A stretch of DNA of 64,000 nt from the NCBI GenBank assembly GCA_002411015.1, contig DHPY01000074.1:4126-68125 (forward strand), written 5' to 3'. Every line of letters begins with the position of its first letter. Within the stretch, counting starts at the first letter, position 1. Under the pieces are notes generated by a model that was not told the DNA's origin, ran no database searches, and saw only the letters and a list, made by a program, of their open reading frames with translations. This DNA comes from Armatimonadetes bacterium UBA5352. Its GTDB lineage: Bacteria > Armatimonadota > Zipacnadia > Zipacnadales > UBA5352. Shown here one piece after another: positions 1-64,000 of the stretch. The position numbers and the translations under genes are program-made.

Positions 1-212
1 ACGCAGAAGACTGCGTCCGGCTCCTCGCGCTCGAGCATCTCGTGGAAATCAGTGTAGACGCGCTCGAAGCCGTGGCATGCGGCCGCATATCGAGCGCGCG
101 CCTCGTCGAGGTCGCAGATGGCGCTCAGCACCACTCCGTGCCGCCCAAGCTGCGGGTGGATGAAGCGGCTGGAAAAACCGCCCGCTCCGATGTATGATAC
201 GCGCAGAGACAT
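1..212 (-). CDS. Gfo/Idh/MocA-family oxidoreductase, N-terminal part (rest lies beyond the left window edge)
   Basis: Not in the ORF track because it runs off the window. A minus-strand ATG (complement of 210-212) gives MSLRVSYIGAGGFSSRFIHPQLGRHGVVLSAICDLDEARARYAAACHGFERVYTDFHEMLEREEPDAVFC. This is the Rossmann GxGxxS N-terminus and the 'vytDyeeml..e.iDAV' pattern typical of this family. Confidence 0.6.
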   Translation of the reverse strand, partial: MSLRVSYIGAGGFSSRFIHPQLGRHGVVLSAICDLDEARARYAAACHGFERVYTDFHEMLEREEPDAVFC

Positions 213-784
213 GCCGATCATCTCCTCAGTCTGCAGCCATCGCGAGCAGTTCGCCGGCGGTTACCCGGTCCCCTGCGCGGATGGGCCTCGACCGCCTGCA
301 GCGCCCGCGCCACGCGCTGCGCGGCAGTCACGACCAACTGGGCGACTTCTACGAGCGCGAGTTCACCGAGTTGAGCTACACCTTCGAGCACGCGGGCTGG
401 AAGTTCATCATGCTCGACACGAATCCCGGCGATAGGACGCCAGTTGACCAGGCGCGCATGCAGTGGCTGCGCGAGGTCATCGCGCAGACCGACCCGCGGC
501 AGCCACTCGTGCTCTGCACACATCACCCGCTCGCGCCGGGGGTCACGCTTCGTCTCGCCGGAGCCGACGAGATCCTCGCGCTCTTTGCAGGGCACAACCT
601 GAAGGCGGTCCTCGGAGCGCACCACCACGGTAACCACGAGGAGGTCGTGGACGGGGTGCTGTACACGAAGACCGCCTGTCTCGCAACCACGCGCAGCAAT
701 CACGACGGCACGACCGTACGTGGCTACCGCCTGTTCCACTGCACCGAAGACGCCATCACCACCGAGTTCGTCCCGGTGCGGTAG
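194..784 (+). CDS. Calcineurin-like metallophosphoesterase, N-terminally truncated (possible gene remnant; alternative start ATG 281)
   Basis: Only the C-terminal motifs are present: LRGSHDQ (degenerate GNHD), CTHHPL and GAHHHGNH (GHxH). The DxH and GDxxD motifs are absent, and an in-frame stop lies just upstream of 194. The space where they would lie is occupied by the divergent gene ending at 212. Confidence 0.55.
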   Translation: MIRAETCRSSPQSAAIASSSPAVTRSPARMGLDRLQRPRHALRGSHDQLGDFYEREFTELSYTFEHAGWKFIMLDTNPGDRTPVDQARMQWLREVIAQTDPRQPLVLCTHHPLAPGVTLRLAGADEILALFAGHNLKAVLGAHHHGNHEEVVDGVLYTKTACLATTRSNHDGTTVRGYRLFHCTEDAITTEFVPVR

Positions 785-809
785 ACAGGCTGTCCAGCCT
801 GTCAAACGC

Positions 810-1784
810 TCACGGCGCCGAACTCCCCGCCTTCCCCGGGAAGAGCTCGTTGAGCTTCGCCTTCACGTCATCCGGGAGCTTCGCCTCCGCCGCGCCGAGG
901 TTGTCCTGAAGCTGGCTGACCTTCGTGACGCCGCTGATGACGCTGGTGACCGCCGGATGCCGCAGGCACCACGCCATCGCAAGCTGCGCGCAGGTGAGGC
1001 CGAGGTCGCCGGCCATCTCCTTCATCCGCTGCGCGCGGCGAAGCTGCTCGTCGTTGAAGTACATGTCCATCATGATCTTGTTCTGCGTGCTGTCGGCCGC
1101 GCGCGTGCCCTCAGGCGGCGCCTGCCCCGGCTCATACTTCCCCGTCAGCACACCATGCGCGAGTGGCGAAAAGACTACGTTCCCGATGCCGTTGTGCAGG
1201 CAGGTGGGGTAGACCTGCTCCTCCGGCTCGCGGTAGAGCAGTGAGTAGCGGGGCTGGTTCGATGCGGGCGGTCGGCAGCCCATCATCCTCGCGAGGTCGC
1301 AGGCCTCCTGCAGCAGCGCCGCGGGCCACTCGCTGGTGCCCCAGTAGATGATCTTCCCCTGTAGCGCGAGGTCGTCCATGATGCGGATGGTCTCCTCGAG
1401 CGGCGTGCTCGGGTCCGGCCGGTGGCACTGGTAGAGATCGATGTAGTCGGTCTGCAGGCGCTTGAGCGACGCGTGGCACTGCTCGAAGATGTGCTTGGCG
1501 GAGAGCCCGCGGTCGTTGGGCCCGTCGCCCATCGGCGCCCAGACCTTCGTCGCGAGCACGTAGTCGTCGCGATCGTAGTCCTGCAGAAGCTTCCCGAGCG
1601 CGATCTCCGCCTGCCCGCGGTTGTAGGCGTTCGCGGTGTCGATCCAGTTGATGCCGCCATCGAACGCGACCTTGATGCACTCCGCGGCGGTCTCGTCATC
1701 CACATGCATCCCGATCGTCAGGTAGCTCCCCAGTCCGATCGTGCTGAGCTTCACGCCCCACTTGCCAAGGTTGCGGTATTCCAT
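810..1784 (-). CDS. Aldo/keto reductase (Kv-beta-like subfamily)
   Basis: 324-aa ORF MEYRNLGKWGVKLSTIGLGSYLT...INWIDTANAYNRGQAE..LGKLL...DYIDLYQCHRPD. These are classical AKR motifs. Confidence 0.9.
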   Translation of the reverse strand: MEYRNLGKWGVKLSTIGLGSYLTIGMHVDDETAAECIKVAFDGGINWIDTANAYNRGQAEIALGKLLQDYDRDDYVLATKVWAPMGDGPNDRGLSAKHIFEQCHASLKRLQTDYIDLYQCHRPDPSTPLEETIRIMDDLALQGKIIYWGTSEWPAALLQEACDLARMMGCRPPASNQPRYSLLYREPEEQVYPTCLHNGIGNVVFSPLAHGVLTGKYEPGQAPPEGTRAADSTQNKIMMDMYFNDEQLRRAQRMKEMAGDLGLTCAQLAMAWCLRHPAVTSVISGVTKVSQLQDNLGAAEAKLPDDVKAKLNELFPGKAGSSAP

Positions 1785-1853
1785 CCTCCGCGCCTCCCTC
1801 TGATTGCCGATAGACTTGATACACAGTTCGTCGCGTCGGCGCCCGGCCCTCCA

Positions 1854-2972
1854 TCACCCCGGCGGCCCCACCCGCTGGAAGGGCGCCTCCGGCGCGCCGC
1901 AGTGCTCGCGAATGCGGTTCATGAACTGCCAGAACGCCCCGTAGTGGCAGATCGGCGGCAGACCGTGGTCTATGCTCGGGAGATACCCGCCGCGCTCCAG
2001 CATTGGCGGGACCTTCACGTCTATCTCCGCGAGCGCCGTCTCGCCGGTCGGGTCCATGGTTGAGTGCTTGTCGAGGCCGCCGCACACGATGAACTCCGGT
2101 AGCTCGCGCCCGATGCGGATGATGTCCGAGCCACCGTGCGTCGGCTCGAAGGCGTGGCACATGTTCACCCCCGCCTCCCAGAGGCAGCGCGCGAACTCGC
2201 TCACGTCACCGTCGCAGTCGATATCCACCACCGCCGCGCCCACGCTGCGCGCGAGCTGTGCTACCTCACGGTAGTAGGGCGTGCAGAACTCGCGGAAGGC
2301 GTCCGGCGAGATCAGCATCCCGCCGCGGTAGCACATGTCCTCCCAGCCGCCGATCGCGTCGATCTGCACCCTTTCGGCCACCCATGAGGCCTGCTCGAGG
2401 AAGAGGTCCGTGGTCGCGCGGTTGATCTCATGCACGAGCGCCGGGTCGTCCTCCATGATGTAGCTGATCCGGTCGATCCCGAACCAGTCGCGCAGCCTCC
2501 CCCAGTAGCTCGGCGCCGCCACGTGCAGCGGCTCATCAGGCTGCGTTGCGGGCAGCGCCGGTCGCCCGCGCTCCGGATGCGCCGGGTCCAGCCGCGGCCG
2601 CATCTCCAGCTCCCAGTCCTCCCGCCCGTTGAACATCGGCGACTCGAACTGCGGCATCGTGTACTTCGAGGCGTTGTCGGCTCGCTCGCGCGTGCGGGCC
2701 CGATGCTGCCGCACCTCAACGTAGCCATCGCCGAGGTCCACCCGTTCGACCTCGAAACCCGGCACGAAGCCGGTGTGCAGCGCGACCTGGTAGTACTTCT
2801 CCGCGCCCCAGAACTCCACCAGCGACTCATAGTCGCTCGGGTAGCCCTCCTCCGCCCGCCAGCGGTCCACGGTCTCGACATGCGCGATGCCGATCCCGGG
2901 CGCGTACCAGTATGGCACGTAGTCGGGCTCCTCGAAGTGCACGATCGCCAGAAAGCGCTCTCGCGTGGTCAT
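1854..2972 (-). CDS. Uroporphyrinogen-decarboxylase (URO-D)-like family protein
   Basis: Start trimmed to MTTRERFLAIVHFEEPDYVPYWY (ATG at 2972, preceded by GAGGAG). The C-terminal ...GGYLPSIDHGLPP pattern is typical of URO-D/MtaA-like TIM-barrel proteins. Confidence 0.75.
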   Translation of the reverse strand: MTTRERFLAIVHFEEPDYVPYWYAPGIGIAHVETVDRWRAEEGYPSDYESLVEFWGAEKYYQVALHTGFVPGFEVERVDLGDGYVEVRQHRARTRERADNASKYTMPQFESPMFNGREDWELEMRPRLDPAHPERGRPALPATQPDEPLHVAAPSYWGRLRDWFGIDRISYIMEDDPALVHEINRATTDLFLEQASWVAERVQIDAIGGWEDMCYRGGMLISPDAFREFCTPYYREVAQLARSVGAAVVDIDCDGDVSEFARCLWEAGVNMCHAFEPTHGGSDIIRIGRELPEFIVCGGLDKHSTMDPTGETALAEIDVKVPPMLERGGYLPSIDHGLPPICHYGAFWQFMNRIREHCGAPEAPFQRVGPPG

Positions 2973-2998
2973 GGGGGGCTCCTCAGTGCATGCTGCGC

Positions 2999-3829
2999 TC
3001 AGTAATCCTCGACTGACCGGTCCTCCGGGTTGCACTGCTCGCCCGGCCACGGGACATGCACGCCCGGGAAGATCTCTCCTGCCACGCGCTCGAACTCCTC
3101 GCGCCGCCGCATGTCCGTGTGCACGATCGTGAGCGTCTCCGCGCCCGCGGCCTTTGCCAGCATCGCTGCCTGGCGGATGCTCTGGTGGCCCGCCGCCCTC
3201 TCCTGCGGAGGATCGGTCAGGCCGGTGGAGCCCTCGGTCACCAGCAGGTCCACGCCGCTGAAGAACCTCGCGAGCTCCGGCATATACGCCGTGTCTCCGG
3301 TGATGCCGACGGCCACGCCCGTGTCCATGTCGAGGAAGCGGTAGGCGAGGCTCGGCACCGGATGGCGCGTCGCGGCGGTCTGGATGTCCAGCTCTCCTGC
3401 GCGCAGGCCGTCGCCGGCGCTCAGCGGCAAGATCTCCGGCCTCGGGCAGCGCTCGCCCAGGCGCTCAGCCATGATGAACGCCAGCGTCAGGTCCACGATC
3501 CGCTCGACATCCTCCGCGGGGCCCGCGACGATCAGCGGCCGGTCGCTCTCGATCCGCGCCGATTGCATCGCGCGGTAGAAGAGCACGCTCGCGAGGCCCA
3601 TGTAGTGGTCCTGGTGGCAGTGCGTAAGGAGCACGTGCGTGAGCATCGTCGCATCGTACTCCGGCCTGCTGAGCATCGTCAGCGCGGCGGCCCAGCCACA
3701 GTCTACCAGCACGTGCCCGTTGATGAGGAAGCACGCGGTGTCGGTGTCATCGGTGGGCGTGCAGCTTGCGGTCCCGACGAAGGTCACGGTCGTCAGCTTG
3801 ATCGGCTCGTCATCGTCCCAGTCGTCCAT
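2999..3829 (-). CDS. MBL-fold metallo-hydrolase
   Basis: Start trimmed to MDDWDDDEPIKLTTVTFVGTAS. Carries the HxHxDH motif (LLTHCHQDHYMG) and a later ...VTEGS...GHQS..QA pattern. It lies 10 nt downstream of the preceding gene's stop. Confidence 0.8.
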   Translation of the reverse strand: MDDWDDDEPIKLTTVTFVGTASCTPTDDTDTACFLINGHVLVDCGWAAALTMLSRPEYDATMLTHVLLTHCHQDHYMGLASVLFYRAMQSARIESDRPLIVAGPAEDVERIVDLTLAFIMAERLGERCPRPEILPLSAGDGLRAGELDIQTAATRHPVPSLAYRFLDMDTGVAVGITGDTAYMPELARFFSGVDLLVTEGSTGLTDPPQERAAGHQSIRQAAMLAKAAGAETLTIVHTDMRRREEFERVAGEIFPGVHVPWPGEQCNPEDRSVEDY

Positions 3830-3839
3830 CGAACTGCGG

Positions 3840-6800
3840 TCACTCCTCGCGCCCGTAGACGTAGTCATCCGGGTACGTCGGCTCGTAGATGCAGACCGGC
3901 TCCCGCAGGCTGTAGGCCCCCGCGAAGTCCACGTTCCCGTCCGCATAGAGCTCCTCATACTCCCGGGCGAGGATCGGCTTCACGAGGAACTTCGGGTCCT
4001 CGAACGCTGCGAAGAAGCTTTGCGTCTGCTCATCGCCCAGATTCGTCCAAGGCTCGTCTCCACCGTAGTACTTCAGCGGGTAGAAGCGCCCGACGTGCGG
4101 GTACTTGCGGTCCACCATCCGCAGCAGCACCACCAGCGCCCGCCGCGCCTCGCCCGGACTCGAGCCCTCCACGACCACCCGCCGCCCGGCAACGTCAATC
4201 CGCGCCCGGGCCGGATCGACCGCCGCTGAGTCGTCAATCACGATCTGCCAGCCAGCGAAGCCCTGCGGAGCAGCCTCGCCAATCGCCGCGGGGGCCAGGT
4301 TGCCGAGCACCCCGTCCTCCTCGTCGTACTGCTCGAGGAACTGGTTCAGCATCCCCGCGGTGCCTGCTCGGTAGGGCGTCGAGCAGTCTGCCACCACGCA
4401 GAAGTTGGTCGCCCCGTCGCGCAGAAGCTCCATCTGCGTCCAGTCCTGCGCGCTGAAGTCGAGCGCGCGGTTGCGCCAGGTGACACGCACCGTGCCACCG
4501 AGCGCAACCTGGCCGTCTGCAAGCTCCACCGGTTGCCCGTCGCGCGTGACGCTCGCGATCTCATACAGCGGCCCCATCGGCGCAACCTGCAGCAGCGCTC
4601 CTGCGTCGCCGCCGGTGATCGTCGCGCTCATCGCGATCCCGTCGCCCTCCATCTGGGTGGTGATCTCCCCGCCGCCCGTCAGCAGCCCGATGCAGCGCAG
4701 TGCGGTCATCGAGCGTGGCTCCACCGTCACCTCTCGGAGCACCGTCTGCTCGCCGCAGGAGTGGCGGATCTCGCCGCCGTAGTAGGCGCCGAAGAGCGGG
4801 GTCCCGCCGAAGTAGGCCGGGTAGCAGGTCACGTCCTCCGTGACCGCCTGCGGCAGCTCATTGCCGATCACCACGAAGCTATCGAGCCGCGTCCCGGCGC
4901 GGCGCGCGAAGACGTGGTCGAAGATGTCGGTTCGCCCGCCCACCCGCACACCAGGCACGGTCTTGCGCCCCCTCGCGATGCTCTCCACCACGATCGGTTG
5001 CGTCTCCATCGCCGCCTGCTGGCCGATCGCGCAGTCGAACGGGAGCTGGACGCCGTGCTTGAGCGCCATCAGGTGCATCTGCGCGAAGAAGTAGCGGTAG
5101 TAGTCGCGAAGCTCCTGCGCGGTGAGATCGGCGGGGTCGAGGTAGCGCCCGATCCACTCGTCCTCCTTGGAGTAGTGCAGCGTGTAGGGCTTCTCGCCAA
5201 GCAGCATTCGCCCGGAGCGCCAGCCAAGCTCCTGGTGCAGAAGCTGCACATCCGGCACGCCGCTCTCCAGCGCATCCGCCGCCGAGAGCGCCGAGAGCGT
5301 GTAGGAGACGGTGCCGCCGTCCGACCAGATGCTCTGCGCGAAGCCGCGCTCATCGCGGTAGTCGTTGATCATCCGGTAGCGGTCGGCGTGTCCGAATGCC
5401 GCCACGAGGTACTCGCCGCGATCTCGCGCCCATGCCCGGCCCGGCGTCTGGCGCGCGATATCATCCTGGAAACGCCACGGCGAGGTCTGGCACATGTCGT
5501 TGATGAAGCCGGGCGTGGTCCCAGCGATGGCGTCCATGATCTGCTGCGTGTGCCACTTGTAGCGCTCGCCCATCGGCGTGTTGAACTCGTTCACGTGCCA
5601 GTAGGTCGGATCGTAGTACTGCCCGGCGGTCAGCGGATCGCCACCGAGCATCCCCTCCGGCCAGAACATCTCCGGCAGGAACTTGTTCGGCCAGTTCGGG
5701 CAGTAGTGGCTCCGCCGCAGCGTGTAGTCCTCGTTGTGGACTGACTCCGAGCGCTCCACGATGAGTTGCCGCATCCGCTCGAGGCTCTGCCAGACGGTCT
5801 TGAGCCGCGCGACGTAGTTGTAGTCCGCGCGATCCGTCTGGTCGTACGGAATCTCCCACAGCTCCTCGGTGCCCCACTCGGCACCCTTCGCGAAGGCCGG
5901 TCCATGGCCCCAGAGGTTGCCCATGTAGGTCTGCCGCCAGATATCCGGGAGGCGCTGGTAGGACTCGTAGCGGCAGACGGGGAGGTAGCTGTAGATCGGC
6001 ACCTCCGGCCGCTGCCGGTAGAGGTCCGCGTACACCCCGTGGTAGGCGGCGATGGCATCCAGCGCGCCGAACTTGGCAGGCATCTCGACGATCACGAACG
6101 GGATAGTGAAGCTCTCGGCCGGCCCCAGCGCGAGCTTCGTGCCCTGCCGGAGGACGTAGCCGCCATCTCCTCCCGGGACATACTCCGACACCAGCGCGCT
6201 CAGTTCCCGATGCGGGTCGATCCCGACACCCAGCGCCTGCCCGCCCTCAGACACTGCGGCAAGCGGCAGCGAAAAGATGTACTCGTCGCGGCGCATGGGC
6301 TGGGACGGGTCATCGTGCATGTGCGCCATGTCGTAGTAGTCGTCAGCGCGCTCGCCCATCAGGGGCAGGCTGAGCAGAGCCTCCAGCCAGAGGTCATCGG
6401 CGGAGGTGTTCGTCAGCGTGACCTCCCAGGTCAGTGCGCCGTTCACCTCGGCCAGCGCATGCTCTGCGCGCGCGGCATCGCCAAACTCCTGCGTGAAGCG
6501 CACCGTTCCATCCGCCGCCTGCTCCCAGCCAGTGGCGGTCGTGTTGGCGAGCGCCTCCCGCTCCACCCCGCGCCAGAGCAGCAGCCCATTGCGCCCCAAA
6601 GGCTCCTCCGCCAGCACGCCGGTGGCCTGGTCAAAGCGCAACGTCCAGTCGCCGATGTCGTATCCGACCCGCGTAGCCTCGTCCCACTCCGGCGCAGGAA
6701 GCGCAGCGGGAACATACGGCTCCTCGATCTTCGGGTCGAAGCGCTCGATATCACCCGGGCGCTCGACGGCGTACGCCGGCCGCTCGCCACCGTGCCACGC

Positions 6801-7526
6801 GGGCTCGAAGTCCTCGGCATAGCGCACGCTCGAGGAGATGCGCAGCTCGTCTATCGCCGACCCGTTCATCATCACGGGCGTGTGCGTCATCGCCACGAGC
6901 GCGAGGCCGAACTGCCCGGTCATGTCGCGCGCGTCCAGTGCGCGGCCGTCAATGTAGATGACGAACTCGCCCTGCGACCAGCACATCGCGTAGTGATGCC
7001 AGTCATCGGGGGAGAGCGGCGGATCGAAGGTGATCTGGCCGCTGAAGTGCTCGGAGTTGAGCGTGGCCCACTGCCAGGCGAGGGTGTCGGTGGTGAGGAG
7101 GCTGGAGGTCATCTTCCCCTGGATCGCCTGGTACCAGTTCGTGAAGAAGATGTTCTGCCGCGCGTGATTCTGCGGCATATCCAAGGGCGAGACGCGGAAC
7201 CAGAACTCGAGCGTGCCCTGGTAGAAGTCGACATTCCCGCGCGGAAGGAAGCCCCAGAGGACATTCCGCGGCAGACGCGCGCTGCTGTCAGTCATGAACT
7301 GCTCGTTGAACTGGATGCCACGCGTATCAACGGCCAGGCCCCAGTAGCCGTCAGTAAGCCCGGCGCCGGTGCCGGCGAAGGCTTCGCTGCCGTTGGCGTA
7401 GTCGGCCTGGTAGGCATCCTCGTCGAAGTGCGCGAGCAGCAGCGTCTGCTCATCAGGCTCAAACGGCCCCTGCGCATACGCCGTCGCAGCGCAGAGAGTG
7501 AGTGCGATCAGCCCGAAGTTACGCAT
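3840..7526 (-). CDS. Large secreted LamG/concanavalin-A-like domain protein (1228 aa), function unknown
   Basis: Start at MRNFGLIALTLCAATAYAQG (signal peptide, GGGAGG RBS). N-terminal LamG-like region (TLEFWFRV..., WHHYAMCWSQGEFVIYIDGRAL, ELRISS). The remaining ~950 aa have no motif I recognise. Confidence 0.8.
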   Translation of the reverse strand: MRNFGLIALTLCAATAYAQGPFEPDEQTLLLAHFDEDAYQADYANGSEAFAGTGAGLTDGYWGLAVDTRGIQFNEQFMTDSSARLPRNVLWGFLPRGNVDFYQGTLEFWFRVSPLDMPQNHARQNIFFTNWYQAIQGKMTSSLLTTDTLAWQWATLNSEHFSGQITFDPPLSPDDWHHYAMCWSQGEFVIYIDGRALDARDMTGQFGLALVAMTHTPVMMNGSAIDELRISSSVRYAEDFEPAWHGGERPAYAVERPGDIERFDPKIEEPYVPAALPAPEWDEATRVGYDIGDWTLRFDQATGVLAEEPLGRNGLLLWRGVEREALANTTATGWEQAADGTVRFTQEFGDAARAEHALAEVNGALTWEVTLTNTSADDLWLEALLSLPLMGERADDYYDMAHMHDDPSQPMRRDEYIFSLPLAAVSEGGQALGVGIDPHRELSALVSEYVPGGDGGYVLRQGTKLALGPAESFTIPFVIVEMPAKFGALDAIAAYHGVYADLYRQRPEVPIYSYLPVCRYESYQRLPDIWRQTYMGNLWGHGPAFAKGAEWGTEELWEIPYDQTDRADYNYVARLKTVWQSLERMRQLIVERSESVHNEDYTLRRSHYCPNWPNKFLPEMFWPEGMLGGDPLTAGQYYDPTYWHVNEFNTPMGERYKWHTQQIMDAIAGTTPGFINDMCQTSPWRFQDDIARQTPGRAWARDRGEYLVAAFGHADRYRMINDYRDERGFAQSIWSDGGTVSYTLSALSAADALESGVPDVQLLHQELGWRSGRMLLGEKPYTLHYSKEDEWIGRYLDPADLTAQELRDYYRYFFAQMHLMALKHGVQLPFDCAIGQQAAMETQPIVVESIARGRKTVPGVRVGGRTDIFDHVFARRAGTRLDSFVVIGNELPQAVTEDVTCYPAYFGGTPLFGAYYGGEIRHSCGEQTVLREVTVEPRSMTALRCIGLLTGGGEITTQMEGDGIAMSATITGGDAGALLQVAPMGPLYEIASVTRDGQPVELADGQVALGGTVRVTWRNRALDFSAQDWTQMELLRDGATNFCVVADCSTPYRAGTAGMLNQFLEQYDEEDGVLGNLAPAAIGEAAPQGFAGWQIVIDDSAAVDPARARIDVAGRRVVVEGSSPGEARRALVVLLRMVDRKYPHVGRFYPLKYYGGDEPWTNLGDEQTQSFFAAFEDPKFLVKPILAREYEELYADGNVDFAGAYSLREPVCIYEPTYPDDYVYGREE

Positions 7527-7609
7527 ATGCCCTACCTCCCTCTGCACATCACTCGCGGGTCAACCGTTCAGCCGTTGCCGTTTGCGGCCGTTTCCCAATT
7601 GCCAATTCC

Positions 7610-8347
7610 CTACTGCCCATTCCCGCCGTTGTCGTGGCTTGCTGTTTTCCCCCAGCCCTGGACGGTGCGCTCAATGCAGCCGCCCGGGTTGTAGTCATCC
7701 GGCCTCACCCCGAGCCCGCTGTCGCGGCGGATCGCCGCCAGATCGCGGAGTTGCTCCTCATCGAACGCGGGGGCGCCGCCGAGCTGCGCGATGACCGTCG
7801 CCACCTTCGCCCCCTGTTCAACCGTCTCCATCCGATAGTAGGCCTCCCAGAGATCGCGCCCGACGGTCACCACGCCGTGGTTGCGCAGCAGGAACGCGTC
7901 CGCGGTCGCCAGCATCGGCAGCGCGCTCTCTGGCACCTCCATCGTTCCGGGCGTGGCATACTCCGCGCACGGCACCTCCCACAGCGCCACCGCGATCTCC
8001 GTGAGGTAGCGCGTCGGCACCGGCCGCCCCAGCGCCGCGAAAGCCGTGGCGTAGGGCGGATGAGCGTGCACCACCGCGTTGATGTCGCTGCGGGCGCAGA
8101 AGCATGCCAGGTGCAGCAGCGCCTCGGAGGACGGCCTGCCCGGCCCGATCAGCCGCCCGTCGGGAGTGAGCTTCACAAGCTCCTCGCATGCCATGAAGCC
8201 CTTCGACACCATCGTCGGCGTGCAGAGGATGCTCCCGTCCTCCATCCGCACGCTGATATTGCCATCATTCGCGGCCACCTGCGAGCGCACCCAGAGCCTT
8301 CGCCCGACCTCGCAGATAGCCTCTCGCAGTTCACTTTCCGTCGCCAT
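7610..8347 (-). CDS. Class II aldolase/adducin-family protein (fuculose-1-phosphate-aldolase-like)
   Basis: Start trimmed to MATESELREAICEVGRRLW (GAGGGAG RBS). Motifs NDGNISVR, SSEALLH and VVHAHPPYATAF are present. Confidence 0.85.
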   Translation of the reverse strand: MATESELREAICEVGRRLWVRSQVAANDGNISVRMEDGSILCTPTMVSKGFMACEELVKLTPDGRLIGPGRPSSEALLHLACFCARSDINAVVHAHPPYATAFAALGRPVPTRYLTEIAVALWEVPCAEYATPGTMEVPESALPMLATADAFLLRNHGVVTVGRDLWEAYYRMETVEQGAKVATVIAQLGGAPAFDEEQLRDLAAIRRDSGLGVRPDDYNPGGCIERTVQGWGKTASHDNGGNGQ

Positions 8348-8427
8348 GGCTGCTCCCTCGAGTCCAGTGAGACTGGACGAGAATCCAGTCTCACCGGACA
8401 GCGTTCCGTCTCGTTTCGTCGGTCGGC

Positions 8428-9399
8428 TTAGATGTCGCTCAGCATGACCGGCTGCCCGCTCGCGGCCGACTCGTTGGCGGCGATGCTGACCGCCAGCGAC
8501 TTCACGCCGTTCGAGTAGTCCGAGAGGATCAGCGACTGATCCTGCTTCTCCACCGCGTCCACGAACAGCACGCTCTCGCGGAAGTGCGCGGCGATCGGCT
8601 GGAAGGTCTTCGTCTCCGTGCCCGACGGCGTGCGCAGCTCGAAGTTGAACTGGTCGAAGATGACCGTCTTCTTCTCGCCGATGATGACGAGCCCGTTCTT
8701 CCACCCGGGCGGGATGCAGGAGTTGGTGATGTTCCCGATCGCGCCGCTCTCGAAGCGCAGGTTGACGGTGCCGACGTCCGGCACCGAGATCTTCTCGACG
8801 TCGGTCATGACGCGCAGAGCCATCTCGGCCGAGACGCGCTCGACCTCACCGGCGATGTAGCGCGCCATGTCCACGATGTGCGTGGTCTGCTCAAGGATCT
8901 GGCCGCCGGACATGTCCTGCTGGCGCCACCACATGACGCCGGGCAGCCCGCCCATCCACCAGCCGAGGACGAGGCCGATCGTCTCGCCCTCAAGCGCCTC
9001 CAGCGCCCACCTCGCGGTGTCGTGCGTGCGCCAGTGGTAGGCAGAGCAGTTGATGACGCCCGCGGCGGCGATGGCGGCCTCGATCTCGCGCGCTTTCTCC
9101 ATGGAGAGCGCGATGGGCTTCTCGACGAAGATGTTCAGGCCGGCCTGGACCGCGAGAAGCTCCTGGTCCTCATGCGCGAACGGCGGCAGGCAGACATAGA
9201 CGGCGTCGAGGCCCGCCTTCTCGTACATCTCACGGTAGTCGCCGTAGGCCTTGCCGCCGAACTTCTCCGCGGCAGCCTCGGCCTTCTCCATCGCGATATC
9301 GCTGAATGCGACCATCTCAGCGTTCGGGATCTTCACGAGGTTGTTCATGTGCGCGTTGGCGATTCCGCCACATCCGACGAAGCCTATCTTCACGGCCAT
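8428..9399 (-). CDS. Gfo/Idh/MocA-family oxidoreductase
   Basis: Start MAVKIGFVGCGGIANAHMNNL (GAGGGAGG RBS), followed by ...AVYVCLPPFAHEDQELLAVQAGLNIFVEKPIALS. The upstream part of the 354-aa ORF is unlikely to be coding. Confidence 0.9.
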   Translation of the reverse strand: MAVKIGFVGCGGIANAHMNNLVKIPNAEMVAFSDIAMEKAEAAAEKFGGKAYGDYREMYEKAGLDAVYVCLPPFAHEDQELLAVQAGLNIFVEKPIALSMEKAREIEAAIAAAGVINCSAYHWRTHDTARWALEALEGETIGLVLGWWMGGLPGVMWWRQQDMSGGQILEQTTHIVDMARYIAGEVERVSAEMALRVMTDVEKISVPDVGTVNLRFESGAIGNITNSCIPPGWKNGLVIIGEKKTVIFDQFNFELRTPSGTETKTFQPIAAHFRESVLFVDAVEKQDQSLILSDYSNGVKSLAVSIAANESAASGQPVMLSDI

Positions 9400-9548
9400 G
9401 GTTGGTCCTCCCTCTCCTGCGTCCGGAGCCGCGCGTGCGGTCCGGTCTGATGACTGCGGGGTAGTTCGCAACGCGGCCGCGGAGACCTGCATTGACCTCT
9501 CCCCCGGCCCCCTCTCCGTTCCGGATGAGGGGGAGAACGACGCTCCGC

Positions 9549-9585
9549 GTCGCTCGTGGCACGGGCGTCTCGCCCGTGCGCCGTT
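9549..9585 (+). repeat. REP-like palindromic element, divergent family member
   Basis: The sequence is gtcgctcgtggcacgggcgtctcgcccgtgcgccgtt. Its core hairpin is gcacgggcg-tct-cgcccgtgc. The architecture and flanks resemble the elements at 11442 and 21922. Confidence 0.45.
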
Positions 9586-9628
9586 GCCCGGGGGAGGTCC
9601 GCACGGGCGACAGTCAAAGCCGTTGTCG

Positions 9629-10321
9629 TCAGCCGTCGGTCAGCCTCGTCTCGAGGTCCCGCACAATCGCCCGCATGGCCCGCAACGCGCCTTCGTACTC
9701 CGCGGCCTGGTGCAGAGGCAGCACCTCCGCTGCGTAGCGCCCGGCGATCTCGCGCTGCAGATCGGCCTCTGAGGTGGGCACGCGCAGCGAGCGGATCTCG
9801 TCGAAGCTCAGGTTCGGGGGGCCGACGCCGTTGATCAGCCGGTGGATCTGCCCCCAGCCGAAGCGCGTCTTCAGGAAGACTGCGACATAGTCCGGCTCGA
9901 TCCCCCGCAGGCGCACGAGGTCCACCCAGCAGTCAACCACCGCGGGCTCGTCGGCGTGGTAGACCGCCAGTCGGTTCCTCTCCAGCGAGCCGCTGCCCGA
10001 GCGCGCGATCAGCAGGTCGCCCCGCCGCACCATGCAGCGCTCCCGCGCCCAGGGCGAGTTCGGGGCGATGCGAGGGCACTCGCCAAGGTCCACGCCGCCG
10101 TGCCGCAGCGCCCCCTGGCCGAGCAGGAAGGGCCCGTGCGGGTCGGGAGGCGGCTCGCGGCCGGTGACGATCGCGCCGTAGGTGATCTGCTCGATGAACT
10201 CTCCCAGCGGCTCCAGCGGCGGCCGGCACCGGGCGAGCAGCCGATCGTATGCGGGGTGCCAGTAGCCGGGGTCGAGGCGCTCGATCAGGTCGGCGCTCTG
10301 GCGCTTGCGGACAACGAACAC
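9629..10321 (-). CDS. Type I restriction-modification specificity subunit (HsdS)-like protein, single target-recognition domain
   Basis: GTG start at 10321 (GAGGGAG 8 nt upstream) gives VFVVRKRQSADLIERLDPGYW... Contains GDLLIARSGSGS, ...VVDCWVDLVRLRG.IEPDYVAVFLKT..G..QI.RL.NGVGPPNLSFDEIRSLRVP and a C-terminal coiled helix. This is the TRD plus conserved-region pattern of Methylase_S. The upstream 360 aa of the 594-aa ORF overlap the opposite-strand NagB-like gene and are rejected. Confidence 0.7.
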   Translation of the reverse strand: MFVVRKRQSADLIERLDPGYWHPAYDRLLARCRPPLEPLGEFIEQITYGAIVTGREPPPDPHGPFLLGQGALRHGGVDLGECPRIAPNSPWARERCMVRRGDLLIARSGSGSLERNRLAVYHADEPAVVDCWVDLVRLRGIEPDYVAVFLKTRFGWGQIHRLINGVGPPNLSFDEIRSLRVPTSEADLQREIAGRYAAEVLPLHQAAEYEGALRAMRAIVRDLETRLTDG

Positions 10322-10432
10322 TGAGGGCGCTCCCTCGGTCTGTGGTGGGCTATCCAGGGAGGTCTTTCGCCGCCCGGGGCGAAGTCCCTTTGCATGACGT
10401 GGTTTCAGGATAGCTACAAGGAGGGCATACCG

Positions 10433-11353
10433 ATGGCTTTCATGCCGACGCCGGCGAAGTTCATTGACTTCCAGGACGCGAAGGAGTGCGCGCGCGTCCG
10501 CGCCATCACAAAGGAAGAGATCACGAAGCACAAGAACCCGGAGTTTCAGATTCGAATCGTTGAGGACCTCTCCGAGTTCTACGGCCGCTTTGCCACCGAT
10601 ATCGTCAGCCGCATCGTGGACGCGGCGGAGGAGGGGCGGCAGTGCGTCCTGATTCTCCCGGTCGGCCCCGTGCCGCAGTACGCGATCGCCGCGGAGATCA
10701 TCAACCGCCTGGAAGTGGACTGCGGCCATGTGATCACCTTCAACATGGACGAGTACGCGGACGAGAACGGCAAGACCGCTCCGGCTGAGTGGGAGGGCTC
10801 GTTCGTGACAGCGATGTGGGCCAACCTCTTCGGGCGCATCAATGAGGACCTGCGACCGAAGCAGGAGAACATTCACTTCCCGAACAGCGACAACATCAAC
10901 GACTACTCGAGGATGATCGCCGACACCGGCGGCGCCGACTGCTGCTACGGCGGCATCGGCTGGTGCGGGCATATCGCCTTCTGGGAGTCGAGCCTGGGGC
11001 ATGAGTTCGACACGATCGAGGACTACAAGGCCGCAACCGCGCGGATCGTAGAGCTCACCCCGATGACGATCATGCAGAACGCGCTGCACAGCTTCGGCGG
11101 GGACTGGTCGTGGGTGCCGCCGAAGGCCGCAACGATCGCTCCGGCGGACATCCTCGGCGCGAAGCACCGCAGCTTCTGGCTGGATGGCATGTGCGGCCCG
11201 GCGACGACGATGAGCTGGCAGCGGTTCATCGCCCGGCTGGTGGCGCATGGCCCGGTCAGCAAGTTCATCCCGGGCTCCATCCTGCAGGAGGCGCGGACGG
11301 ACTACACGATCCTCGGCGCCGTGGCGAATGATGTGAAGATCGGGATGTCGTAG
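10433..11353 (+). CDS. Glucosamine-6-phosphate deaminase/6-phosphogluconolactonase-family (NagB-like) protein
   Basis: ATG at 10433 is preceded by AAGGAGG. Contains ...CVLILPVGPVPQY...ITFNMDEY...GGIGWCGHIAFWE, matching the Glucosamine_iso fold pattern. Confidence 0.8.
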   Translation: MAFMPTPAKFIDFQDAKECARVRAITKEEITKHKNPEFQIRIVEDLSEFYGRFATDIVSRIVDAAEEGRQCVLILPVGPVPQYAIAAEIINRLEVDCGHVITFNMDEYADENGKTAPAEWEGSFVTAMWANLFGRINEDLRPKQENIHFPNSDNINDYSRMIADTGGADCCYGGIGWCGHIAFWESSLGHEFDTIEDYKAATARIVELTPMTIMQNALHSFGGDWSWVPPKAATIAPADILGAKHRSFWLDGMCGPATTMSWQRFIARLVAHGPVSKFIPGSILQEARTDYTILGAVANDVKIGMS

Positions 11354-11377
11354 GAGCTTCAGGCTCGAGGAACCACG

Positions 11378-11405
11378 GGCGGGCAGGGAGGCTTCCCTGC
11401 CCGCC
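11378..11405 (+). terminator. Stem-loop downstream of the NagB-like gene (putative terminator)
   Basis: The hairpin is ggcgggcaggga-ggct-tccctgcccgcc. It has a perfect 12-bp stem 25 nt after the stop. The U-tract is weak (gattg). Confidence 0.45.
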
Positions 11406-11441
11406 GATTGCATGAGTCGTGAGCCATCTGCCGTAAGCCGT

Positions 11442-11479
11442 GTCGTTCGTAGCGACGGGCATCCTGCCCGTCAGTCGTT
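11442..11479 (+). repeat. REP-like palindromic element
   Basis: The sequence is gtcgttcgtagcgacgggcatcctgcccgtcagtcgtt, with core hairpin gacgggca-tcc-tgcccgtc. It matches 21922-21959 at 36 of 38 positions. Confidence 0.7.
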
Positions 11480-11560
11480 TCTCATTGCCGTGGGGTAAGG
11501 CGCGCCAGCGCCTCAGGCCACCCGCCGATTGTGGATGGTGAGTGGAAACCATGTGCTATC

Positions 11561-11627
11561 GCGACGACTGACAGGCGAGGACGCCCGTCCTACAGCGACG
11601 ACTGACAGGCGAGGACGCCCGTCCTAC
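11561..11627 (-). repeat. Two tandem copies of a related REP-like element (inverse orientation)
   Basis: The 33-nt unit gcgacgactgacaggcgaggacgcccgtcctac occurs twice, separated by 1 nt. Its reverse complement (gtaggacgggcgtcctcgcctgtcagtcgtcgc) aligns with the 11442 and 21922 element. Confidence 0.7.
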
Positions 11628-11634
11628 CCACGGC

Positions 11635-12768
11635 CTACGGAATTCGCGTGCCGGAGTGCTTGGTGAGCGTGAACTCGAGGGCGCACTCGCCCTGCGCGGG
11701 AAGAGCCAGCGGGATGTGCGCGCGCCCATCCTTCAGCTCATACTCCGCAGCAGTGTCGATCTCCCACGTCTTCAGGACCGCCTCCTGCAGCTCCACCTCA
11801 AGCGCCTCGTCCACGTGGCTGCGAAGCTCGATCGAGTAGCGCTCAATCGCGTCGAAGCCGCTCACCGCGCCCACGCGGTCGAATTCGATGCGGGTCTTCT
11901 GACGCTCCAGCAGCCGGCGCTTCACCACGATGTCGCGCTCCTCGCCCATCGCGATCTCGAACGCCTCGCCGGGCTTGTAGGTGAGCGTGGTGCGCACGAT
12001 CCCACGGGGAGAGATGACGCTGAGCGCGCCGCTCGGTAGCGCGGTCCGCGCCAGCGCGCCCTCGGAGGGCGGCTGGACCTCCAGCAGCCGCGCCACCTTC
12101 TCGGGCGCGGCCTCACCATCAATGCGATGGATCGTCCAGACCGGAAGCTCCGTCGGTCGCAGGAACATCAGGCGGAGCGACGCAGTCTTCGGGAGGTCGG
12201 TCAGCTCGGGCAGCGGGTGCGTGGCCTGCTCCAGCCCGTCCGTGCTCGCGCCTGGACGGCCGAGGATCAGGGAGACTGTCATGTTGCGCAGGTCCATGCC
12301 CGTCCCGTTCGTGATCGTCACCCAGCCGCTGAGCAGCGCGGAGGGGCGGTCGGCGTTGGTCACGAGGCGGTAGTCGGGCACCCACTTCAGCCCGGAGAGC
12401 ATGAAGCTGGTGGTGAGCGGGTAGACGCCATCGCGCGGCGCGGTCACGCTCCACTGGTATGTCTTCGGCTGGCCCGCGGGCTGGCTGACTTCGCCGATTG
12501 TGAGCCCGCGATCGCCCTGGAGGCGAATCGAGGCTGCATCGAGGCTGTCGGTCGCCCACTGGAACGCGACGGTGTTGGCGCCCTGGCTCAGTCGCACCGC
12601 GGACTGCTGCTTCACGACCGCCTGCGCGGAGTCCCTGTAGATGGTCACCTCGGTCGGGCCCGGTTGCGCGATCTGCTGGAGCATTGGCGCGCACAGCGCC
12701 ATCCCTGAGGTGAGCCCGACGAGCGCCAGCGCGACGACGCAGGTCCACGACAGTCGTCCCATCATCAT
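11635..12768 (-). CDS. DUF4139-domain (MuiA-like) secreted protein
   Basis: Signal peptide MMMGRLSWTCVVALALVGLTSGMALCAP. Has VTIYRDSAQAVVKQQSAVRLSQGANTVAF (DUF4140-like) and SGWVTITNGTGMDLRNMTVSLILGRP (DUF4139-like signature). Confidence 0.7.
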   Translation of the reverse strand: MMMGRLSWTCVVALALVGLTSGMALCAPMLQQIAQPGPTEVTIYRDSAQAVVKQQSAVRLSQGANTVAFQWATDSLDAASIRLQGDRGLTIGEVSQPAGQPKTYQWSVTAPRDGVYPLTTSFMLSGLKWVPDYRLVTNADRPSALLSGWVTITNGTGMDLRNMTVSLILGRPGASTDGLEQATHPLPELTDLPKTASLRLMFLRPTELPVWTIHRIDGEAAPEKVARLLEVQPPSEGALARTALPSGALSVISPRGIVRTTLTYKPGEAFEIAMGEERDIVVKRRLLERQKTRIEFDRVGAVSGFDAIERYSIELRSHVDEALEVELQEAVLKTWEIDTAAEYELKDGRAHIPLALPAQGECALEFTLTKHSGTRIP

Positions 12769-12807
12769 TCCCGCTCCAGTCTCCGAACCCGGATGAACTC
12801 GCCTGGA

Positions 12808-15579
12808 TCAGCGCACGGCCAGCCTGCCTGTAAGGGTCGCGCCACGCGCACCCTCCACGGTGACCCGGACGAGATGATCGCCCTTCGGCAGCGGCCCGGA
12901 CTCCTCCCACGTCACCACAGCCTCGCCGCCCGGCTCGAGCAGCGCTGTCTTCGCCGCCGGATAGGCCCCCGCCTCCATGATCGCGCAGTGAACGCGCGTC
13001 TCGACGGCGCGTTCGGGGTCGAGGTTGCGCAGCGTAGCATTGACCCGCCACGGCGCACCGTAGTCCTGATCCACCGGCTTCACCGACATCAGCGCCACGG
13101 GCAGGCCCGCGTCCGGCAGCACCGTGACGGGCAGCGGCCGCTCGACCTGGCGGCTCGCATCGCCATCCAGCGCCCGGAGCGATGCCCGTAACTCCGCCGG
13201 GCCTGCCGCACGATCCTGCGGCCACCAGATGAACGACAGCTCGCGGTTGCCCTCGGCCGGCACCGTCACCTCGTGCGACTCCGGCGCTATACGGCCCGAG
13301 GGCGCGAGCGGACGCACCTGCGCGCGGCGCTCGACCGGACCGGAGTTGCACGCCCGGAACTTGAGGGTCACACAGCCCCCGGGCAGGACTACCGGGCGGT
13401 CGCTCAGGACGCTCAGATCGAACTGCTCGGGCGACTGCGCCGAGGTCGCGAGCTTCCGGCGCGTATCGGCGGGCCAGTCCCAGGTGCAGCCGGTGGCCAT
13501 CACACTGACGACCTCGAACGCCTGCCGCTCCAGCAGCGCGTCCTCGGGAGCGGCGAACCAGGCGCGGCCCTCCTCATCGGCGGAGGCGGATCGCACGACC
13601 TCCCGGTCGCCCCACCAGCGGCCGGTGACGCGGGCGGTAGGGACCGGCTCGCCGGTCGAGTCAACAACACGCACCGAGGCGCCCGTGATGCCCTCGCGCG
13701 TCTCCAACGCAAGCTCGGAGATGTGCGCGAGGCGGTGCTCCTCGGGCTTCTGCAGACGCACCCGGCGAAGCTCACCGAGGCGGTCCAGCTCCCACCGATC
13801 GTCGAAATAGTCGGCCTCGACGAAGTAGGCAGCCTCGTAGCAGGTCACTGGCGGCTTGTTGTTGACGTTCAGGACGAACGGGAGCTGCGCCTGGTCATTG
13901 TTGAAGATCAGGTAATCCGGGTAGCCCCACGGGAGCTTCTCGAGGTCGTACGCGAGGAGTTGCGGCACCTGGCTCTCGGGTTGCGTGAAGACACGGCGGT
14001 TGGCGATGATCAGGTGCGTGGTGAAGTCGGTGAGCGGGTTCGGGACGCAGAGCATCGCGCCGAACTGCTCACCCATGTAGCGGCGGTCGCCGCTCAGCTG
14101 ATCGCTCACGATGACGCCGTCGCTCAGCACCCGGACAGGGAAAGGCCGGATAGAGTCGGCGAGGCGCAGGAGTGAGCTTGTGTCGAGAGTGCCGAAGACC
14201 ACGAGCGTGTGCGATTCGAGATCATCGGGATGCAGGTCGCCCTCCGGCTGCGCGACGATCCCTGTGCCATGCACGAAGAAGGCGTTCCAGTCCTTCGCGA
14301 ACTGCTCGGCCTCAAGGCGATGGCGGGCAACCTCCTCGGGCGGACCGTCGCTGCCCCAGACGACCGTGAAGGGCCGCAAGAAGGCGTCGCCGATCGGGCC
14401 GGAGAGCCCCGGGCGCTTCACGAGCCCGCTGCAGGTGGCGTTAGCCGCGGGCTCGGCATGCCAGCCGATCAGCGCGCCGGACTGGTCGCGCTCGGCGCTC
14501 AGGGCGAGCGTGACAGGCGGGCCTTCATAGCATGGGAAGCCGTCGGCGTAGATGCGCACGCTCTCGCGCTCGGCCAGTGGGCTGGCGGTGAGGAAGAGCG
14601 TGAAGCCGGATAGGTTGCCGGTGGTGGTCGCGACCACGTCATCGCTGGCGGTCACACGCAGAGTGCCGCTCATGCCGTCAACGTGGAAGTCCTCTATGCG
14701 GGCCCAGTAGAGCTCACCGTGCGGCAGGATCGTCGTCTGGATGGTGAAGGTCCGCGGCTCGCGCACGCGCCGGCGGCCGCGGAAGAAGTCGTAGATCGCC
14801 TCATAGTCCGTGCCCGCGCCGTGGCCGAGGGTGGGATTTGAGATGATGCGCTGATCGTAGCCGGGCGGCGCGGCCAGGCTCAGCTCGCGGAGGCGCTCGT
14901 AGAGGCGAAAGCCGTTCTCGGGCCAGACTGTGGTGTCGCTGCCGTCAACGATGTGCCCGGTGGCGCCAAGCTCGCCGCGCTCGGCCCAGTAGAGCGGCGA
15001 CGATGCCTGCAGGAGCGGTCGGCGGAACTCCTCGATCTGCTCGACCGCGTCGGTGCGCGCGTACCAGTGCTTGTGCCAGAGGCGGAAGTCGGTCCAGCCG
15101 TCCACGCCCATGACCGCCGCGAAGACGTCCGGGTGGCGGAGGCCGTGGCGGAGCGCGCCGGTGCCGCCCATCGAGCCGCCGGTCATGTAGATGCGATCGC
15201 GGTCGAGGCCGAAGCGCTCGCAGGCGTCCTCGACCACCCGCAGCGTCTCGTAGTCGCCCACGCCCTCGTAGAACGTTGGCCCGCGCGCGTTGAGGTGGAT
15301 CAGCACCCATCCATGCGCGTCGGCCCACTGCGTCTGGAACTCGCTGAAGCGCGTGCCGACCGACCAGCCGTAGCCGTGGCCGTGGAGGACGGCCGGGAAG
15401 CCCGCTTCGCTCGCGGGAGGCGTCGAGGGCAGGTAAGCCCCGTAGGCCTGCAGCGAGTCGTCGATCGGCGAGCGGTACTGCACGACCCGCACGATGCCCT
15501 CAGCAGTGCTTACCGCCGGCAATGCGAGCGCTATGCACAGGGCCAGCAGGCTGCTGGCGATCAGTCGGGCACGACTCAT
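12808..15579 (-). CDS. Secreted alpha/beta-hydrolase (S9/esterase-like) with a long beta-rich C-terminal extension
   Basis: Signal peptide MSRARLIASSLLALCIALALPAVSTAEG. Nucleophile elbow MTGGSMGGTGAL. The C-terminal ~600 aa contain CarboxypepD_reg/CARDB-like stretches. Its start overlaps the upstream stop (ATGA). Confidence 0.85.
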   Translation of the reverse strand: MSRARLIASSLLALCIALALPAVSTAEGIVRVVQYRSPIDDSLQAYGAYLPSTPPASEAGFPAVLHGHGYGWSVGTRFSEFQTQWADAHGWVLIHLNARGPTFYEGVGDYETLRVVEDACERFGLDRDRIYMTGGSMGGTGALRHGLRHPDVFAAVMGVDGWTDFRLWHKHWYARTDAVEQIEEFRRPLLQASSPLYWAERGELGATGHIVDGSDTTVWPENGFRLYERLRELSLAAPPGYDQRIISNPTLGHGAGTDYEAIYDFFRGRRRVREPRTFTIQTTILPHGELYWARIEDFHVDGMSGTLRVTASDDVVATTTGNLSGFTLFLTASPLAERESVRIYADGFPCYEGPPVTLALSAERDQSGALIGWHAEPAANATCSGLVKRPGLSGPIGDAFLRPFTVVWGSDGPPEEVARHRLEAEQFAKDWNAFFVHGTGIVAQPEGDLHPDDLESHTLVVFGTLDTSSLLRLADSIRPFPVRVLSDGVIVSDQLSGDRRYMGEQFGAMLCVPNPLTDFTTHLIIANRRVFTQPESQVPQLLAYDLEKLPWGYPDYLIFNNDQAQLPFVLNVNNKPPVTCYEAAYFVEADYFDDRWELDRLGELRRVRLQKPEEHRLAHISELALETREGITGASVRVVDSTGEPVPTARVTGRWWGDREVVRSASADEEGRAWFAAPEDALLERQAFEVVSVMATGCTWDWPADTRRKLATSAQSPEQFDLSVLSDRPVVLPGGCVTLKFRACNSGPVERRAQVRPLAPSGRIAPESHEVTVPAEGNRELSFIWWPQDRAAGPAELRASLRALDGDASRQVERPLPVTVLPDAGLPVALMSVKPVDQDYGAPWRVNATLRNLDPERAVETRVHCAIMEAGAYPAAKTALLEPGGEAVVTWEESGPLPKGDHLVRVTVEGARGATLTGRLAVR

Positions 15580-17768
15580 CCGACGGCCCCTTCCTGTCTG
15601 TCGCCCGGCGCGAAGATCAGGTCCCTCAGGCGCGCAAGAGCCTGCTCGGTGCGATCCGCCATCGTCTCAGGCGGCGGCTGTGCGCCGAAACGTGCCTGCG
15701 CATAGGCGCTGGTGAGCAACGAGAGATCCTCCGCGAGCAGCGGGCGCTCCTGCGCCACCAATCGGTGGAACTCCCATGGCGCGGCCACCTGCGGTCGCTC
15801 GATGCCCTCACCCGCCAGCCAGCGGAGTGCCTGGCGGTAGGCGTAGATGACGCGCTCCTCAGCGCCCGCGCCGGAGCGCAGCGGGCGGAGGCGCCTGCGA
15901 TACCAGCGGTAGCCGAGCAACCCTCCTGCCACCGCGGCTGCAAGCAGCAGTGCCATGGCCAGACTGAGGAGGAGGTTCGCCCGAAGCCAGCGTCCGGCCT
16001 TCAGCAGCCCCGTGCCGATTCGGCCGAGGGCGTCGGTCAGACCCTCGGTGACGGTCTCCGGCTCAGTGTCCGATGGCGTGGGGTCGAAGTCCACCCAGCC
16101 GCTGTCGGGCAGGTAGACCTCGGCCCAGGCGTGGGCGTCCTGATCGCGGATCTCGAAGTGCTGCTCCTCAGGGATCCACTCGCCCGCGGTGAAGCCCGTG
16201 GCGAGGCGCGAGGGCACGCCCGCGATGCGCATCATGACGACCATCGCGGAGGCGTAGTGGTTGCACCAGCCGCGCCTGCCCACGAAGAGGAAGTGGTCCA
16301 CGTAGTCCACGCCCTCGGGCAGCGGCGGGGTCTCGAGGTCGTACTCGTAGGTGGTGCGCAGGTAGTTCTCGATGGCGATGGCGATCTCCACCGGGCGTCC
16401 GGAGGTATCGGCGACAATCCGCTCGGTGAGATGTCGCACGCGGTCTGTGACATCGTCGGGAAGCTGCAGGGCGTGCTCAAGGTCCACTCTCGGAGGCGGC
16501 GGGGCGCCCTCGGGAGCCGTGAGTGCCGATGGTGTGGCGGCGAGCACCTCGTAGGTGTCGCCGGGGCCGAGGTAGCCGTTGAAGAGCACCATCCCCGAGC
16601 GGTCGTAGCGGATCGACGGGGTGCTCAGCGTCAGTTCCCGCGGACACCACGGTACCGGCAGCGTCCCGATGAAGCTGTATCGCGGTGTGATGCGGACGCG
16701 CATCTCCTCGGTGACGAGGCTCGAGAGCCCGAAGGTCTCCGGCGGCGGCAGTTCCCACGGCCCCGGCGGCCTGCGCAGCCGCACCCACTCACGCTTGCTC
16801 TGCTCCCACTCGCGTCCGAGGTAGATGTCGTACGCGGTTGTCCGGATCTTCAGCGGGCTCTCACTTTCGACGATCAGCATGAGCTGGTCGCGCGGCTCGG
16901 GCGCGCCCTCAGTCAGGCTCAGGGAGCGGGTGAGGCCGTATGGCATGTAGCGTTCGCCGATCATGAGTCGGGCGATTCGCCACGCGAGCTGCCTGCGCAT
17001 CCACTGGCCGACGGGGTTCGATGGCTCGATCCGGGCTGCCACGCCCGCGATGATCGTGGCCGTGATGGCAGCCGCGACGAGCAGGCTGACCCATGAGTTG
17101 AGCCTGGGCCGCCAGCGTCCGCCGCTGACGCTTGCTGGAGCGATCACCTCGTCTATGTCATCGGCGCGGTGGGTGGCATGCTCGCCCGCCAGCATCGCAA
17201 GCGTGCCGGCCACCACGAGGGCGGTGCCGACGAAGGCGATCGGCGTCGGGGCGGCGATCAGCAGCAGCAGCAGGCCAGAGATGGCGGGAAGCGCGGTCAG
17301 GGTAAGGTCGCGTACGCTGCGAATTGCGAAAGCGCGGAAGACCATCACCCAGTAGAACAGGCCGACGAGGGTGCGGTAGCTCAGCACGAGACCTGAGGCG
17401 GCCCGCCCGCCGGTGAAGATGCCCATCCGCCACTCGATGATGCCGAGTATCAGGGCCAGGAGGAAGCTCGCCTGGTTCACCCAGAAGCGCGGGAAGGTGC
17501 TGAAGTGCAGCCGCCAGACAACCGGGAATGCGAACGCGACGAGCACTATCATCTCCAGCAGCAGGAACTCGCTGCTGAGCAGGGCGGAGGCGGCGAGCAG
17601 CGCGCCCGCCATCGTGAGCCAGCAGGCGCCCATGAGCAGGAGCCAGCGACGCCGCTCCTCAGGGGTAGCCTTCGGCGGCGAGTGCGGGTGCGGGAGGGCG
17701 CGACGCTGCTCAAGTCGGTGCCTCAGACGACTGAGCAACGGCTGTCGGAGACGCTCGGTGGCGGCCAT
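15576..17768 (-). CDS. Transglutaminase-domain membrane protein (TgpA-like: DUF3488 + TGase core + DUF4129-like tail)
   Basis: Multi-TM N-terminus. TGase core is GRRGWCNHYASAMVVMMRIAGVPSRLATGF...DAHAWAEVYLPDSGWVDFDPT. ATGA overlaps at both ends. Confidence 0.9.
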   Translation of the reverse strand: MAATERLRQPLLSRLRHRLEQRRALPHPHSPPKATPEERRRWLLLMGACWLTMAGALLAASALLSSEFLLLEMIVLVAFAFPVVWRLHFSTFPRFWVNQASFLLALILGIIEWRMGIFTGGRAASGLVLSYRTLVGLFYWVMVFRAFAIRSVRDLTLTALPAISGLLLLLIAAPTPIAFVGTALVVAGTLAMLAGEHATHRADDIDEVIAPASVSGGRWRPRLNSWVSLLVAAAITATIIAGVAARIEPSNPVGQWMRRQLAWRIARLMIGERYMPYGLTRSLSLTEGAPEPRDQLMLIVESESPLKIRTTAYDIYLGREWEQSKREWVRLRRPPGPWELPPPETFGLSSLVTEEMRVRITPRYSFIGTLPVPWCPRELTLSTPSIRYDRSGMVLFNGYLGPGDTYEVLAATPSALTAPEGAPPPPRVDLEHALQLPDDVTDRVRHLTERIVADTSGRPVEIAIAIENYLRTTYEYDLETPPLPEGVDYVDHFLFVGRRGWCNHYASAMVVMMRIAGVPSRLATGFTAGEWIPEEQHFEIRDQDAHAWAEVYLPDSGWVDFDPTPSDTEPETVTEGLTDALGRIGTGLLKAGRWLRANLLLSLAMALLLAAAVAGGLLGYRWYRRRLRPLRSGAGAEERVIYAYRQALRWLAGEGIERPQVAAPWEFHRLVAQERPLLAEDLSLLTSAYAQARFGAQPPPETMADRTEQALARLRDLIFAPGDRQEGAVG

Positions 17769-19018
17769 CAGGCCACCCCCGCTCGATCAGCGGCCCCGGG
17801 ACCGGAGGCCGCAGCGAGCGCTTCCTTGAGGCTTGCCGGAGAGCGCAGCAATCCCACTGCCATCCCCGCGGCTCGCGCGGCCTGCATGGTGGCGCGCGGA
17901 CGCTCCACAAAGCGCTGGTCCGCGCTCTGCAGGTCGCCCTCCACGATCAGCAGCGTCACCGAACCCGCTCCGGACCTGACGCTGGAGATGGCCTGTACGA
18001 GGCCCTCCTCGGCACCGGTGGTAATGATGAAGACCGAGGCGCCGCGCGGCACCTGGCGAAGCCCGGCGGGCAGTGAGGCGATGAAAAGCTCCCGCGAGGG
18101 CTGCGCCTCCGCGAGTGCGACCATGATCCGCTGCAGGTGCGCCTGCCCGACGCCCGGGCGAGCGACACCCGGCGGCAGGCCCCGGCCGATCACCGCCACT
18201 GAGCGCTGCTCGGCAAGACCCGCGCGCGCCAGCGAGGCGGCGGCTGAGATGGCGGTCTCCAGCGTGGAGGTGGCGCCTGCGCCGTAGTGCGCGTCGGCGC
18301 CAAGATCGAGGTGGATCGAGATGACGTCGTGGCGGATCGGCTCGTACTCCTTGACCGCAAGCTCGCCGACGTGCGCGGTGACTTTCCAGTGGACATGGCG
18401 CAGGTCATCGCCGGGGGTGTGCTCACGAATGCCGCGGAACTCGCCGCGATCGCGCCTCGCGTCGCGCCCGCGGGAGAAGAAGCGGCCGAACCCGGTCTCC
18501 CACGCGCCGACCCGTGGGACATCGTAGGTGCGCGGGAAGACGACGAGGTCAAACGCCTCACCGCGCGCTGAACGGCTCTGGAACATGCCGAGCGGATCGC
18601 TGTCAATCAGCAACGCCGGACCAAGCCTGTAGCGGCCGCGCGCCGGCGGGCGCAGCTCGACCTCCAGCCCCACGCTGGAAGCGGGCGGAAGCGGCGGCAG
18701 CAGCAGCCGCTGCGCAACCTCCACGCCGGGCACCGTCAGGTTGGTCGCGGTCAATTCGACCACGGCGCCGACGGTAATGCTGCCGACGGAGGTGACGGTC
18801 AGGGAGGGGCGGATGGCGGCGCCGGCCACTGAGCGGCGGGCGGGCAGGTGCATCTCCACCTGCAGGCGCGTCATCGCGAGCTGCGAGAGCAGGAATGCGG
18901 CGAGGATGACTGCTGCGCAGACGCCGGCCAGCACGTACATGACGGTGGCGTCATTCATCAGCCCGACGGTGGCGAAGATCACCGCGGCGAAGCTGAAGAT
19001 GCGCAGGTTGCGGCTCAT
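17768..19018 (-). CDS. DUF58-domain protein
   Basis: Two N-terminal TM helices, then GEFRGIREHTPGDDLRHVHWKVTAHVGELAVKEYEP, the canonical DUF58 motif. Positioned directly after MoxR. Confidence 0.9.
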   Translation of the reverse strand: MSRNLRIFSFAAVIFATVGLMNDATVMYVLAGVCAAVILAAFLLSQLAMTRLQVEMHLPARRSVAGAAIRPSLTVTSVGSITVGAVVELTATNLTVPGVEVAQRLLLPPLPPASSVGLEVELRPPARGRYRLGPALLIDSDPLGMFQSRSARGEAFDLVVFPRTYDVPRVGAWETGFGRFFSRGRDARRDRGEFRGIREHTPGDDLRHVHWKVTAHVGELAVKEYEPIRHDVISIHLDLGADAHYGAGATSTLETAISAAASLARAGLAEQRSVAVIGRGLPPGVARPGVGQAHLQRIMVALAEAQPSRELFIASLPAGLRQVPRGASVFIITTGAEEGLVQAISSVRSGAGSVTLLIVEGDLQSADQRFVERPRATMQAARAAGMAVGLLRSPASLKEALAAASGPGAADRAGVA

Positions 19019-19039
19019 GAGGCAGACCTCTTGCGGTGC

Positions 19040-20011
19040 TCAGGAAGGCACGGGAGTGCTCGCCAGCAGGCCCTGGATGACCTCCGTTCCGGTGATGCCG
19101 CTCACGCGCGCCTCGGAGCGCGGGATGACCCGGTGCGCGAGCGCCTGCACGGCGATCGCCTTGATGTCATCGGGGCCGACGAAGTCGCGGCCGGCGATGG
19201 TCGCCAGCGCCTGCGCGCAGCGGATCAGCGCGAGGCTGCCGCGCGGACCCGCGCCAAGGTAGAGCTGATCGGATGCGCGCGTGGCCTCGATCAGGTCGAG
19301 CACGTACTCGTAGATCGCCGGGGCCACATGGCAACGCGCGGCCGTCTGCTGGACCGCCGCCATCTCCGCCGCGGCAGCGACCGGCTCCAGCGTCTCCACC
19401 GGGTGGCCCTCAAGCTGCTCGCGCACGATCTGCATCTCCTCGCCGCGCAGGGGGTAGCCGATGCTGAAGCGCAGGAGGAAGCGATCAAGCTGCGACTCCG
19501 GTAGTGGATAGACGCCCTCGTACTCGATCGGGTTCTCGGTGGCGATGACCATGAAGGGGCGCGGGAGGTCGTGGGTGATGCCGTCCACAGTGACCTGCCG
19601 CTCCTCCATCGCCTCGAGCAGCGACGACTGTGTGCGGGGCGAGGCGCGGTTGATCTCGTCGGCCAGCACGATGTTCGCGAAGACGGGGCCATGGCGGAAG
19701 CTGAACTCGCTCACGCGCTGATCGAAGATCGAGACGCCGGTGACGTCGGTGGGGAGGAGGTCGGGGGTGAACTGGATGCGGCGGAACTCCCCGCCGATGG
19801 AGGCCGCCAGCGAGCGAGCGAGCATAGTCTTCCCGACGCCGGGAACGTCTTCAAGCAGCACATGGCCGCGGGCGACCATCGCGACGAGCGTGCGCTCGAT
19901 CGCCTCACGCTTCCCGATGATCACGCGCTCCACGTTATCCGCTATCCGGCTGCAGACTGAGGCCGCTTCTTCGACTGTGAGGATGCTCTCCGTCATTACC
20001 CCATCGTCCAT
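19040..20011 (-). CDS. MoxR-family AAA+ ATPase
   Basis: Contains GHVLLEDVPGVGKTMLARSLA (Walker A), FRRIQFTPDLLPTDVTG and VLADEINRASPRTQSSLLEAMEERQVT (Walker B / sensor). GGAGG lies upstream of the ATG at 20011. Confidence 0.92.
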   Translation of the reverse strand: MDDGVMTESILTVEEAASVCSRIADNVERVIIGKREAIERTLVAMVARGHVLLEDVPGVGKTMLARSLAASIGGEFRRIQFTPDLLPTDVTGVSIFDQRVSEFSFRHGPVFANIVLADEINRASPRTQSSLLEAMEERQVTVDGITHDLPRPFMVIATENPIEYEGVYPLPESQLDRFLLRFSIGYPLRGEEMQIVREQLEGHPVETLEPVAAAAEMAAVQQTAARCHVAPAIYEYVLDLIEATRASDQLYLGAGPRGSLALIRCAQALATIAGRDFVGPDDIKAIAVQALAHRVIPRSEARVSGITGTEVIQGLLASTPVPS

Positions 20012-20191
20012 TCCCGTGTTGCCTCCGTCTGGAGCGGCAAACGACGGGGGCCGGCACAGCGGCTCAGATCACCGTTCGCTCACGCTCACAGTGATCTGAC
20101 CGCGCGCGGACGCTGGCGCGTCCGCGAGCGGCGGCCCCTCCAACGGCATAGCTACCCGGCGACTCCATGCGGCTCCTCTGCCCGGCGAGAG

Positions 20192-21010
20192 CTACTTGGC
20201 CGCTGCGATGTACTCGCGCAGCACCTGCGCGTCGTGCGGGAGGATGACCTCGGGCTCGAAGCACTTGATCCACTCGCCCGAGAGCGAGCCCTGGTAGTCG
20301 ATCGTCGCGAGCAGCTTGATCGCCTCGTCGTGCGGGATGTCGCCCTCGCCCATCAGCGCGATCGGCCAGCCCTGGCCGAGGCCGCCCTCCTCCGGCCGGA
20401 CGCCATCGTGGATGTGGCAGTGCCGCACGTAGTCCTTCACGTTATTGAACGAGGTCTCCATGCTCTCGCCCCAGCGGTAGGGGTGCATGATGTCCCAGTT
20501 GATCGCGACCCCCGCGCTGTCGGCATTGCGCACAACCTCCAGCACATCAGCGGTGTGGCAGTAGGCATCGTGCGTCTCGAGGCAGAGGTAGACGCCGCGC
20601 TTCTTCGCGTACTCGCCGCACTCGTGCAGCGACTCGGCCACTATCTTCTTCGCCTCCGAGAACTCCATCCCCTCGGGCGTCATGCCGCCGAAGACGCGGA
20701 TGTTCTGCGCGCCGAGGTCCGCGCACAGGTCGCAATACTGCTTCGTGAGGTCGATGGTCTCACGGCGCTCGTGGTCGGTGGCGAGGGCGTAGCGGCGTGA
20801 GGTGGCGATGGTGGTCAGAGCGACGCCGCAGCTCTCGAACTGGTCGGCGATCTCCCTGCGCTGCTTCTTCGTGGTCTCCAGCTCAACGCCGTGCTTCTGA
20901 TTGGCCTCACAGCGCGGCTCGATCGCGTCGTAGCCGTAGCGGATGGCGGCGGTCAGATGCTCCTCCAGCGACCATTCCGGCGCGACAAAGGTCATGAAGC
21001 TGATCTTCAT
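20192..21010 (-). CDS. Sugar-phosphate isomerase/epimerase (xylose-isomerase-like TIM barrel)
   Basis: Start MKISFMTFVAPEW at 21010, 7 nt after the mpg stop. Contains ...YDAIEPR..., LCLETHD and HCHIHD, the AP_endonuc_2 pattern. Confidence 0.85.
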   Translation of the reverse strand: MKISFMTFVAPEWSLEEHLTAAIRYGYDAIEPRCEANQKHGVELETTKKQRREIADQFESCGVALTTIATSRRYALATDHERRETIDLTKQYCDLCADLGAQNIRVFGGMTPEGMEFSEAKKIVAESLHECGEYAKKRGVYLCLETHDAYCHTADVLEVVRNADSAGVAINWDIMHPYRWGESMETSFNNVKDYVRHCHIHDGVRPEEGGLGQGWPIALMGEGDIPHDEAIKLLATIDYQGSLSGEWIKCFEPEVILPHDAQVLREYIAAAK

Positions 21011-21017
21011 TGCGAAC

Positions 21018-21650
21018 TCACCTTTCCTCAATGATGACAGGTGCGTCAGGCCTCGGAGGCCGCGAGAGCCACGGGGAATCGGCGATCATGTAGCGCAGCG
21101 GCATCTTCTCGCCGCATCCCTCGCCGAGGCCGATGCGCGTCGTGATCGCGATGCTTTCGGGCGGCTCAGGGGCCGGTGCGACGAAGAAGCCCCCGCGCGT
21201 GACGTCGCCTCCGTTGTCGGCCAGCGTGAGCCCGAATGCCTGCGCGAGTTTCGCCGGACCGCTGCAGAGGTCCTTCAGCGCATGCCGGCCGCGCCGCCTG
21301 CGCATGGCCTCAATGCCCGCGAGCGGCTCGGCGGCACGCAGCAGGACCGCCTCCGGGACGCCCTCCGGCTGCGTGACGAGGTTCATGCACAGGTGCATCC
21401 CGTAGATCAGGTAGACGTAGAGCGAGCCGGGCGGCCCGAACATCACGGAATTGCGCTCGGTCCGGCCGCGCGCTGCGTGGCAGCCGGGATCATCCTGCGC
21501 GAGGTACGCCTCGGTCTCGACGATCCGGGCGATCAGCGTCTCGCCCTCGAGGTGGCGCACGAGCAGACAGCCCAGCAGCTCCCGCGCGACGGTGCGCGTT
21601 GGCTGGAGGTAGGCGCTCGCTGGAATCGGCCTCAGTTCAGGGATGCGCAT
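21018..21650 (-). CDS. mpg: DNA-3-methyladenine glycosylase (AAG/Mpg family)
   Basis: Contains VARELLGCLLV..., ARIVETEAYL..DDPGCHA..GRT.RN..MFGPPGSLYVYLIYGMHLCMN and GPAKLAQAFG. This is the full Mpg signature. Confidence 0.9.
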   Translation of the reverse strand: MRIPELRPIPASAYLQPTRTVARELLGCLLVRHLEGETLIARIVETEAYLAQDDPGCHAARGRTERNSVMFGPPGSLYVYLIYGMHLCMNLVTQPEGVPEAVLLRAAEPLAGIEAMRRRRGRHALKDLCSGPAKLAQAFGLTLADNGGDVTRGGFFVAPAPEPPESIAITTRIGLGEGCGEKMPLRYMIADSPWLSRPPRPDAPVIIEER

Positions 21651-21803
21651 ATTGTGCTCAATTCAAGGTTTGGCTTCAATGAGACGCGGGTAACCACTAG
21701 ATGCGACGCCATGAGCGAGCGCATCGAGAAGGAGCGCAGCGTTGGGCTGCGCAGTCCGTCGGCAACCTCTCCCTCCAGGTTTTGCGAGTGCTGACGGACA
21801 CAG

Positions 21804-21834
21804 GGCGGCGCCCACCACCGCGGTGGGCGCCGCC
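21804..21834. other. Perfect 13-bp GC-rich stem-loop in a divergent intergenic region
   Basis: The hairpin is ggcggcgcccacc-accgc-ggtgggcgccgcc. It lies between the divergently transcribed mpg (start 21650) and the enolase-superfamily gene (start 22126), so it terminates neither. Confidence 0.6.
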
Positions 21835-21898
21835 GATGTACAGGGACCTATCGGCGAGACAACCGCAGGCTGGAAGCCCGCGCCACGGGGGGCCTCCG

Positions 21899-21959
21899 TC
21901 GTTCGCCTTGTCGTTCGCCTTGTCGTTCGTAGTGACGGGCATCCTGCCCGTCCGTCGTT
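21899..21959 (+). repeat. 12-nt tandem repeat fused to a REP-like palindromic element
   Basis: tcgttcgccttg occurs twice (21899-21922) and runs into gtcgttcgtagtgacgggcatcctgcccgtccgtcgtt (21922-21959). The latter is near-identical to 11442-11479. Confidence 0.7.
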
Positions 21960-22125
21960 GCATCCCTGTGCTGGGACCCTGCGCCACGGGTCGCTGCCGC
22001 AGCATTCCCCGCTCTCTCTCGTTTCCCTGCCGAGCCATCCGCCGGCGGCACGCAGGACTTGCGCCGTCCCGCGGTGAAGCTTCCTCTGACGAGCCACCCA
22101 CGAGACCAGTCGGGGAGGGCACCCC

Positions 22126-23505
22126 ATGTCATCCATCAGACACTCCGACATCGCCGTCGAGGCGCTGGAGATCAATGTCGAGCAGAAGCAGGCGCGCACA
22201 CCGCTGAAGTTCGGCGGCGAGGTCGTGGAGAGCGTTCCCTTCTGCACGATCCGCGCGACCGTCCAGAACGGGCGCCATGACATCGCCGATGGCTGGGGTG
22301 GGATCTTCCTGATGGACCAGTGGGGCTGGCCCACGCCCGAGGTCCCGCGCGACGCCAAGCAGCGCGTCATGCAGCGGGTTCTCGATGAGTACATCCACCT
22401 CGTCACCTCGCATGTCGGCATGTTCCACCCGATCGACCTGTTCATGGAGCTCGAGGACGATCTCGTGCGCATCAACCGCCGCGTCTCGGCCGAGGAGGGC
22501 GTGGCGGTCGAGCAGCCGTTCCTGAGCGCCCTCGTCTGCGTCTCCGCGGTGGATGCCGCGCTGCATGATGCCTTCGGCAACGTGAACGGGATCGACACCT
22601 ACGAGGGCTACGGGTCGCTGTTCATGGATGACCTGAGCCGCTGGCTCGGGCCGGAGTTCGTGAACCTCTACGCGGGCGACTTCGTGCGCAGCGCCTACAA
22701 GCCTAAGGTGCCCATCTTCCACCTCGTGGGCGGGCTGGACAAGCTCACGCGCGATGGACTGGACGACAGCGACCCCGCCGACGGCCTGCCGAACTGCCTC
22801 GCGGACTGGATCGCGTATGAGGGCATGTACTGCCTGAAGGTTAAGCTGCGAGGGAACGATCTCGACTGGGACGTCGAGCGGATGATTGCGGTCCATGACG
22901 TGGGCCGCGAGGAGCTTGACCGTCTCGGGACGTCGCAGATGCACCTCACCGCGGACACCAACGAGATGTGTGAGAGCCCGCAGTACATCGTGGAGATGCT
23001 CCAGCGCGTGCGCGAGCGGTCCCCTGAGACCTTCGACCGCACGCTCTACATCGAGCAGCCAACCGGGCGGGACCTGGACGAGGACGCGCACGACATGCGC
23101 GCAATCGCGGCGCTGAAGCCCGTGATCGTCGACGAGAGCCTGACCACGATCGAGAGCCTCGACCGCGCGATGGAGCTTGGCTGGTCGGGGATTGCGCTGA
23201 AGACCTGCAAGGGCCAGTCATCCGATCTGCTCTTCGTTGCGAAGGCGACGCGGCTGGGGATCCCGTACGCGGTGCAGGACCTGACGAACCCGTCGATCGC
23301 GCTGATCCACTCGGTGGGCCTCGGCGCGCGGCTGAACACGATCATGGGTGTGGAGGCGAACTCGCGGCAGTTCTTCCCGAACGCCACCTCTGAGGGCGAG
23401 AAGCGGGTGCATGAGGGGATCTTCCGTGTCCATGGCGGTGAGGCGGACACGTCATCGCTGCGGGGGACCGGGCTGGGCTATCAGATGGATCGGGTGCTGG
23501 GCTAG
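22126..23505 (+). CDS. Enolase-superfamily enzyme (mandelate racemase/muconate-lactonizing-enzyme-like)
   Basis: GGGGAGGG RBS. Putative metal-ligand positions are LTADTNE, YIEQP and IVDES. A KxK-like CLKVKLRG is also present. Substrate unknown. Confidence 0.75.
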   Translation: MSSIRHSDIAVEALEINVEQKQARTPLKFGGEVVESVPFCTIRATVQNGRHDIADGWGGIFLMDQWGWPTPEVPRDAKQRVMQRVLDEYIHLVTSHVGMFHPIDLFMELEDDLVRINRRVSAEEGVAVEQPFLSALVCVSAVDAALHDAFGNVNGIDTYEGYGSLFMDDLSRWLGPEFVNLYAGDFVRSAYKPKVPIFHLVGGLDKLTRDGLDDSDPADGLPNCLADWIAYEGMYCLKVKLRGNDLDWDVERMIAVHDVGREELDRLGTSQMHLTADTNEMCESPQYIVEMLQRVRERSPETFDRTLYIEQPTGRDLDEDAHDMRAIAALKPVIVDESLTTIESLDRAMELGWSGIALKTCKGQSSDLLFVAKATRLGIPYAVQDLTNPSIALIHSVGLGARLNTIMGVEANSRQFFPNATSEGEKRVHEGIFRVHGGEADTSSLRGTGLGYQMDRVLG

Positions 23506-23508
23506 CGG

Positions 23509-24723
23509 CTATCCAGCGGCCCCGGCCTCCGCGGCGGGGACCTCGGGAGCGCCCTCTGTCGGGCGGTCGATGGTGCCCATCAGGCGCTCGAGTTGCTCCT
23601 TGTGCATAGCCTCAAGCAGGGCGACCCGCGCGGCCTGCGCCACCTCACCCTGGTCCACGCCAAGCGCCTGGGCATCCTCGGGGTAGACTACGAAGATGAT
23701 TGTGCCGTCGCCGACGAGCGTGGGGTTGCCGCCGCTCTGGCCAACGCCGACCTGGAAGCGCTGCAGGCCGGCCTGCATGACCTCAGTGAGCCGCCCCGCA
23801 GCCTCCTCCGCCCGCGCCAGCGGCGTCTCGTGAGCCGGGCCGGCATTGAGCATCCGCACGATCTCGATCCCGCGCAGGGTGACATGCGCGTAGCTCGAAC
23901 CGCCGCTGTGCACTTCCTCGGCGATCGGCCTCTCCCACTCCGTCGCGGCGCGCCGGTTGAGGTCAACGCCCGCGTGCAGGAGAAGCTCCTTGAGGGCCAC
24001 GACGCGGTCGGGGGAGTCCGGGTGCGTCTTCAGGAAGCCGAGCTCAAGCTGCGGCTTCCGGCGGTACTCCGCCGCAAGGCGCTCCATGAAGGTCACGAGG
24101 CCCACGGGGTTGTATGAGGTGCGCATGATGTACTCCATCGCGTGCGCATCGGCGGCGGTCTCCATCTTGATGGAGTAGCCTCCGAGGATGCCGCGGCGGA
24201 CGTACTCGCCCGCCACCATGATCGTGGAGACCATGTCGTTGTTGGCGCCGAGGAGGATGCCCGTGATGAGCGCGGCGATGTTCGTGGTGAACATCTCCTC
24301 GTTCTTCTCGGCCTGCCGGAGCGCGTCGTACGTGCAGTTGTGCGCGATCTCGTGCGCGAGGACGCCCGCGATCTCGTGGTCCGAGCCCGCCTCTTCGAGC
24401 AGGCCCTTCGTCACGTAGACGATGCCGCCGGGGAGGCTGAAGGCGTTGACGTCCTCGGTGTCGAGCAGCCGCACATCGTAGACCACGTTGGGGCGCGAAC
24501 TGGCCGCGGCGATCTCGTTGACCATCGCCACAAGGCGCGTGTGCGCCTCCTCGTCCTCGTACCGCTTGTACTCCTTCTCGACCTGGGCCGCGGCCTCGGC
24601 GCCGATCTTCTTCTCGAACTCCTCGCTGAACGGCGGCTTGCCGGCCGCGTACGCGCAGGCACCCGCCCCTGCGAACAGGGCGGCGAGGAGCGCGATCAAG
24701 ATGACGCCGCGTGTGAGTTTCAT
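23509..24723 (-). CDS. M48-family zinc metalloprotease, secreted
   Basis: Start trimmed to MKLTRGVILIALLAALFAGAGACAYA (signal peptide). HEXXH motif in GVLAHEIAHN, plus NAFSLPGG. Confidence 0.85.
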   Translation of the reverse strand: MKLTRGVILIALLAALFAGAGACAYAAGKPPFSEEFEKKIGAEAAAQVEKEYKRYEDEEAHTRLVAMVNEIAAASSRPNVVYDVRLLDTEDVNAFSLPGGIVYVTKGLLEEAGSDHEIAGVLAHEIAHNCTYDALRQAEKNEEMFTTNIAALITGILLGANNDMVSTIMVAGEYVRRGILGGYSIKMETAADAHAMEYIMRTSYNPVGLVTFMERLAAEYRRKPQLELGFLKTHPDSPDRVVALKELLLHAGVDLNRRAATEWERPIAEEVHSGGSSYAHVTLRGIEIVRMLNAGPAHETPLARAEEAAGRLTEVMQAGLQRFQVGVGQSGGNPTLVGDGTIIFVVYPEDAQALGVDQGEVAQAARVALLEAMHKEQLERLMGTIDRPTEGAPEVPAAEAGAAG

Positions 24724-24795
24724 CAGACTCTCAGACGTGCCTCGCAGGTGGACTGTTCCGAACCGGGACCTGGGATTTGCCGCCACCTGAGCAGC

Positions 24796-25404
24796 TTACT
24801 TCGGCTGCAGCGTGACATCGAGCCAGAGGCTCTCGCCGGCCGAGATGCTCTGCCCGGTGAACTTCCTCGCGCTGTGCCCCGGCGCGGTGGCCAGTACACT
24901 ATAGCTCCCCGGCGCGAACCATTCAAGGTCGTAGACGCCGCTCGCGTTCTCAGGTTGCGTAACACCAACAGACGCGCTACCCTTCAGGAGCACGAGCGTC
25001 GCGTTGGCGAGCGGCACTCCGGTCGTGCTGCGCACGAAGCCGACGATCCGCCCGAGGCGCTTGAAGTCCTCCTGCTTGTGCTGCAGAAGGTCGAAGCGCA
25101 CAGAGGTGGCTCCGCTCATCGTCACCGCGCGCGCCTGCGTCACATGAAGGTCTTTCGCCGCCAGCACGGTGACGCGGCCGTCGGCAACGTTAGCGCTCCA
25201 GGCGCCCTGGGCACTCGTGCGTCCGGAGGCCAGGACCGTCTCTCCGGAGACAACGGCGACCACCGCCCCGGAGAGCGCCGCGCCGGAGTCCTTGCTGTAA
25301 ACGGACACGCTCACCGTGGCCGCCTGTCCGATGGTTGTGACAAGTGCAATAAGGCCCGCTGTCAGTATTGCCCTGTGCCCGCGGTTCCCGAACATCTCCA
25401 TCAC
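24796..25404 (-). CDS. Secreted carboxypeptidase-regulatory-like domain protein
   Basis: Signal/TM segment AILTAGLIALVTTIGQAA. Two beta-sandwich-like repeats (VSVYSKDSGAALSGAVVAVVSG... and GFVRSTTGVPLANATLVLLKG...GVYDLEWFAPGSYSVLATAPGH). Confidence 0.65.
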   Translation of the reverse strand: MMEMFGNRGHRAILTAGLIALVTTIGQAATVSVSVYSKDSGAALSGAVVAVVSGETVLASGRTSAQGAWSANVADGRVTVLAAKDLHVTQARAVTMSGATSVRFDLLQHKQEDFKRLGRIVGFVRSTTGVPLANATLVLLKGSASVGVTQPENASGVYDLEWFAPGSYSVLATAPGHSARKFTGQSISAGESLWLDVTLQPK

Positions 25405-25451
25405 TCTCTTCAGGCGCGAGCGCCGCGCCTGCCGATGCTGCTAACGATACT

Positions 25452-26267
25452 CTACGCGCCTACCGGCATGATCCGCTGCGGGTCCGGCTGGAGCTTGACC
25501 GTCTCACCCGGTCCCATCGTGCGTGTGGTCCCTCGCTGGCTCAGCTCGACCTCGCCCTCAAGCACGGTCAACCGCGATGAGGTCCCGTCGTTGTTCGAGT
25601 AGACTGTGAAGACCGCATCAGTCGCCGAGAACTCGCCCCAGGGAGTGACCACGCTGAAGACGCCCTCCGCCCCGGTCAGATCGGCGCGCAGGTCGCCCTT
25701 ATAGAGGTCCAGCGAGTCTCGCCCGATGCGCACGACCGCCTCGTCATTGAGCTCAACCTGCGCGCCGTTGGCGAACTCGAGCGTGATCGGGTCCTCGCCG
25801 AGGCCCCAGGCGACCGCGCTCTCCTGCAAGGCGGTACCGGTTCGGCCGGGCTGGGCGGTCTTCTCGTTCGGTTCGAAGACATGCACCGCGTCGCCGCCCG
25901 CGATCACGATCGCCGGGGCGGCGGGGGTGGCCGCCGGCTCCTGCCGCCCGTGGATGGCGCTCACCAGCGCCACGGACACCAGCAGCAATACTGCCGCCGC
26001 GGGCAGCCAGGTGGTCCAGACGGATCTCCGGCCGCGCGCCTGTGCGACGGCCAGGCGCACTCTCGCGGTGGACGGCTCCGGCAGCGGGATCGCGGCGAAT
26101 GCCTCACGCAAAGCCGTGTCTACGCCTGCAAGCCGGCCGCTCAGCGCGCGGCACTTCCCGCAGTCGCCGAGATGCTCGTCGAGCAGGCGTGCGTCATCTT
26201 CTCCGAGCTCGCCATCGAGCCGGAGATGGATCAGGCGCTTCGCTTCTTCGCAATCAAGCCTGGACAT
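25452..26267 (-). CDS. Anti-sigma factor (zf-HC2 N-terminus, single TM, FecR-like C-terminal domain)
   Basis: Contains CEEAKRLIHLRLDGEL...HLGDCGKCR (HxxxCxxC) and the TM segment WLPAAAVLLLVSVALV. Overlaps the sigma gene by 14 nt. Confidence 0.8.
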   Translation of the reverse strand: MSRLDCEEAKRLIHLRLDGELGEDDARLLDEHLGDCGKCRALSGRLAGVDTALREAFAAIPLPEPSTARVRLAVAQARGRRSVWTTWLPAAAVLLLVSVALVSAIHGRQEPAATPAAPAIVIAGGDAVHVFEPNEKTAQPGRTGTALQESAVAWGLGEDPITLEFANGAQVELNDEAVVRIGRDSLDLYKGDLRADLTGAEGVFSVVTPWGEFSATDAVFTVYSNNDGTSSRLTVLEGEVELSQRGTTRTMGPGETVKLQPDPQRIMPVGA

Positions 26268-26856
26268 CGCTCACTTCACGTTCCGCCATCAGTATCTCAC
26301 GAAGTTGCTCTCTTCCGCGGTGCAGCCTCACTCGCGCCGCGCCCTGGCTGATCCCGAGGGCCTCGGCGACCTCGGCCACCGATGCGTCCTCCAGGTAGAA
26401 GAGCGCGAGCGGCAGCCGGTATGTGTCCTTGAGCTGTGACAGCGCGCGCACAGCCTCAATGGCCTGCTGTGATGGTCCCTCATCCTCGGGTGCGACGGGC
26501 TCATGGAAGCTGTCCTCAAGCGACAGCTCCCGGCTGTTCCTCCGCCCGCGCCTGCGCAGCGTCTGGAGGCAGACCTTCGCTGCAATGCCCCTCAACCACG
26601 GAGCGAAGGGACGCTCAGCGTCGTACCGGTTGAGAGAGCGATAGGATCGCACGAAGGTCTCCTGCGCCGCGTCCTCGGCGTCAGATCGGTCACAAAGCAT
26701 GGACCAGCAGAGCCGCTGGATCGAGGGCAGGTAGCGCTCGATCAGCAGGTCAAAGGCCTCGGAACTGCCTCCGCAGGCCAGGGCGACGAGGTGACGGTCT
26801 CCGAAAGCGGAGCCGTCCTCACTCGCTTCGCTCCGCGGAGTGTCGAAGCCGGACAT
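26254..26856 (-). CDS. ECF (sigma-70 group IV) RNA polymerase sigma factor
   Basis: Region 2 is DAEDAAQETFVRSYRSLNRYDAERPFAPWLRGIA. Region 4 is LPLALFYLEDASVAEVAEALGISQGAARVRLHRGREQL. Confidence 0.9.
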   Translation of the reverse strand: MSGFDTPRSEASEDGSAFGDRHLVALACGGSSEAFDLLIERYLPSIQRLCWSMLCDRSDAEDAAQETFVRSYRSLNRYDAERPFAPWLRGIAAKVCLQTLRRRGRRNSRELSLEDSFHEPVAPEDEGPSQQAIEAVRALSQLKDTYRLPLALFYLEDASVAEVAEALGISQGAARVRLHRGREQLREILMAEREVSDVQA

Positions 26857-26928
26857 TCAGCGACCTCCATGGTATAGCTTGGCTCTCTGGAAGCTCAATG
26901 TTACAGGACTGCCGGGCTACCGGGGCGA

Positions 26929-27351
26929 TCACACATCGAAAACAACCGTCACCGCCAGCCCCTCTTCGGTCTGCACAACCTCAAGACCATGGTAGGTGAC
27001 GGCTTTGATCTCCTGCACGAGTGCGTGGCGTCCTGTGTCGAATTGCGTGGCGCCCACCACGAGACGGACTCGGTCGGCCTCGACCTGCACCGCATCTATC
27101 GAGACCGGAATCGCGCCGCGGATGTTCAGCAGGGCAAGTACCTCGCGCAGCGAATCGACCAGCATCTCCTCCGCGTCAGGGCCCGAGGCCACGACCTCCC
27201 GCCGCTCAGCTGCGGCGGGATGCTCGTCGAGCATCAGGTCGAGCATCCCGCGCGCCGCCTGCTCGATGAGCCCGCGCAGATCGGGCGCCCAGACGCGCAG
27301 CGCGAGGTCGGCGGTGTGCTCGACCGTCTCGTAGCCGCCTGCGGGTTTCAT
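26929..27351 (-). CDS. Archease
   Basis: Start MKPAGGYETVEHTADLALRVWAPDL (GGAGG RBS), with ...IKAVTYHGLEV...VVFDV at the C-terminus. This is the archease signature. Confidence 0.85.
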   Translation of the reverse strand: MKPAGGYETVEHTADLALRVWAPDLRGLIEQAARGMLDLMLDEHPAAAERREVVASGPDAEEMLVDSLREVLALLNIRGAIPVSIDAVQVEADRVRLVVGATQFDTGRHALVQEIKAVTYHGLEVVQTEEGLAVTVVFDV

Positions 27352-27516
27352 GGCCACCTCCACGGGACGACTATTCCCCCGGAGCGCACGCCTGACCTGC
27401 ACCGCATCTCAGTGAGTCCGCGCGTTGACTTTCGGCCATGCATGCCCTATCCTGTGGGGTGGATAGAGCCACTTGCGGGGGAAGCGCACACACTTCTGCG
27501 AGCAGAGGATCCCACC

Positions 27517-28680
27517 GTGCTACTCAGAAGCCTGTATCTGTGCGTCGCGCTCGTTCTCGCGGTCGCCACGGCATTCGTGGGTGGCTGCGCATGGCTGTAC
27601 AGCGCGCAGCCGGCCCCGGCCCCGGCGGCCGAGGTCGCCGAGCCCGCACCGCCGCCGGAGCCCGAGCCGCGCAGCTTCACGATGGTGGCGGTGGGTGACA
27701 TCATGCTGGACCGCACCGTCGGCAGGCGCATTGAGTCGAATGGCGCGCAGAGCATTCTGGAGAAGGTTCGAGGCGACCTGCGAGGCGCGGATATCACCTT
27801 CGCGAACCTGGAGTGTCCTCTTGCCGCGGAGGGCGCGCACGCGCCCTCGGACTGCATCTTCCGCGCGCATCCGAGGGGCGTCAATGTGCTGCTCGATGGC
27901 GGCATTGATGTCGTTACGCTGGCGAACAACCACACCTTCGATGCGGGCACGAGCGCTCTCATGGAGACGCTGGACAACCTGGAGGAGGCCGGCATCGCCT
28001 ACTGCGGCGTGGCGCGCGAACGGGAGCGGGCGTGGGAGCCATGTCTCGTGGAGGCGAATGGCGTCATTGTCGGCTTCGTGGGCGGCACCGACCTGAGCTT
28101 CTCCCACGGCGGCTGGACGAAGGTGGACGCGGAGCTGACGGAGTTCGCCGGGCGCCTGCGGGCGGCGAAGGAGCGTTGTGACCTGCTGGTGGTCACGCTG
28201 CACTGGGGGAATGAGTATCAGAGCGAGCCAACCCAGCGGCAGAAGAAAGTGGCAACTGCGGCGGTGGAGGCCGGTGCGGACCTGGTTATCGGCCATCATC
28301 CACACACGCTGCAGGGAGTGGGGGAGCGTCAGGGCACTCCGATCCTCTACAGCGCAGGGAATTTCGTCTTCGATCAGCGCGAGGGCGAGCGGATGGAGAG
28401 CGCGATCTTCCACCTCGCGTGGACGGAGGGTGAGGGCTGGAAGATCCGGATGGTTCCCGTCTGGATTCCGATCTCCCGATGCGGCCCGATCTATCCCGAG
28501 AGCAGCCGCGCGCAGACGATCATCACGCGGCTGGCGACACTTTCGTCGAACCTTGGGGTGCCGGTGGCTGTCCAAGGCACCGAGGGGAAGGTGACGGTCG
28601 CGCCGGAGGTGCCAGCCACGACGGCGACGGCCGCGCCCGCGTCTCATGATCCGCAAGCCGCCGGAGTGTCCGGCGGCTGA
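27517..28680 (+). CDS. CapA/PGA_cap-family metallophosphatase-like lipoprotein
   Basis: GTG 27517 (AGAGGA upstream) gives a lipoprotein signal LLRSLYLCVALVLAVATAFVGGC. An alternative ATG lies at 27442. Contains VAVGDIMLDR, ITFANLECPL, VVTLANNHTFD, LHWGNEY and GHHPHTLQG. The upstream part of the 563-aa ORF is antisense to archease and is rejected. Confidence 0.85.
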   Translation: MLLRSLYLCVALVLAVATAFVGGCAWLYSAQPAPAPAAEVAEPAPPPEPEPRSFTMVAVGDIMLDRTVGRRIESNGAQSILEKVRGDLRGADITFANLECPLAAEGAHAPSDCIFRAHPRGVNVLLDGGIDVVTLANNHTFDAGTSALMETLDNLEEAGIAYCGVARERERAWEPCLVEANGVIVGFVGGTDLSFSHGGWTKVDAELTEFAGRLRAAKERCDLLVVTLHWGNEYQSEPTQRQKKVATAAVEAGADLVIGHHPHTLQGVGERQGTPILYSAGNFVFDQREGERMESAIFHLAWTEGEGWKIRMVPVWIPISRCGPIYPESSRAQTIITRLATLSSNLGVPVAVQGTEGKVTVAPEVPATTATAAPASHDPQAAGVSGG

Positions 28681-28723
28681 GTAACCCATCTGCCGGTCTG
28701 CGGACCGCGTAAGGAGAGAATAC

Positions 28724-29626
28724 ATGCAGCGCACCCATGGCATCTTCGCAGTAGTCACGGTGCTCATTCTGATGATCGGCGCCGGCACGGCTCAGGCTCA
28801 GGATGACGTCGCCGTCACGACCGTCAACGGGCAGCCGATCATGGCCAGCGAGCTTGAGGATGAACTCATCCGCCGCTGGGGCGACATCGGCCTCGCAGCG
28901 CTGATACAGGAGCTTGCCGTCGAGCAGGCCGCACAGAATGCCGGGATCTCGGTCACGCCTGAAGAGGTTGACGAGCGGCGCGACATGTTCCAGGGGAACA
29001 TCGACGCGCGCAGTGGCGCCCCCGGCCAGGGCTTCGCACAGTGGCTGGCGCAGCAGAAGATGACACCCTACGCCTTCCGGCAGTGGATCCGCACGGAGCT
29101 TCTGCTCGAGAAGCTCATCGGCAGTGCCGCGGATGTGCCCGAGGAAGAGGTCGCTGCGTTCTACCAGGGGCATCAGGAGCAGTTCCAGCAGCCGGAGCGG
29201 ATGCGGGTCAGCCACATCTGTGTGAACGACAAGGCGGAAGCCGCGCGCATTCGCAAGGAGATCCTCGACGGGAAGCCCTTCGAGCAGGCCGCGAGGGAGT
29301 ACTCGACCGACCCGTACACCCGCGATCAGGGCGGCGCGTTCGGCGTGATCACCCGCGGCAACACACCCTTCCAGAACGCGGCTTTTGCGCTCACCGGTGA
29401 TAAGCAGATGACCGAGCCGGTGCAGACACAGATGGGTTGGCACATCATCCGCCGTGAGGAGTATCTGCCCGCCTCCACACCGACATACGATGAGGTCAAG
29501 GAGCAGATCAAGGATCAGATGGAGAGTCAGAAGTTGCTGGTGCTCATCGGCCAGAAGCGGGCGGAGATCATGCAGAACGCTCGAATTGAGCACCAGATTG
29601 ACCCCGAGCAGCTCATCGGCAACTGA
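28724..29626 (+). CDS. Parvulin-type peptidyl-prolyl isomerase (SurA/PrsA-like), secreted
   Basis: AAGGAGAG RBS and signal peptide. Rotamase region is RVSHICV...FEQAAREYSTDPYTRDQGGAFGVITRG...QTQMGWHIIRRE. Confidence 0.85.
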   Translation: MQRTHGIFAVVTVLILMIGAGTAQAQDDVAVTTVNGQPIMASELEDELIRRWGDIGLAALIQELAVEQAAQNAGISVTPEEVDERRDMFQGNIDARSGAPGQGFAQWLAQQKMTPYAFRQWIRTELLLEKLIGSAADVPEEEVAAFYQGHQEQFQQPERMRVSHICVNDKAEAARIRKEILDGKPFEQAAREYSTDPYTRDQGGAFGVITRGNTPFQNAAFALTGDKQMTEPVQTQMGWHIIRREEYLPASTPTYDEVKEQIKDQMESQKLLVLIGQKRAEIMQNARIEHQIDPEQLIGN

Positions 29627-29649
29627 CGCACGCGGGAGGAGTGGTGGCG

Positions 29650-30126
29650 ATGGAAGCGATGCGTCCTGCGACGCTGAAGGACATGCCGCGCTTGCAGCAG
29701 ATCGTCGAGGAAGTCTGGGCGATTGGCTCAGACTTCGCCCTTGAAGAGATGTACGGCAGCGTCGGCGACGAGCGGTGGGACCGGTGGCTGGTGCCGAAGG
29801 TCATGTCGCGACTGTGGGCCGAACTCGGGAGCGTCCTGGTCACGGAGATAGATGGCGCGATCGCGGGATTCATCAGCTACGCGATCGACCGCGGACGCGG
29901 CGTGGGGACGATCCACTACAACGCGGTCGCCGAGGACTACCAGGGGCGGGGAGTCGGTGGCCGGCAGCTTGAGCGCGCGCTGGAGATCATGCGCGCCGCC
30001 GGGGTGAAGATCGCGTGCGTCGGGACCGGCCTCAATGAGGGCCACGCCCCGGCGCGCCGGATGTACGAGCGAGCGGGCTTCGAGCCCGTGATCGAGTACC
30101 GCATGTACACGCGGCGGCTGGACTGA
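29650..30126 (+). CDS. GNAT-family N-acetyltransferase
   Basis: Acetyl-CoA motif VAEDYQGRGVGGRQLERAL and C-terminal RRMYERAGFEPV. Start is ambiguous (29641, 29650 or 29659). 29650 has the best spacing to GGAGG. Confidence 0.85.
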   Translation: MEAMRPATLKDMPRLQQIVEEVWAIGSDFALEEMYGSVGDERWDRWLVPKVMSRLWAELGSVLVTEIDGAIAGFISYAIDRGRGVGTIHYNAVAEDYQGRGVGGRQLERALEIMRAAGVKIACVGTGLNEGHAPARRMYERAGFEPVIEYRMYTRRLD

Positions 30127-30143
30127 CCCTCTCCCGCGCCGCA

Positions 30144-31475
30144 CTACTCAATGAGACGGGCGGCATGCCGGTAGCGCTCACGCACCACGGTGAGTGTCTG
30201 CTCGGCATGCCGCCTGAGCATTGCCACGACCGCCCCGATGTCCACTCCGGCCACCTGAAGTGAGAGCAGCCCCGGCTGGGAGAGCAGCACCTCCTCGTCA
30301 CTCTGGCGCGCGACCTGCTCCGCCTGCCGCAGCACATCCACGAGGTTCCCGTAGGCGTTGGCGCCGACGTACTGCTCCGGGCGCTCCATCACGTTCGTCA
30401 TGTAGGCCTCTTCCGGCAGCTCCGCCCATGCCATCCCGATCTGCCGCAGGATGCACGGGACGCAGCCTCCGCACTGGCGGTTGGTCCTCCCGACCGCCCA
30501 GCATGAGACCGTGCTCTGGATCTCGCGCGGTGAGAGGCGCGGGGCCAGGACGTCGCGGATCAACTCGGACTTGGTTTGGTACATGAACGGGTTCACGAGG
30601 CGGGCCCGCAGCCCGCAGGCCTCCGCGACGCGGTTCATCAGCGCCACCGCGAGCGGATGCGTGGAGTGAGTGGACATACTCCCCGCCCTCGCGGCAGAGA
30701 AGGGCAGCCCGGCAGTCAGCATCCCGTTCTCGCAGAGGTACGCCTCATCGACCTGCGCCGCCTCAGCAGCCGCCAGCGCGAGCGCCATGAACAGCAGCGA
30801 CCGGCAGCGGCGCGATGGCTCGCGCTCCCTGGGCGGCGGGTAGGGCAGGGCGCCCTCGGCCGGCGGCTTCGGCTCGATCTCACAGGCGCGAGCAGCCCAC
30901 TCCCCCGGCCACTGCCTGTCCAGCGCCCCGAGCGCGCCCTGCTGCGCCGTGCGAACCGCCGGGTTGCCCGAGCGGTGCAGCACGTACAGCGGTGAGCGCC
31001 CCGTTTGCTGGAGCATGACTGCGCCCGCGAGGGAGTCGAGGCCGCCTGAGAGCGTGCTGACGCAGTCGGGGCGGAGAGTCGGGGGCAGCGCGTCCGCGGC
31101 AGGCGCGATCGCGGGAGGCGCCTGATCACCCTCCCGGAAGCTCAGGCGGATCGTGTCGCGCGCAAGCTCGTGGACCAGCCTGTGCAGCTCCGGGGTCAGC
31201 GAGCGCCACGATGCCGCGTCGCGGACGGTGACGGTCAGCTCAAATGACCTGGGCCAGCGCTCGCGTTCACCACGTTTGACTGCGATGTCCGCGGCATAGA
31301 GTGCCACCGCTATGTCCAGCAGGTCAAGCGCGGGAGGGGGAAGCTCGGTGTCGGCAGGGCTGCAGAGCGCACCGAGGCGGGCGGTGATGTTCGCCTGCGC
31401 CCCGCGCCATGCAAGCAGCAGGTCCGCGGAGAGATCGGCGCCGGGGCCATTTGTCGCTACGAGGCGCAGCGGCAT
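30144..31475 (-). CDS. QueC-like PP-loop ATPase with a ~170-aa N-terminal extension (QatC/Cap9-like)
   Basis: Start MPLRLVATNG at 31475, 2 nt after the upstream stop. PP-loop is STLSGGLDS. QueC-like core is RSLLFMALALAAAEAAQVDEAYLCENG and FMYQTKSELI. C-terminal Cys cluster is SCWAVGRTNRQCGGCVPC. The upstream Arg/Ala-rich part of the 493-aa ORF is rejected. Confidence 0.8.
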   Translation of the reverse strand: MPLRLVATNGPGADLSADLLLAWRGAQANITARLGALCSPADTELPPPALDLLDIAVALYAADIAVKRGERERWPRSFELTVTVRDAASWRSLTPELHRLVHELARDTIRLSFREGDQAPPAIAPAADALPPTLRPDCVSTLSGGLDSLAGAVMLQQTGRSPLYVLHRSGNPAVRTAQQGALGALDRQWPGEWAARACEIEPKPPAEGALPYPPPREREPSRRCRSLLFMALALAAAEAAQVDEAYLCENGMLTAGLPFSAARAGSMSTHSTHPLAVALMNRVAEACGLRARLVNPFMYQTKSELIRDVLAPRLSPREIQSTVSCWAVGRTNRQCGGCVPCILRQIGMAWAELPEEAYMTNVMERPEQYVGANAYGNLVDVLRQAEQVARQSDEEVLLSQPGLLSLQVAGVDIGAVVAMLRRHAEQTLTVVRERYRHAARLIE

Positions 31476-31477
31476 GC

Positions 31478-32254
31478 TCAGAGCCCCCCTGCGCCGAGCA
31501 GGTCGAGGCCCTGCCCGATGCCCGCCGCGAGGATGGGCGAGAGCATGGCGACACGGTCTCGCGGGGCAAGCTCGGGCACTGCGCCCAGGTCGGCCTCGAA
31601 CCGGTCGAGCCGCAGCTGCTCCCATGTCGCGCGACAGTGGGCCGCGACGGCGTCCTCGAAGCGGTTGGCGTGGCTCACCGAGGGGAGCCCGGCTCCGCCG
31701 ATGAAGTCGCCGAGGTCCCGCGCGACGAGGTAGCGGAAGGTCCGGTCCAGATGGTGGCCGACGAAGAGGGCCATCGCCTCCTGCAGGCCGCGCTCGCGGC
31801 CAAGCCGCGTGATGCTCGCCTCAGCCTCGGCGAGGGGCAGGGAGATGACGCCAGCGCCGGTGGTGGAGCGGGTGGCGACGGCGATCGCCGAGTTCCCGAC
31901 AGCGTCCAGCGCCAAGTCACCGAAGCGTGACGCGTAGCCCTCGGCCGCGATCGTGCGCTCGGCCCGCGCGCGCAGGCCCGCCGCCCACTGCAGCGCGGCA
32001 GGCTCAGCACCGGCGCCAAGCGCGGTGAGCGCTCCCGGCAGGCCGGTCAGCTCAACGCTGCGCACACCCTCCACCAGCGTGCCGAGACTGGTCGCGCTTG
32101 CGGCGTCGCTCATCCCGCCGCGCGTCTCGGGCTCCAGCGCGGCCACGATACGCGCGACCACCTCGCGTGGAGACGGGTCGGGCTGCGCGTAGAGTTCGCG
32201 CACCCGTTTCCAGGCCTCTGTCTCCGGGGATCGATGCCAGGTTGATGTGCCCAT
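31478..32254 (-). CDS. Hypothetical protein, candidate QatB-like partner of the QueC-like enzyme
   Basis: ORF 31478-32317. The first ATG (32254) gives MGTSTWHRSPETEAWKRVRELY... (258 aa). I recognise no domain. It is coupled to the downstream gene by a 2-nt spacer. No clear SD, so the start is uncertain (GTG 32317 is the alternative). Confidence 0.55.
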   Translation of the reverse strand: MGTSTWHRSPETEAWKRVRELYAQPDPSPREVVARIVAALEPETRGGMSDAASATSLGTLVEGVRSVELTGLPGALTALGAGAEPAALQWAAGLRARAERTIAAEGYASRFGDLALDAVGNSAIAVATRSTTGAGVISLPLAEAEASITRLGRERGLQEAMALFVGHHLDRTFRYLVARDLGDFIGGAGLPSVSHANRFEDAVAAHCRATWEQLRLDRFEADLGAVPELAPRDRVAMLSPILAAGIGQGLDLLGAGGL

Positions 32255-32433
32255 GATGGTGTTGATGGTCCAGTGGCTATGAAGGGAGCGACCATTCGTT
32301 GCAGTCAGATGCCTCACCTCCCCGGCACGCCCACGGCCCGTCTTTCATTGACACCTGAGTCTCTCCAGTGCTATGATTGCCCGCGCCGAGGGGGTCTGCC
32401 CCCGGCGTTCCGACCACGCACTAAGAGTCTCGG

Positions 32434-34635
32434 GTGGAGCACGTGGCGGCTGAAGAATCCAGGCCTCGACATCTGGGCCTGCCGGACTACATCCGGATCC
32501 TGTCCAAGCGCAAGTGGTTCATCCTCATTGTCACCGCTGTGGGGATGCTCGTGGGAGGGCTGCTCGCCCTCTCAAGTGAACGGCTGTACGAGGCGACCTC
32601 CCTCGTCATCATCCAGCAGCGCCCGCAGGGCTTCTTCTGGGTCACCGGCGAAGAGGCCGGGATGCCTCCCAACGTCGCGATGGAGACCCACGCGCGCATC
32701 GTGCGCAGCAGCGACGTCACCCAGCTTGCCTCCGAGAAGCTGCAGCAACTCCCGACCGATTCCCGGGTCATCGCCACCTCCACTGAGATCCAGGACGCGC
32801 TGAATGTCAGCGTCATCGAGCCGGACCTTCTACGCATTGACGCGACCTCCCCCGACCGCCGCAGGGCGCTCCTGTTCGCCAATTACACCGCGTTCGCGTT
32901 CGTGGAGAGGAACCTCGAGGACCGGCAGCGGGAGAGCCGCGACGCCCGCGAGTTCCTTGAGCGCCAGGTGGCGCAGTACGGTACGGAGGTCGAGTCCATC
33001 ATCGAGGAGATGACCGCCTTCGCGCGCGATTCGGGCTTCGTGGACATCGACTCGGAGATCGGCCAGGCGGTGCAGAGCCTCGCGGCCTATGAGAACGAGG
33101 AACGGCAGGCTCAGCGCGAACTCATGGCGGCCGAGGCGCGCCTGGCGGAGCTTCGGCAGGTCCGCGGCAGCCAGGGCGACTACCTCGTGGGCGAGGCGCC
33201 GGCGCCAAACCCCGAGTGGACGACCCTCCAGGCGAGCCTCACTGAGGCGCGTATAGGGCTCGAGAAGCTGCAGTCGCAGTACACGGGCGGCAATCCGCTG
33301 GTCCTCGACCAGCAAGCCCTGGTGGAGGAGCTTGCGGCGCGGCTTGCCGACACGCCGCAGCTTGTTCGCGCGGAATCGACTCGCGCGAACCCGGCCACCA
33401 CCGGGATTGAGGGCGAGATCAAGGCCGCCGGGGTGGCGGTGCAGGAGGCGCGGGCGCGGGTCGCCGCCGCGCAGGGCGTGCTCGGAGGGGTACAGGAGCG
33501 CATCAAGGATCTGCCGGATGCGCGGCAGCAGTGGCAGGGGCTGACCGATCGACTCGACGCCGCACGTGAGGCCTACCTGAGCCTGCAGGGCGAACTGCGT
33601 CAGGCGCGCCTCTCAGAGGCGGTCAAGAAGGGCAACGCGCGGGTCGTTGACCAGGCGCAGGAGCCCCGCGAGATACAGACATCTCTGCTGCACTCACTGC
33701 TCTTCGCGCTGGCCATCGGCCTCTTCATCGGGGTCGGCCTGTCCATCCTGCTCGAGGCGCTCGACGACACAATCTACTCCGTGGACGACCTCCAGCGGGT
33801 AAGCGACCTGTACCTGCTGGGCGTCGTCCCGCTGCACATGGATGACGCCGGGCCGCTCGTCACCGTGGACGCACCGAAGAGCCCGTCGGCGGAAGCCTAC
33901 CGCACGCTGCGCAGCAACATCCGTTTCTCCCTGTTCGATCGCCCGGCGAGGACTTTCCTCATCACCAGCGCAGGCTCCGGGGAGGGGAAGTCGGTTACCA
34001 CGGCCAATCTCGCTGTCGCGCAGGCGCACAGCGGCCTGTCAGTCATCCTGGTGGATGCCGACCTGCGGCGCCCCGTCCAGCACAAGCTCTTCGGCGTCCC
34101 CTCTGAGGTCGGCGTCACGAACGTCGTAGTCGGCGACATGAGCGTTGCCGAGGCGCTGACACCCACCGAGGTCCCCGGCCTCAGGCTGCTCACCTCGGGG
34201 CCGGTGCCGCCGAACCCGGCTGAGCTGCTGGAATCCGAGCAGATGACTGCGGTGATCCAGGAGTTGACGCAGCTGGCGGACCTGGTGATCTTCGACTCGC
34301 CGCCCGCGGTCATGCTCACCGATGCGACGGTGCTCGCGGCGAAGCTTGACCGCACCATCGTCGTCGCCGAGTCGGGCCAGATCACCGAGCGCGCCCTCGC
34401 CGACGTGGAGCGGCTGTTCCGGCACGCGCGTGCGGACATCCTCGGCATCGTGCTCAACAAGCTGCGGATAACCGGCGGTGACTACCACTACTACTACTAT
34501 TACTACTCGGACTACTCCGAGGAGCCTCAAAGCCCCCGCGGTGCGCGCAACGCCAGCGGCAGCGAGCGCAAGGCCCAGGACCTGATCGACCTCAACTCCT
34601 CCGACGAACGCGGGCGTGACGACTTGGAGGCCTGA
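32434..34635 (+). CDS. Polysaccharide-copolymerase / tyrosine autokinase (BY-kinase, Wzc/GumC-like)
   Basis: Wzz-type N-terminus with a TM segment (WFILIVTAVGMLVGG), a long coiled-coil and a second TM. Walker A is SAGSGEGKSVTTANLA, A' is VILVDADLRRP and B is LVIFDSPP. Tyr-rich tail is GGDYHYYYYYYSDYSEE. GTG start. Confidence 0.9.
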   Translation: MEHVAAEESRPRHLGLPDYIRILSKRKWFILIVTAVGMLVGGLLALSSERLYEATSLVIIQQRPQGFFWVTGEEAGMPPNVAMETHARIVRSSDVTQLASEKLQQLPTDSRVIATSTEIQDALNVSVIEPDLLRIDATSPDRRRALLFANYTAFAFVERNLEDRQRESRDAREFLERQVAQYGTEVESIIEEMTAFARDSGFVDIDSEIGQAVQSLAAYENEERQAQRELMAAEARLAELRQVRGSQGDYLVGEAPAPNPEWTTLQASLTEARIGLEKLQSQYTGGNPLVLDQQALVEELAARLADTPQLVRAESTRANPATTGIEGEIKAAGVAVQEARARVAAAQGVLGGVQERIKDLPDARQQWQGLTDRLDAAREAYLSLQGELRQARLSEAVKKGNARVVDQAQEPREIQTSLLHSLLFALAIGLFIGVGLSILLEALDDTIYSVDDLQRVSDLYLLGVVPLHMDDAGPLVTVDAPKSPSAEAYRTLRSNIRFSLFDRPARTFLITSAGSGEGKSVTTANLAVAQAHSGLSVILVDADLRRPVQHKLFGVPSEVGVTNVVVGDMSVAEALTPTEVPGLRLLTSGPVPPNPAELLESEQMTAVIQELTQLADLVIFDSPPAVMLTDATVLAAKLDRTIVVAESGQITERALADVERLFRHARADILGIVLNKLRITGGDYHYYYYYYSDYSEEPQSPRGARNASGSERKAQDLIDLNSSDERGRDDLEA

Positions 34636-34746
34636 CGGGCACCGTCCGACGCAGGAATCCCACACGGCGCGAGGAATACGCTCATACATGTGCTCTCAGT
34701 TCAGGGATCATGTGCGCGCGCACCCCGCCAAAGGAGGCGCAGAGAG

Positions 34747-36951
34747 ATGTCTTCCATCCTGCGGTCCATCATTGCAGTGACCCTCGCGGCTCTGTTGGCG
34801 TTCACCGGCTGCAACGGGCAGGAGAGAAATGAGCCTGAGCCGGCTCGGAATGTTGACGCCGCCCGGCCGGCGCAGGCGGTCCCGACCGTTCCCGAGCGCT
34901 TCCTGGTGACGATCACTCCCTCTGCTGAGACCTACGAGATCCCCCGCGACCTCGGCACCGTCCGCAACCTCGCCTATCATCGCGACCTCACTGAGCAGCA
35001 GAAGCGCCAGCTTGCTCGGGTCGGCTTTGTCGTGGCGCCTGACGAGGCCGAGCAGATGTTCATGCTCTACGAGAGCTACGCCGAGACCGACGATGCGGCG
35101 AACTTCATCACTGTCGATTCGCTGCTGCAGGCGTGGCATGTCTTCTACGACTTCAGCTTGCGCACCGTGGAGAGCGAGAAGCTCGCGCCCCTCGCGGAGC
35201 AGATGACCGGGGCGCTGCTGCAGGATGCCGGGGCGCAGCTGCAGGATGCCGGGGCGCAGCTTGAGGCAGCCCCTCAGGGGGCGGTGCGCGAGGCTGCGAG
35301 CCGCAACCTCGCCTACCTCGCGGTCGCGCAGAAGCTGCTCAACCCATCGGCCGCGGCGCCCGATTCCGTGCGCGCCGTGGTCGAGGAGGAGCTTGCGCTG
35401 ATCGAGGCGCACGAGGGTCGCGCCGAATCGCCGCTTCTCGGCAGCACCATCCACTACTCGCAGTTTGTCCCGCGCGGGCACTACACCCGCAGCGATGGGC
35501 TTGGGCGCTACTTCCGCACGATGATGTGGTACGGGCTGGTTGGCTTCGATCTCGACAGCACCAACGAGCAGCGCAATCGCGCGCACACGCTGCAGGCGCT
35601 GCTGCTCACGAAGCTCCTGGCTGAAGACACGGCGGCGCGCGCGGCCTGGGAGCGGCTCGCGCGGCCGATCGACTTCTTCGTCGGCGGCGCCGATGACCTT
35701 GGCTTCGAGCAGTACCTGCCGATCGCCCGCGCCGTCTTCGGCGACGCGCTGCCCCTCGAGGAGATCGCGGATGAGGGCAGGCTGGACCAGTTCATGGCCC
35801 GCGCGCGCGCCGAACTCCCCGAGCCGGCGATCGCGCCATTCTTCTACGAGGCCGATGCATCAGGCAAGCTCGTTGGCCGGCCGAAGGCGCAGGGGCGACA
35901 GCTCCGCCTGCTCGGTCAGCGCTTCATCCCCGACTCGTGGGTGATGCAGCAACTCGTCTCGCCGCTGGTGGGCGAACCGGGGCCGGAGACCGCGCGCGAT
36001 GTGCCGATGGGCCTCGACGTGATGGCGGCCCTTGGCTCAGAGCGCGCGCGAGGGATCCTGACCGAGCAATACCATCAGGACCGCTTCGCGAACTACGAGA
36101 CGCAGCTTCATCTGGTGACCGCGGAGATGGAGGGGACGGACGAGGCCACCTGGCGCTCGAACATGTACAGGGGGTGGCTCTACGCGCTTCGTCCGCTGCT
36201 GGAGGTGCCCGGCGCGGGCTATCCGACCTTCATGCAGTCGGTCGAATGGCTCGACAAGGAGCTGAGCACCTCGCTCGCAAGCTGGGCGGAGCTGCGGCAT
36301 GACACGGTGCTGTACGCGAAGCAATCCGGCGCGGAGATGGGCGCGGGGCCGACGGGCGCGCCGAAGGGCTACGTCGAGCCGTACCCGGAGGTCTACGCGC
36401 GGCTCGCGTGGCTGGCGTGGCATTCGCGCGAGATGCTGGCGGCGCAGGATCTGCTGCCGGAGCGGCTCGACGAGCCCTACCGCCGGTTTGAGGGCACGCT
36501 GCTCTTCCTGAAGGGCATCGCGGAGAAGGAGCTTACGAACGCTGCCCTGACGACCGAGGAGTACGACCGCATCCAGTACTTTGGCGGAGAGCTTGAGCGG
36601 CTCACGCTCAGCGTGATCGAGGGCGGCGAGGGCGCGAACACCTGGTATTCGATCGAGAACGAGACCGACCGGAACATGGCCGCGATCGCCGATGTGCACA
36701 GCTTCTTCGACCAGGTGCTGCAGGTGGGCGTGGGGCCGGCCTACAGGATCTACGTCGTGGTGCCGCACCCGGACGGCGGTCTTCAGATCGCAAAGGGCGG
36801 CTGCTTCAGCTACTTCGAGTTCCACTGGCCCGCCTCTGATCGGCTGACTGACGAGAAGTGGCAGGCGATGCTCAAGAGCGGGCAGGCGCCGCCGCGGCCG
36901 GAATGGACGGACAGCTTCATCGTTCCGGGGGGAAAGAGCCATCAGCCGTAG
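34747..36951 (+). CDS. DUF3160-like lipoprotein
   Basis: ATG 34747 follows AAGGAGG. Lipobox is LLAFTGC. Contains YSQFVPRGHYT and a size/pattern I associate with DUF3160. Assignment is from memory. Confidence 0.7.
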   Translation: MSSILRSIIAVTLAALLAFTGCNGQERNEPEPARNVDAARPAQAVPTVPERFLVTITPSAETYEIPRDLGTVRNLAYHRDLTEQQKRQLARVGFVVAPDEAEQMFMLYESYAETDDAANFITVDSLLQAWHVFYDFSLRTVESEKLAPLAEQMTGALLQDAGAQLQDAGAQLEAAPQGAVREAASRNLAYLAVAQKLLNPSAAAPDSVRAVVEEELALIEAHEGRAESPLLGSTIHYSQFVPRGHYTRSDGLGRYFRTMMWYGLVGFDLDSTNEQRNRAHTLQALLLTKLLAEDTAARAAWERLARPIDFFVGGADDLGFEQYLPIARAVFGDALPLEEIADEGRLDQFMARARAELPEPAIAPFFYEADASGKLVGRPKAQGRQLRLLGQRFIPDSWVMQQLVSPLVGEPGPETARDVPMGLDVMAALGSERARGILTEQYHQDRFANYETQLHLVTAEMEGTDEATWRSNMYRGWLYALRPLLEVPGAGYPTFMQSVEWLDKELSTSLASWAELRHDTVLYAKQSGAEMGAGPTGAPKGYVEPYPEVYARLAWLAWHSREMLAAQDLLPERLDEPYRRFEGTLLFLKGIAEKELTNAALTTEEYDRIQYFGGELERLTLSVIEGGEGANTWYSIENETDRNMAAIADVHSFFDQVLQVGVGPAYRIYVVVPHPDGGLQIAKGGCFSYFEFHWPASDRLTDEKWQAMLKSGQAPPRPEWTDSFIVPGGKSHQP
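35218..35259 (+). repeat. Perfect 21-bp in-frame tandem duplication inside the DUF3160-like gene
   Basis: ctgcaggatgccggggcgcag occurs twice, giving LQDAGAQ-LQDAGAQ in the protein. Confidence 0.9.
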
Positions 36952-36993
36952 TCCGCGCACGGGCTCGAGCGAATCGCCCGCAGGAGGGTGGAG

Positions 36994-37635
36994 ATGAGCG
37001 AACAGCGGGACCTTGATGCGATCTGGCAACAGGCGCGTGAGAAGCTGCTTGACGAGATGGGAGACTTCAACCGGAGTCTCTGGGACGCCGCGAACGCCGC
37101 GCAGGCGCTGATGCTCGACGAGGAAACCTTCGTCCTCGGCATCGAGCCCGGGAAGATGGGGCTGGGCAGCCATCTCACCAGCACCGCCAACGGCCCGCTG
37201 GTGCGGCAGGTGGTGGAGCAGGTCGTGGGGCGGCCGATCAAGGTCGAGCTTGTTGAGGGCATCGGTCCGGAGGCGTGGGAGCGGGAGAAGAAGCGGCGCG
37301 AGGTTCGCGAGCAGATGGCGGCTCGGCAGGAGCAGGCGATGCGCGAGACGGCGGGCGCGCGCGCGATCTGGGGCTCACTCTATGAGGAGCTGGGCCAGCT
37401 CTTCGGCACTGTGCGGGAGCGCCGCTTCCCGATGGTGCGAGCGCAGATGTTCGCGAAGGCACTGCTCGCGGTGCGCGATGCCGAGACGCGGGCCATCGAG
37501 CAGGAGCCGGAGGCGCAGCAGTTCCATGAGGAGCAGCTCAACCGCAACATCACGCGCATCGCCACCCTCTCCGATGTGCCGGAGACAATCGTGGCGGTGG
37601 AGTACCTGCGCGTGCGGCGGGTGAAGAAGGACTGA
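36994..37635 (+). CDS. Hypothetical protein with a DnaA N-terminal-domain-like region
   Basis: ATG 36994 follows AGGAGGG. The sequence LDAIWQQAREKLLDEMGDFNRSLWDAANAAQALMLDEETFVLGIEPGKMGL...VGRPIKVELV follows the DnaA_N pattern (W..al..l......f..w........l....l.l..p). The remainder is a charged helical region. Confidence 0.55.
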   Translation: MSEQRDLDAIWQQAREKLLDEMGDFNRSLWDAANAAQALMLDEETFVLGIEPGKMGLGSHLTSTANGPLVRQVVEQVVGRPIKVELVEGIGPEAWEREKKRREVREQMAARQEQAMRETAGARAIWGSLYEELGQLFGTVRERRFPMVRAQMFAKALLAVRDAETRAIEQEPEAQQFHEEQLNRNITRIATLSDVPETIVAVEYLRVRRVKKD

Positions 37636-37642
37636 AGCCGAT

Positions 37643-37670
37643 GGCGGGGCCGGCATCCGGCCCCGCCTTT
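37643..37670. terminator. Bidirectional intrinsic terminator between convergent genes
   Basis: ggcggggccgg-cat-ccggccccgcc (11-bp stem) followed by ttt. It lies between the stops at 37635 (+) and 37670 (-). Confidence 0.6.
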
Positions 37671-38008
37671 CACTTCATGCAGGCGACGCGGCCACTGCCG
37701 TCCGTGCTGAAGTGGTTGCGCACGCAGTTGCAGCAGACGCCTTTGTTGCCGCACGGGTCCCAGGTGCAGACGCAGAAGTCGAGGTTGCGCTGCTGGTTGG
37801 TGGCGCATGCCTTCTGCGCCTGGCTCACGAGGGCCATGGTGGCCGCATCGCGCATGGCGCCCCGCATGCAGGCGCTCTTACCACCCTTCGCGGCGTGCGC
37901 CTGGATGCACTCACAGCAGATCCCACGGTTGCCGCAGTTCTCCGATGTGCACGGGCACATCTGCAAGTTGATCGCGTAGTTCATGCACTGCTCGGGCAGT
38001 GTCGCCAT
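37670..38008 (-). CDS. Small cysteine-rich protein with two tandem CxC...CGN[RK]G[IV]CCxC[IV]xxH modules
   Basis: 112 aa with 16 Cys. ACGGAGGA RBS. Repeat 1 is NLQMCPCTSENCGNRGICCECIQAH..SACM. Repeat 2 is NLDFCVCTWDPCGNKGVCCNCVRNH..VACM. Confidence 0.7.
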   Translation of the reverse strand: MATLPEQCMNYAINLQMCPCTSENCGNRGICCECIQAHAAKGGKSACMRGAMRDAATMALVSQAQKACATNQQRNLDFCVCTWDPCGNKGVCCNCVRNHFSTDGSGRVACMK

Positions 38009-38118
38009 AGCGCCGTCCTCCGTAGTCGGGTGCGCCTTGCTCGCTGCTCCGGACCCAAAGAAGGCATTTCGCCCCCATGATTTGCTTTCCCTTTATGTTT
38101 CTCTGCGCACGGATCGGG

Positions 38119-38124
38119 TATAAT
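38119..38124 (+). promoter_or_regulatory. Consensus -10 hexamer TATAAT (candidate promoter of an sRNA)
   Basis: Perfect tataat in a lower-GC non-coding stretch. The -35 is poor (tgtttc at 17-nt spacing). Confidence 0.3.
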
Positions 38125-38130
38125 CCTTGT

Positions 38131-38311
38131 GCCACAAGGTGCTACAGGAAGCAGGTTGGAGTGAGGCCTATGATTGACCTGTAGCTGCTACCCGAGACAG
38201 GCCGCATCACAGAGCATTCATACTCGGAGGTGGCACCAGCTTAGACCAAACGCCGGCACAACTGAATACGAAGCAGGAGGCCCGCCCGAGTTCGTCGGGC
38301 GGGCCTCTTTT
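38131..38311 (+). ncRNA. Candidate structured small RNA (~180 nt), class unknown
   Basis: Bounded by the TATAAT box and the intrinsic terminator. No credible ORF. By eye, nested complementary segments are ttgtgcc/ggcacaa, ggtgc/gcacc, gctacagg/cctgtagc and ccgag/ctcgg. Confidence 0.3.
38279..38311 (+). terminator. Rho-independent terminator
   Basis: ggcccgcccga-gttcg-tcgggcgggcc (11-bp stem) followed by tctttt on the + strand. It could also act for the minus-strand gene ending at 38331. Confidence 0.65.
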
Positions 38312-38330
38312 CATCAGTGCACGTGGCCGA

Positions 38331-38543
38331 TCAGTTCCCGGTCGGCGCGCCTCGCCAGGTCCGCCCGAAGCGGTACTCTTCGCAGTCGATGACCAGGATA
38401 TCGCCGCGATAGCCGTCTACGCGCTCCCACAGTTCATAGCGGCCGCCACGATCCGCAAGGATAGCTACGCCGCCCCTGGGGTCCTTGCGGACGACCTCAT
38501 AGCCGGTGCTTGCAGGCTCCTGCCGGATCTCCTCCATGGACAT
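38331..38543 (-). CDS. Hypothetical small protein (70 aa)
   Basis: GGGAGG RBS 6 nt upstream of the ATG. No recognisable motif (MSMEEIRQEPASTGYEVVRKDPRGGVAILADRGGRYELWERVDGYRGDILVIDCEEYRF...). Confidence 0.55.
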   Translation of the reverse strand: MSMEEIRQEPASTGYEVVRKDPRGGVAILADRGGRYELWERVDGYRGDILVIDCEEYRFGRTWRGAPTGN

Positions 38544-38867
38544 GACAGACCTCCCTCTCTGCAGCTCTCGTAGTCACAGGCACGATGGTAGCGGAACTGA
38601 GGGCATCGTGCACATCCGTACTTCCCCCGGATACCGGGCCGTCGGTATACCCGTTTGCACTCAGGATGAACCCGCGATCTCGCCGCACCCTCAGAGCGCT
38701 CACGCCCGGTACCGATCAGAAAAAACGTCAGATTGCAGGGAAGGATGTCTTCATGTGGAAGAATATGGCGAGGATGACACGCTACAGCAACGAGATCGTG
38801 GGGGCGCACGCGTCGGTAACGCCGTTTGCCCGCTGCATCGTGGAATGCGAGCAGGGAGGTGCTACCG

Positions 38868-41800
38868 GTGGAGACGGTACCGTCGGGGCGCGCAGCGCGC
38901 GAGGCCATCATCAATATCGGCCTGATGCTGGCCTGGGTCGCAGTCACGGTCTGGCTCATCTCATGGTCTCGCGCGGGCGATCCCGCGCACAGCCGCTTCT
39001 ACGTCGTGTTGATCGGCGGGGCCCCGCTGGCCTGCTTCTACGCCTGCCGCATCTCGACCCTGCGCCTCGTGGTTTCTCTGATCGTGGCCGCGGCGCTGGG
39101 TTACCTCATCGAGTACGTAGCCGGCGTTGCCCGGGTCTGGGATTACCCGCCCTTTGACGGCTCAGGGCGGCCCGCCCTGTACGTCGCCTTCATCTTCGGC
39201 TTCTCCTCCATCGCGGCGTTCTCGGTCGCGGAGGCGCTGGATCACCTGCTCCGGCTTCGCCGCGCCTTGCGCGGCATGAGCCTCTACCTCAACTCCGCGA
39301 TCATCTTCGTGGCCTTCGTGACTCTCATCCGCCTGCTCTCCGTGGAGGACCACGGCATCCCCGGCCGTGCGGCGGCAGGCTCCCCCGGCGTCATCGTCTT
39401 CTACACGACGATCGTCCTGCTCGCCTGGTACTTCGCCTCTATCGCCCGCACCGGGCGGCTTCTCAGCCTGCTCACCGCCGGCGGCCTGATCTGCCTCGCG
39501 GGCAACCACCTCGGGGCGGAGGCCGGCCTCTGGCGCTTCACCGAAGGGGCAAAATGCCCGCACTTCCTCCTGTTCGCGGCGTGGCCTCTCGAGGTCCTGG
39601 TCTGGTACAGCCTCGGCGCCTTCGGGAGCGCGTATATCGCCTCGCGACTGCGCCGGGACGGGCAGGAGCTCCTGACACTGGCGCGCGGGTCGCTCGACAA
39701 GATCGCCGAGTCGACCATGCAGCAGGCTTCCTACCTGATGGCGATCGCGCTCTCGGCTGCTATCGCCGGCATGGTCTATGAAGGCGCCCTGTACGCGCCC
39801 GAGCAGTGGCGTTTCGCCCTGGTACCGGCGCTGCTCTTCACGATCGCGGTGGTGACCTCCGAGAGAGCCTACTGGGTACGTATCGTGTGGCTCTTCGGAG
39901 CAGGCATGGCACTTGGCTATGCGCTCTCACTCTGCCAGTTGCTGAAATGGGAGACCGGCACTGGGAGGCACCTCTTCATGCTCCCGGTCTGGGGGATGGC
40001 GGCGGTGGCGGCGTACGGCATCGGTGCCGGGCTCGCGGGCTGGCTCTGGGAGGGCGGGGAGTGGACATCCCTCGACCGTCCTGGCCATGTTCCCGTGCTC
40101 GTTGTGGCCGTCGTGCTCCTGATCGCTATTGGCTTTGGGATCAGCACAGACCTGGTTGGCGGCGCGTCGAGCGGATCATTACTGCCGGCGGTCGTGCTGG
40201 TGACCGCGCTGGCGGTGCTGGCCGCGGCACTGGCAGGGCTCGCCACCGCCATCCCCGTGCTGCTGCTGGGCATCGGCTTTCTGTTCTCCCCCGGGAAGAT
40301 GATGTATGCGTCGCAGCTTCTCTCCGTGCTGCTCTTCGTCTCCGCCGCCGCGCACCTGTGCTACAAGAGCATCGTGGAGATCCGCACGCGCACGCTCTTC
40401 GGCTTCGCGGTCGCCGCCATCGGCCTGTGCGTGATCATCCTCCGGGGCGCCTGGGGGGCGGGCCTGATCGCGCACGACGGCGGCTTCCCGTGGTACCTGG
40501 CGATCGGGCTGGCCCCACTGCTTCTGATGGCAGCCTGCACCGCATCGGGCACCTGGTCGGGCAGCGCGCAGAACCGTGTGCCGCAGGAGGGGCCGAAGCT
40601 CCTGACCGGCCCCGCCTATACGCCGCCTGCTGCAGTGCCTCCACCGGCGAGGTCGGTCGTTGCGCTGGCCGTGGCGCGTGATGACGACGGCGGTACGCGC
40701 GCGCAGCGCTCCTCGGCCTGCCTCGGCCGCGCGCTGCGGATGCTCGATCAGAGCGGCGAAGCCGGCGCGGCCTCGATCTCGCGCTACATCGGCGCGGGCG
40801 AGAGCGTCTTCATCAAGCCGAACGTGGTCCTGCCGCTCTACTCGCCATGCACGGTGCTGCCTGAGCTGATCCATGACCTGGCCGGGCGCTGCGTGCAGGG
40901 CGGGGCCTCCCGGGTGGTCATCGGCGAGACCTCGCTCTCGGAGTTCACCGCGCGGCAGACCCTGGTCTCGACGGGCTTCAAGGAGTACTGGGAGAGCGCG
41001 GATGACGAAGGCCGGATCAAGGTTGAGCTGCTCGATGAGACACAGTGGCTGCCGGTTGACACGGGTACCGCGGAGGACCCGGAGCCGTTCGGCTACCTGC
41101 CACGGTCGCTGGTGGAGTGTGGTAGCTACATCAACGTGAGCAAGCTCAAGACCCACTACATCACCGGGGTGACGCTGGCGATCAAGAACTCGCTCGGGCT
41201 GGTGCTCGACGAGGAGAAGTGGATCGAGCACTGCGGCTGCTACGACGTGCACAGGCTGGCGCGCAAGCTGGTTCGGATCATGCGCGCGCGACCGCCGGAC
41301 CTGGTGATCATCGACGGCTTCGATGGCCTGGAGGGCGACGGGCCGTTCATCGGCACGCGCGTAGATACGCAGTTCATCATCGCCAGCACCGATCCGGTGG
41401 CTGCCGATTGCGTGGGCGCCGCACTGATGGGCCGGGATCCCGCGGAGATCGCCACCTGCAACATCGGCAGTGAGCTTGGCCTCGGGAACAGCGACTGGTC
41501 GCGGATTGGGGTGGTGAGCGAGGACGGGCCGCTCGCGCCGCTTCCCGAGGCCCTTGAGCCGCTCATCCACGACTTCGCCCCTCCGCAGGAAGCGCCGCAG
41601 GGAGAGATTGCGCAGATCGGGCCGCTGACGCTGATCTCCCAGGACCCGCCGGAGCTGCGAGCGGGCCCCTGGTCCACGCTCTACGGCGTGCTCTCGCTCA
41701 TCAGGCCGCTGGCGGAGGTCTACATGCCGGGGGAGTGGGCCAAGCTGCGCGGGATGACCATCGTCTACGGTGAGGTGAAGCGGCCGGTGGAGGCCGAGGC

Positions 41801-41990
41801 GGCGCTGCTGTTCGGCGATCGCGCGATAGCCTCGCGGCAGATGGTCTACGCCCCGATGGTCTGGCAGGTGAAGGGGAGCATCCCGAACCGCTACCTCGCG
41901 GCGATGAGCCAGATCGCCATCGGGGGCGATCTAGCGGTGCTCAAGATCATCTCGACGGCGCTTCTGCGCACGAAGGGGGATTACCTGTGA
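38868..41990 (+). CDS. Polytopic membrane protein fused to a C-terminal DUF362 domain
   Basis: GTG 38868 lies 8 nt after AGGGAGG. About 560 aa of repeated TM modules come first. The DUF362 pattern follows: SVFIKPNVVL, INVSKLKTHYITGVTLAIKNSLG, IIDGFDGLEGDGP and ASTDPVAADCV. Confidence 0.8.
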   Translation: METVPSGRAAREAIINIGLMLAWVAVTVWLISWSRAGDPAHSRFYVVLIGGAPLACFYACRISTLRLVVSLIVAAALGYLIEYVAGVARVWDYPPFDGSGRPALYVAFIFGFSSIAAFSVAEALDHLLRLRRALRGMSLYLNSAIIFVAFVTLIRLLSVEDHGIPGRAAAGSPGVIVFYTTIVLLAWYFASIARTGRLLSLLTAGGLICLAGNHLGAEAGLWRFTEGAKCPHFLLFAAWPLEVLVWYSLGAFGSAYIASRLRRDGQELLTLARGSLDKIAESTMQQASYLMAIALSAAIAGMVYEGALYAPEQWRFALVPALLFTIAVVTSERAYWVRIVWLFGAGMALGYALSLCQLLKWETGTGRHLFMLPVWGMAAVAAYGIGAGLAGWLWEGGEWTSLDRPGHVPVLVVAVVLLIAIGFGISTDLVGGASSGSLLPAVVLVTALAVLAAALAGLATAIPVLLLGIGFLFSPGKMMYASQLLSVLLFVSAAAHLCYKSIVEIRTRTLFGFAVAAIGLCVIILRGAWGAGLIAHDGGFPWYLAIGLAPLLLMAACTASGTWSGSAQNRVPQEGPKLLTGPAYTPPAAVPPPARSVVALAVARDDDGGTRAQRSSACLGRALRMLDQSGEAGAASISRYIGAGESVFIKPNVVLPLYSPCTVLPELIHDLAGRCVQGGASRVVIGETSLSEFTARQTLVSTGFKEYWESADDEGRIKVELLDETQWLPVDTGTAEDPEPFGYLPRSLVECGSYINVSKLKTHYITGVTLAIKNSLGLVLDEEKWIEHCGCYDVHRLARKLVRIMRARPPDLVIIDGFDGLEGDGPFIGTRVDTQFIIASTDPVAADCVGAALMGRDPAEIATCNIGSELGLGNSDWSRIGVVSEDGPLAPLPEALEPLIHDFAPPQEAPQGEIAQIGPLTLISQDPPELRAGPWSTLYGVLSLIRPLAEVYMPGEWAKLRGMTIVYGEVKRPVEAEAALLFGDRAIASRQMVYAPMVWQVKGSIPNRYLAAMSQIAIGGDLAVLKIISTALLRTKGDYL

Positions 41991-43774
41991 GCGACCCGGC
42001 GTCCGACGCGCTACGCTATGCGGTTTCGGGTTTCTTTGACTCCCTGCGGCCGGTGACGCGACAGCAGATGCCGTGGCCCCCTCCCACGTTCCAGAGTCTC
42101 CGCAGCGTCGCCGGCCAGGCCAAGGAGGGAACGCTGTGGGGTGAGCACGCCTGCCGGCAGCTTGAGGTGATCGAGCGCTCCTCGCTGGTCGTCCGGCGGC
42201 TCAAGGGCAGTCCGGTCATCGAGCGGCGTGACAGCCCCTGGACGGTCGAACTTGATGTCACCCGGATCAGCGCCATCGTCGGCTGGATGAGCGTACTGCG
42301 GCCGCTGGATGAGATCTACCATGACCTCTACCAGATCCTCAACCGTGCGCGGCGGTACTTCCGGGCGGGTGATCGCGAGAGCGAGCAGTTCTACCTCTGG
42401 CTGCGGGGCCAGTACCAGGCGTGGGATGAGATCGCGGAGAACTGCAGCCGCGGGCGCGAGTGCCCCGTGCCGTATGAGAAGCTCTCGCTGCCGTACTTCT
42501 TCCCGTGGCTGCGCTTCGACGGCCGGGTGCTGGCGGGCCTCGTAGGGAACGTGCTGCGGCGCGCGATGGGTCCGGACGCATCCATGCTGACCGTCATCGA
42601 GGATGGTCAGCTTACGCCGATCATCTTCTACGAGCAGATCAGCGAGGGCGTCTTCCACTTCCGCCGGCTCTACAAGGGCGAGACCGAGCAGCAGGTGCGA
42701 CTGCTCCTTGCGGCAGAGGGGCGACCTGTCTCCTACGTGAAGCGGGCCACCCTCCAGTGCCTCAAGGGTATCTGGGCCGCTGACAGGCAATTCGCGCTCG
42801 ATGGTGACCGTGCCAAACACACGGCGAGCGTGGTGAAGTGGTTCATCTCAAACCGGCCCGCGCCTGAGGCAGGTGAGGGGTGCGACGAACTCGCTGCGCG
42901 CTCCAGCGCGCAGCGCAAGGTGGCGCAGCAGGAGGTGATCATTGCCCAGGACGCGGGGCGGAACCCGCACCTGATCATCGAGCCGATGCCGCACGTGTTG
43001 GTGGGTGTGCTCGCCGCACTCAACGACATCGAGGTTCGTGAGCCCGAAGCGCAGTCCGGGGGGAAGAAGTGGGGGCTGCCACTGACGTCGCTGCTGCCGA
43101 ACATCTGGATACGAACGCCGGAGGGTATGCTGCGGGTTGACCTGCACTCGTCGATCAACGTCACGATCACTGAGGCGCTGCTGCTTGAGATCGCGGACGT
43201 GCTCTCGAACGTGCGCAGTCTGCATGACGCGGCGGATCAGCTTGCGCGCGTCATCGCGCTGGAGATGCCCTACGGCGGCCTCAGCCTTGACGCGCCGGGC
43301 ATCGCGGGCGGCGTGCTGCGTGCGGCGATGCGTCCCTTCCGGAAGGAGGCGCCCGCCCTGCTGCGCACACTGCGCTGGACGCTCTCGCTGCTCGGCTCGC
43401 CGCTGCGGTTCGTGCTGCAGAGCGGCTCCACCGGCGTGCTCGTGAACATCCTCGACGGCAACGTCTCGCGCATCGTGCTGATGGGAATTCAGGCGGACAG
43501 CCCGCTACCGGAGGCGTGGGTAGAGCTTTGTCAGGACAGCAGCATCGGCTTCGTGCACTTCCTGTTCCGCCTGGAGACGCAGAGTCGCATCGCAGGCCTT
43601 GGGGCGGCGCCGCGCGATGGCTCAGACAGAGTGCCGTCGATCAGCATCGGCCCGGGAAGGCGGCTGGAGTACTATCCCGACAACGCAATCGGCGCTGAGC
43701 TGGCCCGCCACTTCAGGGGGCTCGGCATCGTGAATGCACTGGACCTGCTGCCGGATCTGTTCGCGGCGGAGTGA
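41987..43774 (+). CDS. Hypothetical protein (595 aa), no recognisable domain
   Basis: Its GTG start overlaps the upstream stop (GTGA). It is a uniform coding-like ORF; the opposite-strand ORFs here are Arg/Pro-rich artefacts. Confidence 0.7.
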   Translation: MSDPASDALRYAVSGFFDSLRPVTRQQMPWPPPTFQSLRSVAGQAKEGTLWGEHACRQLEVIERSSLVVRRLKGSPVIERRDSPWTVELDVTRISAIVGWMSVLRPLDEIYHDLYQILNRARRYFRAGDRESEQFYLWLRGQYQAWDEIAENCSRGRECPVPYEKLSLPYFFPWLRFDGRVLAGLVGNVLRRAMGPDASMLTVIEDGQLTPIIFYEQISEGVFHFRRLYKGETEQQVRLLLAAEGRPVSYVKRATLQCLKGIWAADRQFALDGDRAKHTASVVKWFISNRPAPEAGEGCDELAARSSAQRKVAQQEVIIAQDAGRNPHLIIEPMPHVLVGVLAALNDIEVREPEAQSGGKKWGLPLTSLLPNIWIRTPEGMLRVDLHSSINVTITEALLLEIADVLSNVRSLHDAADQLARVIALEMPYGGLSLDAPGIAGGVLRAAMRPFRKEAPALLRTLRWTLSLLGSPLRFVLQSGSTGVLVNILDGNVSRIVLMGIQADSPLPEAWVELCQDSSIGFVHFLFRLETQSRIAGLGAAPRDGSDRVPSISIGPGRRLEYYPDNAIGAELARHFRGLGIVNALDLLPDLFAAE

Positions 43775-43785
43775 GTTGACCGAGT

Positions 43786-45366
43786 GTGCTTGAGTACCGG
43801 ATGAGGCTGTACCTGCTTGGCCATCACATGCGGTGGGTGGTCCTCGCGGTCGCCGCAGGGATTGTGACCTGGGGCAGCCCGGAGGAGCGCGCGCAGGCCC
43901 ACCTCATGTACGCGATGATCGCCTTCGCCTCGCTCTACAACCTCGCGCTGTGGGTCATTCCGTGGAAGCGCTTCGAGGAGGAGGGGCGGGGCAACCTGAT
44001 CGCCATCCCCTACGTGGTCGCCGACACGATCTGCATGGGGATCGTGGTCTACACCACCGGTGGCATCAGCAGCAACATGTACATCGTCTACCTGATGCTG
44101 GTCGTGTGGATCGCGATGTACCCCGGCACGCGCGAGCACTTCTGGCTGTGGGTCATCGTGGTCGCGTCATACGCCGTAGCGGTCTTCCTCAAGGATGCCC
44201 CCACCGGTCAGATGATCTACGCCTTCCTCATGCGCGCCACCATCTTCGGCTTCGTCGCGTGGCTGGCGCATATGAGCTCACACGAGTTGAATTCCGTCTA
44301 CTCGCGGCTCGAGAGCGCCATGCGCGACCTCACGGACGGCGTGGTGGTGCTCGACCGTGAGGGCCGGGTGCTGCTGATGAACCCTCGCTCAACGGAACTG
44401 CTCGGCGTGGCGCAGGCCGATGCGCTGAACAGGCGGATAGCCGACGACGCTGCGCCCGCCAGCCTCGCGCCGCTGCGCACGCTCGTGGCGCCCGCGGAGG
44501 AGACGCTGGTGGATGATGCGACCTCGATCCGCTCCCACGAGGTGGTGCTCGGGGAGTCGCGCCAGCGCGTTCTGCGAGTCTACACGGTGCCCTGCCTTGA
44601 CGATGACGGGGTGGGCCCGGGGGAGATGAAGGTCATCCACGATGTGACCAACCTCAAGGAACTCGACCGGCTGCGCTCGGAGTTCATGTCGGCGCTCACG
44701 CACGACCTGTGCAATCCGCTGCACACGGTGAAGACGATCCTGCGGGTCTTCCGGATGCACGCCCAACCCTCTCTCGACGCTGAGAACGAACGGATGCTGC
44801 ACTCCATCGAGGAGCACATGGACCGGCTGATCCGCCTCACGCGGGAGATGCTCGATGCCGCGCGGGTTGAGGCCGGGACGCTCGAACTGAACGTGGAGGA
44901 GGTGGACCTCGGGGAGGTGGTCTCATCCGTGGTCGACGCGACGCGCTGGGACGCGCAGGCGCGCGGGATCGAGCTGAAGGACGAGATCGCCAAGACACTG
45001 CCTCTCGTCCGCGGTGACCGCGACCGGCTGGTGCGCGTGATCTACAACCTCATCGAGAACGCCGTGAAGTTCACACCGCCGGGTGGCGCGATCACTGTCA
45101 GCGCCGCCGCCGGACCAGACGGTGATGGCATGGCGCTGGTGAGTGTCTGCGACACCGGCCCCGGCATCGCTCCGGAGCAGACCGAGATGATCTTCGACCG
45201 CTTTGTGCGCGCGGGCGATGAGCTTGCGCTCAAGACCCGCGGGGCAGGGCTCGGCCTGCCGATCTGCCGGGAGCTGATCTCCGCGCACGGTGGGCGGCTC
45301 TGGGTGGAGAGCACCCTCGGCGAGGGGAGTCGCTTCCACTTCACCGTGCCGTTGGCCCCGCGATAG
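43786..45366 (+). CDS. Membrane sensor histidine kinase (multi-TM N-terminus, PAS-like, HisKA, HATPase_c)
   Basis: H-box is FMSALTHDLCNPLHT. N-box is IYNLIENAVKF. G-boxes are VCDTGPGI and GAGLGLPICRELISAHGGRLWVES. No response regulator is adjacent. Confidence 0.9.
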   Translation: MLEYRMRLYLLGHHMRWVVLAVAAGIVTWGSPEERAQAHLMYAMIAFASLYNLALWVIPWKRFEEEGRGNLIAIPYVVADTICMGIVVYTTGGISSNMYIVYLMLVVWIAMYPGTREHFWLWVIVVASYAVAVFLKDAPTGQMIYAFLMRATIFGFVAWLAHMSSHELNSVYSRLESAMRDLTDGVVVLDREGRVLLMNPRSTELLGVAQADALNRRIADDAAPASLAPLRTLVAPAEETLVDDATSIRSHEVVLGESRQRVLRVYTVPCLDDDGVGPGEMKVIHDVTNLKELDRLRSEFMSALTHDLCNPLHTVKTILRVFRMHAQPSLDAENERMLHSIEEHMDRLIRLTREMLDAARVEAGTLELNVEEVDLGEVVSSVVDATRWDAQARGIELKDEIAKTLPLVRGDRDRLVRVIYNLIENAVKFTPPGGAITVSAAAGPDGDGMALVSVCDTGPGIAPEQTEMIFDRFVRAGDELALKTRGAGLGLPICRELISAHGGRLWVESTLGEGSRFHFTVPLAPR

Positions 45367-45427
45367 CGGCAGCTGACATGCACGCCGCACTCACTGCCGC
45401 AGGACCGGCAGCGAATGGCGCGATCCC

Positions 45428-46444
45428 TCACGGCTCCACGATCGCGCGCAGCATATCCTCCGGGCGCGACGCGGTGGCCTCCATCGCCTCGGCAGTCTGC
45501 TCCAGCGAGTAGCGCCGCACAGGCAGCGCGCGCAGGTCCGCCCTGCCCGACGCGATCAGGCCGAGCGCTTCATCGAGCGTGTCCCGCGAGCGGCGGGAGA
45601 AGATGACGGTCAGCTCCCGGCGGCGTGGGATCGTCGAGTCAAAACGCACCTCATCCGGGTGCGGGATGCCGACCACGACCACCCGTCCGGCGGGGCGCGT
45701 GAGCCGCATCCCCTGCTCGACCGCGGCGCTGTCGCCGGAGCACTCGAAGGTCACATCCGCCTCCACCCCCTGCTCCAGCAACTCCTCGTACGATGCGCCG
45801 AGCGGCGCTGCGCCGAGGCTCGCGGGCCACTCGCGCCTCGCCGCGATCGGCTCCGCGAGCGCGATCTCCGTGACGCCGCGCGCCATCACCGCGAGCAGCG
45901 TGCACATCCCGATCGTGCCCGCTCCGAGGATCGCGACCCGATCGCCGGGCCTCGCGGCGGAGAGACGGGCGGCGTGGATGCCCACTCCGAGCGGCTCGAT
46001 CAGCGCGCCCTCGATGAAGCTCGCGCCCGCAGGCAGCGCGCGCACGGCGAACGCCGGGCAGGCGATGTACTCCGCCAGGGCCCCGTCGCGCTGCGGGAAG
46101 CTCGGGAAGATCACGTTGCGGCAGAGGTTCTCGTGGCCGCCACGGCAGAGGTCGCACTCCCCGCAGTGCCAGCTTGGCTCCACGGCGACGGGCGTGCCGA
46201 CCGCGGGGCCTATCACGCCCTTGCCGAGCGCCGCGACCTCCCCGGAGAACTCGTGGCCCTGGATCATCGGGTGATCGGGCGCCACGCCGCTGGCGTGACC
46301 GTCCTGGTAGAGGCGCAGGTCGGAGGGGCAGATTGCCACCGCGCGCACGCGCACGAGCACCTCCCCCGGCCCTGCCTCCGGTGTCGGCGCCTCATCCACG
46401 TGCACATCCCTTGCAGCATGAAGCCGCGCTGCCCGCACGAGCAA
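45428..46444 (-). CDS. Zinc-dependent alcohol/polyol dehydrogenase (MDR family)
   Basis: Contains VRAVAICPSDLRLY, GHEFSGEV, a structural-Zn Cys cluster CGECDLCRGGHENLC and the Rossmann motif ILGAGTIG. TTG/GTG start is ambiguous (46444 or 46438). Confidence 0.9.
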   Translation of the reverse strand: MLVRAARLHAARDVHVDEAPTPEAGPGEVLVRVRAVAICPSDLRLYQDGHASGVAPDHPMIQGHEFSGEVAALGKGVIGPAVGTPVAVEPSWHCGECDLCRGGHENLCRNVIFPSFPQRDGALAEYIACPAFAVRALPAGASFIEGALIEPLGVGIHAARLSAARPGDRVAILGAGTIGMCTLLAVMARGVTEIALAEPIAARREWPASLGAAPLGASYEELLEQGVEADVTFECSGDSAAVEQGMRLTRPAGRVVVVGIPHPDEVRFDSTIPRRRELTVIFSRRSRDTLDEALGLIASGRADLRALPVRRYSLEQTAEAMEATASRPEDMLRAIVEP

Positions 46445-46700
46445 TCACTCCGTTCCCTGCGTCTGAGTTCGGGGTGGCTCTTCCCTGACGGCGCCCGCGC
46501 ATCCTCCTCGGCATGGGCCGACCTCGCGGCTCGCTCCTTCGTCGCGACCGCTCGTGCGGCCCCTCCCGCTCGTGCACCACGCGGCCCGCACTCCCGGGTG
46601 GCAGGTTCCGCGCGCCCCCGCATGGAATAGAGCGAGGGATAGACGCAGCGGGCGAAGAAGAGCCCTGTGGCGATGAGCATAGCCGTGCAAGGCAGATGAG

Positions 46701-47906
46701 ATGATGAAAGCAACGGTTCTGACTGATGAGCACCGCGCCCTCGGTGCGCGGTTGGCTGAGTTTGCGGGCTGGGAGATGCCGCTGTGGTACGCGGGAGCGT
46801 CGCAGGAGCACACGGCAGTCCGACAGGCCGCCGGTCTCTTCGACATAGGGCACATGGGCGTGCTGGAGATTGCGGGGGAGGATGCCGCGGAGTTCCTCGA
46901 CGACGTGACGACCGCGCGGGCCTCGCAGCTTGAGGTTGGGCGCTGCCGTTACACCTTCCTGCTCGGCCACGATGGCCTCCCGATAGACGACGTCATCATC
47001 TGCCCGATGGCGCCCGAGCGCTTCGTGATGGTCGTCAACGCCTCGAACGCCGATGCCGCGCGCGAGTGGCTGTCCGGTCTCGCGCAGGGGCGCACACCGC
47101 TCGGGGTCCACGATCCTGCGAGCGCGCGCGAGTTCGATCTCACGCTGCGCGAGTTGACCGCTCAGGCGCTTGGCGACGAGCGCCTGACCGGGATGGCGCT
47201 CCAGGGCCCGGACTCGCGCCGGCTGCTGGCGGGGCTGGTGGAGGCGCCGGTGGCACTGGACGCGATGTCGCGCTTCATGATGACCGAGGCGACCATGCTG
47301 GGCGCGCCCGCGCTGCTCTCACGCACAGGCTACACCGGCGAGGCGATCGGCTTCGAGTTGTTTGTGCCGGCAGGGGAGGCCGTGCGCGTCTGGCGGGCGT
47401 TGCTGGAGGCCGGCGCAACCCCGGCGGGCCTTGCGGCACGCGATTCGCTGCGCATTGAGGCGGGCCTGCCGCTCTTCGGGCATGAGCTGGTGGGGCGGCA
47501 TGAGATCACGCCCTTCGGCGCGGGCTACGGGCGCTTCCTTGAGGCCGACAAGCCCTTCTTCGTCGGCGGCGAGGCGCTGTTGGCGCGCGAAGAAAGCCGC
47601 GGCTTCGAGGTCATCCGCTTCAGCCTCAACGAACCCGGCGCCCGGGCGATCCGCGCGGACGATCCGGTCGGCTCAGGCCGCGGGCAGATGATCGGCTGGG
47701 TGACAAGCTGTGCGCTGGCGGGAGAGCTGCAGTGCGGGATGGCATGGATCGACCGCAAGCTCGCGCGCGAGGGCTCGGAGCTGCTGCTCTACCCCGCGCG
47801 GCACCTTGAGCGCGCGGCCGACACGCGTGATGTCGCGGCGTTGAAGCCGGGCGATCACCTTCCGATGCACGAGACGGCGACGGTCCTGACACGTTTCCGC
47901 AGATAG
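46701..47906 (+). CDS. gcvT: Glycine cleavage system aminomethyltransferase T
   Basis: Contains HRALGARLAEFAGWEMPLWY...EHTAVRQAAGLFDIGHMG, and the operon context with gcvH and gcvP. Confidence 0.92.
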   Translation: MMKATVLTDEHRALGARLAEFAGWEMPLWYAGASQEHTAVRQAAGLFDIGHMGVLEIAGEDAAEFLDDVTTARASQLEVGRCRYTFLLGHDGLPIDDVIICPMAPERFVMVVNASNADAAREWLSGLAQGRTPLGVHDPASAREFDLTLRELTAQALGDERLTGMALQGPDSRRLLAGLVEAPVALDAMSRFMMTEATMLGAPALLSRTGYTGEAIGFELFVPAGEAVRVWRALLEAGATPAGLAARDSLRIEAGLPLFGHELVGRHEITPFGAGYGRFLEADKPFFVGGEALLAREESRGFEVIRFSLNEPGARAIRADDPVGSGRGQMIGWVTSCALAGELQCGMAWIDRKLAREGSELLLYPARHLERAADTRDVAALKPGDHLPMHETATVLTRFRR

Positions 47907-47919
47907 AGGAGGAACTCAG

Positions 47920-48303
47920 ATGGAGCTTCCGAACGATCGCAGGTATACGCAGTCGCATGAGTGGGCGAAGCTGGACGGCGATGTGGTGCGCGTGGGGATC
48001 ACGGAATTCGCAGTGGAGCAGCTCGGTGACATCATCTTCCTCGACCTTCCGGAGGTCGGCACCGCGGTCCGCGCGGGCGCCGCGTTCGGTGAGATCGAGA
48101 GCGTCAAGGCTGTCTCCGACCTGATCTCGCCAGTGACCGGAGAGGTGCGCGAGGTCAATGAGAAGCTGATGGACGACCTCGACGCCTTCGCCGACGACCC
48201 GTGGGAGGCCGGGTGGATGATCGTGGTGGCGCCGGAGGACCCGTCGGAGCTGGATGGCCTGCTCGACGCCGATGGCTACGCTGCCAAGGCTGAGGAGGCG
48301 TGA
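47920..48303 (+). CDS. gcvH: Glycine cleavage system H protein
   Basis: Contains YTQSHEWAKLDGDVVRVGITEFA..LGDI and the lipoyl-lysine motif GEIESVKAVSDL. Confidence 0.95.
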   Translation: MELPNDRRYTQSHEWAKLDGDVVRVGITEFAVEQLGDIIFLDLPEVGTAVRAGAAFGEIESVKAVSDLISPVTGEVREVNEKLMDDLDAFADDPWEAGWMIVVAPEDPSELDGLLDADGYAAKAEEA

Positions 48304-48305
48304 CG

Positions 48306-49661
48306 ATGCCAGGAACGCCGCACTCAGACCGCGACCGGCGGGAGATGCTGGCGGCGCTCGGCATCGACGCGGCCGATGCGCTCTTCGCGGACATCCCGCA
48401 GAGCCTTCGCGCGACGGCGATGCCGGAGCTGCCGCCGCCGCTCACGGAGATGGAGCTGCGCGACGAGGCGCGACGGGTCAGCGACCTCAACCGCAACCTC
48501 GATGACCTGGTCTGCTTCGCGGGAGGCGGGATCTACGATCGCTTCATCCCGGCGATCGTCGGCAGCGTCGCGAGCCGGCCGGAGTTCGTCACGCCCTACA
48601 CGCCCTACCAGCCGGAGGCCTCGCAGGGCACCCTCGAGGCGATCTTCGAGTACCAGACGATGATCAGCGAGCTCACGGCGCTGCCGGTGGCGAATGCGTC
48701 GCTCTACGATGGCGCGACCGCGATGGGCGAGGCGGTGCTGATGGCTGCCGACGCCACCGGCCGCTCACGAGCGCTGATGGCGGGCGCACTCGCCCCGGCC
48801 GCACGCCAGGCCACGCGCACCTACGCCGAGGCCAGCGGCGTGCAGATCGCCGAGGTCCCGTGGGATGACGCGAGCGGCCAGACCGACCTTGGCGCGCTCG
48901 CGGAGATGCTGGGCGATGACGTCGCCTGCGTCGCGCTGCAGCAGCCGAACTACTTCGGCTGCCTCGAGGAGATGGCGGAAGCATCCTGGCTGGCACACGA
49001 GGCGGGGGCGCTGTTCATCGCGATGGTTGAGCCGATCTCGCTGGGCGTGCTGGCGCCTCCGGGGGAGTATGCCGCCGACATCGCGGTGGGTGAGGGGCAG
49101 CCGCTCGGGCTGCCGCCAGGCTTCGGCGGACCGCTGCTCGGCATGTTCGCCTGCACCGAGCAGCACCTGCGGCGGATGCCCGGGCGCGTCGTCGGGCGGA
49201 GCGTTGACGCGGACGGCAAGGTCGCGTATTGCCTGACGCTGCAGACGCGCGAGCAGCACATCCGCCGCGCACGCGCGACCAGCAACATCTGCACGAATGA
49301 GGGCCTGTGCGCGCTGGCCGCGTCGGTCTACCTCGCCGCGATGGGCCCACAGGGGCTGCGCGAGGCGGCGCTGCTCGGCGCAGAGCGCGCGCATGAACTG
49401 CAGGAGGCGATGGCCGATTCCGGCCTGCAGCCGCGCTTTGGTGGCGCGTTCCTGAACGAGTTCGCCCTGCGCCTGCCGGGCGATGCCGAGGCCACCGTGC
49501 GCGCGCTCTGCGAAGACGGTTGGCTGGTCGGGCCGACGCTCGGCCGCGACTACCCGGAGTTGAGCGACTGCGTGCTCGTCGCCGCCACGGAGCGGCGCAC
49601 GCGTGAGGAGATCGCGGGCCTCGCCGAGGCGCTCCAGCGCGCGGCCCGTCCGGAGGATTGA
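48306..49661 (+). CDS. gcvPA: Glycine dehydrogenase (decarboxylating) subunit 1
   Basis: ATG 48306 lies 8 nt after GAGGAGG. Contains EMLAALGI, FIPAIV, YTPYQPE.SQGTLEAIFEYQTMI and TREQHIRR. Confidence 0.93.
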   Translation: MPGTPHSDRDRREMLAALGIDAADALFADIPQSLRATAMPELPPPLTEMELRDEARRVSDLNRNLDDLVCFAGGGIYDRFIPAIVGSVASRPEFVTPYTPYQPEASQGTLEAIFEYQTMISELTALPVANASLYDGATAMGEAVLMAADATGRSRALMAGALAPAARQATRTYAEASGVQIAEVPWDDASGQTDLGALAEMLGDDVACVALQQPNYFGCLEEMAEASWLAHEAGALFIAMVEPISLGVLAPPGEYAADIAVGEGQPLGLPPGFGGPLLGMFACTEQHLRRMPGRVVGRSVDADGKVAYCLTLQTREQHIRRARATSNICTNEGLCALAASVYLAAMGPQGLREAALLGAERAHELQEAMADSGLQPRFGGAFLNEFALRLPGDAEATVRALCEDGWLVGPTLGRDYPELSDCVLVAATERRTREEIAGLAEALQRAARPED

Positions 49662-49664
49662 CCG

Positions 49665-51137
49665 ATGGCTGAGCCGACGCTGTTCGACCTGTCACAGCCC
49701 GGGAAGCGCTGCATCACGATGCCGCAGCCTGCGCGGGCGCCGGAGCAGTATCTGCCCGAGGGGCAACTGCGCGCGGAGCCGCCGGCGCTGCCGGAGGTGA
49801 GCGAGCCGGAGATCGCGCGACACTACGCGCGCCTCGCCGCGTGGAACTTCAACGTGGACCGCAACTTCTACCCGCTCGGCTCCTGTACGATGAAGTACAA
49901 CCCGCGCGCGAGCGAGGCGATCGCCGCTGAGCCCGGCTGGGCGCGGCTGCACCCGGCGACCCCGGAGGAGTGCATGCAGGGGGCGCTGCGGCTCATGCGC
50001 GACCTGGAGACGTGGCTCGCCGCGATCCTCGGGATGGACGCGGTCTCCCTCCAGCCCCCCGCCGGCGCCGCGGGCGAGTTCACATCGCTGCGCGTCTTCC
50101 GCGCATGGCACGATTCGCACGGCGACACCGCGAGGAGGCGCGTGATCGTGCCCGACACCGCGCATGGCACCAACCCCGCATCAGTCGCGCGCTGCGGTTG
50201 GGACGTCACGGTGCTGACCTCCGATGAGGAGGGGCGAGTCTCGCCCGACGCGCTGAGAGACGTGCTGGGCGACGACGTCGCGGCGATCATGCTCACCAAC
50301 CCGAACACCCTGGGGCTGTTCGAGACGCATGTGCTGGAGATCGCCGAGATGGCACATGAGGCCGGCGCGCTCATGTACTGCGATGGCGCGAACCTCAACG
50401 CGCTCCTCGGCCACGCGCGCCCCGGCGACATGGGCTTCGACGCCGTGCACGTGAATCTGCACAAGACCTTCTCCACGCCCCACGGAGGCGGCGGGCCCGG
50501 CTCAGGGCCAATCGCGGTGGTCGCGAAGCTCGAGCCCTTCCTGCCGGCTCCGCGAGTACGGCGTGCGGGCGAGGGCACCCGCACCACGGGTGGCGAGGGT
50601 GCGCTGGAGTGGGACTGGGACCGGCCGCAGAGCATCGGCAAGGTGCAGGCGTGGTTCGGCAACTTCCTCGTGGCGGTGCGCGCGTGGGCCTACATCCGCT
50701 CGATGGGCGCGGAGGGCCTGCGGCAGGCCACCGAGGACGCGGTGCTGGCCGCCAACTACATCCGCCGGGCGCTGGAGGGCGAGCTTGACCTGCCCTACCC
50801 GGCGACCTGCATGCACGAATGCGTGTTCTCCGCGAAGACGCTTGCCGATGAGCGTGGCGTCCACGCGGCGGATATCGCGAAGCGCCTGCTCGACTACGGC
50901 ATCCATCCGCCGACGATGTACTTCCCGCTGATCGTCGAGGAGGCGCTGATGATCGAGCCGACCGAGACCGAGTCGAAGGCGACGCTCGACCAGTTCATCG
51001 CGGCCATGCGCGAGATACTGCGCGACGCGGCCGAGCAGCCTGATCTGCTGCACGAGGCGCCTCACACGACGCCGGTCCGGCGCGTGGACGAGGTCAACGC
51101 GGCTCGTAAGCCGGTGCTGAGGTGGCAGAAGACGTAG
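49665..51137 (+). CDS. gcvPB: Glycine dehydrogenase (decarboxylating) subunit 2
   Basis: Contains HYARLAAWNFNVD, FYPLGSCTMKYNP, the PLP-lysine region VNLHKTFSTPHGGGGPG and MIEPTE.ESK. Confidence 0.95.
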   Translation: MAEPTLFDLSQPGKRCITMPQPARAPEQYLPEGQLRAEPPALPEVSEPEIARHYARLAAWNFNVDRNFYPLGSCTMKYNPRASEAIAAEPGWARLHPATPEECMQGALRLMRDLETWLAAILGMDAVSLQPPAGAAGEFTSLRVFRAWHDSHGDTARRRVIVPDTAHGTNPASVARCGWDVTVLTSDEEGRVSPDALRDVLGDDVAAIMLTNPNTLGLFETHVLEIAEMAHEAGALMYCDGANLNALLGHARPGDMGFDAVHVNLHKTFSTPHGGGGPGSGPIAVVAKLEPFLPAPRVRRAGEGTRTTGGEGALEWDWDRPQSIGKVQAWFGNFLVAVRAWAYIRSMGAEGLRQATEDAVLAANYIRRALEGELDLPYPATCMHECVFSAKTLADERGVHAADIAKRLLDYGIHPPTMYFPLIVEEALMIEPTETESKATLDQFIAAMREILRDAAEQPDLLHEAPHTTPVRRVDEVNAARKPVLRWQKT

Positions 51138-51207
51138 GCGGCGCGCTCACCAGCCGCGCACAGATCAGCCGATCCGAGTTCATGTCTCTCTCGCCGGAGG
51201 ACGGAAG

Positions 51208-53355
51208 ATGAGGTGCGTGATGGCAATGATCCAGTGCAGTCTGCTGCTGGCAGCGGCGGCATCGTCACTCGTGGTCGGTCAGGCCGAGGCACAGCAACTC
51301 CCCCTGGAGCAGCTTCGCGAGGTGCGGCGGGAGCTTGCGCACCAGCCGCGCGGGATCATCGCGAACAACGACGGCTGCGACTGCCTCTACTACCCGAAGG
51401 ACCGGGAGATCAGCGTCCAGAACTTCCTCGACCTCCGCACGACTGCACTCGCGGACTCGCAGGTCTCCAGCGTCGCCTACACCACGATCAGCTCCGGCTT
51501 CAGCTTCTTCACGCACGACACGAATGTCGGCACGGTGCTCACGCGCGAGCCGGAGGACTTCGGCCTTCTCCCGAACACGCGCAACGCCACGCAGCCGCTC
51601 ATCGACCTCGGCTCCGATTGCCTGAAGAGCGTGCTGGACTTCTGCCACGCCAACGGCATGGAGTGCTTCTGGTCGATGCGCATGAACGACACGCATGATG
51701 TCGCGTGGGCGCCGGACAAGCCCTACCTTCTCTACCCGCCACTGAAGGAGGAGCACCCGGAGTGGCTCGTCGGCGCTCCGGATCGCCGCGGGCCGGTCGG
51801 CCGGTGGAGCTCCGTGAACTACGCCCTCGAAGAGGTCCGGGATCTCGCATTCGGCTACCTCGAGGAGGTCTGCCGCAACTACGACGTGGATGGCATTGAG
51901 CTCGACTTCCTCCGCCACCTCTGCTACTTCGCGAGCGTCGCGAGCGGCGGCGTTGCCACGGAGGAAGAGGTCGAGGCGATGACCGGGTTGATGCGCCGCG
52001 TCCGCGCGATGACCGAAGAGGTGGGCCTGGAGCGCGGGCGGCCGATCCTCGTCTCCATGCGCGTGCCGGACTCGGTCGAGATGTCGCGCGAGTGCGGGCT
52101 GGACATCGAGCGGTGGCTGGAAGAGGGGCTGCTGGATATCCTCATCACCAGCGACTACTTCCGCCTGAACCCGTGGGAGTACAGCGTCGAGCTTGGCCAA
52201 CGCTACGGCGTAGCGGTCTACCCGTGCCTGACCGACTCGCGGGTGACCGGCGAGACGCGCTACCGGCGCAAGTCTGCGGCGAGCTACCGCGGGCGCGCGA
52301 TGAACGCCTGGGCGGCAGGCGCCGACGGCATGCACACCTTCAACCTCTTCAACCCGACCTCGGAGATCTTCCGGCAGGTGGGCGACCCGGCCTCCATGGC
52401 CACCCTTGACAAGCTCTACTACGCGACTGCGGTGGATGGCCTGGCCGACCGCTGGCTCGTTGGCGGGGAGCGCCATCGCACGCTGAGGATGCTCGCGCCC
52501 AGCCAGCCCGCAAGCATCAGCCCCGGCGCACCTGTGCGGATGGACATCATGATCGGTGAGGACTTCGCCCTCGCCCGCGAGCAGGGCGGCGAGCCGACTG
52601 TCACGCTGTCGCTTGAGCTGCCCGGCGTCAGCGATCCTGGTTCCGTGCATGCCGGCTTCAACGGCCATCCGCTGGAGGGCGGCACGATGGCGGACGGGTG
52701 GCTTGATCTCCCGCTGCAGGTCGAGTGGATCGAGCGGGGCAGGAACTCTGTGGAGGTCAGCCTGGACGAAAGCGCCGCTCCCGCCAAGGATGAGTGGAGG
52801 CTCGTGTGGGAGGCGACGGAGCGGCCGCAGGCGCCGTGGCATCGCGATCCGGGCTCCGCGCGCACTGAGGACGCGCTGCAGGATGGCGCGATGCTCATCG
52901 CCGACCGCGGCACCGTCTCCGGCGACTACCACTTCTTCCGCTACGACTGGGCGATTGCGCCCGAGGAGCAGACCGTGGTCGAGGCGCAGGCGAAGGTCAT
53001 CTCCGGCGGGAGCTTCGTCATCGTGACGAACGGCAAGGCGCAGGAGCGCCTGGCGCTCTACCCCGACCACATCGAGCTCTTCTTCAACACCGACATCCGC
53101 TACGACATGGACACCACCGACAACTTCCACAGCTACAGGATCGTCAGTGAGGGCGAGGACCTGAAGGTCTACGTGGACGGGGAGCTTCGCCTCGACGCCA
53201 CCGGCCGCTTCGTGAAGGGCGGCACCGGCGCGAAGCAGCTTGCCTTCGGCGCGGCGAACAGCACCGACGTCGGTGAGGCGCTCTGGCGGAGCGTCCGCGC
53301 GCGCTTCGCCGGGCAGGCCTGCAGGGACATGCTCGTGACCGTGAACTACGAGTAG
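51208..53355 (+). CDS. Secreted glycoside-hydrolase-like TIM-barrel protein (GHL10-like) with a C-terminal beta-sandwich region
   Basis: GGAGG RBS and signal peptide. Contains CHANGMECFWSMRMND.HD and YDVDGIELDFLRH, typical of the GH-like 10 family. The antisense 754-aa ORF is rejected. Confidence 0.7.
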   Translation: MRCVMAMIQCSLLLAAAASSLVVGQAEAQQLPLEQLREVRRELAHQPRGIIANNDGCDCLYYPKDREISVQNFLDLRTTALADSQVSSVAYTTISSGFSFFTHDTNVGTVLTREPEDFGLLPNTRNATQPLIDLGSDCLKSVLDFCHANGMECFWSMRMNDTHDVAWAPDKPYLLYPPLKEEHPEWLVGAPDRRGPVGRWSSVNYALEEVRDLAFGYLEEVCRNYDVDGIELDFLRHLCYFASVASGGVATEEEVEAMTGLMRRVRAMTEEVGLERGRPILVSMRVPDSVEMSRECGLDIERWLEEGLLDILITSDYFRLNPWEYSVELGQRYGVAVYPCLTDSRVTGETRYRRKSAASYRGRAMNAWAAGADGMHTFNLFNPTSEIFRQVGDPASMATLDKLYYATAVDGLADRWLVGGERHRTLRMLAPSQPASISPGAPVRMDIMIGEDFALAREQGGEPTVTLSLELPGVSDPGSVHAGFNGHPLEGGTMADGWLDLPLQVEWIERGRNSVEVSLDESAAPAKDEWRLVWEATERPQAPWHRDPGSARTEDALQDGAMLIADRGTVSGDYHFFRYDWAIAPEEQTVVEAQAKVISGGSFVIVTNGKAQERLALYPDHIELFFNTDIRYDMDTTDNFHSYRIVSEGEDLKVYVDGELRLDATGRFVKGGTGAKQLAFGAANSTDVGEALWRSVRARFAGQACRDMLVTVNYE

Positions 53356-53399
53356 TTCGGGGGCGCGGACAATGCATCTTGAGAGGAACGGTGGGAACC

Positions 53400-56300
53400 G
53401 TGAGATCCCTGACGCTGATTCTGTCCGTCTTCGCCGCAGTCGGCTGCATCTCATTGGCGCAGGGGCAGACCGAGCCGAACCTGGAGTTGCTGGGCGCGGA
53501 GAGCTTCGAGGCCGCCGCCGTCGGTGCATTGCCCGAGGGCTGGAGCGTCGAGTTCGGCCGCGAAGAGGATGTTGCCGTCACCGGCGCAGAGGCATATGAG
53601 GGTGACCGCTCGCTGCACCTCGTGGACAGCTCGCAGACAGCGAGCACCGGCCTGCGCAGCCCGAGGATGCAGGTGGAGCCGGGTTCCGCGTACTGGGTGC
53701 GCGCCTGGTGGCTCGGCGACGCGGGCAATAACGCCTCAGTCTACATCGAGTACTGGGATGCGACGGGTACGCGCATGCAGGAGCATGTGCGCTCCTACGG
53801 CGTCAGCGGCACCGGCCGCTGGTCGCGCCTCCTGACCTCGTCCGTGGCGCCGGAGGGCGCCGTGGCGGCAACCGTCCTGCTCTACTCATCCTCTACCGTG
53901 ACCACCGACGGCTACTTCGACGCAGTCGAGTTCGGGGTGGGCGTCCCGGTCCTCTTCGACCGAACACCGCAGCCGCCTGCGGAGGTCGATCATCCCGTGG
54001 GGCTTTATACAGATGCTGACATCCAGCGCGCAAAGCAGAACATCGAGCGGCACGAGTGGGCGCAGCGCGAGTTCGACGCGATCAAGAGCCGCTGCGAGTG
54101 GTGGATGAACCTGCCCGATGAGGAGATCGCGACCTGGATCCCTGAGGGCACTCCGTTCCGCGTCTGCGACTGCCCGAACTGCGGCGCGGCATGGGGCGTG
54201 GGGCCCTGGACCTTCCTCTCCGACGGGCGCACGCAGTGCAAGCGCTGCGACACCATCTACCCGAACGAGAAGTTCCCGGAGACGGGCGTCGAAGAGCACG
54301 TCAACCCTCTCGGACAGCGCGAGCAGATCAACTCCTACGTGGACGCCGATGGCAAGCGCTTCAGGCTGGAGGGCCTGCGCAAGTACGGGCGGATCAACAA
54401 GCTCGGCAACCTCGGCTGGCTCGGGCGGGCGTATGCGCTCACCGGCGACACGGCCTACGCGGAGAAGGTCCGCAATGTCCTCCTGCGCCTCGCGGAGGTC
54501 TACCCGGCCTACATCGCCCATGACTGGTACAACATCTACCCCGACTACAGCAACCTGCAGTCCGGGAAGATGTCCGGCTGGAAGCTCCACGACGCGACGA
54601 CCTTCATCGAGCTATGCCTCGCCTATGATCTTACGGTGGAGAGCGGCGTCTACTCCGACGAGGACCGCTCGCTGATTGAGGAGGGCGCCTTCCGGGAGGC
54701 CGGGCGGCTGCTCACCAGCACCTCCCCGCGCGGCTACTGCGTCAACGACGGCCCGTTCCTGATGGCCGCCGGAGGCTACATCGGCAAGCTGCTGGGCGAG
54801 CATGACTACGTCGCCTGGGCGATTGAGCCGCCGAACGGCTTCTTCGGCTTCATCGAGGAGAACTTCTGGCGCGACGGGCACTGGGAGGATGGCTCGCCCT
54901 CGTACGAACTGATGGCGCTGAACAAGTTCTACGTGCTGCCCGAGATCATGCAGGGCTACACCGATCCTCCGAGCTACGAGGGCCGCGACCGCTACGAGAA
55001 CCTGGACATGCTCGCGAACCCGCTGCTCAGCAAGGTGCTCGTTGCCGGGATGTACGTCACCTCCCCCGACGGCCATCAGCCCGCGAACAACGACTCCACC
55101 TTCGGCGCGAACTACCCCGCCCGGCATGCTGAGGAGAACTACTTCTGGTTCCCGACTGAGCGCAACCTCCGCCTCATGGCGCACGCATACAGGGGCAATG
55201 CCAGTGACACCGGCTCGGACTACTCGCTTTTCCGCCGCGATCCGGGGCTGAGTTTCGATGATGTGGAGCCGCTGGACGCCGCGGCCGAGAGCCTCGTGCG
55301 GCCGGGCCTCGGCTGGGCGATCCTGCGCGCCGGCGAGGGCGCCGAACAGGTCATGACGCTGCTCGACTTCGGCCCGGTACGCGGCCACGCACACGCGGAC
55401 AAGCTGAACTTCGCCTTCTGGGCGCACGGGCGCGAGCTGGTCACTGACCTCGGCTACCTCGGCGCGCGGCATCACTACCAGCCGTGGCTGCGCGCCCCCG
55501 CCGCGCACAACGAGCTGCTGGTGGATGGCGATGCGCCGAAGATGGCCGCGGGCGAGTTGCAGAGCTTCGCGCCGGGTGAGTTCGCGCAGAGCATTCGCGC
55601 CGCCGCACCGGCGGTCTACGATCAGGTTGAGCGCTACGAGCGCACGCTCACGATGGTCGCGCCGCCCGGGGGGCCGGCCTACCTCGTAGACGTCTTCGAC
55701 GTGAGCGGCGGCGAGCGCCACCTCATGGCCTTCCATGGCGATGGCGAGAGCTTCAGTTCGCCGCTTGAGTTCGCGCCAGACGAGACGGAGTTCATCACCA
55801 CGAAAGCCGAGTCGGGCGACTGGATCCGCTCACAGGAGCGCGCGACTCCCGATGGCTCATTCACCGCAGACTGGCGCATCGCCGCCGAGGATAGCCCCGG
55901 CGTGCGCCTGACAGTGCTCGATGACGCCGCGGCCGCCTGGCACATCACGGCGCCCGGCCTGCGGGATCGCTCGAACACCTGGGGCGACACGACCTTCCAC
56001 GGACTGCTCTGGGAGCAGCCCGGCCCGACCTCGCGCTTCGTCTCAGTCATCGAGGCGGTCAATGGCTCGCCGCGGCTGCGCAGCATCGAGCGCATCGCGA
56101 CCTCCAGCCCGATCGCGACCGGCGTCCGCGTGGAGCGCGATGGCGCCGCCGACTACGTCTTCGTCAGCGACACCACCGAGCCCGTGACCGCCACCGAGCC
56201 CGCCGGTCTGCAGTTCGCGGGCCGCCAGGCGATCGTCAGCATCCGCGATGGGCAGCCGGTCTTCGCGCGGCTGGTTGAGGGCACGAGCCTGACTCTGGGC

Positions 56301-57545
56301 GACCTGAAGCTGAGCCGCGCGGGCGCCATGCAGGGCGCGATCGCCGCCTTCGATGACGCGGCGGATACCTTCACCACCGAGGTGCTTCTGCCAGAGGGCG
56401 AAGCGCTGCGCGGTCAGCAACTCATCGTGGCGGGCCGCGTGGATGGCGCGTATGCGATCGATCGCGTCGAGCGCACGGCCGCCGGGAGCCTCGTGCACCT
56501 TGCAGATGAGCCGATCATCCGCGTGGAGGCCGGCGACACCTTCAGCGTGCCGAGCGTCGTGGAGGTCTCACGCCTCGAGGACGGGACGTGGAGTGTCCGC
56601 GCCGACTGCGACGTGGAGACGGAGCTGCCGCGCCCGGCGACCTTCAACTCGCGCGTGATGCTCCGCTCCGGCGCGGGCTGGACGGAGTTGCCGCACGAGC
56701 GCACCAACGGCGCCGTCGGCTTCCGCATCCCCGCATCCGGCCTGCACGGCGGCCCGGCGATCCTGCTGCTCACCAACGGAGACGTCGACCTCAGTGACAG
56801 TACGCCGCCCGCGGTGGAGCGCGTGCTCATCGATGGCGTCCCATGCCCGACCGCGCTGCAGCCGGGCGTCGCCGACCTCGGCTTCGTCTCCGAACCCCGG
56901 ACGATCGCGGTGGAGCTGCGCGATGCCGCGAACACGCTCCACGGCGACCCGGTCGTCGCCCTGCTCGGCGCCGATGCGCGCTACACCGTGAGGATCGTGC
57001 CCGACCGCAACGATCCGCGACGCGCGACCGCGCTGATCCGTCTGCGCGACCTTCCTGAGGGGCAGTACGATCTGCGCCTGACGGCATTTGACCGCGCGGC
57101 GAACGAGGCGAAGCTGGCACTGCGCTTCAACACTCGCGGCCTGGTCTCCATGGCGGGGGAGCTGCGGGTCGCCGGCAGCTCCGGCAAGGTCAGCAAGCCG
57201 CTCGAGGAGCTCGGCACACAGTTCTACCGCGCGGAGGCGCCGGGCGACTTCATTGAGTATGACCTCTATGTACCGGAGAGCGGGCGCTACGATCTGACGC
57301 TGATAGCCTCCGGTAACCCGAGCTACGCGACCATCCAGCCGAGCCTCGACGGGCAGGCGCTGGGCGAGCCGGTCGACTGCTACCGTGCTTCGCTCGACAC
57401 CACTGGCGTCGTGGCGACGCTGGGAACGCACGATCTGGCGGCAGGCCCCCACCGGCTGCGGCTGGAGGTTGTCGGGAAGAACGAGCTTGGGAGCGACTAC
57501 TTCATCGCCTGGCACAGCATCGCGCTGCGTCCGGCGGGAGACTGA
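53400..57545 (+). CDS. Secreted CBM4/9-like + heparinase II/III-like polysaccharide lyase family protein (about 1380 aa)
   Basis: Start is ambiguous (TTG 53379, GTG 53391 or GTG 53400). 53400 gives the signal peptide RSLTLILSVFAAVGCISLAQG. The N-terminal CBM-like module is NLELLGAESFE...GDRSLHL.... The Hepar_II_III signature is GHAHADKLNFAFWAHGRELVTDLGY...AHNELLVDG. The C-terminal region is beta-rich. Confidence 0.8.
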   Translation: MRSLTLILSVFAAVGCISLAQGQTEPNLELLGAESFEAAAVGALPEGWSVEFGREEDVAVTGAEAYEGDRSLHLVDSSQTASTGLRSPRMQVEPGSAYWVRAWWLGDAGNNASVYIEYWDATGTRMQEHVRSYGVSGTGRWSRLLTSSVAPEGAVAATVLLYSSSTVTTDGYFDAVEFGVGVPVLFDRTPQPPAEVDHPVGLYTDADIQRAKQNIERHEWAQREFDAIKSRCEWWMNLPDEEIATWIPEGTPFRVCDCPNCGAAWGVGPWTFLSDGRTQCKRCDTIYPNEKFPETGVEEHVNPLGQREQINSYVDADGKRFRLEGLRKYGRINKLGNLGWLGRAYALTGDTAYAEKVRNVLLRLAEVYPAYIAHDWYNIYPDYSNLQSGKMSGWKLHDATTFIELCLAYDLTVESGVYSDEDRSLIEEGAFREAGRLLTSTSPRGYCVNDGPFLMAAGGYIGKLLGEHDYVAWAIEPPNGFFGFIEENFWRDGHWEDGSPSYELMALNKFYVLPEIMQGYTDPPSYEGRDRYENLDMLANPLLSKVLVAGMYVTSPDGHQPANNDSTFGANYPARHAEENYFWFPTERNLRLMAHAYRGNASDTGSDYSLFRRDPGLSFDDVEPLDAAAESLVRPGLGWAILRAGEGAEQVMTLLDFGPVRGHAHADKLNFAFWAHGRELVTDLGYLGARHHYQPWLRAPAAHNELLVDGDAPKMAAGELQSFAPGEFAQSIRAAAPAVYDQVERYERTLTMVAPPGGPAYLVDVFDVSGGERHLMAFHGDGESFSSPLEFAPDETEFITTKAESGDWIRSQERATPDGSFTADWRIAAEDSPGVRLTVLDDAAAAWHITAPGLRDRSNTWGDTTFHGLLWEQPGPTSRFVSVIEAVNGSPRLRSIERIATSSPIATGVRVERDGAADYVFVSDTTEPVTATEPAGLQFAGRQAIVSIRDGQPVFARLVEGTSLTLGDLKLSRAGAMQGAIAAFDDAADTFTTEVLLPEGEALRGQQLIVAGRVDGAYAIDRVERTAAGSLVHLADEPIIRVEAGDTFSVPSVVEVSRLEDGTWSVRADCDVETELPRPATFNSRVMLRSGAGWTELPHERTNGAVGFRIPASGLHGGPAILLLTNGDVDLSDSTPPAVERVLIDGVPCPTALQPGVADLGFVSEPRTIAVELRDAANTLHGDPVVALLGADARYTVRIVPDRNDPRRATALIRLRDLPEGQYDLRLTAFDRAANEAKLALRFNTRGLVSMAGELRVAGSSGKVSKPLEELGTQFYRAEAPGDFIEYDLYVPESGRYDLTLIASGNPSYATIQPSLDGQALGEPVDCYRASLDTTGVVATLGTHDLAAGPHRLRLEVVGKNELGSDYFIAWHSIALRPAGD

Positions 57546-57562
57546 CACACAGGGAGACGCCA

Positions 57563-60304
57563 ATGAACCGCGCGATGCACGTTGTCGCACTGATTGCGGG
57601 AGTGACCGTGATGGCGGCCGGCACAGGGCTCGCCCAGGAGACGAACATGACCGGGCTGATGGCGCACCCTTGCGTGCTGGTCAACCCGGAGATGGTGGAG
57701 GGCCTGCGCCAGCGCGCGGCGGATGCAGAGATCAACCGCTTCGGCTTCTCCACCACGGAGGTCTGGCAGGAGCACCTCGCTCTGGCTGATCGCTTCCTGA
57801 ACGCGGCGCCGTACCGCTACAGCGTCGAGCTTCCGACCGGCACCGGGCAGCCAGGCGTGCCGTGGGAGTACACGCTCAGCGATGAGGAGCCGCCCCGCCA
57901 CCCGGGCATCAACTACCCGCCCTGGACCGCGATGACCCAGGAGCAGCGCGATGACGCCATCACCGTGCGCCTGAAGGCGCTCTCCTTCGCCTACCTCATC
58001 ACGCAGGAGCAGCGCTACGCGGAGGCTGCGAAGCAGATCGCGCTGAACCTGGCGGCGTGGGATTACTGGACCGACCCGGACTACGGCGGCGGTATCGCCT
58101 GCCTCGACACCGGGCACATCACCAAGTGCATGGGCATCTTCTATGACTGGTGCTACGACACCCTCAGCGACGATGAGCGTGCGAACATCCGCGAGTCGAT
58201 CGCGGTCAAGGGCTGCGACACCATCATGGCCGGCATCGACCGCTACCCGCCGGAGACGAACGGCTACGCGGTGCTGGCCGCGGGCCTTGGCGCTGGAGGG
58301 CTGGCGATCCGCCCCGAGGACTCGCGCGGCGGCGTCTACCTCCAGCGAGCGATTGACGCCACCGCGACCTCGCTGGACCTCTCCGGCGAGGACGGCGGGC
58401 TCTTCGAGGGGCCGATGTACGGGACCTACCTGCTCGACAGCCTCGCGCATGTGCTCGATGCGGTGGTCGCGGCGCGCGTCGAGACGGACCTCATGCAGCA
58501 CCCGTTCCTCGCCACGATGGAGGAGTACGTCATCTCGCAGATGGCGCCCGGCAGCTACCAGATGCCGGTCTTCGGCGATGGCAGCCCCGGGCGCTTCTAC
58601 CCCGAGACCATGTCCGTCCTCGCGAACAACGGGAGCCGCGCCGCCGCGTGGTACCTCGAGCGGATAGGGCAGCTTCGGCCCTACACGATCCACCAGTTCA
58701 TGCGCTTCGATCCAGAGGCGCTGCAGCCCGAGCAGCCGCAGTTCAACCCCTCACGGGTGCTCGTGGACCTAGGCCTCGTCTCGCTGAAGACGGGCTACGA
58801 GCCTCACACGCCCTACCTGAGCATGAAGTCCGGCCCGCCGGAGACCAGCGTCGGGCACGCGCACTTTGACTCGAACGCGATTGTGCTGAGCTTCATTGGC
58901 GAGTGGTTGATCTCCGACCGCGGCTACGCCGCCCGGTACAATCCGCCCGCTGAGAAGTTCACGCGGGGCTCGATGGGCCACTCGACGCTCGTGCTCGATG
59001 CCGATGAGACCTACAGGCAGGACGTGACGAGCCCCGCGCCGGGACATGAACAGATCTCCCGCACCGGCGGTCGAATCGAGGAGTTCTTCTCCTCCGACGC
59101 GACCGACTACGTGCGCGGCGAGGCGGCCGCGACCTACAACACCGACGACCTGCACGTGCTGGATCGCTTCGCGCGGCAGGTGTTCTACCTCAAGCCCCAC
59201 CTCTACGTGATCGTGGATGACATCGCGGCACCCGAGGAGCACGCCTACACAGTGACGCTCCAGGCGCCCACGAACGGGATCATCCGGCAGACGGAGGGCC
59301 ACAACTGGACGATCTCCGGCTCGGTCGCGAGGCTCGACTGCTTCCTTGCGAGCCCGCAGGGACTGGCGACTGAGGCGCTCACCTACCCCGGCGCGGAGTC
59401 CTACGGCAGCTACATCGCCGCCACCACCGACCGCACGCGCAATGCCCGGATCGTCACGCTGCTCTACCCGGATGTCTACGCTGAGGGCGGGCTGCTCGCG
59501 AACCCGGGCTTCGAGAACGGGATGGTCGGCTGGAAGCCGCGCGCGAACGAGGACCTGCCGAACCACGTGATCGATGAGCAGGTCGCGCACTCCGGAGACG
59601 CTTCCGGGCGCATAGACCGCTCCGGCTACTACTACTCCGGCCGCATCGAGGTAAAGCCCGGCGACACCGTCCATGCCAGCGCGTGGCTGCGGACGCAGGG
59701 GGTCTCCGAGAAGGGAGCGAGCCTCCGCATCCACTGGTGGAACGCGCAGAGCAAGTGCTTCGCCACCGAGGGCACCGGCGACCTGGCCCCCGAGGACTGG
59801 ACGCAGGTCGAGGTCACGGGAGCTGCGCCCGAGGGCGCGACGGGCGCCGACATCGGCCTCTACTTCACCGATCCCACAGGCGTCGTCTGGTGGGATGACG
59901 TGGTGCTTGAGGCGGACATCGAGCGCGACGTCGTGGTGCGCGCGCCGCTGAGCGGTGTCACGCCACTCGAAGAGGGGGCGCGCGGGATCGCGGCGACGGT
60001 CGGCGATGAGCGGCTGGCGGTCGTCACGGCCGGCGGGCCCGTCGAGATCGGCGGCGCGACCATCGCTCATGACGGCGCCTTCGCGGCGGTCACGCTCGCG
60101 GATGGCGGCTGGAGCACGCTCTACCTCCAGGGCGGGACGCAGCTTAGCATCGACGGCGAGACCGTGCTGACGCTTCCCGCGCAGGGAACGATCAGCGTCT
60201 GGCGGGACGAGGCGGGAGAGATCCGCTCGCAGATGTACGAGTCGCTCGCGCCTCATGCTGAGCCCGTCGAGGCCGACTTCGCGCTCCCCGGGGAGGCGGG
60301 ATGA
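57563..60304 (+). CDS. Secreted heparinase II/III-like (DUF4962-type N-terminus) polysaccharide lyase family protein with a C-terminal CBM4/9-like module
   Basis: AGGGAGA RBS and signal peptide. Contains VGHAHFDSNAIVLSFIGEWLISDRGY...GHSTLVLD. The C-terminal module is ANPGFENGMVGWKP...WWDDVVLE. Confidence 0.85.
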   Translation: MNRAMHVVALIAGVTVMAAGTGLAQETNMTGLMAHPCVLVNPEMVEGLRQRAADAEINRFGFSTTEVWQEHLALADRFLNAAPYRYSVELPTGTGQPGVPWEYTLSDEEPPRHPGINYPPWTAMTQEQRDDAITVRLKALSFAYLITQEQRYAEAAKQIALNLAAWDYWTDPDYGGGIACLDTGHITKCMGIFYDWCYDTLSDDERANIRESIAVKGCDTIMAGIDRYPPETNGYAVLAAGLGAGGLAIRPEDSRGGVYLQRAIDATATSLDLSGEDGGLFEGPMYGTYLLDSLAHVLDAVVAARVETDLMQHPFLATMEEYVISQMAPGSYQMPVFGDGSPGRFYPETMSVLANNGSRAAAWYLERIGQLRPYTIHQFMRFDPEALQPEQPQFNPSRVLVDLGLVSLKTGYEPHTPYLSMKSGPPETSVGHAHFDSNAIVLSFIGEWLISDRGYAARYNPPAEKFTRGSMGHSTLVLDADETYRQDVTSPAPGHEQISRTGGRIEEFFSSDATDYVRGEAAATYNTDDLHVLDRFARQVFYLKPHLYVIVDDIAAPEEHAYTVTLQAPTNGIIRQTEGHNWTISGSVARLDCFLASPQGLATEALTYPGAESYGSYIAATTDRTRNARIVTLLYPDVYAEGGLLANPGFENGMVGWKPRANEDLPNHVIDEQVAHSGDASGRIDRSGYYYSGRIEVKPGDTVHASAWLRTQGVSEKGASLRIHWWNAQSKCFATEGTGDLAPEDWTQVEVTGAAPEGATGADIGLYFTDPTGVVWWDDVVLEADIERDVVVRAPLSGVTPLEEGARGIAATVGDERLAVVTAGGPVEIGGATIAHDGAFAAVTLADGGWSTLYLQGGTQLSIDGETVLTLPAQGTISVWRDEAGEIRSQMYESLAPHAEPVEADFALPGEAG

Positions 60305-61206
60305 TGATCGACCGCGACGTGATCTCATCCGCGATGTACGAGGCCATGCGGCTGGCGGCGACACAACTGCCACCGGATGTCGATGCCGCGCTGGTGGCCG
60401 CGCTGGAGGCGGAGAGCGATCCGCTCGCGCGCAGGCACATCGAGGTGAGCCTCGAGAACGCCCGCGCGGCCGCCGAGGGCGAGGGGCTCGTCTGCGCGGA
60501 CACCGGCTTCCCGCTCTTCTTCATCACCGCGGGCAGCCGCACGCAGATCGAGGGCGGCTTCGGCGCGCTGCATGACGCTGCCGCCGAGGCGACCGGCCGC
60601 GCCACCGCGGATGCCTACCTCCGACCGACGATGGTGGACCCGCTCACCCGCGCGAACCCCGGCGACAACATCGGCCCCGGCATGCCGCGGGTGCTGCTGA
60701 GCTTCGAGGGCGATGGCGACGGGCTGGAGATCACCGCCGCGCCCAAGGGCGGCGGCAGTGAGATCTTCGGCACGTTCTACCGCATGATGTACCCCTCGGA
60801 TGGCGAGGCCGGCATCCTGAGCTTCGTGCTCGACGCCATCCGCGAGGGCTGCTACGCCGGGAAGATCTGCCCGCCCGCGATCGTCGGCGTCGGGATCGGT
60901 GGCACCGCCGACCTGTGCATGGCGCTCGCGAAGGAGGCCGCGGTGCTCCGTCCGATCGGCGTGGCGAACCCCGACCCGAACGTGGCTGCGCTCGAGCGCA
61001 AGCTCTTCGACGCAGCACGCAACCTCGGCATCGGCGCGATGGGCGCGGCAGGCACGAGCGCGGTGATGGCCGTCAACGTCGAGACCGCGGTCACGCACAC
61101 GGCCGCCCTCCCGGTCGCCGTCAACGCCCAGTGCCTCGTCGGCCGGCGCTGGCGCGCGAGCATCTCAGCCAGTGGCGATGTCAGCTTCACGGGTGATCCG
61201 GCATGA
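60301..61206 (+). CDS. Fe-S hydro-lyase, tartrate/fumarate subfamily, alpha subunit
   Basis: Contains LVCADTGFPLFFI, ITAAPKGGGSE, the CPPAIVGVGIGGTAD pattern and ALPVAVN.QC. Its ATGA overlaps the lyase stop. Confidence 0.85.
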   Translation: MMIDRDVISSAMYEAMRLAATQLPPDVDAALVAALEAESDPLARRHIEVSLENARAAAEGEGLVCADTGFPLFFITAGSRTQIEGGFGALHDAAAEATGRATADAYLRPTMVDPLTRANPGDNIGPGMPRVLLSFEGDGDGLEITAAPKGGGSEIFGTFYRMMYPSDGEAGILSFVLDAIREGCYAGKICPPAIVGVGIGGTADLCMALAKEAAVLRPIGVANPDPNVAALERKLFDAARNLGIGAMGAAGTSAVMAVNVETAVTHTAALPVAVNAQCLVGRRWRASISASGDVSFTGDPA

Positions 61207-61838
61207 ATGAGACCGTCCGCGACCTCACGCTTCCGCTCTCCGAGGATGATGCGCGAGGCCTCGAGCTTGGCGAGACCTTGACCGTCAGCGGCCTCGTCTT
61301 CACCGGCCGCAGCCGCCTGCACATCCGCGCGATCGAGCAGGGCATCCTCCCGCCGCTCGACTTCAGCGCGATCAACTGCTTCTTCCACGTCGGCCCGGTG
61401 ATGCGCCAGACCGAACCCGGCTGGGAGGTCGTGAGCATCGAGCCAACCTCCAGCATCCGCTTCGAACGCTACTCGCCCGCGCTGGTGCGCAAGCTCGGCC
61501 TGCGCACGCTCATCGGCAAGACCACGATGGGCCCCGGCACCGCCGAGGCACTGCGTGAGGTTGGCGGGGTGCATCTGAGCAAGATCGGCGTCTGCGGCAA
61601 CCTCCTCCGCCGCCAGGTGAAGCGCGTGGTTGAGGTGCACTTCCTCGAGGAACTCGGCAAGACCGAGGCCACCTGGGTGTTCGAGGTCGAGCGCTTCGGC
61701 CCGTTCTTCGTGGACATTGACGCGACCGGCCGCAACTACTTCGCCGAGCTTGACGCCCACAGCCGCGAGCGCCTGGCCGCCATGCGCGGCGAACTCGGCA
61801 TCCCCGAGGACTTCGCCTACACGGAGGTCAACCCGTGA
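61203..61838 (+). CDS. Fe-S hydro-lyase, tartrate/fumarate subfamily, beta subunit
   Basis: Contains LTVSGLVFTGRSRLHIRA, FHVGPV, LIGKTTMG and WVFEVERFGPFFVDIDATGRN. ATGA overlap with the alpha subunit. Confidence 0.85.
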   Translation: MNETVRDLTLPLSEDDARGLELGETLTVSGLVFTGRSRLHIRAIEQGILPPLDFSAINCFFHVGPVMRQTEPGWEVVSIEPTSSIRFERYSPALVRKLGLRTLIGKTTMGPGTAEALREVGGVHLSKIGVCGNLLRRQVKRVVEVHFLEELGKTEATWVFEVERFGPFFVDIDATGRNYFAELDAHSRERLAAMRGELGIPEDFAYTEVNP

Positions 61839-63205
61839 GCGAGACCACGCTGCGGATCGCCTCGCTCAACGGCCTCCTCGGCTACGGCTACCCGCGGGAG
61901 AGCCTGCAGCGGGCGCTGGCCATGCAGCCGGATCTGCTGGGCGTGGATGCAGGCTCCACCGACCCTGGCCCCTACTACCTTGGCGCGGGGGAGAGCTTCG
62001 TCAGCGACGCACAGGTGCGCAGTGACCTCGAGCCCGCCCTCTGCGCGGCCGTCGAGCACGGCCTGCCGCTGATCGTTGGCACCGCGGGCGGATCGGGCGC
62101 GCAGCCGCACCTTGAGGGCCTGCTGGCCATCGTCCGGGAGATCTCGGCGCGCCACGGCCTGCGCTTCCGCATGGCGGTGATCCCGGCGGAGGTGCCGCAG
62201 GCGACCGTCCTGCAGGCGCTGCGGGAGGGCCGCGTGACCTCCTGCGGCCCGTCGCATGGGCTGACTGAGGAGCATGTGCGGGCCTGCACGCGGATCGTCG
62301 GGCAGATGGGCACGGAGCCGCTGATCGAAGCGCTCAACGGCGGGGCGCAGGTCATCATCGCCGGGCGCTGCTGCGATGCCGGGATCTTCGCCGCGGAGCC
62401 GATCCGCCGGGGCTTCGACCCGGGGCTCGCGTTGCACATGGGGAAGATCCTGGAGTGCGGGACGCTGGCCGCGCGACCTGCCGGGGCGAACGATGTGCTC
62501 GTTGGCACGATCGGCCCCGACTGGTTCGAGGTCGAGCCCGCCAACCCCGCGAAGCGCTGCACGCCCGAGTCGGTCGCCGCGCACTCGCTCTACGAGCAGC
62601 CCGACCCGAACTGCTTCTACGAGCCCGAGGGCATGGTTGACCTCTCCGGCTGCGAGTTCGAGCAGGTTGGCGAGCGCGCGGTGCGAGTGACGGGCTCGCG
62701 GCTGGTGCCCGCGCAGGAGCAGACCGTGAAGCTCGAGGGCGCGCGCGCGTGCGGCTTCCGCGCGATCACCATCGCCGGGTTGCGCGACCCGCTGATCATC
62801 GAGCGCCTGGGCGAGATCGAGCGCTCCGTGCGAGCTGCGGTCGCGTCCGCGATGGCCGGCACGCTCGCGGCCGAGGAGTTCAGCGTGCGCTTCATCCGCT
62901 ACGGCCTCGACGGCGTCACGGGCGGGATCGAGCCGCCTCCGGAGCCGCTGCCGCGCGAGGTGGGGCTGGTCATCGACGCCCTCGCGCCCACGCAGGAGCT
63001 TGCCGATCGCGTGCTGAAGCTCGCGCGCTCGACGGCCCTGCACCAGCACTTTGACGGCCGCAAGACCACCGCCGGCAACCTCGCGTTCCCGTTCTCACCG
63101 AGCGACTTCAGCGGCGGAGCGGTCTACGAGTTCTCGGTCTACCACCTCATGCGCGTCGCCGATCCACGCGCGCTCTTCCCGGTGGCGTTCGAGGAGGTGG
63201 GCTGA
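61835..63205 (+). CDS. DUF1446 (AtuA-like) family protein
   Basis: Contains RIASLNGLLGYGY, LGVDAGSTDPGPYYLG, IIAGRCCDAGIFAA and HMGKILECG. GTGA overlap with the upstream gene. Confidence 0.8.
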   Translation: MSETTLRIASLNGLLGYGYPRESLQRALAMQPDLLGVDAGSTDPGPYYLGAGESFVSDAQVRSDLEPALCAAVEHGLPLIVGTAGGSGAQPHLEGLLAIVREISARHGLRFRMAVIPAEVPQATVLQALREGRVTSCGPSHGLTEEHVRACTRIVGQMGTEPLIEALNGGAQVIIAGRCCDAGIFAAEPIRRGFDPGLALHMGKILECGTLAARPAGANDVLVGTIGPDWFEVEPANPAKRCTPESVAAHSLYEQPDPNCFYEPEGMVDLSGCEFEQVGERAVRVTGSRLVPAQEQTVKLEGARACGFRAITIAGLRDPLIIERLGEIERSVRAAVASAMAGTLAAEEFSVRFIRYGLDGVTGGIEPPPEPLPREVGLVIDALAPTQELADRVLKLARSTALHQHFDGRKTTAGNLAFPFSPSDFSGGAVYEFSVYHLMRVADPRALFPVAFEEVG

Positions 63206-63507
63206 TGCGCCTGTATGACCTCGCGACGACCATCCGCAGCAAGAACGCCGGCCCGTTCCGGCTGACGATCGACCTCGTGCTGCCCGACGCGACTGCCTTC
63301 GCGCGGGTGCTCGCGGCGGAGGCGATGCGGCCCGAGCGGATCGCGGCGCTCTACGAGGCTCCCGCCGGGGAGGTGCGCGTCATCCCCTTCGAGCGCATCC
63401 TGACGATCAAGGTGACGCTGCCCCGGCAGATCAGCTCGGGCGCGCCCGGCGACCGCGACGTCTACGGCTGCGGCCAGCATTTCCCGCTCGCGAGCCTCGA
63501 CCTCTGA
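63205..63507 (+). CDS. DUF4387-domain protein (usual partner of DUF1446)
   Basis: 100 aa containing LATTIRSKNAGPFRLTIDLVL. 1-nt overlap (TGATG) with the DUF1446 gene. Confidence 0.75.
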   Translation: MRLYDLATTIRSKNAGPFRLTIDLVLPDATAFARVLAAEAMRPERIAALYEAPAGEVRVIPFERILTIKVTLPRQISSGAPGDRDVYGCGQHFPLASLDL

Positions 63508-63513
63508 GCGCCC

Positions 63514-64000
63514 TCAGTCCTGCTTGACGCCGAGCACGCGGCCGAAGGGCACGCGCAGGGAGATCTGCCCGGAGCCGGGCGCGCCGACGCTGACCGTCTT
63601 CTGGTTCACGCGCATGACCTCCGCGTGGTAAAGCGTGCCCCGGTAGCGGAAGTAGACCTGCCCGCCGCAGCACAGGCCGGCCTCGCGAAGCTGAGCGAGG
63701 CGCGACTCGCAGCGCTTCTCACGGAGTGCGCGTTGCTCCTGCGCCTGGTCCGGCCAACCACGGAACTTCGTCGCGCTCCCGTTGAGCGTCATCGCGAGCG
63801 CCTGCTCCACGCGCTCGGCTGAGAGCAGCCCTCGCTCGCCCGCCTCGCGCACAAGCTCCGCGCACGCCTCCCGCCAGACGTCTGAGTGCTTCTCGCGCGG
63901 GCCGACGACGTGGTGTGCAAGCTCGTGGCAGACGATGAAGCTCAGCGTCTCCTCGTCCAGCGGCGGGTGCACCGAGAAGCGGATCCGGCGCAGGCCGTCC
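63514..64000 (-). CDS. SprT-like/DUF45-like zinc metallopeptidase-domain protein (5' end beyond the right window edge)
   Basis: HExxH in FIVCHELAHHVVGPREKHSDVWREA. The reading frame stays open upstream of the first listed Met (...GLRRIRFSVHPPLDEE) to the window end. Confidence 0.6.
   Translation of the reverse strand, partial: DGLRRIRFSVHPPLDEETLSFIVCHELAHHVVGPREKHSDVWREACAELVREAGERGLLSAERVEQALAMTLNGSATKFRGWPDQAQEQRALREKRCESRLAQLREAGLCCGGQVYFRYRGTLYHAEVMRVNQKTVSVGAPGSGQISLRVPFGRVLGVKQD

What the first reader, a model, noticed from the sequence alone, without database searches (positions are those of the whole stretch)
30144..32317. Stand-alone QatB/QatC-like pair: a long QueC-like PP-loop enzyme coupled to an unknown Met-Gly-start protein, with no QatA, QatD or CBASS partners
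Seen in sequence:
- Two minus-strand genes are separated by only 2 nt (stop at 31478-31480, ATG at 31475).
- The distal 443-aa protein has a QueC core: PP-loop STLSGGLDS, RSLLFMALALAAAEAA..EAYLCENG, FMYQTKSELI, and a C-terminal Cys cluster SCW...CGGCVPC.
- Ahead of that core is a ~170-aa extra N-terminal domain (LDLLDIAVALYAADIAVKRGERERWPRSFELTVTV...).

Established knowledge:
- Housekeeping QueC is ~220-230 aa, has no such extension, and usually sits with queD, queE or queF. None of those genes is in the window.
- Extended QueC-like proteins are known from anti-phage systems: QatC of QatABCD and Cap9 of type IV CBASS.
- As I recall, Cap9 attaches a 7-deazaguanine derivative to the N-terminus of its partner protein.

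Inference:
- The proximal 258-aa protein has no recognisable domain. Its first ATG yields M-G-T-S-T-W, so a glycine would be exposed after Met removal.
- Gene order and sizes fit qatB-qatC. However, the flanks are a convergent GNAT and a divergent BY-kinase. No ATPase (QatA), TatD nuclease (QatD), CD-NTase or TGT-like gene lies nearby.
- This could be a minimal nucleobase-protein conjugation module. Its effector would be the partner itself or would be encoded in trans.
Basis: partly seen in the sequence, partly recalled or inferred. Interest (0 to 1): 0.8.

Follow-up and report, generated by a model that had tools for sequence, protein, structure and literature searches.

The report
Stand-alone QatB–QatC-type protein-tagging gene pair
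Two coupled genes encode a QatC-type enzyme and a very divergent QatB-like protein whose first glycine it probably tags; this core of a known anti-phage system occurs here without its usual partners and has been inherited vertically among housekeeping genes across a whole class of Armatimonadota.

Summary
On the minus strand, a 258-aa gene (31478-32254, MGTSTW…) lies 2 nt upstream of a 443-aa gene (30144-31475).

- **The 443-aa protein is a full-length QatC homologue, not housekeeping QueC.** This rests on PADLOC 2.7e-54, solved QatC 1.6e-30, and Foldseek TM 0.71-0.74. It scores below NCBI's QatC equivalog cut-off.
- **The partner matches no QatB model.** It still carries the QatB hallmark N-terminus MGTS, and its best structural matches are the two QatB crystal chains.
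- **It belongs to a second, small QatB-like family.** That family is homologous to the ~190-aa partners of an apparently undescribed four-gene Qat-like operon in other phyla.
- **The usual accessory genes are missing.** QatA, QatD, those other accessories and que genes are absent from the window and from about 1.4 Mb of related loci.
- **The pair is adjacent in every locus whose contig spans both genes.** About 55 Armatimonadota species (Zipacnadia and relatives) carry it, in three different housekeeping neighbourhoods.
- **It diverges in step with its neighbouring genes**, which argues for vertical inheritance rather than a defence island.

Most likely mechanism, by analogy: ATP-dependent conjugation of a 7-deazaguanine-type carboxylate to Gly2 of the partner. 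The biological role (defence or regulation) is open.

The parts
31478..32254 (-). QatB-like partner gene (258 aa, stop included). It is an all-helical protein and the presumed substrate of the adjacent enzyme.
   Evidence: - ORF and translation.
- About 60 homologue clusters, nearly all exactly 258 aa, all from Armatimonadota.
- AF2 model has pLDDT 92.5 with 11 helices.
- The top two Foldseek PDB matches are QatB chains 9y02_A and 9y01_A (probability 0.99/0.96, TM 0.42-0.53). All other matches have TM <=0.29.
- No match to PADLOC, Pfam or NCBIfam QatB models. hhalign against a canonical QatB profile gives probability 0.9%.
32189..32254 (-). N-terminal 22 residues, MGTSTWHRSPETEAWKRVRELY. Gly2 is the presumed acceptor, and SP…W is a likely docking motif.
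   Evidence: - One of the two most conserved stretches of the protein. Mean majority-residue fraction is 0.82-0.89, exceeded only by the short 109-120 block in one of the two alignments; the five highest-scoring 20-residue windows all start at residues 1-5.
- G2, T3, S4, S9, P10, W15, V18, R19 and Y22 are invariant or nearly invariant.
- MGTS is the conserved QatB motif, and the G2D mutation abolishes defence (PMC13279940).
31476..31477 (-). 2-nt spacer between the partner's stop codon and the QatC-like ATG. This indicates an operon and probable translational coupling.
   Evidence: Read directly from the sequence. A G-rich stretch (AGGGGGG) lies 8-14 nt upstream of the QatC ATG.
30144..31475 (-). 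QatC-like PP-loop ATPase gene (443 aa, stop included).
   Evidence: - PADLOC QatC 2.7e-54.
- NCBIfam QatC NF041925 scores 203 bits, below the 280-bit cut-off.
- Solved QatC chains 9zee_B 1.6e-30 and 9vlk_A 6e-27.
- AF2 model pLDDT 89.3.
- Foldseek QatC 9y01_B E 7.7e-19, TM 0.71-0.74 over the full length.
31071..31475 (-). QatC-type N-terminal extension (residues 1 to about 135). It includes invariant D51, which aligns with E. coli QatC D63, and the D63-x4-R68…W74-x-R76 motif.
   Evidence: - Aligned to residues 51-151 of solved QatC.
- D51, D63, R68, G69 and R76 are invariant across 37 family members.
- Motif definitions are taken from PMC13329287.
30432..31070 (-). QueC-fold core (residues about 136-348).
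   Evidence: Pfam QueC 8.1e-07. Structural matches to Cap9 9nto_B and to QueC 3bl5/2pg3 cover only this core.
31032..31049 (-). PP-loop SGGLDS (residues 143-148), the ATP pyrophosphate-binding motif.
   Evidence: Sequence. Invariant in the family. The equivalent residues S156, D160 and S161 are essential in P. aeruginosa QatC.
30654..30674 (-). S268-T269-H270-S271-T272-H273-P274. This is the QatC-type substrate pocket, T-x-S in place of the QueC/Cap9 Tyr-x-Asp.
   Evidence: - Aligns with P. aeruginosa QatC S277-T278-R279-T280-T281-H282-P283.
- T269 is invariant and S271 nearly invariant.
- T278 and T280 are essential in P. aeruginosa.
30453..30503 (-). Four-cysteine cluster C325, C335, C338 and C341, the presumed Zn site.
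   Evidence: C325, C335, C338 and C341 are invariant. They correspond to the QatC Zn site C334/C354/C357/C360. The first spacer is shorter here: C-x9-C rather than C-x19-C.
30147..30431 (-). QatC-type C-terminal helical extension (residues 349-443). In solved QatBC this region forms the QatB-binding base.
   Evidence: Predicted helices at 366-369, 373-390, 393-399, 401-409, 413-434 and 436-442. The region is included in the full-length Foldseek alignment to QatC. Its role in binding QatB comes from PMC13279940.
29641..30126 (+). Lineage-specific GNAT acetyltransferase, tail-to-tail with the QatC-like gene and 17 nt from it. It may be functionally associated, but its membership in the module is not established.
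   Evidence: - Pfam Acetyltransf_1 2.8e-14.
- Best NCBIfam match is RimI at 32 bits, below the 86-bit cut-off.
- It is adjacent to QatC in 24 of 32 orthologue loci, including loci where all other flanking genes differ.
- It is absent from the dnaA-linked synteny group.

Best explanation
This is a two-gene operon of the QatBC type.

**What each protein is**
- The distal protein is a QatC-family PP-loop ATPase. It has a QueC fold plus the QatC-specific N- and C-terminal extensions, a four-cysteine Zn site, and a Thr/Ser substrate pocket where QueC and Cap9 have Tyr/Asp.
- The proximal protein is a helical, QatB-like substrate protein.

**Proposed mechanism**
- Steps 1-4 are inferred by analogy with Cap9-CdnD and E. 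coli/P. aeruginosa QatBC. Nothing was shown for this locus.
1. Methionine aminopeptidase removes Met1 and exposes Gly2.
2. The conserved N-terminal peptide (GTS…SP…W) docks into the enzyme's active site, while the helical body binds the enzyme's C-terminal extension.
3. The enzyme adenylates a carboxylated small molecule, most likely 7-carboxy-7-deazaguanine.
4. It transfers that molecule to the Gly2 alpha-amine, producing an N-terminal 7-amido-7-deazaguanine-type adduct.

**What distinguishes this locus**
- In this lineage (Armatimonadota class Zipacnadia/UBA5377 and relatives), the module works without QatA, QatD or the nuclease-type accessories of its nearest relatives.
- The modified partner, or the BC complex, would therefore be the output itself.
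- The module is an ancient, vertically inherited chromosomal gene pair.

**Likely role**
- The most likely role is a constitutive anti-phage function of the QatBC kind.
- A regulatory or housekeeping role cannot be excluded.
For: **Identity of the enzyme**
- QatC matches by sequence, by motif mapping and by full-length fold.

**Identity of the partner**
- It begins with MGTS and has an invariant 22-residue N-terminus.
- The initiator codon is confirmed by a start-codon census.
- The best fold matches are the QatB chains from the same crystals that give the best QatC match.

**Coupling of the two genes**
- The gap is 2 nt.
- The two genes are adjacent in every locus whose contig spans both, in about 55 species.
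- Their pairwise identity matrices correlate at rho 0.67.

**Published function of the core**
- QatBC alone defends against lambda-vir.
- G2D and PP-loop mutants lose defence (PMC13279940).
- An NDG-modified GTSKAY peptide of QatB was detected by LC-MS/MS (PMC13639016).

**Stand-alone status**
- No QatA/QatD, no FokI-type or 210-aa accessory genes, and no que/tgt genes.
- The neighbours are housekeeping genes.

**Vertical inheritance**
- Three housekeeping synteny groups carry the pair, one of them directly next to recF-dnaN-dnaA.
- Divergence tracks that of the neighbouring PPIase and GNAT (rho 0.59-0.72). The two neighbours correlate with each other at 0.72.
- The Armatimonadota QatC proteins form one clade.
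- There is no strong GC anomaly.
Against: - **No sequence link to QatB.** The partner shows no detectable sequence or profile similarity to canonical QatB beyond MGTS. The Foldseek E-value is only 0.18 with TM around 0.5. Homology with QatB is therefore not proven.
- **Short N-terminal tail.** The partner's predicted flexible tail is about 12 residues, whereas canonical QatB has 30-90.
- **Below the equivalog cut-off.** The enzyme scores below NCBI's QatC equivalog threshold.
- **Chemistry unresolved even for canonical QatC.** It could not be reconstituted in vitro, and the Thr pocket may indicate a different substrate.
- **Substrate supply unknown.** Whether these genomes make 7-carboxy-7-deazaguanine could not be determined.
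- **Context atypical for defence.** Lineage-wide vertical inheritance among housekeeping genes is unusual for anti-phage systems.
Confidence: 0.7

Rival explanations
1. The same biochemistry applies (N-terminal modification of the partner), but the role is housekeeping or regulatory rather than anti-phage. In this reading the partner is a signalling or transcription-linked protein whose activity is switched by the modification.
For: - The pair is near-universal and vertically inherited across a class-level lineage. It sits among dnaA-dnaN-recF, envelope and metabolic genes, and no mobile or defence genes are nearby.
- At least 28 of 32 species that carry the marker GNAT also carry the pair.
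- In some relatives the partner is fused to a LexA-type Peptidase_S24 domain (three cases). In one case it is fused to an ECF sigma factor. Both are domain partners typical of transcriptional regulators.
Against: - Every experimentally studied QatC or Cap9 system is anti-phage.
- The nearest relatives of the partner sit in operons with a FokI-like nuclease, which is typical of defence.
- LexA-like S24 domains also occur in defence and prophage switches.
- The sigma fusion is a single gene call and could be an artefact.
Confidence: 0.25
2. The 443-aa protein is a divergent housekeeping QueC that makes preQ0 for queuosine, and the upstream gene is unrelated.
For: Pfam QueC reaches its gathering score (29 bits against 22). 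Several public annotations name the homologues '7-cyano-7-deazaguanine synthase'.
Against: - TIGR00364 QueC scores 16 bits against a cut-off of 150.
- The match covers only about 70 residues.
- The QueC Tyr/Asp substrate residues are replaced by Thr/Ser.
- The full-length fold matches QatC at TM 0.71-0.74, while QueC matches only the core (TM normalised to the query 0.31).
- E. coli QatC does not complement a queC deletion (PMC13329287).
- No que genes lie nearby.
- The upstream gene is always linked.
Confidence: 0.02
3. The pair is a decaying remnant of a four-gene Qat or Qat-like system that lost its effectors and no longer functions.
For: Its relatives have four genes, either QatABCD or the FokI-type operon.
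Against: - Both ORFs are intact in about 55 species, at down to about 30% identity, and the catalytic, Zn-site and N-terminal motifs remain invariant.
- Their divergence rate equals that of a neighbouring PPIase.
- This is the signature of long-term purifying selection.
Confidence: 0.03

Closest known systems
QatB-QatC core of the QatABCD anti-phage system (E. coli, P. aeruginosa; PDB 9y01/9y02, 9zee, 9vlk)
   Same: - Gene order is partner then enzyme, with tight coupling.
- The enzyme has both QatC-specific extensions, the SGGxDS loop, a four-cysteine Zn site, a Thr-type pocket, and the RxRxxxF, ExG, HP and P-x4-TK motifs.
- The partner is about 260 aa, all-helical, and starts with MGTS.
- Experimentally, QatBC alone is sufficient for defence against some phages.
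   Different: - There is no QatA (KAP NTPase) and no QatD (TatD nuclease).
- The partner is not recognised by the QatB models NF041924 or PF28083, nor by profile-profile comparison.
- The docking motif is SP-x4-W at residues 9-15, rather than LxP-x-W at 14-18.
- The predicted free tail is about 12 residues, rather than 30-90.
- The first Zn-site spacer is C-x9-C, rather than C-x19-C.
- The enzyme scores below the QatC equivalog cut-off.
- The pair is chromosomal, vertically inherited, and not in a defence island.
Four-gene Qat-like operon seen here in Acidobacteriota, Bacteroidota, Bacillota, Chloroflexota and Kiritimatiellota (loci L116, L119, L120, L122, L125, L130). I found no description of it in the papers searched.
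   Same: - Its ~190-aa partner is homologous to the window's partner (hhalign 97.2%, E 3e-11).
- The two share MGTS-x4-SP-x4-W and the Y-x-V-[AS]-R-D…G motifs.
- Its enzyme is QatC-like (PADLOC about 1e-60).
   Different: - That operon adds an upstream ~310-aa protein with a FokI-cleavage-like nuclease domain and a downstream ~210-aa protein of unknown family. Both are absent here.
- Its partner is about 70 aa shorter.
- Its QatC forms a separate clade.
Cap9-CD-NTase (type IV CBASS deazaguanylation)
   Same: A QueC-fold enzyme forms a complex with a protein substrate and modifies the N-terminal glycine exposed after Met removal (MGGS there, MGTS here).
   Different: - Cap9 is a minimal ~185-aa QueC that retains the Tyr/Asp CDG pocket.
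- Its substrate is a CD-NTase.
- It needs Cap10 (TGT-like) and CBASS effectors.
- None of these features is present here.
Housekeeping QueC (7-cyano-7-deazaguanine synthase)
   Same: It shares the PP-loop Rossmann-like core and a C-terminal Zn-binding cysteine cluster.
   Different: - Housekeeping QueC is about 220-230 aa with no extensions.
- It carries the YxQxHxxE, VPxRN and YPDC motifs, which are absent here.
- It has a que-gene context, which is also absent here.

Membership tests
QatC (Qat anti-phage QueC-like protein) | Significant match to QatC profiles and to solved QatC sequences | tested here: met
   PADLOC QatC 2.7e-54. PDB QatC 1.6e-30 and 6e-27.
QatC (Qat anti-phage QueC-like protein) | Score above the NCBIfam NF041925 equivalog cut-off (280 bits) | tested here: not met
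   The score is 203.3 bits. The protein is therefore a divergent subfamily, not an equivalog.
QatC (Qat anti-phage QueC-like protein) | N- and C-terminal extensions flanking the QueC core | tested here: met
   The HMM alignment covers residues 48-407. The full-length Foldseek alignment to 9y01_B/9y02_B gives TM 0.71-0.74.
QatC (Qat anti-phage QueC-like protein) | SGGxDS PP-loop, four-cysteine Zn site, and a Thr-x-Thr pocket replacing Tyr-x-Asp | tested here: met
   SGGLDS at 143-148. Cysteines at 325, 335, 338 and 341. T269-x-S271 shows a conservative Thr-to-Ser change. The first Cys spacer is shorter.
QatC (Qat anti-phage QueC-like protein) | ATP-dependent modification of the partner's N-terminus, and a role in anti-phage defence | not testable with these tools
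   This needs biochemistry and phage assays.
QatB | Extreme N-terminus MGTS, encoded immediately upstream of qatC | tested here: met
   The protein begins MGTSTW and lies 2 nt from the QatC-like gene. The motif is invariant in homologues.
QatB | Sequence membership (NCBIfam NF041924, Pfam PF28083, canonical QatB profile) | tested here: not met
   - No hit at E<=1, and none among PDB sequences.
- hhalign probability is 0.9%.
- As a positive control, canonical QatB scores 204.6 bits on NF041924.
QatB | QatB-type helical globular fold | tested here: inconclusive
   The top two of 350,542 PDB chains are QatB (probability 0.99/0.96, TM 0.42-0.53). However, the E-value is 0.18 and RMSD is 6-7 A.
QatB | Long (30-90 aa) disordered N-terminal tail with a conserved Pro16/Trp18 | tested here: not met
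   AF2 predicts order from about residue 13. Only residues 1-5 have pLDDT below 50. An analogous Pro10/Trp15 exists with different spacing.
QatABCD system | QatA KAP-family NTPase and QatD TatD-family nuclease in the operon | tested here: not met
   tblastn with two canonical QatA and two QatD sequences gave no hit at E<1 in the window or in 72 related loci. The neighbours are identified as other families.
Canonical QueC | TIGR00364 equivalog score, QueC length, and que-gene context | tested here: not met
   The score is 16.2 bits against a cut-off of 150.3. The protein is 443 aa. No queD, queE, queF or tgt gene is present.
Type IV CBASS Cap9 | Minimal ~185-aa QueC with a Tyr/Asp pocket, next to CD-NTase and Cap10 | tested here: not met
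   Only the core aligns to Cap9 9nto_B (TM normalised to the query 0.31). The pocket is Thr/Ser. No such neighbours are present.

The most novel reading that the evidence does not exclude
**The reading**
The QatBC-type module was fixed early in an Armatimonadota class and has been kept as a core chromosomal gene pair. Its role would be a cellular regulatory switch rather than a mobile immune system. N-terminal nucleobase conjugation of a helical signalling protein would control a transcription- or stress-linked output.

**Hints in its favour**
- Some relatives fuse the partner to LexA-type S24 autoprotease domains or to an ECF sigma domain.
- A co-inherited RimI-like GNAT could act on the same N-terminal amine as an antagonist.

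**What it would mean**
This would be the first non-defence use of protein deazaguanylation.
Probability: 0.2. Interest if true: 0.85.

Novelty: new variant of a known kind. Interest (0 to 1): 0.55.

Why it matters
- **A natural minimal system.** QatBC was shown only in 2026 to be the minimal functional core of QatABCD, and how it stops phage is unknown. Evolution has here kept only B and C for a very long time, without nuclease or NTPase. That argues the BC complex carries the output function itself, and it offers a clean model for studying it.
- **A blind spot in current tools.** The partner belongs to a second QatB-like family (about 180 clusters at 50% identity among 1.84 billion representative proteins). 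PADLOC, Pfam and NCBIfam do not recognise it, so such systems are invisible to current defence finders.
- **What the enzyme recognises.** The feature shared between the two partner families is essentially the N-terminal MGTS peptide. This suggests the N-terminal peptide is the main element shared with canonical QatB, and so probably a key part of what the enzyme recognises.
- **A possible non-defence role.** Vertical inheritance in housekeeping contexts, together with S24 and sigma fusions, raises the possibility that protein deazaguanylation is not restricted to immunity.

Tried and rejected
- **Direct sequence link between partner and QatB.** I tried phmmer and profile searches of PDB sequences, PADLOC, Pfam and NCBIfam, tblastn with canonical QatB and hhalign between profiles. 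All were negative.
- **AF2 prediction of the complex.** I built 20 paired QatB-linker-QatC sequences. It was not counted, so no complex model exists.
- **Remnants of the pair next to GNAT.** In the GNAT loci that lack the pair I found no remnants.
- **CDG/queuosine pathway genes.** I searched the window and 1.44 Mb of related Armatimonadota loci with E. coli QueC, QueD, QueE, QueF, QueA and Tgt, and found nothing. This covers only about 1% of each genome, so it says nothing about the whole genomes.
- **Promoter and terminator scan.** The only promoter-like site serves the divergent BY-kinase, and no terminator was found. The scan is uninformative for this phylum.
- **Horizontal-transfer signal.** GC content is 0.71-0.73 in the pair and 0.62-0.70 in the flanks, which is not a convincing anomaly.
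- **Explanations considered and rejected.** These were housekeeping QueC, Cap9/CBASS, an assembly split of QatABCD, and a decayed remnant.


Full report
**1. The observation**

The minus strand of 30144-32317 carries two tightly coupled ORFs.
- The proximal ORF encodes 258 aa from the ATG at 32254, beginning MGTSTWHRSPETEAW, with a TGA stop at 31480-31478.
- The distal ORF starts 2 nt later (ATG at 31475) and encodes 443 aa.
- The flanks are a convergent GNAT (29641-30126) and a divergent Wzz/GNVR/ParA-type BY-kinase (32434-34635).
- The identical locus occurs in 20 public contigs from several samples, where independent gene calls also give 258 aa and 443 aa. An assembly split is therefore excluded.

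Two corrections are needed.
- The extension ahead of the QueC core is about 135 aa, not about 170 aa.
- There is also a C-terminal extension of about 95 aa.

**2. The enzyme**

The 443-aa protein is a QatC homologue.

| Test | Result |
|---|---|
| PADLOC QatC | 2.7e-54 |
| NCBIfam QatC | 203 bits over residues 48-407 (equivalog cut-off 280) |
| Solved QatC chains | 1.6e-30 and 6e-27 |
| NCBIfam QueC equivalog | 16 bits (cut-off 150) |
| AF2 model | pLDDT 89.3 |
| Foldseek, QatC 9y01_B/9y02_B | E about 1e-18, TM 0.71-0.74, full length |
| Foldseek, Cap9 and QueC | core only |

Motif mapping supports the same conclusion. It combines the alignment to solved QatC, a 37-member family alignment and the published motif lists.
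- D51 aligns with E. coli QatC D63.
- The PP-loop SGGLDS is at 143-148.
- RxRxxxF, ENG, HP and P-x4-TK are all present.
- T269/S271 align with the essential T278/T280 of P. aeruginosa QatC, the position where QueC and Cap9 have Tyr/Asp.
- Four invariant cysteines (325, 335, 338, 341) correspond to the Zn site.

**3. The partner**

No library recognises the partner.
- PADLOC, Pfam and NCBIfam give no hit at E<=1.
- PDB sequence searches with the single protein or a profile are negative.
- Canonical QatB does score on NCBIfam QatB (204.6 bits) and carries PF28083.
- Profile-profile comparison of 60 partner homologues with 33 canonical QatB sequences is negative (probability 0.9%).

Three observations still tie the partner to QatB.
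- **N-terminal motif.** It begins with MGTS. Two independent structural papers report this four-residue motif as highly conserved and essential in QatB: G2D abolishes defence, and an NDG-modified GTSKAY peptide was detected (PMC13279940; PMC13639016).
- **N-terminal conservation.** The first 22 residues are among the most conserved stretches of the protein. In 62 distinct relatives, the codon before G-T-S is always ATG, GTG, TTG or CTG. This fixes the start and therefore the exposed Gly2.
- **Fold.** A confident AF2 model (pLDDT 92.5, 11 helices) finds the two QatB chains 9y02_A and 9y01_A as its best matches among 350,542 PDB chains. Probability is 0.99/0.96 and TM 0.42-0.53, while everything else has TM <=0.29. 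The E-value is weak (0.18).

I therefore call the partner QatB-like, not a member of the QatB family.

**4. A second partner family**

A QatC-based scan of one genome per GTDB species separated three kinds of loci.

| Kind of locus | Loci | Content |
|---|---|---|
| Canonical qatABCD | L121, L126, L127, L128, L131, L132, L135, L137, L142 | QatA and QatD flank the core |
| Armatimonadota pairs | about 55 species | Partner and QatC-like enzyme only |
| Four-gene operon (Blastocatellia, Pyrinomonadaceae, Bacteroidota, Symbiobacteriaceae, Chloroflexota, Kiritimatiellota) | L116, L119, L120, L122, L125, L130 | ~310-aa protein with a FokI-cleavage-like domain; ~190-aa MGTS protein; QatC-like enzyme; ~210-aa unknown protein |

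- Its ~190-aa partners are homologous to the window's partner (hhalign 97.2%, E 3e-11).
- They share MGTS-x4-SP-x4-W and a Y-x-V-[AS]-R-D…G motif.
- They are also unrelated, at profile level, to canonical QatB.

A full HMMER scan of 1.84 billion representative proteins with the partner profile finds only 179 clusters at E<=1e-3. The family is small.

In an NJ tree of QatC-like proteins, the Armatimonadota enzymes form one clade. That clade is separate from both the canonical and the FokI-type clades.

**5. Stand-alone status**

Three sets of queries gave no hit in the window or in the related Armatimonadota loci.
- Canonical QatA and QatD: no hit at E<1 in the window or in 72 related loci.
- The FokI-type and 210-aa accessory proteins: no hit at E<=1e-3 in the window or in 1.44 Mb of related Armatimonadota DNA. 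They were readily found in the control loci.
- E. coli QueC, QueD, QueE, QueF, QueA and Tgt: no hit at E<=1e-3 in the same 1.44 Mb.

**6. Context and inheritance**

Partner and enzyme are adjacent in every locus whose contig spans both genes. The flanking genes fall into at least three conserved arrangements:
- A, the window's own arrangement: BY-kinase | B C | GNAT, SurA-like PPIase, PGA_cap, archease, ECF sigma/anti-sigma, M48 peptidase.
- B: recF, dnaN, dnaA | B C | membrane protein, AIR-synthase-like protein.
- C: HAD hydrolase, DapA-like protein, small Cys protein | B C | GNAT.

No integrase, transposase, tRNA or known defence gene lies nearby.

Several measures point to vertical inheritance.
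- Pairwise identity matrices of partner and enzyme correlate with each other (rho 0.67, 50 species).
- They correlate with the neighbouring PPIase and GNAT at rho 0.59-0.72. That is as strong as the correlation between those two housekeeping genes (0.72).
- Within arrangement A, mean identity is 0.61-0.65 for the pair and 0.60 for the PPIase.
- At least 28 of the 32 species that carry the lineage-specific GNAT marker also carry the pair.
- GC content shows no clear anomaly.

This is the signature of an old, vertically inherited, selectively maintained gene pair. It is not the signature of a defence-island cargo.

The lineage is Armatimonadota class Zipacnadia (GTDB UBA5377) and relatives. These are anaerobes of sediments and digesters.

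**7. Mechanism**

What is shown here:
- the identity of the enzyme family;
- intact catalytic, Zn-site and pocket residues;
- operon coupling;
- the conserved Gly2 N-terminus;
- strict co-inheritance of the two genes.

What is inferred by analogy with Cap9-CdnD and with QatBC:
1. Met1 is removed.
2. The N-terminal peptide docks in the active site.
3. The enzyme adenylates a carboxylate, probably 7-carboxy-7-deazaguanine.
4. It forms an amide with the Gly2 amine.

What remains unknown:
- The adduct itself. Even canonical QatC has not been reconstituted in vitro, and its Thr pocket may indicate another substrate.
- The source of the substrate.
- What the modified protein does.

Published truncation experiments show that QatBC alone protects against lambda-vir. 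An anti-phage role is therefore the default. The inheritance pattern, however, keeps a regulatory or housekeeping role alive. So do the fusions of the partner to LexA-type Peptidase_S24 domains (L094, L103, P0303) and to an ECF sigma factor (P0282).

**8. The GNAT**

The GNAT is lineage-specific. All 32 orthologue loci are from Armatimonadota.
- It lies tail-to-tail with the QatC-like gene in 24 of those 32 loci. This includes loci where every other neighbour differs.
- Its best named relative is the N-terminal acetyltransferase RimI, but far below the cut-off (32 bits against 86).
- It is missing from arrangement B.

A functional link, for example competition for the same alpha-amine, is speculation worth testing and nothing more.

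**9. Novelty and score**

- **Already known.** QatBC as the minimal core of Qat defence is published (2026).
- **Hinted at in the literature.** The QueC-family survey notes that only about 34% of QatC-cluster genes have qatA or qatD nearby. It does not describe the rest.
- **No prior description found.** In the papers I searched I found no account of any of the following:
  - a natural stand-alone BC pair;
  - this second partner family;
  - the FokI-type four-gene operon;
  - lineage-wide vertical inheritance of such a module.
- **Verdict.** This is a new variant of a known kind, with interest 0.55.

Noticed in passing
L116:6370-9868, L119:79-3544, L120:6335-9784, L122:6392-9784, L125:6357-9775, L130:6340-9916: Six phyla carry a four-gene Qat-like operon.
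- Its genes encode, in order, a ~310-aa protein with a FokI-cleavage-like nuclease domain (PF09254, 28 bits in L120), a ~190-aa MGTS partner, a QatC-like enzyme, and a ~210-aa protein starting MKIPLRELE.
- Apart from the QatC-like enzyme, none of these proteins matches PADLOC.
- I found no description of the operon in the papers searched.
   Followed up: partly
L094:4073-5380, L103:4826-6112; proteins P0303 and P0282: In some Armatimonadota relatives the QatB-like partner is fused at its C-terminus to a LexA-type Peptidase_S24 domain (three independent cases). In one gene call it is fused to an ECF sigma-70 factor (regions 2 and 4). QatC and GNAT still follow in L094 and L103.
   Followed up: partly
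proteins P0322, P0331, P0347, P0356, P0370: Distant ~260-aa relatives of the partner family start with MGH… rather than MGTS. They keep Gly2 and a P-x-T-x2-W motif. Their genomic partners were not examined.
   Followed up: no
window 29641-30126 (+): The GNAT family with the WDRWLVPK motif appears restricted to this Armatimonadota lineage. It stays tail-to-tail with the QatC-like gene in 24 of 32 loci, even where the other neighbours change. Its best named relative is RimI, far below the cut-off.
   Followed up: partly
L015, L016, L017, L018, L019, L020, L021, L036, L040 (upstream of the pair): In one synteny group the pair sits directly downstream of recF-dnaN-dnaA, in the replication-origin region of the chromosome.
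   Followed up: partly
window 37670-38008 (-): A 112-aa cysteine-rich protein contains an internal duplication: CPCTSENCGNRGICCECIQAH and CVCTWDPCGNKGVCCNCVRNH. It has no Pfam or NCBIfam match and is 72-79% identical in syntenic relatives.
   Followed up: no
window 36988-37635 (+): A conserved 215-aa protein has no family match. It is always found between DUF3160 and the Cys-rich gene in arrangement A.
   Followed up: no
window 32348-32377 (+): A near-consensus sigma-70-type promoter (TTGACA, 18-nt spacer, TATGAT, with an extended TG) lies in the 179-nt divergent intergenic region. It points toward the BY-kinase gene.
   Followed up: no
L118, L123, L124, L129, L133, L134, L136, L138, L139, L141, L143, L144, L145: Further clades of QatC-like proteins (Bathyarchaeia, Cyanobacteria, Nitrospirota, Planctomycetota and others) have no MGTS-type ORF within 2.2 kb upstream and no QatA or QatD. 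Their partners, if any, are unknown.
   Followed up: no
window 38826-41990 (+): A 1054-aa protein combines a long polytopic membrane region with a C-terminal DUF362 domain. The DNA has a strong negative AT skew (about -0.25 to -0.29) over 39000-41000.
   Followed up: no
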